DNA of 64,000 bases from Glaucostegus cemiculus (Eukaryota), in the NCBI GenBank assembly GCA_976551045.1, contig CDPCPM010000037.1, positions 9,610,001 to 9,674,000 of the forward strand, read 5' to 3'. Positions 1 to 64,000 of this stretch are shown here, in pieces. Position 1 is the stretch's first letter. Each line of letters begins with the position of its first letter. The notes beneath the pieces were generated by a model. It saw only the letters and a list, made by a program, of their open reading frames with translations. It was not told the origin of the DNA and searched no databases. The position numbers and the translations under genes are program-made.

Positions 1-1314
1 ATTGCTGATAAATAATTCATTTCATGATAATATCAATATTTTCCCTGTTACATCAGTGTGATTTTTTTTTGTGTCTGTGATTTTAATCTTACTATTTTTA
101 TAACTGTGTGAACCAATTATAAGAGATAGGACATGAAATAAATTAACCCTAGGCACGGCCTAGTTATTTACCCTGATTTAATTCAGATGTCGTCCCATGT
201 CCACATTCAGTATAAAATGGTCACCATCCTCTGCCCATGCAAAACAGATTATGTCAGAATATTTTCATATGGTAAAACAGTATTCTAGATGATAATAATA
301 TCACTATAATTGAATTCAGAATTATGAGTCTACTCTGGTTTATACAATCTGTAAAAATAGATTACTTCCAGAATCCTAAATCTCAAATTATGAAAGTGTA
401 AATGACAAATTTTACTTCATTTTTCTTTGTAAATTGTTCTTGTTAAGCATAAAGCCATGCAATTATGCAGGTCATTTTCTTTAATTGTTAAGTAACTTTC
501 CAAAGCCCCTCTCCAAGAATAGAAATAATGGCTTCTGTACTAACAGTTCCCTCTGCCCCTCTACAACAGGTGGGGACGTGGATTAAATTTTTTCAAAATT
601 GGAAATGGTTCTCTGCATAATTGTATATCTACCTGGTTTTTTTTATGAACCTTGTGGTGGAGTCTCCTACCCTTGAAAGTATAATTGGGAGCCTTAGTTA
701 AATCTAGCAGTTAACACATGGATTCACCAGCACTAGGGAAACCTGCCAAGTTTGAGGCAAGCAGAGTTAATGGCTCAAGGAAGCATGTGTTATCTGCAAC
801 TTTCTTCAAGGGCCAGGACAACCAGCATAGTTATCACTCAGCTCCTCAATGAAACTTTCAGTCTATCCATGCCCAATTCTGGCCACAATTGGAAGTCTTC
901 CCATGTGACCGAGAGAACTCTGCAAACCTAAATAACATAAGCAAACATTTCAGATTAATTGGCAAAGTAGATGCAATTTCTAAATACTTTAGACTGAAAA
1001 AAAAAATTACCATATTGCTCTGACAAATATAAATAAAAACTTCCATGAAGATGTATTTTTGAAGAATCCAAGGTGCAGTGGGCCACCAACCACTGATTTA
1101 ACCATCTAACTTGTTGGCTTTTTTTCAAAAGTAGTTGTCCGTAGAAAGATATGTAATCATCGTATAGTGAAATGTTGCTAACTCTTCAATTCTTACAAGT
1201 TTCAATGTATTAGAACTAAATTCATGGGAGATCTGCTTTTCAGCTTTCTGAATGAATTGTCTATGCTGTTGCACTATTTTGGCTGCAGCAAAGGATAGGT
1301 TAGACTCGTATTGA

Positions 1315-1625
1315 GTCACAGAGAGATACAGAATGAAAACAAGCCCTTTGGCCCAATGAACTCATGCCAAGCACCTATTTTACACTAATCCTATCCTAAC
1401 CCATTTTATTCTTCACACGTTCCCATCAATTCGATCCCCCTCCCCACCCCATCCCCGATTCTCAAGTTGATCTAACACGGGCAATTTACAGTGTTCAATT
1501 AATGTGTTGTTGGGATGTGAGAGAAAACCGGAGTACCTGGGGGGAAAAAACCTACAGGGAGAAAATGCAAAATCCACGTAGATAGCACTGGAGGTCAGGA
1601 CTGAACAAGGTCGCTGGTGTAATGA
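1315..1625 (-). mobile_element. Old degraded V-SINE/HE1-like element
   Basis: Diverged reverse complement of the SINE core (gggatgtgagagaaaaccggagtacctgggggg) with a CR1-like tail (gccctttggccc) at the left end. Confidence 0.65.
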
Positions 1626-2104
1626 GCTGGAGCTCACCTATAGGAGAAAATTTCAAAAGTTCATTTTTCAATATTTTCTTTGGATGTTATCTTAATTGAA
1701 TTGTCTTGATCATCAAATAATCTATTTGTTTTATATGAAGTAATTAGATTTATTATTTGATAATTGCCTTTGTTTCTTTTAATCATGTTGACAATCTGAA
1801 AATAGGTATAGTCATATACGTTTCTAATTGGAAAATATGTTGCTTTTCTTCTGCTTAAAGTGGTAAATCCACTGTAAATGAAATTCTTCATCATAAATTT
1901 GGCTACTAAGATACCCTGAAATGCATATTAATCTTGTGTGATCCAAAATGAGTGTTTACTTTCATTGTTTTAGTGTAATTTGAGAAGGTACTTTTTGTTG
2001 AAGTGAAGGTTATAGACTATAAAAACTTTTGAAATAAAAGGCTACCAATGTAATTTCTATAGAGTGATTTTGGAACCAGTTTTCTGTTTCAGAACTTCAG
2101 TTAA

Positions 2105-2326
<222 letters not shown>

Positions 2327-2919
2327 TAATTTAGAAGACCGCTCTCCTAACTGAGTCTTATTTTGTTTTTTAATTCAATCAGTTTCACCAAACAAAACTT
2401 AGTTTTAGTTCTGTTTTTGATCAACCTCAACCACCCAGAACGGGAAGTGACGTGGTCAATGGAGAACGACTAGCTGAATTGTGTAGTATAGTTATTATAA
2501 ACATCTAAATAGTGTGGAAGAATGCTGTTGTGTATTCTTCTGAATAGTTATAAGTAAATTTTATTCAAGTCTTATTAAGGTTATCAGATACTGGATGATG
2601 ATCACTCCAGTGCATTTGTGATCAAAAATACCAAAATGTTAGTTATCTTGGGTGGGCTTGACAAATGATTACAACACAGAAGTGGGTCATCTGGTGCAAC
2701 AGGTACATAATCCATATGGGCTTCCTTCCCCTGACTTCATGTATCCCCATTGTAATTTTTATTTTCTCTCATCTGTTTTTTTCTGGCTTCCTCTTAACCA
2801 CAACTCTTCCGTTCACCTCACTGACACTTGAGAGGGCAAGTTTGGCATTTTATCCAATGTCTGGTTAACTGTTTCTCCTGAAATTCTTTCAGATCTATTA
2901 ATGGCTGTCTTGTATTAGT

Positions 2920-3140
2920 GGAAACTTCTTCAAATGTCTATACTCTCAAATACTTTCTCTATTCTTTCAACAATTTATCTTTTAACCTTTTCAAGAGGAA
3001 AGAGCCTTAGACTGTTCCATCTTTCTTGTTAGTTATGACCTCTGTTTTGATAGTATCCTTGTATGGTCTTTTTTGCACTTTTTCCAGCACTTCCATCTAT
3101 TACTCACAACATGAAGACCAGAACCATTCGTGGTTAATGA
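2920..3140 (-). mobile_element. Degraded CR1-like LINE fragment
   Basis: Phrases resembling the minus-strand CR1 3' region (ttttgcactttttccagcacttccatc ... gaagaccagaacc). Confidence 0.4.
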
Positions 3141-3289
3141 TCATGAAGAACAAACCACTGTCTTTCGTTCCCCTCTCAATTATTTCATACAGCTAATTTG
3201 CACTGTTTTAATCTGAACCAGGCTGTTCTCAGCATGCTGTCCTAACTGTAGCTGAGCTTCCAATCCTATATTCAATCCATCTCAAAAGT

Positions 3290-3570
3290 TTCTGCTGCTG
3301 CTACCTCTGCAATATTAACCATATCTGTTGCTACTTCAACTAACCTGCTTTTGAAACCATCATATACTACCTTAATGTTGAACTATTGCAATGTTCTTCA
3401 GGCCAGCCTGTCATTTGCAGGTCTTTGTGAACTTGTGCTCACTTAAAACAATGCTGCCTGTATCCACCTCTTGTCACCTGTCATTCCTGTAAATGCTAAT
3501 CTCCATTGTTTTCTGATCTACATATAACTGCATTTTAAAAATTTTCATTCCCATATTCCAGCTCTTCTGT
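3290..3570 (+). mobile_element. Degraded L2-like LINE fragment
   Basis: aactattgcaatgttcttc ... aaaacaatgctgcc ... cacctgtcattcctg ... tttaaaa resembles the L2 ORF2 C-terminus (DYCNxLL...QNxAA...HITPVL). Confidence 0.4.
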
Positions 3571-3737
3571 GGATTCTCCCTTTTGCTCTAGGAGTTGCTC
3601 TACTGTACTGCATAGCAAACTAAACCCCTTTTGTCTTTCCAGTTACCCCCAAATTTTATTAAATGGAAGGCATCCAAGAGAAAATACTATGAATAATCAA
3701 AAAAATAAAATGTAGCTTTCAATGTTATTATTCAAGG

Positions 3738-4990
3738 TTATAAGAACATAAGAAATAGTACCAAGAGTAGGCCAATATCTCCTTGAGCTTGCTTCAGCAT
3801 TCATTCAGATGGTAGCTAGTTAGATCATCATCTGACGTCCTCTTTCCTCCCTGTTCCCAATAATCTATGATTTGATTGTGGATCAAAGTCTACTTTGACT
3901 CTGAATATATTCAGTGCTTGGGCCTCCATACCTCCTGGGTGAGAGAGTTACAATGACTAACAACCCTTGGAGAACAAAAGTCTCTTCATCTCTGCTTAAA
4001 TGAGCTATCCCTTATTTTGAAGCTGCCATCCTAATTCTAGATACCCCTGTGAGGAGCAAAATCCTGTCAACATTATTTAGCCTGATAAGCCTCCTCAGAA
4101 TCTTGTGTTTCAATAAGATTACCTCTCATTCATCCAGTGAATATAGGCCCAGTCTGTTGAACAGTTCCCCACCCCTTCATCCAGGAATCAATTTCCCTGA
4201 ATTACCTCCAATGCAAGTAAAATACTCCTTCAATAAACAGACCAAGAAGTCTAGATATGGTCTCACCAATTCGGGGTACAGTTATAACAAGACGTCCCTA
4301 CTTTATATTCTACCTGCTCTGCCATGAAGACTACCATCCATTTGCTTTCCAATTGCTTTTTCTACCTGCATGCTAACTTTCTGTGTTTTGTGTACAAGGA
4401 CCCACTAGTCCCTTCTGTAGTCTTTCTCCATTTGAGCAATATTCCACTTACTTATAACTAAAATGGATAACCTGGAGTTTCTCCACATTGTGCTCCCTAT
4501 GCTATTTTATTTTTGCCAACTTGCTTAACTTAGCACTATGCCTTTGGACACTCTGTGTCCTTCTCACTGTTTACTTTACCATCTGTCTTTGTACCTTCAT
4601 CGGATGTGGCTACAGTGGATTCATTCTCTTGATCTAATTTATTACCATAGCTTATTGCTATATGTGCTCTAGCACCTTACTGGTAAAACGGCACAATAGT
4701 ATAGCAGTTAGCACAACGCTGTTACAGCGCCAGTGATCAGGGTTCGATTCCCCTCACTGACTGTAAGGAGATTGTACGTTCTCCCGTGTCTGCATGGATT
4801 TCCTCCGGGTGCTCTGGTTTCCTCCCACATTCTAAAAAACGTATAGGTAGGTTAATTTGAGGGTTTAAAAATGGGTGGTGCAGACTCGTTGGGCCGTAAG
4901 GGCCTGTTACCACGCTGTAAATAAAATAAAAAAAATAAAATAACCCTCTTGTCAATTCCCTGTCTTCTATTCATTTGCTAGTTCTCTCAA
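3738..4990 (-). mobile_element. Degraded CR1 LINE 3' part, interrupted by a SINE at about 4688-4942
   Basis: cataagaaatag...gagtaggcc tail complement at the left end, followed by typical CR1 RT/3' phrases. CR1-like sequence appears to resume after the SINE. Confidence 0.7.
4688..4942 (+). mobile_element. tRNA-derived V-SINE (HE1-like) with CR1-type tail
   Basis: A-box-like tagtatagcagtta, B box ggttcgattcc, V-domain ttctcccgtgtctgcatggatttcctccgggtgctctggtttcctcccaca, tail gggccgtaagggcctgttaccacgctgta, then an A-rich end. Confidence 0.88.
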
Positions 4991-4994
4991 TAGC

Positions 4995-6130
4995 AAGTTG
5001 GGACCATGGCTGTGATGAGATCTAGCATAGAATGCTCTTGGCAGAACCCAAACTAAGGATGGATACCTAAATACCTCTTCATAACATTGTTAACAAAATC
5101 TATCAGCACTTTGCTGATGATTGAGATTTGCATGATTGGGCAGTAATTAGCTGGATTGTTTTTCTGTATTTTTTTTCTCAGAACACAAGTAATTTTCCAT
5201 GATGTCAGATGGCTCCCATTATGGTAATACTGAAAGAGCTTGAATTCAGTAATACCTTGTCCAGTTGTAGCAAGACTTCAACATGTTACAAACATTCAGT
5301 TCTGCAACCAGAGTGTTCCCAGGGCCAAAGCCTTTGCTATGGTCAGTGCACCTGGCTATTTTGTGATAGCATGTGGAATGACTTGAATAGATTGGAAACT
5401 GGCTTTCAGTGGTAATGTCAGGAAAAGGCCAAGACAAATCATCCACTCACTACTTCTGGCTGAAAACAGATAGATACATCCACCTTGTCTTTTGCACTTG
5501 TGCTGGACTCTGGCATTTTTGAAGATGTTCATGGAATCTTCCCTTCCCATTATCTGTCAGATTGTCCACCACTAATCACAATTGGATATGGTCTGTTGGC
5601 AGTGGAATTCTTTGGCTTAATCTACATCTTGCAGTTTTCACTGTTTAGCATGTATGTGTTGCTGCTTCACCAGGTTGGCATTTCATTCATACTAATACTG
5701 TCATGGATAGACGCTTCTGCTACAGGTAGTTTAATGAGGATGAGGTCAAGCAGGCATCTTCTGTTTTCTTTGTTCTCCCTTCATCTGGCCCCCTGGATGT
5801 TGGGAGAAATGTATGATTCATGTGAGGCTATTGCTTAACTTATTTTGTGATTATAGGTCTCCCAATAATGATGTTTCCCAGGTAACCGTGTGAAGTACTT
5901 GTAGGATCAACTTGGAGGGATCTATCTTTGTTGTTTCCTAACCTGGTGTTTTTGTGGTTGATGGGTGGTCTGTTGATTTTATTTTTATTATTGTTTTATG
6001 CAGTGGTTTGATTCAACTGAGTAGTTTGCTAGATCTCATTAGAGGGCAGTTAAAACTCAACCATTGTCCTGTGGAAAAGGGTTACATACAGGCCACACCT
6101 GTCTAGAATGGTGCACTAAACTTCTAAACT
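4995..6130. mobile_element. Probable highly degraded non-LTR retroelement
   Basis: Phrases such as gcagaacccaaact, agcactttgctgatgattgag and tgattgggcagtaat resemble minus-strand LINE RT sequence. No intact ORF; family not assigned. Confidence 0.35.
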
Positions 6131-6520
6131 GAGTAAAAATGGTATCTTCTTGCTTAAAGGACATGTGAATTAATTGAGTTTATAATATAGTTAAACGTAA
6201 TTCTCAAATAATTAGCTGAACTATGGGTGCAGAACTAAATTTATTGCAAGAAATTGCTATTGTTATGCACTATGTCTAAGATAAAATGGAAATTACAGAT
6301 TCTTTTTAAAAAAAATCACATAAAATGACATATTTTCAAAATGATTAAGGTAAACTACAAGTTTACCTGTGATTCAGTTTGAGAGGCTTTATACAGTTTC
6401 TCCTTTTTTGCCGTTAATAATGATGTTTACTTTGATCTAAATCAGATTAATTTATCCAGCTAACAAGTGTGGAATCTAAAAAGGCATTGGTTCTAAATTT
6501 TCTAAAAAAAATTGAAATGA

Positions 6521-6634
<114 letters not shown>

Positions 6635-7508
6635 TAAGAATGCGGTTTAATAGCTTCTGCTTTACTATGGTTTGTGTGGGTTTAGTTGTTTAACTTCAGG
6701 GCATGTTGAAGTAATTATCTAAACCACAGGCAAAAGTGGATTTTTTAAAAACTAACTTTCATTTTTGCATTGTTCTCTGGTGTACTGGGAGAGTGGTGAA
6801 GAAGAAAATATAATAAAAGAATGGGGAAGTTAGTCCCACAGTTAATTTTGTATCTCACCGATTTTGAAGAATAGTTAGCTGATATATGTCTGATGCATAT
6901 TTGCATATAGCTGTGGGCTACTAGTACAGGTAGACTGACTTGACAGGAGATCAGCACTTGTTTTATCATGCTACAGTTATGATCCATTAGCTGGCAAATC
7001 ACTTGAACCTTTTGATTTCCATCTTCTCTATATGTTACTATTTCAGAATTTATAAAGAGTAAACAATTTGACTTTGTTTTCTGCATTTTCCCTTCTAAAA
7101 CATTTTGTGTTATAGTTGTTTGTTTAAAACATTGAAGCATTGTAGCTGATCCTAATCCTCTTCCAATATCACATGAGCCCTAAGCACTTTCCAGCAACAG
7201 GCCAACAGAAAGGAATCAGAGAAGTGAAGCCTGGCTCATTTCTCCCCATGCTTTTTCTAGCACTTTCCTGCCACTGTGTCAGAGTGACATACAGATCAAA
7301 ACATTGAGCATTCTGTCCTGAATGGCTCCGTGCAATATCACTACATTTGCCCAGCAGTCATTTCCACAATACATTTATTTCCAGAGGTAAAAGATTTACA
7401 CACTACAGAATAGCTCTTTTATAGTTGCTGAGGTGTTGCTTCCTGTTTTATATTAGAAATTGCAGGAAACATATGAATTGTCTTGTTTCTTCTCCAGCTT
7501 TTGTTTAG

Positions 7509-7670
<162 letters not shown>

Positions 7671-7999
7671 TGAAAGGATCACTTTAAAATAATTATAAAA
7701 GTTGATTGAAAATCAGTTGTTTTCCATTGCAAAATATCTTGCATAAAAGATTACAGAATTAGTTTATGAGTAAACTACCTTTTGAGTAAAGCTTAATGAT
7801 TTAGGATTAATGTTTTGATAAATGATTGTTATACATGCTTCAAAAAATAAAATAGTAGATTGACAGCACTATTGTATACAAAATTTCCCCAAATATAATG
7901 AAACTGTATGACGAATATATAGCACTCAATATGATCACGCCAGTATTAAATTTAGGGGGAGGGGAAGTAGTCCTACTATTACATAAAAGTTGTCTTCTA

Positions 8000-8320
8000 T
8001 TTTTATGACAATGTAGGTGCTATTTAGTTGAAGTATCTTAAATGATAAGGGTTACTTCCTATGGTAAAGACTCCAGAATAAAAAAGGTGTAATCTAAAAT
8101 TGGTTTAGGAATGATGGAGTCAAAACAGAAAGCACTTTTCCTACAGATTGTGGTGAAACCTGGAAACATTATGTGGGTGGACAATAGAAACTTTTAAGGT
8201 TACAAGCAATATAGCAAGGGACATAATTGAGTAAATTGACACAGGAGAAATCAGCCGTGATGTAACTGAATGGTGGAACTAGCTCAAAGAGCTGAATGGC
8301 TTACTTGTGTTCCTATTTAT
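8000..8320 (+). mobile_element. Degraded CR1 3' end
   Basis: atcagccgtgatgtaactgaatggtggaactagctcaaagagctgaatggcttacttgtgttcctat is a CR1-type tail. Confidence 0.6.
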
Positions 8321-8672
8321 TATTTATTTTTAGACATTGTATGTTTAAGTCTTAACTCTAATTGAATTAGTTCGCTCCATTTTAACAAGTTGCAAATAAT
8401 TGTGAAGAAAAGAGGTCCTTACTCAAAAATTACCTTCATGTTCTATGGGAATGATTTAGGGACGCATGTTAAATGTAAAATAGGTGTGATTCATACAGTA
8501 TCAAGTGTGGAATTGGCTGTAATTTTATTAGCATGGATTGAGAATTGGTTAATTATCAGAAAAAAATATGTAGCATGTGGCAGTTTTTTTGGCAGCGTGC
8601 ATATATTCTGTGATATGTTCTGAATTTTCATCTATACTTAACAACATTAAAGAAGGATGATGGAAATATCTT

Positions 8673-8974
8673 AAGATAAGAGATATCTTTATTAGTCACA
8701 TGTACATCGAAACACACAGTAAAATGTATCTTTTGTATAGAGTGTTCTGGGGGCAGCCCACAAGTGTCACCACGCTTCCAGCGCCAATGTAGCATGCCCA
8801 CAACTTCCTAACCCATATGTCTTTGGAATGTGGGAGGAAACTGGAGCACCCGGAGGAAACCCATGCAGACGCTGGCAGAACACACAAACTCCTTAGAGAC
8901 AGCAGCAGGAATTCAACCTGGGTCGCTGGCACTATAATAGCGTAATGCTAACCACTACACTACCGTTCCTGCCC
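8673..8974 (-). mobile_element. tRNA-derived V-SINE (HE1-like), alternative-tail subfamily
   Basis: Reverse complement of the A/B boxes, the V-domain and the tail ...gtgtgtttcgatgtacatgtgactaataaa. Highly similar to 9116-9410 and 37141-37431. Confidence 0.9.
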
Positions 8975-9115
8975 TATAAAATTAATGCTTTACATTATGA
9001 TAGCAGATTTATAATAATTGTAATTCTTGTTTGAATAAGGATTAGTTTAGCTAAAACATAGTTACATTTGTATTGGAATGAAAAATATAGCTATTCTGAT
9101 TTCTACGAGTCATAG

Positions 9116-9410
9116 TGACAACACAGTAGCATAGTGGTTAGCACAATGCTTTACAGCGCCAGCGACCTGGGTTCAAATCTGGCCGCTGTCTGTAAGGAGT
9201 TTGTACGTTCTCCCCGTGTCTGTGTGGGTTTCCTCCGGGTGCTCTGGTTTTCTCCCACTTTCCAAAGATGTACAGGTTAGGAAGTTATGGGCATGCTATG
9301 TTGGCGCCGGAAGCGTGATGACACTTGCTGGCTGCCCCCCAAAATCACTGCGCAAAAGATGTATTTCACTGTGTATTTTGATGTATGTGTGACAAATAAA
9401 GATCTTATCT
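9116..9410 (+). mobile_element. tRNA-derived V-SINE (HE1-like), alternative-tail subfamily
   Basis: tagcatagtggtta (A box), ggttcaaatct (B box), V-domain, tail ggcatgctatgttggcgccggaagc...gtgacaaataaagatctt. Confidence 0.9.
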
Positions 9411-9618
9411 GAATGACATCATGTGATGAATTGACAAATAAAACAGTGGGCACAAGAAATTACTCAAAATTATATTTCCAATGTCCCAGATACATTGAAA
9501 ATGTGTTTCCATTAATAAAATTTGGGTCTGTAGAATGAGTAGATAATGTAGTGCTGGTCCATTTCTTATTCCTGAAGGCACTCATGTAGTTAGAACATTG
9601 TCAGTTAATTCATGATAG

Positions 9619-9792
<174 letters not shown>

Positions 9793-9942
9793 TCAAAGCT
9801 AATATTTGGTGCTGAAATGTTATGTATCCAGAATGTCTTAAGACAAGATTTGTATTGTTTCCCTACTTCACAACCTCATTGTAAATTCCAATTTGTACAA
9901 ATCTGTAGCACACCTCAGTAAGTGAACAATTGTATAATATGA

Positions 9943-9948
9943 AATAAA
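9943..9948 (+). terminator. DPM1: Likely DPM1 polyadenylation signal
   Basis: AATAAA about 150 nt after the stop, followed by T/GT-rich sequence (ttttgtttg at about 9981). Confidence 0.7.
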
Positions 9949-12649
9949 TCATTCCAGTCTTTGAATAAGACTGTTATTAATTTTGTTTGACTCATTTTAA
10001 TGCTGGTAGCCCTCCTGCCATAAATCATGTTACTGAATTGTTTTGTCTGTTTTGTAACTAGTTAAGAAAACAGGCATAGTCTTATTTTGACTTACCACTA
10101 ATACTGCCTGCTGTTACCAATATTTATCTTTTGGTCTCCAATTAAATCAGAAGAATTTATATTATGGTAACACCTGATAACGCATAGTTCATATCAGATA
10201 TGAGTTAGTCGGACTTGCTTTTAACAGATAATTTAACATTATTATGTTCTGAAAATTTACAGATACAAATTCTAATATAATTAGCAATTTATTCTTATTT
10301 TCTGTAAAACAATTGAGAGTTCCAAGGGTTCCCATCTAACTTAATTTAGAAAATTAATACTTGGAAATTATGATTAGAAATAACAATTTTGATTGTTTTC
10401 AGATATTTTCACTTTCCATTAGTTATTTACTTATAATATTCATTTTAATTATGATATATTATCTTTCCTAAAGGAATAATCCTTAATTCTGTCAGAGATA
10501 AATTAAAATGTACCAATATCTACATGAACATTTATGCAAGTACAATTTTTTCTATACTGACAGATCCTGTTGGGTATAGGTTTATTTGTTTCACTTTCGT
10601 GTCTATTGCCTCAGTAATTCTGTCTGCTAGAATTTTGTATCCCTCTAGATCTTTAGTGCTATTCAGAGAATTTGCTTTCGAGGGTATCTCAATCCCACAA
10701 TAAAGCTGGTAGAAGGAAGTACAATGTGTGCTTTATTTGGTTGTTACTTCAGTTGATGAAGTTCCTGGATTTCACTCGGTATCTTCATTAGGCAGGCCAT
10801 TACTGAACGCTTACTGTGATGGGAATTACATGTGTAAACTTGCATTCTTACTTTCTGTGGTGTCACATGTTAAGTTTATCTAAAATTGGTATGGGTTTTA
10901 CTTTCAATAGGACATGCTTTGCACTTGTTGATTTATGCATGTTTGTAGTCAAAATGTCATAATTTTGAGTTAATTATTTATTTTAATTAGGATCCAGAAA
11001 TGTTAATCTTCCAACTTTGCATCATTTCAGGTTATTGGTGAAAATTGCACAGGTATGTTTATTGCATAGTCTCATTGAAAAATTACATTGCATGTTCACT
11101 TAATTGATCTGTGCTGTGGTTTAGAGTGCTGTTTGTGTGTATTGTAACATAAAACCACAATTTGTTTCACCTTCTGTTAATATGATGTAGAACTTTTTTC
11201 ATTTTGAATTCTGTTTGCCTTTTAGTTCTGTCTAAACAAAGTGGTTTTCTTTAACTAGATTCTTACACATTTGACCAGATACAGATTAACTGTTGAAAAT
11301 AACTATTCTTGGACCTGTTATATACATTTGATTGTGGTGAGTAAACAAATTATCTGTTTACAACTACCAAATTCTTTTGGATTTTTATGAAACAACTTTT
11401 CAACTCTCATGATTTTGCAGGTGCTTACTCAGGATGGCTAACTAGGTACTGTCTTTGCACTGAGGTTCTGAAATGTGTGACTATATTTTTGTTCCAGTGG
11501 AGTAACTAGACAATTATCATCAAACCAAGATAACCTCCACTGTTAGCCACAATGCACGTCACACCACATGTTGATAGAAATCTTTCTAGTAACCTATTTT
11601 TAACGCCCGTGTAAAAGCAATCTGTATTTGTTTTTGTATGAAGATTTCAAGAAATAGTTCCCTAAATATATTGTACATAACATTTTACTAAATTAATGAA
11701 AAGGCTGTGTTTTAGAACAAGTGTTTATTTCTAAAATTCTGGATCTAAATGCACAGCACAAATAAAATCTTTAGAAAGCAGGAAGTTGTATTTGTGTATC
11801 AGCTTTCACATCTTCTATGTCCTAAACCAGCTTTGCAAGCAATGGATTGTATTTGAAGTACAATCATTATTATGTAAGGCAGAGTGGTAGGTAATTTATA
11901 CACAAAAGGATGAATAAATAATTGCTGTATTTGGAACACAAATATTGCTGTATTTGTACACCTGAACTAGCAGACTGGTCCTTGGTTTAAAGTGTCAACT
12001 GAAAGGCAGCATCTCTTAAATTCTCTTAAGGCATCCATGCAGATTTGATGTTTAAACTTACAGTAGTCCTAACATGTGTAATTTTATGACTCATGAGACA
12101 AAAATGCTAAGTTTGGGTTGGAAGTTTAATTAATATTTCCTTTTGTCATTTTGGTTTGCTCACAAAGATCTCTGACTGAAGAACTTGCTCACTCTTGAAA
12201 GAGGAATTGCAGTGTGAGGCTCTAGTGAAGCTAACAAAAGAGCATCAAATAATCCATTTAATTCTGATTTTGATGAAACGTTAACATTTCACCCCAAAAG
12301 TACTGAGTTCAGGTAAATACCCAAAATTGCTTGGTGATAGTCTTAAAACATTATTATTGATTGTATTACACTCAGCATGGTCTCTTTCATGTGGACAACA
12401 GTAAGGCAAAGCATCTTGCTGGCTTGCCTCTATAAAATTGTGCCTAGAACAACCTCAAATGAGATCAGAAATACTCGTACAAATCATCTTTACATTTAGT
12501 CAAGGATTCTGTGTTCTCAAAACAAAAATTTCAAGAAATATAATGAAAATGTCTGACTAATTTAAAATGGGATATTTAATTATACTTCAATCAAAACTAT
12601 AGCACTACAGAAGCATCAAAATAAGTACAAGACCAAATGTTGGAGTCTA

Positions 12650-12952
12650 NNNNNNNNNNNNNNNNNNNNNNNNNNNNNNNNNNNNNNNNNNNNNNNNNNN
12701 NNNNNNNNNNNNNNNNNNNNNNNNNNNNNNNNNNNNNNNNNNNNNNNNNNNNNNNNNNNNNNNNNNNNNNNNNNNNNNNNNNNNNNNNNNNNNNNNNNNN
12801 NNNNNNNNNNNNNNNNNNNNNNNNNNNNNNNNNNNNNNNNNNNNNNNNNNNNNNNNNNNNNNNNNNNNNNNNNNNNNNNNNNNNNNNNNNNNNNNNNNNN
12901 NNNNNNNNNNNNNNNNNNNNNNNNNNNNNNNNNNNNNNNNNNNNNNNNNNNN
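12650..12952. other. Assembly gap (303 N)
   Basis: Run of N characters. Confidence 1.
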
Positions 12953-12965
12953 AAGTTTCTGTCCG

Positions 12966-13012
12966 TTTATTTATTTATTTATCTATCTATCTATCTATTT
13001 ATTTATTTATTT
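12966..13012. repeat. Compound (TTTA)n/(TCTA)n microsatellite next to the gap
   Basis: Tetranucleotide repeats seen directly. Confidence 0.9.
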
Positions 13013-14997
13013 ACGAACGATCCTTAAAGCTAAGTTTCTGTTCTTCCACCATACAATAATTTGGGTGGGGGCTCATAAGATAAGCTCAAAAACTTCCCAA
13101 CAAAGAAAGACAAAATACAAAGCAGTAGCTAGCTAATATCATAGCCAGTTGGAATCATTGTACATGTAAATATCATGCCATCTGATCTTAGATGAACATT
13201 TTTTTATCTTGGTGCCTCCAATGTTCTCTTCCACTCTTTGTAAAGAAAGCTAACTTTGTAAAATAATAGTTAAAACAGATATTACTAAAAAAAAATGACA
13301 TCAAATGGTATTCTGAAGTGACATTTTTAATTGAATTATAACCAGTTAAAAAGTGATTGCCATCAGCTATTTACATTGACTGTTTACATCAGTTCAATAT
13401 CATGTAGTTTCCATGCTTTGATAGTATATAACAGGAGACTTAAAACCAAAGGTTGTCAAATTTGGGGATTTATAGCATTTTTATTCTGCTTTTGTTTTTA
13501 GGAAGGTAACTATATCATCTGAACCAACTCCACATATTTACCTTATTGGTAAAATTTAGGTGGATATTTGAGGAATATAAACAAGGACTTTGTTTGAATC
13601 ACTGATTATGGTCTCAGTTGAAGAACTGGGTATTAATGGTTGTATATTCTAAATGAAAATATAATTTGGAGGTAAATTGCTATCTTTTAAAGTTGGTCAA
13701 GATTTAACATATTTTCTCTCTTTGTTTATAGTCAGAACCTCAATAAAACCATGTGCCAATGTCCTTTGTTTTGATACACTCAGGAAATTTTTTAATCTGA
13801 TTTTTCATGTTGTGCTTGGGGAATAAACTGGCATACATATTTGTACAATTTTTTTAAAATGACATTCAGTGAATTTCAAACAATCTAGCCACAAAGTGAC
13901 TGTAGTCCCTAATCTGTCCATATTAGTTGATGCCAACTGCAGCTTTGTTTCAAAGAATCGAGATGTGGAAAGTTGGAATTTCTGATCTCGTGACAGACAG
14001 TTGCCACCTCTGACATAATCCTAGAATGAAGTAGCACTGTTGACCATTAAAGTTATTGGGGGTGGGGGCAGGCTTGGGGTGTGATTTCAAGGTGTTATGG
14101 TAGGAGAGAGATTGAGGAAGTTCCTCTGTTAACTGTTTTATCTGAAATAGTGGTATGTGTCTCTGAACATATTGTGTTGAAGATGGAGAGTGGTCATCAT
14201 GAATGCTGTTCTGTGCTGGAATAAGTTAAGAGGACAAGAAAATTTGAGAACTGGAGACATAAGGGAACAACAGTTCTTTTGTGAAGGGAAGAAAATGTGG
14301 CATTTGAGGAAGTGATTGTCTGTTTCTAAGATGCATATGAATAAACATAGATTTTACTTTTTGCCCTAAGAATTTAATTTGTCTATTATTTTCAGCTTAT
14401 ATAAAATTCACTAGCAACTGCCTTTTGATATATAAAAATATAAAGACTTCTGATGGAACATGTTTCTGGACTCCCCAGATGGAGTGAACTCAGTGGGGGA
14501 GGGGGGAGGAGTATACTATTTGTAAAGAGGATGTACAATTCTAAGTTTGCTATGCTGTTTTCATATCATTTTGTTTTTGACCTTTGATTTTAAAATTGGA
14601 ATACACTGAAATTATTGCTAATAAATTTCAGACTTCTTTACAATGGAACTTTGACACTGATTTCTTTGAGAATCTTTTTTGTTTGGGTATCGGCAAATAA
14701 CATTAAGGATCTTTGTTAATGTAAGTTACTTATTTTCTCAGGACAATTTATGACCATTTGACAAATACCTCTTCAACTCAGATTATTGTTGGGAAGAAAA
14801 TTATAATTTTAAAGTTTTTTTTTACTTTATGAAAATGATTTAAGTACTGGTAGATGGGTACTATTGGTTTAAAATATGTTCTACCATTAATGTTAAGTAC
14901 TTAGAAAATATTTTCAACTGCATTTAGATAACATGGATGCCATTGGAACCATTAATAAACCACAATCCATTTTTTTAAAAGGTACCATTCTGCGTTA

Positions 14998-15075
14998 AGA
15001 CAGAAAATGCCGGTAATACTTAGCAGACCAGGCAGCATCTGTGGAGAGAGAAGCAGATTTGACTTTTCAGATCCT
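14998..15075 (-). mobile_element. Penelope-like element terminal fragment
   Basis: cagaaaatgccggtaatacttagcagaccaggcagcatctgtggagagag. Related short copies at about 25340-25410, 26895-26940, 37810-37860, 41160-41240, 52600-52690 and 63505-63585. Confidence 0.6.
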
Positions 15076-16139
15076 ATGATTTTTTTCATCATTTTCATAT
15101 GGCTGTAGAATTGGAATTTCTTTGTTGAAATTAGTTATGTTCAGATTCTAACGACAAGAATGTTTCCATATATTCAAAAAAATTGTGACAATGATATAAT
15201 TGTCGTCACATTTACTATGAATATATATATCCATATTTCATTGTTTCAAAGTTGTTAGTTAACATGACTTTTTCATTAAAATAAGCCTTGTTAAAAATTG
15301 TGGTTTAGTCATGAAACTTTGTCAGCCCATCATCTGTTTATATAATTGGAGATGTTAACCACTTGTTTAACCGAATTATGCAATTCAAGGATATGATCTC
15401 AAATAGTGTAACTTTAGACTGTCTGATGTATTGTCACTTGTGAGCGCCAACCTGCGCCAGTGTTGGGCTTTCATGTTGAATTGAATGGCTCAATGCTTTA
15501 TTTCAAGCTTCATCTTTTCATAATCACATGAAGATGCTTGAACCTGCAACTCTTCTGCCACCTTCACTCAGATGTGGCATGTCACCTGTCTCAAGTTAAC
15601 TGAGCCTCAACAGTGTGAGCCTCAGCATCACTTTCCTCCTCTGTCAGTTGCAACCTCCTGGTGCAACAAAATGGATGACTTCCCACCACCATCTCGGAAA
15701 GTAGTGCTGGCCCAGGCGGGAGGCGCAGGGATAACCCAGCTGCTGAATCAGGCTGTGCGCTGGGCCCTGCGACCGCACGCCAAGCAGATGGAGGCGCCAG
15801 ATGCCCTAGTCCGCACCTGCGCAGTCGCCTGCCCCGCCGGCAACTGAAGGGCCGGGTGAGACGTAGCGCCCCCTCCTGGCCGCCCGAAGAGCCTCGTTCT
15901 CACAACGCCTGGCCACAACTCTCGCGAGAATGCACTGAGGGTGCTGATGCAACATGAACTATTCCCATTGTTACACCAAAGCCCCCCCTTGTCAACCACC
16001 CCCGGCAGGAATGGGACTGCTAATGGTGGGCAATAACCTCGAAGTTTGGAGGAATTGCCCTGAAAGTAATGCTCAACTCTGCTCTCTATTGGACAATAGT
16101 CCCCCTATGCAAATAAAGCACGCACGTCACTTCCGTTCT

Positions 16140-16384
16140 TTCTCGGTCGCCATTTTGGCCAGGGAAGGCTCTGTGAATTATTGTCGGCGAGGCTGGGTGT
16201 TCGCCCCCCGTCCCCCTCGCCGCTCGCCCCTCACAAACTTGCCGCGCCCCCCAAAAAAAGTTCGCTCGCTCGCCTCGAGGTTTTTCTTTCTTTTTCAAAA
16301 TCCGGGCAGCCGCTGAGGTCCGGCGGCGCCCAGTCGTCTTTTGTTTGCCCCCCTTCTCCTCCCTCCCGCCCGCCCCCCTCCTCC

Positions 16385-16415
<31 letters not shown>

Positions 16416-16625
16416 GCCCGCTGAGGAAACAGCTCCCTCTCTCCGCGGCCGCTGGAAGCACCGCCGCCCGGGCTGGCGCTCCGGACACTGAAGCGGCGGC
16501 GGCAGCGCGGAGGGAGGCCCTTTGTTTGCGGCTCCGCGCTTCTTCTCACTGCTGCCGCTCCGGCCGGCCGGCCGGCTCCCGCTCACCTCCGCCGGCCAGA
16601 CCAAATCAGAAACAAAAACCACAAG
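16140..16625 (+). other. ADNP: ADNP non-coding exon 1 (5' end approximate)
   Basis: GC-rich, ATG-free stretch ending in the strong donor AAG|gtgag at the CpG-island edge. TSS inferred near the ETS/YY1 motifs. Confidence 0.7.
16386..16412. repeat. (CT)n microsatellite in the ADNP leader
   Basis: Dinucleotide run seen directly. Confidence 0.95.
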
Positions 16626-19600
16626 GTGAGGACGTTTCTCTTTTTTTTTCCTTCTTAACAAGTTTTATCTACATCTACCCAAAAAAAAACCCGAGATTTT
16701 TTTCTCTCTCTCTGCGAACACAAAATAGTCCAAAAGAGGAGAAAGAAAAACCCCACACCGATTGTAAAATGGGTTTAGGGGGGGAAAAGCTGGAGCAGTA
16801 TGTGTGTGATGCATGCAAGTAGTTCTTTATCTTCAGCAATTGGCACTTTATTTGTGGACAAAGATGAATCGAGCTAAGGTAGAGATCCAGCTGCAACGAT
16901 TGCTTTATCCTATTTTGTATGCTGCCTATTCGCATGATTTAAAAAATGCATTAACGCCCGGATTTTTGATTAATTTGCCAAATGCACAGTTTCTTAGCAA
17001 ACACCAGTTGTACTAATCAATCATTTATAATTGTCAATCATTTGTGTGTTTACTGTACTTCAAAGTTAGGTGGGGATTCAGATATTGGTATAATTTACTA
17101 TGTATCGATTTGATGTATATATGATAGGTCAAGTCACCCAATCGATGTTAGTGTTACCTTTCTTAATCGTGGATTACAATATTACCTAAAAGTCTTTCTC
17201 AAAGCTGGATGGATAAGGTATTTTAGGTTTTTTTAAAGGAGGCTCCTGTGTTTCGAGGTTGTTTGATCTATGGCTAAATTAGTTCATTTTATTTCGAGCT
17301 CCCTCAAAATCAGCGCTATTCTAAACATTCAAAATACAAAATAGTAATTGTTACCGGTTATTCTCTGTGAGGCATCAGTCGTGATTCTGATCGAACATTT
17401 GTTTACACGTTTGCTCAATACCTTTTCTAGTGCTCTATGGTCTTTAGACAGCATGTTCAACCAATCCAGACAGCAAGGAACGCCCTAGACAGAAGACGGG
17501 GTGGATGGAAACTGTGATTTAATTTATTTGTTAATTTACATATAAGTATTCACGTGAGTTCACTCGGTGACAGTTCTGCATATTTTATGATGTTGATAAT
17601 ATTAGGGATGGGATAAGTTGACGATGATAATGTTAAAATGTGCACCTCTGGACTGGTTGCCGGCTGTGACGTTGCTGTAAAATGGCGCGAGTACTGCTCC
17701 ACTGCAGACATGAATAGATCTAGGGATCCCCAGTTTTGTAATTGCTTAAGTAGAATTGTTTAGCACGTGTTCTTTGGAGAAATCTTATCGTGATCCAACC
17801 GTTATCAGGTCCAGAATGATGCAGAACACAGGACCAGTGTTCAGGAAAAGGCATTTAGAACTGTTAAGCATCAAATAAAATAGTTCATTTTTCTTCTGGT
17901 TCTTGTGTTGTTTTCAAATCTATTTCAGCTTATAGTGTTTTCTGTGTAAGCTGATGGCAAAACAATTTTCCCATTCTTGCGTGCATAGCCGCCCCCACCC
18001 ATGTTGTAATGCAGCCATGCAGAAAATGAAAATCAATACTGGGTGCAGCAGGAGGCGCTCTTCAGGAGCTGGTTTGGAGGCTCCAGATGCAGGATGAGGA
18101 GTGAGCAGGGAAAGAAATGCTGAGAGAGGAAAAGGTTGGCGCTCCCAGGACAGCGCCACCTGTAGCTTCAATGCCGAAAATGGTGACTGAATACTTTGGG
18201 TTGCATATAAAGCACAGTCTGACATGTGGATTGCAAGAATGCATTTAATTCAACAAGACCTCACCAGAAAACATTTTCACGTCCATTTTCAGGAATGCAT
18301 AGTGATTTACATATGATCAAGCTCCATATTGAATGTCCATATTATTGACACTTTGTCTTTGTATATCAGGATGCATTTGATGACAATCAATGCAAGGCAA
18401 AATATGCATTAGTGAAAAATGATGAGGGTGAAATTGAGTTTTTGGATATTACAGAATAACTGCTAGCTGTGATTTGTCAACTCAGTCAAGCTGTTTGGTT
18501 ACTCCCATTGCCCAATCAAAGAATGATCATGTAAGTTGGATGTTTCAAAAGATGTTTTGCACTTTTAAATTCATTGATGTAGTGATATATCAGCAGTAAT
18601 CAAATGTGTTCTGCCCCTGTATATTTGTGTGTACAGCAGGAGCAAAAATAATATTTTGATAGCCCATTACACTACTCTGTCAACTTAAATAAGAAACTTT
18701 GAGTTATTTATCAGGGAATCAACTAGTTTCAGGTAACAGTTTGGTTATCTATGTTTTGAACCTTGCAATCTATTTGTCAGATTTTTGTCATAAACCAATT
18801 TTGCAGAGTAATATGTGATCCTATCAAATATCTTGAATCTATTGTATTTGGTGTGGCTCTCTGGGAGAATGTGATGTATTAGAATTGTCCACCAAATATT
18901 AGAAATGCTAATGGTTTTTATAGTTTACCATTGGATCCTTTATCTAGGAAGTAAAATTTTATATAGAGATTTGGATTGTAAGTACATGTTTTGTGAATGC
19001 TAAGGTATAGCTGGATACCATTTATCTTCAGCCCAATTCAGTCTTTAGTAGCTATGAACATGGTTTTTGTTTTCCCCACCCACTTTTCACTCTACATTTC
19101 CAGAGCCGAGAGTTTCTGTGAGGAAGGTCTTTGTAGTTTTTTTTTAAGTTATACACTTCTATTTGTTTTGCGATAGGCTTTTCTCTTTTGCTTTTGTGGC
19201 TTGGGCTAAACTTTACTAGTTTGGCTTTTCGTATCTCAGCCAAATGGTTAATGAACTTGGTGATACAATTCTAAATCCAGTAACTTGCAAAGATTCATCT
19301 TATTGGCATCTTATAATCACTTTTCATGTACTTTCTAACAGAGATTGTTGGAAAGTAACTACCCCCACCCCTCAACCTTCAGGGTGAAATAATGGGAAAA
19401 GTTCCATTAATGCCTTATTGAGAATAGCTGACTGGTCATATGTTTGCCATCAAAATAATATGCCACTTTTCTGTATGTGTATACCTCAATCACACAAATT
19501 TACCAACAGAACTATTGTGTGGACTGAAGAGCTAATTCTTAAATTCCATGTATGCCTTATTTTTAACCACTGGACTACTGGCAGCCCAGGAAATTGCAAG

Positions 19601-21899
19601 GATCCTGGTTACTTTGTTGTTAAATTACAGTTTGTAATGGCAGAACAGATCTCAAATAAACAATTAAGAATCTATTCTGTTCGGTAAAAAATTACTGCTA
19701 ATTTTTTTCTACATTCTTCCCCCCCCATATTCTTCCCTTGTTTCTTTATTCAGTAACATTCTTTATTTTAACTCGATTTAAAACAGTGTAGGAATTTTGA
19801 GATGTGATTACTATTCAAAACCTTTTAATGACAACTGACTGAAGTGATAGGCTGAAACGAATTTGTGTATAACAATTGGGCATTAATTGGCTGCTGCCAG
19901 AGAAATCATATTGTTGACTCTTGAGATTTTCAACCATTAGATGTGGATATGACAGTGAAATTTCACCCTGACTAAAATAGTTAGTATACTCAGGATTGCA
20001 GAAATGAGCTTAATGGAAACAATTTTATGACCTCTGCTCTTTTAAATTTCAAAATTAAGCTCACTTATGTGAGTACTAAATTTCTGCTTAAATTATTTCT
20101 AACCTTTATCTTGGGCTCAGATAAAGACTTGGATTAAGTTTCCCTTGTGTACTATGCTTCCAGTGTTCTCCTGGAGCATTGTGGCAATCATCAGAAAATG
20201 ATACCCCTTTAAAATAAGACTTTGTGTTGGTTCTTTCACTTATGACAGGGAAGGATTACTGTAATATTTCCTGTATCAATGTTCTTCGGAGGAATGCAAG
20301 ATATGGTATTGTTGGCTTGTGAAGATGTATCAGTGTGAGTTTGTACAGATCTCAGATCAATGTTTGGTAGTGGAACTCAGTGTCAGTATAATCGTCAAAC
20401 TTTTCAAAAGTCTGTAAAAAAAAAAAATTGATCCCTTGAAGAAAAACTATTCCAGTGCAGATTGATTTATTATGTTGGCAACATTGTTCATGGGCAAAGG
20501 CTTTGTTTCCTTTTCAAATCTTAAAATTCTTAAAGGCTATATAACAAGTCCTGGCAATTAATATGGTTAGAATACAAAAAACTACATTTGTGAAAATAGG
20601 GGAAATACAGACGGAGTCCATTATTGGCTGCTGTTTGGCAATTGCATGGTTTGTAGTCTTTACCGGAAACTTTGGTAGAATTTAAAGTCCTCAAAAAGTA
20701 AGTTAGAGCTTATACTTTCTGCTGGCATTTTTTCAGTACATATAGTGATTGTCACTGTAAATTATTGAACTTGAGGTCAATACTTTAACTTCCTTGGAAG
20801 AAATTTAGTATTTTCATTGTTTTGTAAATGAGTGTCTAAAGATTTAAATTAGACATTTGTAGGAAAGCTTTACCTGCACTTAAAGTAATCAATTTTCATA
20901 TTCTGAGGAGGTGCTAATGTACATTTATTCCCAGAGATTTTGAAGACTTTATTAATTTGAGCATAATCTGCATGACAAATCACTATAAAGCATAAATCAA
21001 GAATGTAGGTGGATTGTAACATCTGAGTGTGCCACTGTGAAGCTTTCAATGACTGAAGTCCCTATTTTGATCCCTGCTTTACATTGCTTTATATTACACA
21101 AGGTGTTTAAAAGTTGCTCTAACTGCTTTAGAAAGGGGTGGGAAGATTTTTGGTTAAGTTTCTAATTCAATGCATTTACTCAGTTTACATGTATGGTAAA
21201 AGGTGAGATGGTGTTTAGCTTGTGTGTCTGCTCTTGATCCAATGAATCCTCAAGGAAAATGGCAGAAAATGGATCTTGGTGAGGTTAAAAACAACCTTTA
21301 CTCTAATAGTCCTGTGGTTTATTTCCTGACAAGCTGATCATCTGTCATGGTGCCAAAGGACTCCTTAACTTTTCTTTAATTAGTCCATTTGAGGTAGTGA
21401 CGTGGGCATCGGAAGAGACTGCATCTAGTCTGTGTGGCATTCAGGGAGAAAAGGTGTTAGGAACTAGCAACGATACCAGATGAATTAGGAATATGCTGGG
21501 ATAGGGAAGTGACATGGACATATCTGATAGATAACACCATATGCATTGTAAATATTTCTAACATGGCATACTTCTAAAGAAAACTACATTGACTTGGGGA
21601 GGAGAGAAGGTTGGGCCGTAGTGTGAAATCTGGAAATGGTCCAGCAAGTTCAAAACCTTGACCCTGTTGACTTGCATTATTTTAAATGATTTGTGTTAAA
21701 ATGCATTGTTTTTGAGGTTCAGTTGTAATGCTTTTGCAAATTGAATATATCACATTAGGTGCAAGTTGGTCAGTTTCAGATACTTGGTGCTGTGGAGCAG
21801 GAATTAAAGTGAAGCATTGATTCCTTGTGTGCTTGGGTTGCAATTACAGTGAAGGAATTTATAATTTGGAGCTCACATCAGGCTCTGACTACTTTCATA

Positions 21900-22700
21900 G
21901 AATAGACTCAGAAGACTTTTAACACTGAAGAAAGCAGTTTGGTCCATTGTTGTCCTGCGTAATTCCACCTTCTAGCACTAACTGGGTCATTTAGCCCTGC
22001 AGGTCGCAGCTCTTCAGGTACACATTTAAGTACTTGTTGATCGCGATGAGGGTTTTTCTATTCACCACCCTTGCAGAGAATGAGCCTAAACAAACCTTGG
22101 ATGATTTTTTTTCCCCCAGTGTCCAATATTTTGAATCTGTGCCCACTGGTTCTTGACCACTCTGCCAAGGTAAATGGGACTTTTCTATTTGCTCTATCTC
22201 TACCCTTCAGAATTATGTATATCTCAAGTAAGTCTCCCCTTGGCCTCCTATTCCAAAAACCTTATTTAACCTTTCCTTGGTTAAAATTTTCCAGTCCTGT
22301 CTATGTATTTGTTAGTTTTCTCTGCCGTCTAGTGCAATCGTGTCTTTCTTGTAATGTGATTAGAACTTTACATGGTACTCAAAACTGTGGTTCAACATAA
22401 CCTAGCAGTTCCCTGCTTTATATTCAGTTCTTCGGCTAATAAAGAAAATCATCACTTAAGCATTTTTGAACACTTTATTAACCTGTCCTGCTACCTTTAC
22501 AGATTTGTGGATGTAAGCTTCAAGATTCCTTTGTTCCACCACATCATTTTGTTCTCCCATTTGTGTTTTCCCCTTTCCCCATGCACTTCTCTGGATTAAA
22601 TTCCATTTACGACTTTTCTGCTCAATTGACCAGTTCACCACTATCTTCCTACAGTCTAAAATGTTCCTCCTTGCTGTTAGACACGTGGCTAGCTTTCATA
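21900..22700 (-). mobile_element. Degraded CR1 LINE fragment
   Basis: Minus-strand ORF remnant EQRNLEAYIHKSVKVAGQVNKVFKNA resembles CR1 ORF2 (QRDLGVxVHxSLKVxxQVxKVVKKA). Confidence 0.75.
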
Positions 22701-22948
22701 TCAGGCTGCCTATATTTTAAGTGTGAATTATTGTATATTATGAAAAAACACAAACAGTCCTGGTAATAGCCTTTTGGTTACAAAAACACATCAATTACCT
22801 TTTAAAGGCTCAGGTTAAAACATGTAAAAATGTACTCTATAGACTTGACAAAATTTAAGAGTTTGTGATACACATTTACTTATAAGCCCTTATCTATTTT
22901 AAATTATTAATCAATCAATGATACCTCTAAATTAAAAAAAAACAGCTA

Positions 22949-23036
22949 CAGGTTGTTCCTGGGTTATGAGCACCCTACTTAAGGATTTATGTCCATAAAA
23001 AGAAATGGAACCCATTCGTTACCTGGGGACAGCCTG
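22949..23036. mobile_element. Tc1/mariner (Tigger/pogo-like) MITE, 88 bp
   Basis: TA-flanked imperfect terminal inverted repeats: caggttgttcctgggttatga ... tcgttacctggggacagcctg. Confidence 0.7.
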
Positions 23037-23467
23037 TATATTAAAATCTGTGTCCTATATTGTTTGCATGTATACCTAGAATTTTGATTCATTTCTACAT
23101 GTGGCAAAACATTTGATTTTTTTTTTCTCCTTGGGGTATATGTGTGTGTAAGAGAGATTGTGGGGGGGTGTGGAGGAGGAGGAGAGGGATTAAATGGCCC
23201 AGTTACTTCATAATGAAAAAAATGTATGTCTAATTTATTTGTTGGCTTTTGCAACTGAGCTTGTCCCTAATCTACTTACTTTCTACAAAGTGGAACACAG
23301 ATTCTGCTTTACAGGCAAATCAAAGTTGATTTTTTTTTTGAACAGCTAACTGGCAAAGGAACTCCGACCGAAATAAGTCAAGTGGATCTGTAACTGCAAA
23401 GCCACTGGGATAGCATAAACTGCAGGAATTAAAATAATTAACTTCTGGGGTGTGGTTTAACCTAGTA

Positions 23468-23770
23468 CAGGTCATCTCTGGGTTACAAACACCTGCCTTA
23501 GGGATACCCCTGCATATGAATGAATTCCCATAATGTTAAATTTGAAAGTCTGGCATACATACTTGCATTTATTCCTATGAACAACAGAAGTAGTTTCCTT
23601 TTTTTCACTATTGGTAATTGTTCTTGTCAGTCTTTTGATATCATTCATTACAATATTGTGGCGGTATGCTTACCATGTTGTGTTTTTTTTGTGTATTTTC
23701 TGACGTATGGGCAAAATTGACCTGTGGATGTCTGTAAGAACGGAACCCGTTTGTTACCCAGGGACAGCCT
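23468..23770. mobile_element. Longer copy (about 300 bp) of the same MITE family
   Basis: TA-caggtcatctctgggttacaaacacc ... ggaacccgtttgttacccagggacagcct; both ends resemble those of 22949-23036. Confidence 0.65.
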
Positions 23771-26700
23771 AGAGCGTAGACCAGTAGTGTACATCTTTTG
23801 CAGGAAATGCCACCTTGACAATCCAAATTGCATCTGAAACTTGCTTAGGTGAAATGTGTTTTAATTTAACCGTACAAAGCCAGAAACTAATATTTGGTTG
23901 TATATATGAATATTTACATAATAGAATTCGTTAATGATTTTATTTTTTGTTCGCAAATTTTTTTGGTCAGATTACCACTGAACAAACTATTAATCGTTTC
24001 ATTTTTGTTTAAAGAAAAATACTGCTACTTTGGGTTTAATGGTATAATTTTCTTGAAATCAGTTTTAGCCTTTATTAGCCAGGAGGCTCCGTGGCCAAAC
24101 ATTGTCTTAGAAATCCAACTGAAAAGAACTGGCACGGCACAGTTTAAAATCACATAACATGTTGATCAATTTTGCCCATGTTTCTGCCTGTTATTGCCAG
24201 GTATTAATAAGGCATGAACATATGAGTGCAATTATTTTGTATATTATAGCACTTTTTTTGGTGTCTAGCTCAACCACATAACATTAAAGCTCAGGCTCAA
24301 ATTGAATGTTATACAAAGGTCAGGTATACCTCTCTTATAGTCTTAGACAGACCTGTGCAAGACTGCCAACTAAGCCTTGAGTAGATAGACCCATACTGGG
24401 TTCCCAGCTGGTTTCAATAGCTAGAAATGCCAGAAGAAATCTTGCATATGAACAAGTTTTTACATTTATCACAGGAGAAGTTAGTTTACAGAACAACTGA
24501 AGAAATACTGGTGATTAAAAAGGGATGAGAATTATAGTGGGTAATTTCCAGGGAGGTGTCAAAGGGCATATGGCCTTTTTGAGTACCTGCTCTTTGAGAG
24601 CAGAATGCTTCTGGCATGTGCAAAAGTTGCATCAAAAATAGATTCCCAGTTTTTCTTGATTTTTTCAATGTATTAGTGAACAGCAATGCATTACACATGG
24701 CATATCTTGGTAAAGGCAGCCTATAAGGATTCTGAGGTGTGGTTGCTAACAGGGTGACCCTAACTCTGACTTATAATATATGCTTATCTCTATGACTATT
24801 TCCTGCCATATGGGATCTTTGCACTGAGACTGGTTTCTGTGTGAACTGTCTCACAACCCTCTGGAGGTTCCCCTGCCCTCTCCCCACCTACCTATTGCCT
24901 GAGTGGATTCTGCTTCTCCTTTCATAGCTTGCATTCATTCCAATCTGAAAGAATGCTGGTTGTATTAAGTTGTGACTTCTAAGGGCTGCTTCCTGAAGTT
25001 GGCTGTGAGGGGAAAAAGTGTTACATGGGATATTCAACCTGGCATCCATTTTCTTTTACATGAAAGGAAGTTGCTCAGTGGTGTTTTAGAACTGGTGCTA
25101 TTGAATTTTTTAAGAGCTTTTTGAGTGCATTAAGGGCTCTGACCATAACCCATTCCCAAATTAAGCTGCACAAATACAGAACTTAACAAGTAAATAACAT
25201 TTTTTTATGAAGCGCTGAATATTTTATCCTTCCCATCCTAACCTGTGCACCCTTTTATTAATTTCACGTTGAGATTTCTGCACTTGATACAGCAAGCTTA
25301 AAAATAGGTTGACAGAATTAGGGAATACTAAACGTGTACAGGCCTGCTGAGTTCTGCCAACATTTTGTGTGTGTTACTCCAGATATCCAGAATCTGCAAT
25401 CTCTCTTGTATCTCTCTAATTCTGAACCCTTTTGTCCTCACTAAAGGAAGAAAACTATCCCCATTAGCTTCAGTCAGTCATGATTTTGTTAATCTCTAGT
25501 TAATTTGTTAACTTAATTCTCCTTGCACAATTTTCTTAGTGCTTCCAGCCATCTGTATAAATGTGATGGTTGCAAGGTAGTGGTTGGCTGGTAAGATGTG
25601 CTGTGCCTCCGCTGTTGGTGGTAGTTAACCTTAAATGAATAGTTGCATTTTTGTTGGCGCATTTAAAGTTCAGCATTCATATAGAAAGCAGCTGATCTGA
25701 TGAGTAAAACTTGTGCCATGTTGAAAGATCTGGAGAAAGCTGGGAAGAAAGATCTTGCTAGCACTGACCCGCTATACGGTTGCAAAAAGGAAGACACTGT
25801 TATTCGTTAATTTGTGCAGTTTAATTATCTGAAATCTGATTTGGTCATCATATCATGTACTTGATGCATCACTGTTATTAAGAAAGTTGATCTGAACAGT
25901 AAAGTGATTAAAAATGGACGAAAATCTTTTGGTACTTGTGATCACTTTCTTTTTCATAGGATTGTGACTCCATTTTGTTATGGAGGAAGCCATTTATTAT
26001 TTAGTGGACAGGTTTTTTTGCAGGTCACAAAGCTAATGTATATACTTGGGAAGAAATTACTTTAAACTTATCACAAACAATTGATTTGCTCTAAGAGGTT
26101 AAGTAGGAACCAATATTATCCTGCTGTTGTTTGTAAAGTATATCCATCTATTAAAAAAATTCATTTCTCTAAATTTTATATTTTGTTTATAATGCAAAGC
26201 AACCATTGAAAAATTGCAGAGTAAATAAACTTGCTAAAATTTCCCACTGACAGCCGAAAAAACTTTGCATGTATGATTGATGGTAACAAGAGCCAAATTT
26301 ACTTGACTTTCTTTAGTTTGGACAATCTTCTAGAAATTTTTACATTCTATAAATGAATTGGCATGGTTATAAAAGGTATATATAGTTGTTAGGCAACAGA
26401 TCTTCAAACTGCTGCCGGAGGTAGTAATGTTTTATATATGACTTCCACCTTAAATATGACTGATTCGAAATGGAGATTTTCATTCATTTTTTTTAAGGTG
26501 ATGAAAACACAAATTAAGGAAGTGGTAATATTCATAAATCCTTATGTTTGTTCACATGCAATTACACAATGGAAATTTGTTTTGATATAAACTGCAGAAA
26601 ATAGTGCAGCTGAATCATTGAGATGTCTGTTGTGTTCTAAATGTATATTTGTGTTTCAGTGTAATTTTATTAGAATTATTCTGGAATTAAGGATCTATTT

Positions 26701-28164
26701 ATTCAAATTTTGATAATGATATTTGATTCATGTTGTGTTCCAAAAGTAGATAAAAATGCATTGATGAAATCCATTGTAAAGCCACTTGCCATATGCATGA
26801 TTTTAACATGGGAGCAAATAAAGCTTAGCAAACAAAATAAGGATGGTTACTGACATCAGACATGACGGTGACAATCCTTATTTTCACTAGGGTTCCTTTG
26901 CCTCCGCAGATGCTTCTTGACCTGAATTCCTCCAGCAGTTTTTTTTTTCCACTTTCATGTTGAGTTATATCGAGGTGAAGTTTCTTGCACTCCATAACAC
27001 TATTGTAATCCACATTTTGGCTATCCATTATAGTAATATGCAGTTTTAAGATTGCTGAAAGAATTTATACTTTTAAGTATGGATAACTTCAAGAGCTGAT
27101 TTTTGCAGAGAGGGGAAGATGATCCTTAACATCTTCATAAGCTTAGTTTTGAACTTTTACACAGCATTAAGTTTGCCATTTTGCAAATCTTTTGTGGATA
27201 ACTGAGGCTTTAAATGTTCTGTATTTGGAACATGTCTGCACTTTGAATATTACTTTAAACCATGCTGGAAAACATAATTTGATTTACTTAGGAAAAGTAT
27301 TATTAAGATGTTTTTAAATGGTTGAATTGAAATCTCCATTAATTTAAATATTGTGTCAATAAATAGCATCAGATATCAAATTTGTTTTAATACACGTATG
27401 CTGAGAATAATAGCATTAATTTATAGGAATGTATAGAAAAACACCTTGAGTAACTTAAAGATACTGAAAATCTGCCAAAGAGAAAGAAAAGTGGACCAAA
27501 AGCTAGGCTTAAGTAAAAAGCTTTAAAAGACGTGGCTATACAAGATGTTAATATTAGGATTAAGACTGAGTAATCAAAAAAGATGGTTTGGGGATGGTGA
27601 GTAAAATGTGACAAAAATTTTAGCAATAGGATTGAAAAGTAAATTTGAGGGAGTTGGAGGTTGGTGGCGTGCTGACATATGATGCTAAGGATTAGAATGT
27701 CACCTGAACTTTACGTGGAATAGTGTATGGGTAGTGAACTTTAAAATACTGAAATTTAAAGTGCGGTGCTGAAATTAACTCGTAATTTGAGGCAGAGGTA
27801 TGGGGGAAGGTGTCACTATCGTACTAAGGTGGAAGTAAACCAGTAATATAGATCACAACAATGCTTTAAGAGACAATCCGGTTAATACCAAGGTGGTGAT
27901 TATTTAAGGCAGTTGGTGAGAGTAGAAATTTGTAGCGATAGTCAAAGCTTGTTACTTTGATTCTCCTATTATATAGTTGGAAGAAATTATTTCTCATCAC
28001 GGTTGCATGATTACAGTATTACAGAATTGGAAGATCTAGAGATAGAAGTTGAAACCAATGTTGCTGGGGGGAAAAGCAGAAACTTTTATAAAGTTTTGAC
28101 AGGTCATGCAACATCTTTGGAGGGAGCAATGGTTGATGTTTTCAGTTGATCTTTCATCAGAACC

Positions 28165-28840
28165 AAGTTCCTGGGGGTGCACATCGCTGATGACCTGACC
28201 TGGTCTATTAACACCACAGCCCTCACCAAGAAAGCCCAGAAACGCTTCTACTTGCAGAGACTGAGGAAAGTGAACTCCCAATCCTTCATTCTATAGAGGG
28301 ACCATTGAGAGCATCCTGACACACTGCATCACTATCTGGTATGGGAGCTACTTAGCTGCTGGACAGAAGTCCCTTTAGAGAATAGTGAGAGCAGCAGAGA
28401 AGATCATAGGTGTTTCTCTACCCTCTATTGCGGATATATATAGGGACCGATGTGTCAGAAAGGTCACAAATATAATGTCGGACCCTCCTCGTCCCTCCTA
28501 CCATCTCTTTACACTCTTGCCCTCCGGAAGAAGGCTCCAGTGCATCCGGGCAAAGACTACCAGACTGTGCAATAGCTTCTTCCCACAGGCTATCAGAACT
28601 GTGAACTCCCTCATCCCTCCATCACTCCTGCCAACACCAAAGGATGCTAGGCGTACTGAAATGCACCAGCACTTTAAATGTCCGTTGTCAGTACGCTCAA
28701 TTTAAGATTGTTCATTTAAGGCGCTATTTAATTTTGTCGTTCCAATGTTTTTAGTGCCTTTCTGTCTTTGTGTCTCTCATTGTTTGTTTCTTTTTTTAAA
28801 TGTGACGAGCACCTTGACCTGTGGAGTATGGTATTTCGCT
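28165..28840 (+). mobile_element. Rex1/Babar-type LINE, 5'-truncated ORF2 C-terminus plus 3' UTR
   Basis: Frameshifted translation KFLGVHIADDLTWSINT...ESILTHCITIWYGS...RAAEKIIGVSLPSI...HLFTLLPSGRR...TTRLCNSFFPQAIR. Confidence 0.85.
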
Positions 28841-29029
28841 CCTATGCATACTGAATGTATATATCGTAGTAACAATAAAAACTGATTGTGATTCTGAGAA
28901 CAGCAAAAAGTTGCAAGGAAAAGCTGTTGAGAACTAAAGAGTAGATCCATGATGGGGTGAAAACTAGAATGCTGGGCGTATAATTTATAAGGGTGGAATG
29001 GCAGATTTTATTTAAAGTTGTTGAATTCA

Positions 29030-29265
29030 CTCAGGTCTGGAAGGCAATGGTATGTCTACTTAGAAGAACAACCTTTTCCATGAGCTCACATTGAGTTTCA
29101 TTGGACTGAGGAGCCATAAGCAGTAGGTCTGCATGGGAGTTGGATGGAGAATTAAAGTGACAGGCAATAGGACACTCAGGGTCACTCTTGTTGACTTGAA
29201 TGGGGGTCCTCTGCAAAATGGTCAACCAGTCTGCTTTTGGTTTCCTTGACAGAGGAGGCCACATG
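29030..29265 (-). mobile_element. Penelope-like (GIY-YIG region) fragment
   Basis: ORF remnant DPECPIACHFNSPSNSHADL resembles the PVAxHFNSPSHSHxD motif of these elements. Confidence 0.7.
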
Positions 29266-29280
29266 GTCTTTCAATGTTCA

Positions 29281-31190
29281 TCATAAGACACACTAGCAGA
29301 ATTAGGCCTTTCTGCCAATTGAGTCTGTGCTGCCATTCAATCATGGCTAATTTATTAGTCCCTCTCAATCCCGTTCTCCTGTCTTCTCCCTGTAACCTTT
29401 GACACCCTTACTGATCAAGAACCTATAAACCTTTGGTTTATACCCAATGTCTTGGCTTCCACAGCCCTCTGTGGTAATAAATTCCACAAAAGAAATTCTT
29501 CCTCATCTCTGTTCTAAAGGAATATCTTTCTATTTTGAGTTTGTGTCCCCTGGTCCTAGACTCTCCCATTAATGGAAACATCCTCTCCACGTCCACTCTT
29601 ATCAATATTCAGTAGGTTTCAATGAGATCCCCCCTCTCATTCTTCTGAACTCCAGTAAGTACAGGTCCAGAACCATCAAATGCTCCTCATAATATATTGA
29701 CTCTTTTATCCTTGGGATCATTCTCGTAAACCTGCTCTGGACTCTCTTCAAAGCCAGCACATCCATCCTTAGATATGGGGCCCAAAATTGCTCACAATAC
29801 TGCTGAGGCTATCAGGGGTCTTACCAACCCCTGATAGCCTCAGCATTATATCCTTGCTTTTATATTCCAGTCTTCTCAAAATGAATGCTAACATTGCATT
29901 TGCCTTCCTTACTACTGACTCAACCTGCAAGTTAACCATTAGGGAATCCTGCACCAGGACCCCCAAGTCCCTTTGTATCTATAATTTCTAAGTTCTCTCC
30001 CTGTTTAGAAAATAGTCTGTGCCTTTATTCCTTCTACCAGAGTGTGTGCCCATACACTTCCCTATGCGGTATTCCATCTGCCACTTTGCCCATTCATCAA
30101 ACAAGTCTTTCTGCAGACTCCCTACTTCCTCAACACTACCTGCCCCTCCACCTATCTTTGTATCATCTGCACACTTGGCCACAAAGTCATTAATTCCATC
30201 ATCCAGATCATTAACATGTAACGTGAAAAGTAGTGGACCCAACATCGACCCATGGGGATCACCACTAGTCACTGGCAGGCAACCATAAAAGGACCCCTTT
30301 ATTCCCACTCTTTGCATTCTGCCAGTCAGCTAATCTTCAATCCATGCTGGTACCTTTCCTGTATTACCATGGGCTCCTATCTTGTTTAGCGTCCTCATGT
30401 ATGGCACCTTGTCAAAGGCCTTATGAAAATCCAAGTAAACAATATCCACTGACTCTCCTTTGTTATATCCTGCTTGTTATACCCTTGAAGAATTCCAATA
30501 GATTTGTCAGGCAAGATCTTCCCTTAAGGATACCATGTTGACTTCAACCTACTTTATCGTGTGCTTCCAAGTACCCCAAAACCTCATCCTTAAGTCTTTG
30601 GAATCTTACTAACTACTGAAGTCAGGCTAACCAGCCTATAATTACCTGTCTTTTGCCTCCCTCCTTAAAGAGTGCAGGGACATTAGTGATTTTCCAGTCC
30701 TCAGGAGCCATGCCTGACTGTAGTGATTCTTGAAAGATCCCTAATAATGCCTCCACAATTTCTTCAGCTACCTCTTTCAGATCCCTGGGGTGTAGTCCCA
30801 TCTGGTCCAGGTGACATCCATCTTCAGACCTTTCAGCTTCCCAAGCACCACCTTAGTAGTAATGACTATACTCACTTCTGCTCCCTGACACTCTCGAATT
30901 TCTGGCATATTGCTGATGTCTTCCACAATGAGGACTGACGCAAAATACTTAATCTGTTCATCCGCCATTACTACAGTGATATTTTCCAGTGGTCCAATGT
31001 CCATGCTTGCCTCTCTTTTACTATTTATATAAAAGTAAATATATACTAAAAGTAAATATATTATTACCTAGCTTAATTTCATGTTTCATCTTTTCTCCCC
31101 TTACTGCTTTTTTGGTTGACTTCTGTTGTTTCAAAGCTTCCCAATCCTCTAGCTTCATGCTAGTTTTTGCAGCATTGTATGCCCTCTCTT
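29281..31190 (-). mobile_element. CR1 LINE, about 1.9 kb 3' portion with disrupted RT
   Basis: Remnants QRVGIKGSF...SGDPHGSMLGPLLFTLHVNDLDDGI...KCADDTKIGG and GVLVQDSLMVNLQVESVVRKANAMLAFI; CR1 tail complement at the left end. Confidence 0.92.
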
Positions 31191-32024
31191 CTAAAAAGGT
31201 TTACTGAATTGGCAAAAACACAAGTATATTGTTGCTTCAGCTGGAAGTGGTGGTTGGGTTCTTGGAAGGTGGAAATAGAGAGGATAAAAGCATACATTTT
31301 GCACCTCCTGCGGTTGCTTGGGAAGGTGCTATGTGATCACAGTTGTATAGCCATTAATGTTGCTAAGGAAAGGCATGTGAATGAAGACATGAAAGGTGAG
31401 TGAGGAGAGTTTCAAGAGTGGATCCTAGAGGAAATCTGATTGAAGATGACCTATTTTAAATTGTTTGAACAATGCTGATCTACAGTATTGTTTTTAAGAA
31501 ACAAAACAGCACAAATAGATTGAACACGTATCTGCTGAAGCTGATCTACTGAAGAAAACAAGCTCCAAGTAACATTGCAGATTTGTTTGAACTTGGAGAA
31601 CTTTTTGCTACTCAGAGAACTTTAATCTCTAATCTCTAGTTTTTAAAATGACCTGTTAGATTATAGACATTTCAAAATGAATTGTTCCTGTACCAAAACA
31701 TGCTGTTTGTCCCAATAATTCTATGAGCATTTTTCCTCAAAACACGCCATGGTCTTATTCCACTCTACTGTTTCAAGTAGTTACCTCAGTCACTTTTCTG
31801 ATGATTAACTTCAAGGCAATCCTACTTCCAAACCCTCCAGCATGTTGGTTCTAGTATTTGAATGAAAGCAGATAATTTTGCAAGCCAAGGTCCCCATAAA
31901 GAAGTGATCATTTATATAGTTGCATTTGACAGATGTACCAGTTGTGAAATGAATATTGTAGACTTAAACAAGGGTTGGGAATCTTACAGATTTTTGCTGT
32001 AAATAGTGTTTGGTTTATGATCTT

Positions 32025-32285
32025 AATGACACATGAGACCATTCAACCTATTGAGTATACATGCTGTAAGAGCATTCTCATCAGTCCCATTATCCCACTT
32101 GTCTGTAGCTTATTCTCTCCTATATCCATCAACTACTTCTTGCACCCCCTAATTCTCCTGCCACCCATCTACACTAGGGGCAGTTTACAGTAGTGAGTTG
32201 ACGTACTATCATGTCTTTGGGTAGACAGCATCCAAGGTAGAGCTGTAAGGCAGCTGTGTTATCTGCTCTGCTACAATCTCACCCT
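32025..32285 (-). mobile_element. Old degraded V-SINE-like fragment
   Basis: ccacccatctacactaggggcagtttacag...atgtctttgg resembles 1315-1625. Confidence 0.5.
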
Positions 32286-32513
32286 TGCTGGTAAGCAAGA
32301 GGACCACAAGTTAATGTCCTCATTCAACTCTAAATTGGAAAGCAAAGTGCAACTTTGTTTCAGAATTGGCTGCTTTGGGGTCTGAAGTCATTTTGGGTGT
32401 CTTTTTCTGGACTATTTCATTAGGTGTTTCATATGTAGACCCCTGCAGAGGATGGGATCCTTCTGTTACGCTTCAGCTTGTACCTCAGTGTAGTATCTTT
32501 CTGCCAGTTCTTT

Positions 32514-33066
32514 TTTTCTTTTTCAATCTTTTTTATTGATAACAAATCAATACAGGTTAAGATATATAACAACAATGTTTACACATGTATTATAGAAATA
32601 TCAAGTAACAATCATAGGTAATCATAAAAAAAAGCAATAAAGTATGATATATATAAAAATAGTTCCAATGATCTCTTGGTCCATAAGTGTAATGTAAAAG
32701 ATAGAAAAGAAAAAGATTTGTTATATAATTAGAAAAAAAACAAGAAAAACCCCAAATCAATAAAAAAAATCATTACAGAGTAAATTAAACCGAAAATGAA
32801 TTTAAAAAAAAAGAAAAAAAAAACAAAACAAGGAAAAAAAAACTGGGCTAAAATTTTCAATAGAAATAGAACAATATGATGTCGTCAGCTCCGTTTCTCT
32901 GAATTTAAAAAAAAAGTTATAGAAGGGGAAACTACATCATGTGAAAGTATTGAATAAATGGACTCCAAATACCTTCAAATTTAAGCAAAGAATCAACAGT
33001 ACCACTCCTAATTTTTTCCAAATTAAGACATGATATAGTTTGAGAGAACCATTGAAAGGTAGTAGA
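32514..33066 (-). mobile_element. 5'-truncated L1/Tx1-clade LINE insertion with target-site duplication
   Basis: ORF2 C-terminus FQWFSQTISCLNLEKIRSG...KFEGIWSPFIQYF, T-rich 3' UTR, AATAAA on the minus strand (32532-32537), A-rich tail, and direct repeat tgccagttcttt at 32502-32513 and 33067-33078. Confidence 0.85.
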
Positions 33067-34289
33067 TGCCAGTTCTTTGCTCTGCTTCCTCACTGCACCG
33101 ATCTTTCTTGTGACATCAACACTAATTGTGAGGGAATTTTTCCTGCCAAAAATGAAGGAATGGTGTAATTCTACTTGACAGTCCACGCCATGGCTGAGCT
33201 GTTTTATATGTTTAGCAAGCTGTAAAACAAAGTAATTTTCTCACTCACTAAAAATATTGGTGTGCCTAACCTATAATTTCACTCCTACAGCTTGATGCTG
33301 CTTGTAATATAATTACAGTGTTGATGGCAAACTTCTGGTATTTCACCCAAGAAAGTGTTTGGTACCCGTGAGATGTTGAGTTCGATCTCAATAGCAGTGT
33401 AAATTTAAATGGAATGCACAAAGGAAGAGGAAATAATGAGATATATCTTGCCTAAAACAACTTGCAGGGTTGGCCAAACTATAGCGTGTAATATCAAAAT
33501 GGTGGGCTTTCAGCTTTTTTAACATTAGAATTTGACATCTAATTTATAATAGTATTGTGATGTTGGATTTCCTGTAATGTTTGATAGGGGTGCTTTTAAG
33601 GTCACACTCAAAGTGTGCTTACAATGCTGCTTGTTCTACAATCTGAATTTTATAGAAATAATGTCCGAGTAAAAGTGAAGTACCTATAATATTGACAAAT
33701 TGAGGCATACGTGATTAATTACCTTGTGAATACATCTGTATTGTTACATAGTAAAAGTTTAGGTTCATAGTGATGAAAGACATTGCAGATATGGAATCTT
33801 AGTAAGCATCCATTCCTTAAAATAAAGAGTTGAATTGGGACATTCAGTCCATGGAGTCTGCTCTGCTGTTCCATCATTTTCACAACACATCCTACCATTA
33901 TCTTTTACTATTAATTCATCATCCTAAATTTAGTTCATAAATTTACTAAGTACACATGTATTCACGTCATAGTTAAGGACTAATATAAACCATTTTTTAT
34001 CCTTTTCTGGTAGCCGCTTGCTAACCAAAACTCATGAAATAGGTTTAATATGTACAAATTCTGAGTATACATTTTATTGATGGGTTAATAAATAAGTGTT
34101 AAATAGATATTCATCTATTTCACAATGTAACTCTGCAGCATGGTACCAGAAGTAATCTAGCAACATTAAAAACAGCACTAAGTATAAAAAGTGCAGATCA
34201 TATGACTACTTTGCAGATTAGTCGCAAATGTGAGCTTCAGCTTTCAATCACCCATTTTCCAGACAATAGTTATAACAGCTGCTCCCTTT

Positions 34290-34835
34290 TGGCCCCCATT
34301 ATTCATTGTATGCATCCTATCCTTCTTAGTCCTCCCAAATATATCCCCTCTCATTGTTTAGCATTAAATTCCATCTGCCACTGTTCTGCCCACCTCATCC
34401 TTGAACCCAAGACGATCGTTCTCACTATCAATGACACTAAATTTTCATGTCATTTGCAAACTTATTAATCACATCCATATTGTTAATATATAGTACAAAC
34501 ATTAAGGATATACCACTGGATACAGGCTTCCAGTCATAAAAATACCCTCCATCATCACCCTCTTCCTCCTATTACCAAGCCATTTTTGGATCTAATATGA
34601 CATCTGGCTTGGATCCCATTGGACTTTTATGTTTTGGACCAGTTTTTCGTGTGGGACCTTGGCAAAGGCCTTACTGAAGAACAACTAGATTACATCAACA
34701 ACAATACTTTCATCAATACACTTTGTTACTTCTTTGCCCATACTGACATGTCTATCCACAGCATCCTCTACTGCCACTTTGAGGCCAGATGCAGGTTGGA
34801 GGAGCAACACCTTATATTACGTCTTCATAGTCTTC
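34290..34835. mobile_element. Degraded CR1 fragment (-) joined to a Penelope-like fragment (+, about 34735-34835)
   Basis: ttaaattccatctgccactgttctgccca and gtgggaccttggcaaaggccttactgaa (CR1), followed by AHTDMSIHSILYCHFEARCRLEEQHLILRL. Confidence 0.7.
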
Positions 34836-37140
34836 AAGCAAGTCACTGTTTTAAAATCAGTCAGCAATTCTTACATTTCTTTAGCGTTTTACATTAATGT
34901 TTAATTTTCCATTTTATGAAGTTACTTGGCCATTTGTATCATTTTCTTTAAGTGTGGCTTTTGGTATTGCACATCTGTTGATGCTTTTGTTTAAGTGATG
35001 CATTAGTTTTAATATGGATGGATAAGTTTTGCCCTATTTAATATGCTGGATCTGATTTTACAATATTTCTGTTAGTACTGCTGAGCAGCTTCACTGATGT
35101 ATTTGAAGCCTCTGGTGTATGGATCTAGCTTCCATTATGCACAAAGTATGCAAATCAAAATCTGACACAACATATTGTTCTAAATTGAACCTGCTTTTGT
35201 GAGCTGCCTTTAATAAGATGGTGTTTATAACAGTACAGTTAGGAGTTAGTTGCTTTGTTTATAATGGAGCAAGTTGTATGATGAATCAGCCTTCAGTTTG
35301 CATCATTAAACAAATGTTCCATAACGTTTTCATGCTTGTTTTATGAAATCATTTCTTGTGCATTATATTTTTTTATTTGGCTATAAACAGTAACTTGGAC
35401 AGGGTGCAAGTAACTCCTTTCATAAATTGCAAGAAGTTTGCCTCTTCATACATTGCATGCAAATGCAATATTTAAAGAAATGCAAAGAAAGAATGAGTAG
35501 TGTTTCAAAATATCAAATTTACTTTCAATTTGAGTCTAAATATATTAAGGTCTTTACAATTGTGCAGGCTTTATGAACCATTGTAAAAAAAACTTTGTTA
35601 ATAAACCGATAGTTCAGGACATCTTGGGTTAAGGACAGTTCTAAATGACTGGAACATTTAAAATTTATGTCTAAATCTCATTTACCTAGACTGCTTGGTC
35701 GGAAAAAGCTGATCAGTGGCATGGTACAGTTGAGGTCGAAGGAAAAGAAAAATTGTGCACTAAACTAACATCTATTGAAGGTATACTTTCCTTTAGTGAT
35801 TTACAGTGTAGAATTGTCTAATTTATTTGAATTATATGGATGGCTTAATTGGGTACTTTATTTTTCAAATAAACTTTCAATAAATGCATAAAATGGAATC
35901 TTTATTATGCACTAAAACAGGTGGTGAAGAGTGCTTTCCCCACGGTCTTGTGAACAGAATACTGTGATCATCAGGTTCTGAGTGTTGATATTTATAATAG
36001 TTCTTAGTTTTATTTTTGTTTCGTCATATATTGATTGCTAACTTGCGATAATTATGGAGTGCTTAACTTGGGTTACAATTTTTTTTTGTTCATTTAAATC
36101 ACTTCCACGGGTTACGAGGTCTTGCCAAGTTTAAAATTCTCCAAAGCTCCATGGAATACACAGAAGCAGCATTTTAATATTGTTTGATCATGGATCTGTG
36201 CTGTTCCTATAAGAATGCATTATCTATAGAATGTATAATAACAAGAGTTCAGGGATGCCTAAATGTTGATAATTGGTGTTTAACTGATGTAAGATTCTGT
36301 ATCTTACTGGCATGAAGGAGTAGGCTTGTTGCTAGTTTAGGCAGGATCACTGCTCATTGAGATGTCTCAGCATTGCTTTGAGCTGGTTGGACAAAATTCT
36401 AGTCCCTAGTGGAAGTTGTACTGCATCCAAAAATCAATCATGATTGCTGCCCTCTGAGTAAAGTAGATCCAAAAGGTCCCTTGCCTCATGTGACCATGCC
36501 AGGTAGGTTAATCAGGTTTAATCATTGCTCAGTTGGTGGCCAAGGTCTTGTGTTCTTACTGAGACGCTGGCTACATGATGCCTGAATGAATGTGACCCAG
36601 ATGCAGGGAGTGTTTCTCCAACCCTATCAAATCAGACAGCAAAGCTTGAATATGAGAATACATTTTCAAGCCCATCTCCAGTGTCAAAATATTTTTTGTT
36701 CTGAGTTCATTATCCACATCAGTTTTCTTGACAAAACTATGCTAAAATTGTGCAAGATTGGTAGTTACTTTCCATGTTCAAGGTGTAATGCTGTTTATCA
36801 ATCACCCAAAGTCAAATACTGAAATGAAGAATATGGTTAAAAAGAATAGTCCTGGAGCCTAATAATTGCTGTGAACTGGACCCCCTCTCTCTGCAGTCAT
36901 GAAGCTTTGGCATAACAAAAGCCTTTATCTTTGGTTTGGTCCTGAATCTTACTACTGGATTAAGTAAAACTCTTTCATAAAAGCATGTGGATTGAATCTC
37001 TCAAGAACATTCCCAAGGAACAGTGTTGAATTTAGTTCACAAATTCTAGAATTCCTTTTCTCTCTGTCTGATATCTTTTGATGAATGCATTTTCATAATG
37101 GTCTTGAGTTAATTTGAAGCATGCACCTAATCTCATTTTA

Positions 37141-37431
37141 TAAGATCTTTATTAGTCACATGTACATCAAAACACACAGTGAAATACATCTTTAGCGTAG
37201 TGATTTTGGGGGGCAGTCCGCAAGTGTCGCCATGCTTCCGGCGCCAACATAGCATGTCTGTAACCTCCTAACCTGTATGTCTTTGGAATGTGGGAGGAAA
37301 CCGGGGCACCCGGAGGAAACCCACACTGACACGGGGAGAATGTACAAAGTCCTTACAGACAGTGCCGGATTTGAACCCAGGTCACTGGCGCTGTAAAGCA
37401 TTGTGCTAACCACTATGCTACCGTGCCGTCC
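37141..37431 (-). mobile_element. tRNA-derived V-SINE, same subfamily as 9116-9410
   Basis: Close reverse complement of 9116-9410 along its whole length. Confidence 0.92.
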
Positions 37432-37670
37432 TATCACTTAACATCACTTAACATATCAGACATACAATCTTAAATACCAGGTGAAGCACCTCTTGGGCAG
37501 TAAATAGGTTGTCTCAAATTAGTTCCATGTGCCTATATTTGAATGATTTGTTACACATTTTCTTCTTAGATTAACTTTTGAATTTTCGTACAATGGATTA
37601 GTTTGTTTCTCATCTTGTGCTTCATTTTTTATTTTGATATTAGTCAAAAGTTCTACTTTATTTCCAACAG

Positions 37671-37717
37671 AGATCCCCTTTGTCAACAAGCTGTTAAATC
37701 TGGGGACAAAAGTTCAG
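37671..37717 (+). other. ADNP: Candidate ADNP non-coding 5'-UTR exon (47 nt)
   Basis: ctttatttccaacag| acceptor and CAG|gtgaga donor; ATG-free; 2.7 kb upstream of the start-codon exon. Confidence 0.5.
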
Positions 37718-38034
37718 GTGAGATGCTTTATTTAATAGTTTTTAACTTCAGCCTTTTGCTGATCTAGGTATATTACATTTAATGCAATATTCGCAACTTG
37801 AAATATTAACTTGGGTTCCTCCTCCACCAATACTACCCAACTGGAGTATTTCCACTATTTTGTGGCTTTATGATCACCAGGATCAATAGCATTTCTAATG
37901 TATTGTTTATATGTGGCCTCTAGGGAATGCAAACTTTTCTACTTCTGATTTCTGTAACTTCCTAGCAGACAAATCTCTCCTGGCTATAGTTTGGAACGTA
38001 TTCATTTCCCATTAATCAGTAAGCATGGATAGTT

Positions 38035-38620
38035 CAAGAATACAAAATAGGAGTAGGCCACCAAGCCCCTTAAGCCTGCCCCACCATTCAGTATCAACTC
38101 CTCTGCCTCAATTCCTCTCTGTGCTAGTTGCCCATAACCTTCAGTTCATTGATCTTTCAAATATTTATCCATCTCCACCTTAACAATATCTAATGATCTG
38201 GCTTTCATCACTGTCTGTTGCAGAGAATTCCAGAGATCCACTACCACTTTAAAGATTTCCATGCATTTCAGTTTTAACTGATTGTCCCCTTATTTTGTAG
38301 GTGTGTCCACTTGTTTGTGATTCTCCCACTAGTGAAAAACATTTCAACATCCAGCCTATCAAGCCCCCTTAGGATATTGTATTTTTGAATAAGGTCACCC
38401 CTCATTCTTCTAAACTCACTGGTCTCCTGATATGATAATTCTCTCGTCCCAGGAATTACCCTGATAAATCTCCTTTGTACAGCCTCCATTGGTGCTATAT
38501 TTAGGTAAGGGGATCAAAATTGTGCACAGTATTCCAGGTGAACACCTTTGCAATGAAGGCCAAAATGCTTTTGCATTCTTAGCTACTTGTTAAACCTGCT
38601 AACTTTTTGTGATTCTTTTG
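38035..38620 (-). mobile_element. Degraded CR1 3' end
   Basis: ORF remnant EAVQRRFIRVIPGTRELSYQE...EFRRMRGDLIQKYNILRGLDRLDVE. Confidence 0.88.
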
Positions 38621-40437
38621 TATGAAAAGTTGTGCTTTTTTTAAAATCAGAATTAGTTTCCCTTTTTAATAAACTCTTCTGGTAGTGTCAGATATTTTCA
38701 TTCTCCGTAATCAGTTTAAGATGCTCTGTGTTGTTGCTTATTTGTTTATATGGGCTCCACATGAGGATCTTTATCATGTAGCCCAAGAAGTCATCTGACT
38801 TTTGATGCATTATTTTAGTTTGTGGATGTTTCAATATCCTTCTGATTAATCTCAAAAGATTTCTTCAGCCAGAAGGCAACAGTACTAAACCTTAATTTTT
38901 TTTAAAACCTGAACCTTACGAAAAGTGCGATGGGAGAGACTTGCAGATGAATAATTTAAGCACAAATTGCACTAGGTTACCTTGTCTTTGAGGGTTGGAT
39001 TTTGAGCAAAGTTGCAAGTTGTAAAGAGATGTGTTGAGGGAAATCCTAAATTGGGTGATCTAAAGGAAAGAATCAGAAAAAATTAGAGGGTGGATAGATT
39101 TGTAATGTTTTAGAATGTACATATTTTACAGTGTTTTCTTTGGTTTCATATTTTGTGATTTAACCAAACAGGAATAAGTGAGTAATCTTTAAATATGTGC
39201 CTGGCTAGAAATCAGTTTACTTTATAGACCGATAAGCTAATTTAGTTAAAAAAAAACCCAGCAAAATTAATTCTAGTCTTCAATTTTCACGATGCCCACA
39301 ATACCTGGTTTACCTTTAACTATTTCCAGAAGCTAAAAATAAATGAGGTTAAGTAAATGCTACATTATGATTCTATTTGGTCTTATCACGTGAAGTGTTC
39401 TTTCTTTTATAAAGATATAATTATTGATGAAAGGGCACATGAGAAGCATGAAGCAAGGAAAGCTATTTGGTCCATGAAACTCGCTTGTTCCACAATCTAC
39501 CCTAAACTGTACCCCGCCCATTTAGTCTGAGGGAAAGCTCTGTTTAAATATTCCTTCATTCTAAAAGGTAATTAGAAAAACTACAGAATATTCCTCTAGC
39601 TATATATTTCTACCACTGAAATCATAAGCAGCTGAGCCACAGCAGCATTAGGAGTAATTGTTTCCTACAAAGTTGTTACAGATTTTATTTTATTCTTTGG
39701 ATTCCAACCTCAATGCCTATCACATTTTATTATTTATAAGTACAGATATTTTTTGGTTGCTGAGAACTTGTTTGATGCATTCAATGCTTTGTACACCACA
39801 GAACAATTGTGTGGGACTTTGCTCTGAATCCTGTGGTGGAACTGCTGTGAGCCATCCGCTCAAGATATAACAAAAAAGAACAGCGAAAAAGTCCAACTTT
39901 TGCTTAGTACTACATTCCAGCAATGCAGCTGAGATGAAAAATAGTCATTGTAGGGATGGAGTTCTTCCAACATTGTGAATCACAACATTAGTGGTCACTA
40001 TCCATCAGATGTATCTAAAATGAAAATTGCAATCATGCCATAGTGATGTCATAGCTTCATCCCCCATTTAATTCCATACTGTCAGAACTCAAGGTTGGGC
40101 CACTTCTGATTCCTGGCTTTTATGCAACTCAGTTTGATTGATCAGTTTGCAAGTTAAGTCAGCTGACCTGAAAACTGTATGAAAATAAATTAATTCTTTG
40201 AAATTTTGAAAATAGTTGCTGATGGAATGGGATGTTAAGAATTTAAAGAAATTGTACACAACAAAGGAAAAAAATGCATTTGTACATTACCAAGATATTA
40301 CCTTCATTCTTGTGGTAGTTTCACTGGGTTTGCTTAATGATTAAGGATGTTCTGGGTAAGTCATATCACACTTGATGATACTTAGAAAATAATTCCATCA
40401 TGGCTTACTTTTGCTCTTTTTGGTTTGAACAGAAACT

Positions 40438-40545
40438 ATGTACCAGCTTCCTGTTAACAACCTTGCAAATCTAAGAAAGGCTCGTAAAACAGTGAAAAAG
40501 ATCCTTACAGATATTGGATTGGACTATTGTAAAGATCATATAGAG
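40438..40545 (+). CDS. ADNP: Activity-dependent neuroprotector homeobox protein, first coding exon (exon begins at 40433)
   Basis: aacag|AAACTATG; encodes [36 protein letters not shown]; donor |gtaag. Confidence 0.97.
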
Positions 40546-41819
40546 GTAAGTAGAAATTTATTTTTCAAAGGGGTGAACTGGATTGAAATCTCACCACATC
40601 ATGTTTTAAACTAGCTTTTTGTTAGCTTTTTAAAATGCATGGTAAGTTGAGGCAATTATTTTAAGTGTATTATACAATGATCTAAAATATGCTGTTCCCA
40701 AGCTGTAGAAAGTGGTTAATGTGGGGAGATGGTTATCCTGACATAATAAAGGATGCTCTTCTTGATTAGGTGTGATGAATTTGAGAGCTTTAATCTGTTT
40801 ATGCTTGATACTAGTGGCATTATGGAAGATATTATATCTAAAGTGCTAGTCAGAACTTGGAGATTTTCTTGGTATTTTGTTATGTCATTTGTCTGTATAC
40901 TTTTAGGTAGAATAGTATTGCTGCCTTGTGAGCAAACGGTATTTCCATCTTAAACTGAATCCATGGGAGCATGCAGTAACTTGCTTTTGCATTTATTAAT
41001 TCTGCCTTAATTAGAAATACATCTGCTTTGATTTGGAAAAAATGCATTTATTGAAAGGTGCTTTCCACTCTAAATTTAAACTTTAATATTAAAAAATAAA
41101 AGACATAATTTCTGTCTATTTTAATTGGGGGTTAGTAAATTTCAGTGAGTTACAGTCAATCTGAAATGTCAACTGCTTCTCTCTTCAAATGCTACCTGAC
41201 CTGAGTATTTCCAGCATTTTCCATTTTCATCTCAGATTTTCAAGATCAGTAGTATAATAATTTCAGAAGAATGTAGTTTATTTTTGACATTGGCCTGTCT
41301 TTTAACACCTTAATATTTGTTTTGAGTCTGAATCCAGGTTAAATGGTGGAAATACACAAATAAGTCTAGTACATTGTGAAAATACATCAGACAGAAATTC
41401 CTAATGAAAAGCAGCAAAAAGTGGTCCTACAAAATGTCCAGATTTGAAAATTGCAATACTTGATGTACCAAAAAAAAATTAGGCCCTTATTTGGGACTCT
41501 GCAAAACAGAATTCAAGCCAATTCCTTTCATGTTAATTTAAAATATAGTAATTTTCCGTGGTAGCTTTTTGGTGGATTCAGTCAAGGATCTAACTTTTTA
41601 TCTTGAGCCCAGTTGTACATGCGCTATGGTATACCATACCTTAACCACTCTCTCGGCAAACAACCCCCCCTTTAACAACCCATTGTTCCTCTACTCCTTA
41701 GTCAGGGGACATGTCAGAGAATTGGTAAAAAGGCAACAATAAAATTTTGTTTTACTTTATTTAAACAGCATGGTAACATGTTATACCTATGCTCAAAAAC
41801 AATTTGCAAGAATGTGCCA

Positions 41820-43170
41820 GACAAATAGAGGCGAGTCGATTCAACCATGGATGTAGGAAAACTTAGAAGCAGTCAAGGAAACAATTAATAGGCTCTTGGA
41901 AAAGTCTGAATTCATTAAAGAACAACAGCATAAATTTATTAAAGATATATTATCTTTAACCTGTTTGATAACCCTTATGAAAGGTTGAATAGCAAAATTA
42001 ATACCCATGGAATTAAAGGGTCAGTAGTAGCCATGTTAGGAAATTGGCTTAAAGGCAGATTATGGTTAAATGGTTGTTTTTCAGGAAAGAGGATGGACAT
42101 GTTACCCAAATGTCAATGCTGGAATTAGTTTGCTCAACATAAATGAGTTGAAAGTGGATATGTAGGGTAAAATTTCAAATAGTTGCTGATAGCACAGAAC
42201 TTGGCATTACATTAAACAGTGAGGAGGAAAGTAATAGTCTGCAAGAAGAATGACTGGCAGAAGAGAAGTGGCATATGAAATTTAACACAATAAAGTAATG
42301 CAATTTGGCAGAAAGAATGGGACTGAATAGACCAAATGGCAGAGTTCTTGAAGGAATGCATAGTTATAAGTGGCATATTGAGGGAGTGGTTAGTAAAGCT
42401 TTTTAGCAAAGGATATGAAAGCTTGGAAGTTATATAAGGTCCTACAAGTTGTATGGTGATCCTGTATAAGATACTGGTTTGGCCCAACTAGAGGACTGCA
42501 TCCAATTTGGGGCACCTCAGTTTAGGAAGGATGTGAACGTCCAAGGTTGTGCACATTTAAAAACAAAATTAATATGATTCCCGGTACGAGGTATTTCTGC
42601 TGAAGAAGCTAGAATTGCTCTCCTTAGTGCAAAGCAGGTTGAGAAGAAATTTGAAGGAGTTGTGTAAGAACATGACTTAATAGGGTAAGTAGAAGAAACT
42701 AGAGAGTAGAAGGTAACTGCTCATTAGCAGATGCCTTAAAGGCAAGATGGTATAGATTTAAAATTTGAGCAATACCATAGGTACAGTGGAACCCTGTATA
42801 AGATAACTGGTTAGGCCACAACTTGAGCATTATTAATTTGTAGCAATGGTAAAGTAGTCCAGCTGTCAGTGAATAACAGCATGAGACTGAAATGTCTGTC
42901 TGAAAAATTAGGGAATTTATAATTGTGAGGAGCCCATTCATCTGCTGCTTCTGTGTCCTCTGTGTGAGTGGATAAGAGTAAAAACTTCTTGCATAGTGGA
43001 TAGTTAAAACCTGCAATTTGGCACCTGTAAGAGTCATGGGGAATTAGATTAGCACCTGAGGGGAAACAATTTGCAAGAGAATGGGGCTGACAAGATTGCT
43101 GTACTAGGAGGTGCATTGTGATTTAGCTAAATGGCCACTTCCAGTGCTCCAGCAGTTGAATGATTCTGTA
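41820..43170 (+). mobile_element. Heavily degraded CR1 LINE fragments
   Basis: catggaattaaaggg...aaattggctt; ctgtataagatactggtttggcccaactagaggactgcatccaatttggggcacc; tail region near 43120-43170. Confidence 0.7.
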
Positions 43171-43396
43171 TTGAGTATGCTGTCATTGAAGAAATCACTG
43201 CTGAAGGAATACTGCATTTTATGAGGTTGTGTCGCTTGGCCTGCTTTAGTCAGTTTTAAGTGATTGTGATTTAGAACAAGTGTTTATGTAGGAAAAAAAA
43301 TATTCTTAGAAAGTTTTGGGTGAAGTTTTTATGACTAATAAATTCAATAGTAGTATTACTCTTAATTTTCCTATGCAACTAAATATGTTCTTCCAG

Positions 43397-43489
43397 GATT
43401 TCAAGCAGTTTGAACCAAATGACTTCTACTTAAAGAACACTACGTGGGATGATGTCTCACTTTGGGACCCTTCTTCTACAAAGCTACAG
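43397..43489 (+). CDS. ADNP: ADNP second coding exon (93 nt)
   Basis: ttccag| acceptor; encodes [31 protein letters not shown]; donor |gttgg; phase 0 at both ends. Confidence 0.97.
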
Positions 43490-44329
43490 GTTGGTTTCAT
43501 TTCAAATGCGGAAATGTTAACTCTCAGGTTTTGTTTAGGACTTGAGACTTGTACCTAGTTATCAGGAAGAGTTTTATTATTAAATTACAACAGTAAACAT
43601 TTATTATCTTGGTCTTTTTTAACTAATGATTTGATTAAAAACTCTGTAGTTTGGTTAATCCACTGTGCTGGCGATTAAAGCATTTGATTTATCTGTGCTG
43701 GTTTGTATATTGTATGTAATAAAAATTATGGGAGGGTGTGGAATCATTTCATGGGAAAGTAAGAGTATTTTTAAAAGATGGAGTGATAATGCTTTTCCCC
43801 CACCTTGGTCTGTCAAGTGAGGTGCTGTCAGTCTTTTCATGAAATGAATTAGCACTTGAGATTGGTGCAAAACTTTGGTTAACCAAAAAGTTAAATAATT
43901 TTGGATTGAGAATTACTGTATGTTTGCATAGAGAATAGTTTGGACTATAATTGCAGAATGCAATACATTTACAAAGCAATATTGATTCCTCTCTGCAGAT
44001 ATGACTTGTGGTTAAATGCAGTTGAAATAATTTGTTCAGATGCTTCCAGCCTTCCCACTAACTGGTGTACCAGCACAATTTGTAAATATGAAAGTAGTAT
44101 CTGTACTACTCTTGTGTAATTATTAAAACTATACCATGGCTAAATAGGGTAGTATGTTACTGATTTAGAGCAGATTTTGGTAATACATTTAAAATTCATA
44201 TCGTATGCACAGTATTTGGACAAATGACTATACAGTACTCTACAGGTACTCTTGTTTGAATCATAAGTAAAATTAGATTGCCTTACATTGCACAACTGAA
44301 CAGTAACCACTGTTGTCTTGCATTTGCAG

Positions 44330-47300
44330 GATTATCGTACAAAGCCATTTTGCTGCAGCGCTTGTCCATTTGCATCCAAATTTTTTTCTGCCTACAAAAG
44401 CCACTTCAGAAATGTTCATAGTGAAGATTTTGAAAACAAAATCCTGATTAATTGCCCTTATTGCCCATACAATGCTGACAGAAAGACCTTGGAGACCCAT
44501 ATCAAGATATTTCATGTCCCTCTCTGGAAAGTACCTAGTGGAGGCAAGAATGCACACCATGAAAAGTCAAAGCAGGATAGCAATCTTAAACTGAAACATG
44601 CTGACAGTGTGGAACAAGCAGTCTATTACTGTAAGAAGTGTACTTACCGAGATCCGCTTTATGATGTTGTCAGGAAGCATATTTACAGGGAACATTTTCA
44701 GCATGTGGCAGCCCCTTATGTGGCAAGAACAGGAGACAAATCAGTGAATGGAACATTTTCTGCCACTAATGGAAGAGAGGATGGGACTGTGCATTGTAAA
44801 CGTTGTCTCTTCATACCCAAAACTTATGAAGCCTTGGTGCAGCATGTTATTGAAGACCATGAACGAATAGGATACCAAGTAACAGCAATGATAGGGCATA
44901 CTAATGTGGTGGTTCCAAGATCAAAACCCTTGATGCTGATAGCACCAAAGCCGCATGACAAGCCCTTAGCTGCTGGAAATTATCAGAGTGTGAAAAGCTC
45001 AATGCAGCAGAATATGAATCGTGTATCCATGTCCAAAAACACACAGAATTCTGCTGTCAATCTCATGTCGAGTAGTGGTCGTCTGCCACCAAAATATGCT
45101 GTTTCATCGATGGCACATAACTATTCTTTGGGTCAACAAATGAGGCTTCCTCTGCCAAGTGGCTTACCAGTTCCTCTTCAGCAGCGATCACAAACCGTAA
45201 AACAGTTAATCTCTGGTGGCAATGGACGGCAGTATGGAGTTGGTGCTGGTGAACAGAGGCGACCATCTCAGATGCAATATAATGTTCAATCAGGAAGCTT
45301 GACTGGTAATAGTGGATCCAGTCAATTATCTATGAAACAGTCACAGTTCAGTATTTCTCAAGCACAAAGGATGCAAGGATTATCAAGTTCATCAGTAAAG
45401 TCATTAGCTTCCCCAACAGGCCTAAGTAATTCTGCTAGCCAGAGTCCTGCATTGGCCGGGTCTGCCGCTCAGAAGTGGAAGATTTGCACAATGTGTAATG
45501 AGCTTTTCCCAGAAAGTGTGTACAGCATACACTTTGAAAAGGAGCATAAAGCTGAGAAGATCCAGGCTGTAGCTAATTACATTCAGAAGATCAATAGTTT
45601 CACAAGCAAATGTCTCTACTGTAACCGTTATTTACCAAGTGAAACGCTGCTCAACCATATGCTTATACATGGACTCTCGTGTCCCTACTGCCGTTCCACT
45701 TTCAATGATGTTGAAAAGATGGCTGAACATGTAAGAATCCTTCATATTGATGAAGAAGTGGGACCCAAGACTGAATCAACATTAACTTTTGATTTGTCTA
45801 CACAGAAAGGTAGCCGCAGTAATATACAGCTCCATGTTACTACATACAGTACCTCTGAGAGTGCCTCCGTGGAGAATACAAATTATCGGCCCCAGAATCA
45901 GAACTTGGCATTTAGAAAGCCAGAAGGGCAGTTGCAGCAGCCAAAGCCACAAGTCAAATCTAAAATAAAGCCAGATTTGAATTCTATACCTCAAACCCAA
46001 ATACCCTATAAAAATGATGTTGGCAAAACCCTTTGTCCATTGTGCTTCTCTATTTTGAAGGGCCCAATATCTGATGCTTTGGCACACCACTTGAGGGAAC
46101 GACATCAGGTGATACAAACAATTCATCCAGTGGAAAAAAAGCTTACCTATAAATGCATTCATTGTTTGGGAGTCTACACAAGTAACATGACAGCCTCTAC
46201 CATAACGTTGCATCTGGTGCACTGTAGAGGTGTTGGAAAAGCACAGAATGGCCAGGATCGAAGTCTTGCTCATGCCAAGGTAACACACTCACCAAGTGTA
46301 ATGCCCATGAAACGAGAATATGAGTATGAATATGGGGACTTTGCTTTAATGAAAAAAAGGAAATTGGATGGTGAGGAAACTGTTCAGAGCTTTACCTTGG
46401 GAGAGGATAAACCAGAGGAGCCTGTAGTTTTAGCTATTGATCCCAAGGGGTATGAGGATGAGTCCTATGAGGCCAGAAAAATGTTCCTTACAAACTATTT
46501 TAATAAGCAACCTTACCCAAGCAGAAGGGAAATTGAAAAGTTGGCAGCTGGCTTATGGTTATGGAAATCGGATATTGCTTCCCACTTTAGCAATAAGAGG
46601 AAGAAATGTGTTCGAGATTGTGAGAGGTACAGGCCAAAGGTATTGCTTGGATTTAATATGATGGAGATGCGAAAAGTAAAGCACAATATGGACTTTGGAC
46701 CTACTTGGAATTTGCTAAATAACAAAGAAATAGATGGCAAGGAACCTGCTACTTTAAAATCAAGCATGGAAAAAGTAAATCAGAAACTGGAGAAAGAGAG
46801 AAGAGATTTGAGTCTGGGATCAGAAAAATTGGAGGGAACTATTTTAGATTTGAGCTCCCAAATGGAGGAAAACTCAAATCCAAACTTGGGAAAGATGAAA
46901 GGGAGAGCTGTGAACCAGTGTTCCGAACACATGGAGGGAAGTGCTTTGGACTTGAGCACTCAGATGGAAGAAAGATCTTCAAATGCCAGCTCTACAATGG
47001 TGGAGGGAACACCATTAGATTTGAGTGCTCAGATGGTAGAGGAAAGTCCTTCAATCAAGAGCACTGAGATGGTAGAAGAAAGTCCTTCAAATGTGAGTTC
47101 TGAGATGGTGGCAGAGAGTCCTTCAAATGTAAGTTCTGATATGGTGGAGGGAAGTGCTTTAGATTTGAGTTCCCAGATGGTGGAGAAAAGCCCTTCAAGC
47201 GTGAGTGCCGAGATGGTGGAGGAGAGCCCATCTAATATGAGTGCTGAGATGGTGGAAGCAAGCCCTTCAAATACGAGTCCTGATAATATGGAGGAAAATG

Positions 47301-48013
47301 CTTCAAATACTTGTGGTGGTGAAGATTTATCATCAAGTGAAATGAGTGGTTTGCAGAGTAGGGAAGAAACTTCTGAAATGGTTCCTGAAGAGTTCAATAA
47401 TGAATTGCAAAAACCTGCATTTACAGAAACTGCATCATTAAAGGATGATGTTTCAAATATGGATGAAGAGCATTATCCTGAGCCATCTTCAGAATCGAAA
47501 GATAAAGAATCAGAAAGTGAAGATTCAGAAGAACTTTCTGAATGCAAAGATGCTGGTTCACCAGCTGAGGATGGACTAGTATCTCCACAAGCATCTGATC
47601 AGGAAGATGTTTCATCTGAGCTGAAGCAAGAGTTTTGGATCAAACGACCATGGACAGATGATGTATCCCAAAGTGAAGAGGAGGAAGAGCCCCCTCGGAC
47701 CTCTGAACCAAAAGCTGCATTGGAAAATGATGAGCAAAATTGGGGAGAGGGGCCAGGTGAATGGAGTGGAACACCATTCCAAAATGAAGGAGGAAAGTGG
47801 GCCAAAGAACGGTCTGAATGGAAGAACGTTTCTCCAGAAAATGAGGAAAGTTTGTCTAATCCATTGTTAGAATGGCAAGGTAACACAGCAGATAGTGAAG
47901 GCGAAGAGCTTGATCAGCTCCTTGATCAGTCAAATGATGGTCTCTCTGATAATGTGGCAGAACCTGTTTGTGGATCTTCATCAGGTGTTGGGTTAAGTAG
48001 TCAACCTGCATAA
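44330..48013 (+). CDS. ADNP: ADNP large terminal coding exon (1227 aa; spliced protein 1294 aa)
   Basis: tttgcag|GAT. Nine zinc fingers (CSAC..H..H through CIHC..H..HC), NLS KKRKLD, atypical homeodomain ([38 protein letters not shown]), PxVxL (PKVLL, 46634-46648), and an acidic tail ending GVGLSSQPA*. The first 4 residues of the track ORF are intronic. Confidence 0.99.
46931..47310 (+). repeat. ADNP: In-frame 36-bp (12-aa) tandem repeat within the ADNP CDS
   Basis: ATG GTR G.. unit starts at 46997, 47033, 47069, 47105, 47141, 47177, 47213 and 47249, with degenerate flanking units. Confidence 0.93.
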
Positions 48014-48985
48014 AGTTTGACTGTGTTTGGAGTCTTGCTGTGAAATGTGTGCAGTATCTTAAAATGAAAGAAGCCAGTGTATAAAATCTGAAGGACTATT
48101 CAAAGGTACAGAATTACAGATGGGGGTTGGGGGGCAGTAAAATGTAACCAATTTTGTTGCATTTTGCCCTCGGGTTGCTTTACAGTTGTACAAAAGTGGC
48201 ATTGTAATTTACTTTCTAAATGTTTTCTCATTTACCTATGGTAGTGAAAGGCCAACATGTACTTACTGGTTAACAGTGGACTGTACTATAGATTTCAATA
48301 AGACCTTTAAGTTTGTTATATTCATTTACTCAGTCTGCGTAGCTGGAATGTATATTTCTACAGTTTTAGAGCCATTCTAAGTGAAGCTTATCGTATAGGT
48401 CTTGTGTACTTGTTCTAGATTTACTGTATGATTCACCTTTTTTTAGTGATGCCCCTGCTGTCAAATAAATGCAGCATTTAGTTCACTTGATAACTGCTTG
48501 AAGGAGGTTGTGCTGTAGTGTCTGTCAACATTATTATAAAACTAGTTTTTATTGCACATATCCTTATACAACTTTGGTAGCATTTGGCCAGTAGCTTACT
48601 GAACATAATAACTGGCCTTACTGTAATATGGCAAATTGCTGTTTAATGTATCCTTTGCTCCAATATTGATGGTTACTGGCATTTCAATTGTTAATGCATT
48701 TTTAAAGTCTCCCTTCAACCTAAATTACTTACAGAACTAGGAATGAAATTCATAATATGCTGATTTCACTAATTTGTGTTTTGGATCAGCGCACATGGTG
48801 AATTAGGTAAAACATGGCAAATATTTAGAAATGCCTAGTTTTGCCTATTTCAAGGTTATATGTTAGGGATAAACACCATTATGGTGTTTGTATACATTGT
48901 ATCATCTATGTAATAGTGTCTGTGTAGTAAATTTCATTTTTGTGATCTTTATTTTCCTTTGTACTTTTCATTTACACTTCTGGAA

Positions 48986-48991
48986 AATAAA
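48986..48991 (+). terminator. ADNP: Candidate ADNP polyadenylation signal (others at 48464, 49068, 50766; AATACA at 50430)
   Basis: AATAAA followed by ttttattgtgtatg, a GU/U-rich element. Confidence 0.6.
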
Positions 48992-51900
48992 ATGCTTTAT
49001 CGTACTTTATTGTGTATGATATTTACATGCATTTTACATTATGTACTTGACATAGTGGACAGTTTTAAATAAAATGTAGTCCCCTATATCAGTTTCATAA
49101 AGATCCATTTAATTAAATTAAGTTTTTTTTAACTTGCAAAACAGCCTGTATTTTGAAGGTTTATTAAGTTCTCTAATATATTGGATATGTTTTGTAACAT
49201 TTCGTAAATCATTTTGAAGCTACAAATATTTGGCAGAAATGATCACTTTTAGTTTGGTAGGAGTGCAACTTGAATTACTGCTGCATTCTTGGTTATGTTT
49301 TGTGAGTTTAATGTGTGTACATTCAGTGTGCATGCTGTGAGCTTTAATTGCTTATAATGTTGTTTCTTCATGACTAATTAGTTGTAATGATTCAGTAATC
49401 CAGTGCCTGTGTAAATCTCTGTAAAGTTGGATACCATGCAATACCATGCATGGTTAAATGTTAATGCATTAATTTGTACTTCAATTTTGAAGATAGACTA
49501 ATTCAAGTCTGATTGGGAGTCTTCCACTTTTTTTTGCAGATTCTACTAAGATATTGATCTACATCTTTGTTTCATATTATTAAGATTGTAAAAGCAATTT
49601 AATTTTGGATTCCCCTTTGAATTTAGCAGATACTGGTCTGTTTATACATAAGTATTCTTGTTTGTTTATGAACTGAGTTTTTGGAAGGGGAACATTTGAA
49701 TAAGAATCCTGGCAAAATTCAAACGACCTTACTTTTGAAGTAAATGTTTTTCCTGATAAAGGTATGTGCTGCTGGTAGTTTAGCATTTATTGCCCTTGAA
49801 CTGAATGGTTGGTGGGTGAACGGCATTGTTATCAGTCTAGATTTCTTCCTAGACCAAACTGGCAAGGGCAGCAGATTCCCTTTACCTGAAGGGGTTTGGT
49901 TTCAATCTCATCACTAGTAATTAAGAAAGATTCATTTACTGGAGTAATTTAAATTTGCAGCTGCAATATTGGAAGCTCCAATTGCCAGATCATTAGTCAA
50001 GGCTTGAGGATTATATTTCTGAAAAAAATTAATGGAAGTGTAGGTTGCACCACATGGATATGCTGGCTTTTGGGACCTACTTTCCAAAGTCGATTATAGT
50101 AACTGCTAATACAGGAGTTGCTCTTTTATATTTAATAAGAAATTTGAATGAAGAATTTGTAATGTCATTAGTTAATTTAGCAATGGAGTATAATTTATTC
50201 TATTTTGTGTACATTTTAAATTCAAAATGTGATTACAGTGCATACTTATACCTTCAGCCATTTAAATATTTACACTTACAAGTTGTCCTAATTCTCTCAC
50301 ACTTGGTGACATTCATTTTGTGTTTTTATTTGCATTGAGGCATAATATGCTGTGTTGTTTCATATGATGTACAGTATCCTAGTTTTAAAAGACTGGTGTA
50401 TTTTGTGTTCCTCTTTTGTATATTTTGATAATACATTTGTAAACTTAATTTTTTAAATCATGGGCAATGCTATTTGGAATGTTGTACCTTTTTAATGTTG
50501 GCTGACTGCTCTAGAGGATAGAATTTGTATGATTCCTAAATAATGTTAAAGTCTCCTGAGCTCATTTGCTAACATTTTGCTCTCTGACTAAAACGTTCTA
50601 GATCCATATTTTTTTGAAGCATCAAGGCATGGTTCAATTAGAAAGAACCAACACAGATATGAGAGGTTGAATGTGCACTGAATATGTGATTGAGGAAGCA
50701 ATGCATCTGAAATAACTCCTTAATATGCTATGCAGCGTGCTTACATAACTTAATTGGTTTAACTTAATAAAATTATTCCAGAAGTCAGCCGTAGAACAGG
50801 CTGCAGCTGCAATATGAATTTTAAAAAAATAGCTATATCTTGATTTGGTAACTACTAAATATGATGGTGGATTCTCTGCCTTTGGTATAATTTACAGTTG
50901 AAGTTTCTCGGTCATTTGTGTTGGTGTAGTTGAGGGCAGACAAATTGTACTGAGCACACTGGCCAGAAGTTTCTGCATGTGTGTGATACTGTCACCAACT
51001 TTGCAATAGCACTGTGAAATTAGGATGAAAATAACCAATTTTAACCACAGAAATAGTGCTAATATATGTAATAAACTGACGGAAGAATTATATAGCTGCT
51101 CTAGTAACTGGAGGGAAAAAAGGTGACAATGTATTTGAACTAGCTGAATTAATAAAAGTTATTTAATCTTGGACTTATAAAAAGTCCCATTCTCTAGCAT
51201 TAAACTGAAACTTTGCATATGGTACAGTATAAGAAGTCCTATCAAGATATCTTCAATATCCTTTAGCCAAAACATGCCTCCCTTAATCAACAAAGCCAAA
51301 AAAAAGAGAGGCAGCTCTCATTCCAGTGTTGACTCTACTTTCCTGCCTGCTCCTCCATACCCTCATCCCCAAAGTTTGAAAATCTCCTGAGCTTCCATAG
51401 TTCTCAATAGATGATAAATTCCAAAGATTTGATTGAAGGAAAAATCTCTTCTACTCTATATGATCCTTGGTGCTGATTTCCCATAACAGGAAGAAGTTAT
51501 ATGGCATCTACTTATCTAACCATCTTGGGAACTTGTAGGTGTCAAAAGATCACCTCCCACACTTTTAATTTCCAGAACCTAGGCCCAGTCTATTTAACAT
51601 TTCCTTGTAAGGATGTTCCCTTCATATTTGGAACTTCTGGCAGGTGCCAGTTTGGGAATTACATCTCTACAGACAACTCATCAGAATTGAAGAATTATTG
51701 ATATTAGTTTATTATCTTTAATTCTCTTTATTGTGTTTTTATTATCTTTAATTACTAGAATTGTCCCTTATTTATAGATATATAGTAGCATCTCACTGCA
51801 TGTCAGTTGGTTGTCCTTTGCATCATTGGGTGTTTGTTAGAAATATCTGGTGTTGCCAAAATATTTTCTGCATCTGTTCTAGCATCACATCTTTGTTTGC

Positions 51901-52887
51901 ACAGATCCATGTGCTTGGGTAGGCTGTATTGAAGTACAGGTAATGAGTGTCATGGGTTGACTATAATGCCGAAGGAACAAAGGTGAAAATTTCAAAACTC
52001 CCAGGAGGTAATATCAGCAGCAGGTCCAGGCTGTTCTTGTGTGGATAGTGAAGCTGGTCTCTGGGTGCTAATGATAAATCCATTGGATTTCCCAAACAAT
52101 ACCTGCAATGTGGAAGATATGGTTTGACATGGGACCCTGATGATGACTCCGTTTACTTGTCCCTAGCTATCAGTATGTGGATACAAGAGCTATTATCACT
52201 TTAGATTCTCCTTCTGTGGAGATGCTCAGAACTAGCCCTGGTTGGGAGTCATAGCTGTACTTTCCCATCAAAAAACCTACTACATAGATTATGTTCCTTT
52301 GTGTTTGTATTTGTCTGTCATTTGATTTTAATGGCTGTGGTGCAAGAAGAATGTTCAATGCCGTTGGTAATATGTGAATGGCCAAATTTGGGATAAAGCT
52401 TTAAGCTGGGGTCCTTGGTATCCTCTTCCAACCAAGTAGTTTCCCGTCCCTGGTCTTTGATTTGCTTGCACTCTATAAAGATTGCAGAAATCGGATATCT
52501 GGTACGATTTACCATGATGGTTGGTTGTAGTCAGGCTATTGTAATGCACTAGGCCTAACCCCTCTGTCACAATGTATCTGGGTTGTTAAGGAAGCAGAAT
52601 GAGTCCTGATGCAGGGTTTTGAAACATTGACAGTTCCTTTCCTCACAGATGCTGCTTCACCCGCTGAGTTCTTCCAACAGATTGCTGTTCCACAGATAAT
52701 TTGTCTTCACCACTAAACATTTCTAAATCCCAATGAGCTCACTTAACCTCACCAACAACTGCAAGTAAATAATAAGACTGAGATTTAAAAATGTTGGTTG
52801 CCTTTTCTGCTACCTCCCTTTTGAGCATCTCCTAATCTCTGCTGGTCTCAGTTTTGATCACCTCTCTATTTTTATATCTCCCTTAAA

Positions 52888-53700
52888 CTATAGAACCTCA
52901 TAGCACAGGAACAGCCTTTCAGCCACCAGGTCTGTGCTGAGCATGATATAAAATTAGACTAATCCCTTCTGCCTGCATGTGAACTATATCCCCTGGATAT
53001 TCATTTGCCTATCTAAAAAGCTTCTGGAACACCATTATCATATTTGCTTCTACAATCACCCCTGGCAGCATGTTCTACACATCTACTGTTTTTTTTAAAA
53101 GAAATCGTAACCTGCCCATATCCTTTGAATTCTCTCCTCACCTTAAAGCTATGTCCTCTAGTATTTTACATTTTCTATCCTGGGGGAAAAAAAATTCTGG
53201 CTGTCTACCCTATGTATGCCTCTCATAATTTTATAAACCTATCGGGTCTCCCCTCAGCTTCTGATGCTCCAGAGAAAAGAAAGTTTGTCCAACCTCTCCC
53301 CATAGCTAAAGTCCTCTAAACCGGGCAGCTTCCTGGTAAACTCTCTCAAGCCTCTCTATCCTTCCTGTAATGAGGTAAGCAGAACTGCATGTGCCACCTA
53401 ACCAAATTTTTATACAACTGCAACATGACTTCCTGACCCCATTCCCCTACTTGGAAGGCAAGCATGCCATATGCCTTTTTTTTAACACTCTATCTACTTG
53501 TCACTTTCAAGGACCTATGGACTTGGATCCCAAGATCCCTCTGTACTTCAGTGATGTTAAGGATCTTGTTGTTGACTGTATATGCTCCCCTTACATTTGC
53601 CTGGATAAAACTTTATCTGTCATTTCACCACCCATAACTAAATGATCCATATCCTGCTGTACCCTCTGACAACCACCTTCACTGTCCAATACTCCACAAG
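52888..53700 (-). mobile_element. Degraded CR1 3' portion
   Basis: catagcacaggaacagcctttcagccc-like tail complement; ctggctgtctaccctatgtatgcctctcataatttt; ccaagatccctctgtac. Confidence 0.8.
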
Positions 53701-54009
53701 TCTCTCCAAGCTTATTTTGTCTTGACACAAACCTGATTCATTTTCCAAAATAATTGTACATTTGTATAATTATGCCACTTTGTACTGTACTGTCCCTCCC
53801 TCCATTATAAACCAACTCTTCAAAAAAAATTACCCTCAACTGACCTGTTTCCACTTTCCCTGTCTTCTAATTTATGAATATGTAGTTGCTCTGAAATCTG
53901 TTTGCATTAAACATGGAAATATAATAGACATACATGTCTGCTTCTGATTTATGTTTCGTCTCAAATTCATCTCGTTAGGCATTCAATTGTAGCTAAATAT
54001 GTCTGCTGG

Positions 54010-54560
54010 GGACAACTTTTCAAACCCTAGACCATTAAGTTTGGAGTCCATAAATATGCCCTTGATTTCTTCCTCATCAGTGTAATGGTTTCATGTACTT
54101 TGCAGTTTTGCCTCTTCTTCCATCAATCCTCCCCTACCTTAATGTTGAAAAACTTTGCCAGACCTGCAATATTTGATAAGCCACAACTTCTTCCAGCTAA
54201 TTGTCTCAAAGAGTAAAGCTGCTGTCTTCATCCCCAACATACGCTCACTTTCCTTGCGATCAATTTTCAACCAAAATTTTCAGCTCTGGTCTAACCAAAT
54301 TTGCAATTTGAAGCAAGTTTCTCACCTCTTATCACAATTTCTTTAAAGCTACCTTTTATCCATGCCTTTTGGCCAATCTGCTGCTTAACCTTTCATCCAA
54401 CTTTAATGACCTGCAAGCTTGTCAGGCTTCTCCCATTTCATCTTTCAAAATGTATGGTTTTATCTTGTTTATCAACACTTGTGTCCTTGATGACTCGATC
54501 TCACCTCAAAAATAAAATACTCATCTTCAAATTATATCATGTTAACATTTCTTAACACTG
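54010..54560 (+). mobile_element. Possible degraded L2-like fragment
   Basis: gccacaacttcttccagctaa, ctggtctaaccaaatttgcaatttg and catgccttt resemble L2 ORF2 sequence. Confidence 0.35.
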
Positions 54561-57500
54561 GAAATGCCTTTTGACCTACAAGCATGATGTTCCAAACTTT
54601 TTCTCCACATCTGATGTGTCAACTATCTCACTTTTCCCCTCAAACATCTACACCTGTTATTCCCCAACCAGTTCTTTACACAGTTACATCAGCAACTGCT
54701 TTGTAATATCCTAAAAATGAATGGACACAAAATCATATAGGAAAAATGTTTAGTTTAATAGAGGCAATTATTTGAAATGCACACAAGTTAAATTTTGTGT
54801 TATAAATATCAATGGAAAAATATGCTTTCTGGTGGCAAGCCTCTCAAAAACAATCCATCCCAGTGAAGAAAATCAGAAACTGATGGCAAAAGCTACTGTT
54901 TGCTAATTTAATGGATGTTTAATAGCTTGAAGTGCTTTCATGATGAATTGGCGTATTTGCTTTGGTAATTCAGCATCTATCAAAGTCTTAGAAAAAGCAG
55001 AAACTCCAGTCCTTTCAGACTGTGCTTCACTATTCTGTTTTTCAGCTCCCACTGGAGTATGCTGCAAAATTCTCAAAACAATTTACTTCCAAAATATCTT
55101 TTAACATGGTGATTTGACTAATTACAGTGATCAGTAATTTCAATGAAGAAATTAAATTTGAGTAGAGTAAAACAAAAAGGCACTTAAAGGTTGATCTAAA
55201 AGTATCATGGGTCATGCAGTGTAATATGTGGACCAGGGAGTATCACCAAATGTGCTTTGAGTACACGTTATTCTAGAAAGCATAACTAACTGTGCATAAC
55301 AGTACAAGGTGAGTAACTGCATATGAGATGGGATAAATATTTCATCTTGGTAATTTTGCACAATTGAATCTTTCATTTTCAGTTTCTCTTCCAGTCAAGG
55401 AATTATGAAGTGACGGCATGAAATAAGAGAAATCAGAAGTTGGGCAAGTCACAACTCAACAGCTCATACTGGATCTACTATTCTAATGGTACTAAAGTTT
55501 CTAATGTTATACTTGTCTTGAGTTAACCAGGAATGTTGAGGCTAAAGCTCATTTCATATTATCTTTGTTGATTTATTGGTGCCCTTGAAATTGGTGTTTA
55601 GAAATGAAGACCCAATAATTTGCTTCCTGTCCAGTTCTTTGTTAAAGGTTAACCTTGTCATAGGCACAAAAGTATTCATCTGAAGTTACCTTACCAAAAA
55701 TGCTTTCCTATTGTAAATAATTACTAATCAGTGCTGATCCAAATATAGCAATCCATTTAGGTTTGTTTATATTGTGCCAACCTTGAAATAAGAATCAGTT
55801 TAACACTGGACTGGAAGTACTGTCAGTTGTAAGGATTCCCATTAAATTAGTACACTAAATTCTTATCCCAAAAAGCATTTTTTAAATCATTTTTCTAGTA
55901 GCTTTGATTTCCTTAAACTGTGTGTGCAGTTTGGAATAATGTGGAAACATAAGTAAATGGATAATTTTCCTACTTTGAGTTTGTCTTGCCTGTCAAAAAG
56001 ACATCAACATTTGAAGTCGGCCATTCAAAGTTGTGGTTGTTATTTCCTGCACTGATTGGAAATACTAAAACTAATAAATTCCTAGACCTCTGCTACAACT
56101 TTCAGGGAAAATAAAATCAAGTGCATTCATGATCAGAGGCTTCTGGATATATGGTAATATGTGGCTTAGGAGCATTAAGAATAAGTGAAGTCTTTGATCT
56201 TGTATGGATTCTGAGAGATTTGCATGGGGACTCGTAAGTTGAAACTAATGTAATAGAAATAGGAAACTTTAAAACTTGGCTGTAGATGGGCAATCTACAG
56301 TGTAAATGAAAAAGATTAAGTATGAACAGCTTGGTGTGGAGCTGATAAATAGGCCAAACAATTTTTACTACAATTAGAAAATGCTACAGTAAATTCAAGA
56401 TGCACTGTACAATTTTTAAAGCTATCTAAATAACTGGTCACCTTAAAAGTATTATCAATGGAGGTTTGTTTTAGCATAATTTAACCTATTCTACTAAAAG
56501 AAATACAATAATATCAACTCTTTAAAATTAAGTACCAGAAACTATTAACAAAAGTGTGCAAAGTCCAATAACTTTCCCTTGATTATTTGACAGTTGCATT
56601 GAACAACTTTCAAGAGTGGAAAGAAACAATACCAAGGGATGAGTACCATTACATTAATTTACAATGTAGATAAATCTTGATGCATCTTAAAAGCATTTTT
56701 TCACCAAACTAACTGACAGCTAATAACTCAAACTTTGATGCAGACTTGTTATTTTAAGAATGCCAGATGTACAATTATTACAAACTAGTGAATAATATTG
56801 ATTATGCTGTATTGATAATTGGAAATGGGTAGAATATAAAGGGGCAATTTAAAATGGATTACACAATTGATCATATTAAATACAATTTGATACTCAATAC
56901 TTCTATAGCTTTACTCTTACCACTGTGTTGGTATAGCACACAAAATCATTCTACTAATTTCTGTGCAAACATATTTGACATCAGTTTATAAAATACCATA
57001 CAACTCTCGCCCGTTACTCAAAGAAATATCAGCACAAAATACATTTGCTCTTCAAACAGTATGTAGAAAACAAATTAGTAGAAATGATAAATCTCTCATA
57101 CCACTGGCCAGATGAAGTCTGTAAAAGATTTGAGCAATATGCTGTTTTAAATTCCACACAAGTGATAATTTCAGTCTTTAATGAATTAATGCTCTAATCC
57201 ATATTCCATCAACAAATGAAATTTTAACCAAGAGGCTGAATTTGTGCAACAATGACCATTTTTTCTCTCAAAAATATTTTAAAGGGATTAAGTTTTCTTT
57301 TATTGTGCTTTGCTTGATTTTTACCATCTATCAATAGAAATACAACTGGTGCCAAAGCTTTGCCTATGACTGCCTCACTTAACAGGAAGAGATGCTTTCT
57401 GTACCTCTGTACTGCTGGGCAAGAATTTGATGTTCAGTTGACAGGAAGTGTGCTTTAACAGATAATTCTAATGCAGTTTTTCCATGATGTAAAACAGTTC

Positions 57501-58391
57501 CTTTTAAATTAATGCCTTATGGAAGATAAAACACATTGGAGAATTGTACAAAAAGTATGGTTTTGGTTGGAAAGTCTGCACAAAATGAATCACTTTACCA
57601 TTAACCCATTTGCTTTCAAAAATCCCATTTCCTAAGTTTTTATTTCTTCCACTATATTCCTATTTTGATTTTAAAACTCAGGGCATTGTAAGCTTTACAT
57701 CCTATAACAGGAAGCATATTTTTGGAAATGAAAAATAGTAGTTGACTTTTTTTCTAGCAAATAAAATGCCTAATTTCCCATGGCAGGAAAAGTGCTGTAT
57801 TCATAAGCATGAAATGATCAAAGCAGATGAATATCAAGTCAAGATACCATAAGAATGTGTGTTATGATATGCAAGGAATACTTGATCTAAATTAGTATTT
57901 ATTTGGTACTTAAGCATACATGTGAAACTTGTGTGGTTTTAAGACATCTTTGACATGAAAGTGCACATGCTGTCAATTTTGACATGATTTTAGAATGTTC
58001 ATAATATGGTTGTCTTTTTGCATTATCACAAGGGAAATGCAAGCCAAAAAGCATAATATTGAGTTGCCTTGGCCATAGAACAGCTTTGAGTCTTAAGTTC
58101 CATTTAATATGCTGCCTTGGTGGGTTGGAGCTACAACTCCGGGTATTTTTATGATTTCACAGATAACCTACAGTATTTCAAGTAACACCATTAATCCTAG
58201 AGTTTCTTCATGCAAGTCCATTTGTACTTTGAGTTACTTTACAGGACATCTCCACGATTCCAGTAAAGCACTTCCTAGCTTTCGTCCAAGTGGAACTTGG
58301 TGACATAAACTGTACAAAACTTGCAGTAATGTCATGTTCTTCTTGTTCATGTGAATAGTGTTCCCCCTAGGCAAGGGCAACAACATACCAA

Positions 58392-58508
58392 TCACTTGCT
58401 TGGTTTAAAGAATGTCCTATTGGGATTTGCAGGAAAATAGGCTTCAGTTCGGTATAGGTTGGGTAGCTCATATGCAAAATTCTGTTGGCTGAGACAGCTG
58501 CGCTTCTT
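58392..58508 (-). CDS. BCAS4: BCAS4 (cappuccino/BLOC1S4 family) terminal coding exon
   Basis: tttttctcttctag| acceptor; encodes KKRSCLSQQNFAYELPNLYRTEAYFPANPNRTFFKPSK*. YELPxLYRTExYF is the family C-terminal signature. Confidence 0.92.
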   Translation of the reverse strand, partial: KKRSCLSQQNFAYELPNLYRTEAYFPANPNRTFFKPSK

Positions 58509-58794
58509 CTAGAAGAGAAAAATAATGTTAAAACTTGGAGAAAATAACTGAAATGCAACAGTTGGAATATTTATGCTTTTATACAGCCAATACACTGCAA
58601 ATTACTATTGTATTTATTACAAAATTTCAGGAACAGTTGGCTGCCACCAACTTATCATACCCTCATAAAAAGTCCAAATGAGCCAAAGCTATTTTCCCTT
58701 AATACCTGTTGATATGAACACATGTTTAAGTAACTGAATGGTTAATTTATAAATAAAACTTATCGTTTATGTGTAGTTTTGTGCTTTCACTTAC

Positions 58795-58926
58795 ATTCAA
58801 AAATGGTGCATTTATTGAATGCAGAAATTTGCAAACACCATGAGATGTGTTGCCACAGTCCTTTTCTGCCTGAATCACTTGTTCCTCCAGCATAGCTGCA
58901 CTCTTTTCAACCATCTTCACAAAAAT
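58795..58926 (-). CDS. BCAS4: BCAS4 internal coding exon (132 nt)
   Basis: tttgtcag| acceptor; encodes IFVKMVEKSAAMLEEQVIQAEKDCGNTSHGVCKFLHSINAPFLN; donor |gtaagt. Confidence 0.93.
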
Positions 58927-61059
58927 CTGACAAAGAAACTTTTGGTTACTATAAGACATTTATGGTAAAGAATCTAATATTTTTCACCTAAAAGCTGTAT
59001 CTGGCCTTTGTTGCAGGAAAGATCTTACTAATCAACAATAGTGTTGGAAAATCTGAAAGGGGGTAAAAGTAAATCTTACCAAAGCAAAATGATCAGAACA
59101 AAAAGGATACAAGTCAATTAAAGATACCATTTAACTTATGCATTTGCAGACAAATAAGTGAAGCTACTGTTGTGGGAACCGTGTCTAAATATCCACTGTG
59201 CCCAACTTTTCCATTGTGAATTATGCATTAACCTGAAATTTGATGGGACAAACTGACTCACCACACTTTTTCCTGTGTAAATAAGCTATGATATTTGCCA
59301 TTGCTCCTATCCATTTTACTGAGTTAGATTGTGGGCAGCAGCAATTTGTTCAGAGAAGCACTTTGGGTGTACCTTCATTTGATAGCAAGCATATCAGGAA
59401 AGTTGGGTAAAAGATCAAAGAATGCAAAATACATATCTTAAAAGGGTGAAGTTAGTTATTTTTGCACCAAAAGGGAGTTTCTGTTTAACCTCAATGCTAA
59501 CAAAAACACTAACACAATAGGAGGAAATAGTACAGTTTTTTTTAGTCAAACTGTATGTCTGGTCTATTTACATTGCAAGGCAAAACGTAACTGCAAGATG
59601 GAATGAATTGAAAGTATGGGGAAATCTAAGGGTGGCTGGTGTCGTTAAAGAGATGAAATTCTTTTGAAAGCCAAAGCCTATTATAAAATGACCGACTGCC
59701 CTGTCAGGCATCTTTTGCCCTATCTGTGGCAAGGTGTGCATTTCTAACAATGGCCTCATCTGTCACATCAGAACCCACAAAACTAGAGTGGAAGCAAGAG
59801 ACTGCATTGATTTTCATCTTGATGATGAAAACAGCGATTTGTCTTAGAAAATTGCTGCCCTCTATGATATTTGGAACTGATAGCAAGAGCTATAGTCTTT
59901 AAAAAAAAATCAAAAGCTTAGCAAGCCCTATAGAATTAATTAGTTGACTCCAATTTCATAACTCTGCCATTTCAATGCCTTCTCCCTGAATACATACATT
60001 TCATTAGAGTTCTTAAATTATACAGACTTTAACATACCACCTTTTCAAAATCTTTAAAATATTGTCCATTAAAACAATTTTACATAGTTATTAACTGAAT
60101 TCTACATGAAGTTTCAAGATTTCCTATGTTAAGTGCAGGAACTAGAAGGAATCAACAGCCATCTTGACATTTGAATTTAGAGAGAAAAGAATCCACTGAA
60201 GAATATCAGGATTTGGTATTAGAACATTTTCCAGTTGGGGAACCTTGTTATTATCAGTGATTTCTAGATCAGCTATAACAATCAGATCCAAGGCAGCAAA
60301 TCAGGCAGAGCTGCTACAGGAAAAATGATACTCGCTCTGATCTCCTGCAGCTTCAGACTTTTAACCCCTGCCCTTTGCCGGCCAATTTTTCATTTCTAAA
60401 AATGTAGAAATGGACAGTCTGTTGGAAATTAGTGCCTATCTAGGGCCATTTTCTTTCATCTCATAATTAATTCAATATGCAGAGATGTTCATCTACCTCA
60501 AATGCATTCACCCAACTTCTACCATAAATTTATCAAACCAAATTCATATTTTGAAATTATTGCAAAGAAAATATTTTTGTGAATAGTTATTCAGAATATG
60601 TAACCAAATAAATTGATAGCAAAAGCAGTCATGGAACTAATGGAGCAATCCAAAGTCATATGTAACATTGCAGATGGTAATATTTCACACTGACATTACA
60701 GGATTTTTATGTTTTGTAAAAAGGCCGCTGGCCATTAATGCACAGATTCAAAGGGCTGATTAACAGGGTACATAATGTAGTTGAAGTCAAAGTCTTGAAA
60801 CCTGGGTTCCATCATGGAGTTACAATTTTATACTATACATTTGTCATTGATGGGTTTCTTACCCAGAAGTCTGTCTAAATGACAGACTTGGATTCCATTT
60901 GTACAGAAAGGACTCTAGTACTGTGATCTAACCAACCTAAAGTTTTAGGCGGAGAGTTTGGGGGGAGGTGGGGTGGGGGGCAATAAGAAGGACAAATCCA
61001 CCAGAGTAGGCCAACGTACCTGGGAAAATTCAAAATTCCCAATCACAGGAGGAATCTTT

Positions 61060-61710
61060 TTAAAAGTATGTGTGAGATGGAGAGTGGGAATAGTTTCCAC
61101 TGGTAGGTGAGACTAGAACTAGGAGACATAACTGTAAGATTCAGGGGAATAGATTTAGGATGGAGATGAGTAGTGAATCTCTGGACTTCTCTGCCCAGGG
61201 AAGCAGTAGAGGCTACCTCATTAAATATATTTAAGACAAAGTTAGATTTTTTTTGCACAGTAGGGGAATTGAGGGTTATGGGGAAAGGCAGGTAGGTGGT
61301 TCCAAGTCTACAGCTGGATCAGCCATGATCTTATTGAATGGAGGAGCACACTCAATGGGCCAGGTGGCCTATTCCTGCACTTATTTTTGCAGCTGTTTCT
61401 CCAAAATGCCCAAGGATGCTCAGTTAAGTATATTCAAGGTTCAAGAGATTGTTAGATAGGCACATGGATGAATGTGGAATAGTAGGATATGTGGGAGGTA
61501 AGAGATTGTGAGATGTTTGAAGGATGGCACAACTTGGTGGGCCGAAGGGCCTGTATTGTTCTATGGTTCTATATTGATAGATTTGTGGAACTTCAGAAAT
61601 AGAGGAATACAGGAAAATTGAGCAACAAAGCAGAATAGAGAGTAACCTCTGATTTGACTGAAAGAGCAAGCTCAAGGCCTAATGGCCTCCTCCTGTTCCT
61701 ATTGTTCTAT
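61060..61710 (+). mobile_element. Cluster of three CR1 3' ends
   Basis: Tails at about 61316-61390, 61530-61572 and 61660-61710 (gatcagccatgatcttattgaatgg..; gggccgaagggcctgt..; aatggcctcctcctgttcctat). Confidence 0.85.
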
Positions 61711-62125
61711 AAAAGGATTTAAAGAGCAGAGCCAATGTTTTTAGAAACTGCAAGCCATTGTTAGAATCCTTTCAATATATTTTTTGCTTTTCCAACCCAT
61801 CTTTTACATTTTTCTTCAAATTTGCATGCTTAATGAATCAACTAACATGGGTCTTATAGATTGAATTATCCACAATATTATCATCTAACTGAGTCACATC
61901 ATCTCCTATCCAAACATGGTAGTCAACAGTATAGCACAATGGAGAACCTCAGTGTAATGATCATCTAAAACTGGTATCCAAGAACCTGAGAAACCTAACT
62001 CATGTAAGATTCACACTACAAATCATCTATAATATAGCACCAGCATCAGAAGTGTCCATATCTATATATTTGAGATTCAGAATTGCAATATGGTATCACA
62101 AAAGCACTTAGGTATCGTTACAAAC

Positions 62126-62227
62126 CTCCATTTTATCAATCTTTGCATACACCTCCTTCATTTCTAGTGCTTTGACCTTTATTTTTGGTATATTTTCATC
62201 CAGAATTTGAGAGGAGTCATTTCGAAT
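62126..62227 (-). CDS. BCAS4: BCAS4 internal coding exon (102 nt)
   Basis: ctttttcttag| acceptor; encodes IRNDSSQILDENIPKIKVKALEMKEVYAKIDKME; donor |gtttg. Confidence 0.93.
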
Positions 62228-63844
62228 CTAAGAAAAAGAAAATTTAAGTTATTGTATTTAGCTACAGTGTATTTTTATGAAATTGCTTTATCAAGATGTA
62301 TTCTTTTGAAGTCTTTGCTTCCCTCAAATTCATTTCTTCATTCAAATTAATGCCCCAAGACCTATAAAGTTCTGAACAACTGCAAGCAGGTAAATTTATA
62401 GCTACACATATTCACACAATGGAGGTTTCTAATCGACTTCTGGCAAACAGTTTGCCTCATTTTCAATAACTGATGTGCTTTCCAGAGAATAAAATGACAT
62501 CACATTTCTAGTCTACAACTTTCATACCCTGTACATTGGTCACCAATTTCCAATATGCAGCTTATCAGACAGTTGTTCTTTAAAAACTAGAAGCATTTTA
62601 TTCTGTGCAAAGAAATCAGAATTATTGACAAATAACAGGCAAAAAAATTCTAGTGCTATCTAAGAAAATGCTCACCTTTAAACACCTTGTGTTAACCTAA
62701 AGAATAAAGTCACCTGGGTTTGAATTTTAAAGCACTTCAAGATGAGGCAAATTGTGCTAACTATAGATCAAGTAACAAACTCCAGTGCTTGAACACATCT
62801 AAAAATCTAGTGATCAAGAAGTTAGTGCCGGAGTTAACCTCCTCTTCCACATGATACAATATCCACATATCCGCAACAATATGTCGAGTACTTATCCACT
62901 AAACATTTCAGAAAAGCATTAGGTTCGTCCTTCAAGTGCATGTAATTGTTAATGTGTTAGTCTGGTTGCCAAACAAACTTACTGGTACTGTTATTTTACT
63001 TTCACCAGTGTGAAGTCTCATTCCTTCAAATACTAATTATTGTTGGTGATAAAATAAATGTTTTTTTAAAAAAAACATCCCTTTAACTTTCCTTGAATCT
63101 CATTTTACTTCCCTTTTACTATATTTTTAGAACCTGCTTTTACAATGAATGAAATATACCAAGTAATACGCCATGCATCTCACCAAGGATTCTCCAATTT
63201 GATTGGTTAAAATGGTATATAGCTGCTTTTCCTGCTCACATGATCCAGATCCCCAGTTAAAGGTTCTGCAGTGTTTGGACTGTTATTAATCACTCACCAC
63301 AGTGAATGCAAAATCCAGGCTCTCATCTGTAATTTAGTCAGTTGTTTTGTGCCAAGATATTTTATAGGGAAGCTATTCAGGTGTGTGTACCCTCTGGGTA
63401 ATTATGAAGATAATCTGATAATTGTTTCAGGTACATTGTTAAGTAGTTACATTTAGCTGTGGATTTTGTTTGATGCAAAACTAAACTGGAAGATATTGTG
63501 ATTCTGCCTGCACAGATGCTGCTCAACTCACTAAGTACTTCCTGCAGGTTAATTTTTGCTCCAGATTCCCGTATCTGCTGTTCTTGTTTCTCCTATTCAA
63601 TTGTACAGTTTATACTCTATATTCCTATGAGGATAGGAGTATGCAATCATTCAATCCTGTCCACTTCAAATACCAGCAAAATTCTTGAAGTCTCAAATAC
63701 AATGCCAGAACTTCCAAAGTGCAGAATAAACAATGTCCTTTGCTGTGAATAACATAATTACCCTCCTATAATTGTGAGAAATAAATTGGCTGTGTACTGC
63801 AATTCTACTACATTTGGTTTAAAAAGTAATGCTGTAGAACATAC

Positions 63845-63916
63845 CATGTCAAGCATTCCACAAAATTCATCCAATCGGATTAACATTTCTTCAATGCTCT
63901 CATCAAGTTCCTTGGC
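63845..63916 (-). CDS. BCAS4: BCAS4 internal coding exon (72 nt); the gene's 5' end lies beyond the window
   Basis: gtgtag| acceptor; encodes AKELDESIEEMLIRLDEFCGMLDM; donor |gtatg. All exons are phase 0, and convergence with ADNP matches known synteny. Confidence 0.93.
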
Positions 63917-64000
63917 CTACACATGGAAAAAACACAAACTGGATGAACCAATATTGATAAAAACATTTGATATCCTAATTACCTCTCAGTGATGCAAATG

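Follow-up and report, generated by a model that had tools for sequence, protein, structure and literature searches.

Behind its HP1-binding site, the ADNP protein of the batoid Glaucostegus cemiculus carries four copies of the short motif xLDLS within a coding repeat, and the question raised by this locus is whether these are docking sites for the corepressor CtBP, sites for another partner, or a by-product of the repeat itself. An earlier note on this DNA had proposed the first. We examined the motifs in the window, a 64,000-nucleotide stretch of contig CDPCPM010000037.1 whose numbering is used throughout; all features described lie on the forward (+) strand. Papers and preprints cited by PMC number or DOI are drawn on in excerpt.

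The ADNP gene and its repeat-derived tail

The last coding exon of ADNP (44330-48013) encodes 1227 residues plus the stop codon and contains the zinc fingers, homeodomain, PxVxL motif, and tail. Its AG acceptor ends at 44329, and two upstream coding exons were located near 40438 and at 43388-43489 by tblastn with sawfish and bear ADNP. The exon matched the Pfam profiles ADNP_N (E=0) and Homeodomain (PF00046, E=8.7e-07), the latter at 46481-46606, corresponding to exon residues 718-759. PKVLL (46634-46648) aligns with mammalian PGVLL and represents the PxVxL motif, whose role in HP1 binding is taken from 10.1101/2024.02.05.578923; it is replaced by PKALL in Rhinoraja, one of 23 elasmobranch sequences. 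The combination of ADNP_N, zinc fingers, homeodomain, PxVxL, and a long acidic tail ending in LSSQxA identifies the protein as ADNP and not ADNP2. The closest named record was a sawfish protein (99.2% identity, 10 differences), and the ADNP2 paralogue was found on a different contig of the same genome (L003), where it stops ~20 residues past its own PxVxL (PFVLL). The gene name given in the earlier note is thereby borne out by domain matches, the relatives found, and exon layout.

The four motifs were confirmed in frame at the positions originally reported for them: ILDLS at 46841-46855 (site 1), ALDLS at 46943-46957 (site 2), the canonical PLDLS at 47012-47026 (site 3), and ALDLS at 47156-47170 (site 4). 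Each is embedded in EG[TS]xLDLSxQM with acidic flanks. Site 1 begins 64 residues past the end of PKVLL, and the sites follow one another at start-to-start spacings of 34, 23, and 48 residues, leaving linkers of 29, 18, and 43 residues. A degenerate look-alike, RDLS (46802-46813), marks the start of the interval first assigned to the array but lies outside it, and was rejected as a member as relatives read RVLS, RGLS, or RILN at this position.

The whole repeat-derived insert spans 46826-47323 and divides into ~14 units, each 11-12 residues long; four have the LDLS form, and the majority of the remainder are of an SPSN[VM]S type. The insert contains a 36-nt coding minisatellite (47022-47309; 8 copies, 75% matches), and the repeat search also returned a 144-nt higher-order period (46965-47272); more decayed units reach back from 47022 to about 46826. 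Sites 3 and 4 are inside the 36-nt tandem array and all four sites are in its register. The array segment is S/E-rich and falls outside all Pfam matches. Raw RNA reads from a close relative, 275 of them placed here out of about 18% of run X21, covered 46500-47500 continuously, mainly on one strand. These reads contained no joints, and a cryptic intron that would splice out the array was rejected on this basis. None of the indexed records sharing the stretch is catalogued as RNA, which is neutral as to its expression. Elasmobranch ADNP is presumably nuclear, by extension from its orthologue.

When the 454-residue tail was shuffled 200,000 times, no version contained more than two LDLS motifs; this result shows duplication only and not selection, because the motif copies are duplicates. 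Likeness among the four copies is likewise not independent evidence of selection, since they share descent. Synonymous differences between units (TTA/TTG, GAT/GAC, AGC/AGT) had been offered as a hint of selection; the differences are present in the codon view, but the argument drawn from them is weak for four duplicated copies.

Conservation of the motifs and their probable gain

Selection was examined by comparing this ADNP with single sequences from 22 named species of sharks and rays, 23 sequences in all, and by counting changes on their tree over residues 791-992. Isoforms and unnamed skate entries were excluded from the alignment. One of the excluded skate entries reads FLDLS at site 1. 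The LDLS cores accumulated 1 change in 16 positions, compared with 238 changes in the 186 other positions (window-permutation P=1.5e-4), and 15/16 core positions were invariant against 77/186 of the others (Fisher p=4e-5), although these and the following p values are a guide only: they assume independence among positions, the tree has little depth (0.57 substitutions/site overall), and the species are kin. Sites 1 and 2 lie where the tail changes fastest, with 167 changes on 91 surrounding positions and none on the 8 core positions; all 8 core positions were invariant versus 23/91 around them (p=5e-5). For sites 3 and 4 alone the excess was not significant (7/8 versus 54/95, p=0.09), and the SPS and VE residues of the surrounding repeat are also well kept. 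LDL was invariant at 12/12 positions, compared with 24/46 for the remaining L and D residues in the tail (p=0.0014) and with 16/24 for the equivalent register in six sister units (p=0.048). The expectation that LDLS would be better kept than the spacers in related species was thus upheld across the 23 shark and ray sequences.

The residue preceding LDLS is limited to P, A, V, and I in these sequences. Site 1 reads VLDLS in 17/23 and ILDLS in 6/23, site 4 reads ALDLS in 12/23 and VLDLS in 11/23, and the first residues of sites 2 (A) and 3 (P) are fixed in 23/23. Site 3, a canonical PxDLS with a hydrophobic x, is kept in 21/23; the sole LDLS change, PLDLS to PLDLR in whale shark and zebra shark, affects only this canonical site. 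It may represent a loss of site 3, as no support for PLDLR as a CtBP site was found in the literature searched. Orthologous units of rays and sharks are 83% alike, compared with 68% for paralogous units within one species, so recent homogenisation of the units fails as an explanation and was rejected. Among 88 differences in the reads of the close relative, the 40 listed included none within an LDLS core, which is too few to count. By these comparisons the array in sharks and rays is real, selectively kept, and lineage-specific, in a known protein.

To place the motifs among vertebrates, relatives were searched with residues 560-1000, which found 415 proteins, and the best 120 were examined by whole-protein scan. 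A CtBP-type motif was present in 19 of these 120 and missing from 101; the carriers were 5 chondrichthyans, 13 acanthomorph-type teleosts, and one protein with an unrelated mid-protein PLNLR. Among the 120 listed relatives, the motif was absent in coelacanth, lungfish, mammals, birds, reptiles, and amphibians, as well as in bichir, sturgeon, gar, bowfin, and non-acanthomorph teleosts. The mammal, bird, reptile, and amphibian records agree with the statement in the earlier note that human ADNP has no such array. Among 40 further chondrichthyan members listed (five clusters), 37 carried four sites and 3, all Callorhinchus, carried one. The repeat is already present in the chimaera, where site 2 reads ALDLS and the counterpart of site 3 reads PLRMS. 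The hagfish ADNP-like protein (P0323), the only jawless record found, had no CtBP-type motif, and no lamprey ADNP record was identified among the relatives searched.

The motifs had been suggested to be either gained or retained ancestrally. Gain is favoured, and ancestral retention in jawed vertebrates is disfavoured by the hagfish outgroup and the early-branching bony vertebrates sampled. Gain in the cartilaginous line with amplification before the shark-ray split is the likelier and simpler reading of these sequences, with one outgroup sequence, because hagfish, coelacanth, lungfish, tetrapods, bichir, sturgeon, and gar are without the motif. The chimaera and shark-ray splits date to roughly 410 and 270 million years ago.

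In spiny-rayed fishes the acanthomorph adnpb tail reads QK[IM]PLDLSEPIAIDSDS, with PLDLS in 13/14 such tails among the 120 listed relatives. Cods read PLNLS, a published variant, Muraenolepis reads a degenerate PLNPS, and a partial mudskipper record is without PLDLS. Smelts, pikes, salmonids, herrings, catfishes, eels, and bonytongues share the EPIAIDSDS block, but the residues that precede it are unrelated, which indicates that the acanthomorph PLDLS arose by point changes and does not derive from the shark site. Homology with shark site 2 was rejected despite the like distance from PxVxL, as the block is teleost-specific. The acanthomorph motif showed 2 changes in 5 positions among 19 sequences, and in 280,000 shuffled tails PLDLS arose by chance in 0.035% and P[LIVM][DN]L[ST] in 0.19%. 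No such motif was present in the teleost adnpa and adnp2 records listed, and the proline of PxVxL is missing in most acanthomorph-type fishes carrying PLDLS.

CtBP and other candidate partners

Three CtBP genes are present in the genome, with N-terminal exons 91-96% identical to a shark CtBP1, and the N-terminal lobe of this shark protein matches the mammalian rows in the alignment. It is this lobe of CtBP that binds PxDLS (PMC5536941), and it is intact in the three genes. Of the motif forms, PLDLS, ALDLS, and VLDLS are documented CtBP sites, ALDLS in RAI2 and both ALDLS and VLDLS in EBNA3A; the earlier note had named PLDLS as canonical and ALDLS as a functional variant. In RAI2-CtBP structures, the central LDL of ALDLS pairs with a strand of CtBP (PMC11187106). 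We take the array to be a predicted CtBP-docking module because its LDL is invariant and is preceded by P, A, V, or I, as this mode of binding would lead one to expect.

A bare PXDLS match is weak evidence, since PXDLS is present in 295 mouse proteins (PMC4231743). The same source gives a stricter CtBP pattern, one of several variants, with a trailing K/R one or two residues past the core, and a broad pattern that allows [VTSAC] at position 5, a set without the R of PLDLR. Sites 1-4 are followed by SQM, TQM, AQM, and SQM, with the K/R of the stricter pattern absent at all four. Further points against CtBP docking are that three of the four sites are non-canonical and that no paper on ILDLS as a CtBP site was found among the matches listed.

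Searches of titles and abstracts on ADNP with CtBP, PXDLS/PLDLS, or ChAHP evolution, with most subscription journals outside their scope, returned no ADNP-CtBP link. CtBP is unmentioned in passages of the ChAHP2/ChAHP preprint 10.1101/2024.02.05.578923 and of an ADNP review, as would be expected for mammals, and excerpts of PMC10117376 treat ADNP and CtBP only as separate TBR1 candidates. ADNP is absent from 11 supplementary files of PMC11187106, and the literature on ADNP in sharks yielded no mention of ADNP among the matches listed. The parts of the array are all of known kinds.

We consider that the candidate array probably binds CtBP. That the elasmobranch ADNP tail is a repeat-amplified array of four predicted docking motifs which adds repression is a larger claim, which we favor by a modest degree. 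In the history that these sequences favor, a 12-residue coding repeat grew in the cartilaginous-fish line directly behind the HP1 site; ALDLS stood in one unit before the chimaera split, and the shark-ray ancestor had xLDLS in four units, which have been kept. ADNP would bind DNA via its zinc fingers together with CHD4 and HP1, in the ChAHP complex (CHD4-ADNP-HP1) that is known from mouse only (10.1101/2024.02.05.578923). The acidic, low-complexity tail would then expose its LDL strands for binding in the N-terminal cleft of CtBP. Sites that are individually weak could together occupy more than one cleft of a CtBP oligomer; recruitment would then be avid and dependent on NAD(H), and CtBP with its histone-modifying partners would be brought to ChAHP sites.

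Multivalent sites need not strengthen repression, because tandem ALDLS in RAI2 stacks CtBP tetramers into polymers and relieves repression (PMC11187106). A single RAI2 site binds CtBP at ~5 uM, a pair of sites improves on this just fivefold, and polymerisation persists with a linker of 21 residues or one shortened by 11 (PMC11187106). In the main rival reading, the ADNP array may bind CtBP and cross-link its tetramers into RAI2-like stacks or foci, with the effect of sequestering or inactivating CtBP or of seeding a CtBP polymer on chromatin. Sites 2 and 3 are separated by an 18-residue linker, inside the tested 10-21 residue range of RAI2, and K46, the stacking contact of CtBP in the RAI2 complex (PMC11187106), is within the invariant N-terminal block of our alignment (numbering by inspection). 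We nonetheless regard this outcome as unlikely. The tandem ALDLS and VLDLS of EBNA3A, 24 residues apart, are needed for repression (PMC4824013), so that tandem sites alone do not imply inactivation; RAI2 has no folded domain, unlike ADNP, a repressor subunit that binds DNA; and the single site of the chimaera and acanthomorphs cannot cross-link CtBP.

A different partner is proposed if the cores are SUMO-interacting motifs (SIMs), either alone or in dual use with CtBP, which would make the tail a multi-SIM reader of SUMOylated chromatin. Site 1 also matches a SUMO-interacting core: [IV]LDL with an adjacent serine or acid fits the psi-psi-X-psi pattern (PMC8602451) at site 1 in 23/23 sequences and at site 4 in 11/23. 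The serine- and acid-rich sister units would supply phosphorylatable flanks, with 8 [ST]xx[ED] and 7 SP sites counted in the array. SIM-like elements also occur in the tails of other lineages (EPIAIDSDSD in teleosts, TIHLTEE in bear, CIELSDD in hagfish), and elasmobranchs have no other. Against this, the invariant A and P that open sites 2 and 3 are off the SIM core, and the PLDLS of acanthomorphs was gained next to a SIM-like motif that was already there, which points to a different partner. SIMs of the class with this core usually end in DLT, an ending found at no site. No title or abstract on an ADNP SIM was among the literature matches listed, and we judge the SIM reading improbable.

Lastly, the motifs might have arisen as a side effect of an ancient coding minisatellite in a slow lineage, LDLS being kept without a partner by slow rate or general repeat constraint, as the PSNVS and PLDLS units share one register ~three base changes apart at the core and the minisatellite is well kept overall; this is a poor prospect given the unchanged cores of sites 1 and 2 amid the fastest part of the tail, the sharing of site 2 between elasmobranchs and chimaera, and the gain of PLDLS in the same ADNP tail by a separate lineage. 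In these sequences a partnerless repeat fits sites 3 and 4 better than sites 1 and 2. The CtBP-docking module is the reading that we favor, and the array, absent from the mammal-line copies examined, suggests a candidate extra silencing partner of ADNP specific to the sharks and rays examined.

Implications and comparison with known systems

The repressor complex of ADNP, a neurodevelopmental gene that has drawn much study, is commonly regarded as invariant among vertebrates. From the two sets of motifs we advance, tentatively, the idea that ChAHP was rewired to CtBP twice independently, by a repeat-amplified four-site array in sharks and rays and by a point-change single site in spiny-rayed fishes. 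If so, the ADNP corepressor set would vary by lineage, a matter of relevance to fish models in the comparison of medaka or stickleback with zebrafish-line fishes. ADNP-based control of transposons and CTCF in these lineages would also be coupled to NAD(H) state via CtBP. The four sites would match the clefts of a CtBP tetramer one to one, or would suffice to seed RAI2-like CtBP stacks on chromatin, and the array would be a natural four-site case in which to set recruitment of CtBP against its polymerisation. It would show interaction motifs emerging from a coding minisatellite, one caught in the course of becoming a multivalent corepressor scaffold.

Mammalian ADNP, the subunit of ChAHP, shares with batoid ADNP its exon layout, zinc fingers, homeodomain, PxVxL, and C-terminal end, and bear and batoid ADNP are 64% identical across 863 aligned residues. 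The mammalian protein differs in having neither the repeat insert nor any of the four motifs, and the tail measured from PxVxL is 459 residues in batoid ADNP versus 279-294 in mammals and birds. ADNP2, of ChAHP2, is a paralogue that also has PxVxL, but it lacks both the tail and a CtBP-type motif. Acanthomorph Adnpb resembles shark ADNP in carrying a CtBP-type motif ~100 residues behind the PxVxL position; it differs in having a single site of point-change origin just before EPIAIDSDS and no repeat.

The closest parallels in design lie outside the ADNP family. As described in excerpts of PMC11187106, RAI2 is like the ADNP array in its repeated ALDLS, low-complexity stretch, similar linkers, and invariant LDL. 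RAI2 has two identical sites, no folded domain, and demonstrated polymerisation, whereas the four sites of ADNP differ from one another, belong to a DNA-binding subunit, and are known in this respect from sequence. EBNA3A (PMC4824013, likewise in excerpt) uses the same two non-canonical variants as shark sites 1, 2, and 4, at a similar spacing. EBNA3A is viral and has two sites of tested function, while the predicted module in ADNP is cellular, born of a minisatellite, and has four sites that include PLDLS.

HP1-binding motif and NAP octapeptide of ADNP

The HP1-binding motif PxVxL, aligned to 46634-46648 of the window, was found without its proline in 83 of the 120 relatives listed among the 415 proteins matching ADNP residues 560-1000. 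The proline-less groups among these listed matches are squamates, many frogs and most ray-finned fishes, and the motif reads PGVFL in notothenioids. Proline-less forms may be tolerated by HP1 binding, or HP1 binding may differ between lineages. By alignment, the mammalian NAP octapeptide is not conserved in the window (about 45150-45190), where the aligned residues are GLPVPLQQ; those of coelacanth are NSQVPVPQ.

Upstream region and CtBP-family genes

Upstream of the ADNP coding exons, a GC-rich stretch at 16086-16822, in which each strand contains long frames free of stop codons, is probably a CpG-island promoter. The G. cemiculus genome (G000) carries three full CtBP-family genes, not two (contigs C19, C151 and C91).

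Short motifs in ADNP tails

ADNP tails of several lineages carry a recurrent SUMO-interacting motif (SIM)-like element, hydrophobic and acidic: EPIAIDSDSD in teleost adnpa/adnpb, TIHLTEE in bear (P0010) and CIELSDD in hagfish (P0323). In a literature search judged by title or abstract, none of the papers listed dealt with a SIM in ADNP.

In acanthomorph Adnpb, one PLDLS lies immediately N-terminal to EPIAIDSDS (P0078, P0089, P0111, P0118, P0121, P0298 and related teleost records), with PLNLS in its place in cods. Judged from sequence, this PLDLS is a separate gain from the shark array, the four CtBP-type xLDLS motifs of the elasmobranch ADNP tail.

SPSNLS occurs as sister repeat units in the chimaera tail (Callorhinchus, P0159), matching the broad PX[NDS]LS pattern as excerpted from PMC4231743, but with a polar X. 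Close to its C-terminus, hagfish P0323 has GLFDLSAQ, similar to DLSAQ of shark site 3 (PLDLS, 47012-47026), a likeness probably due to chance.
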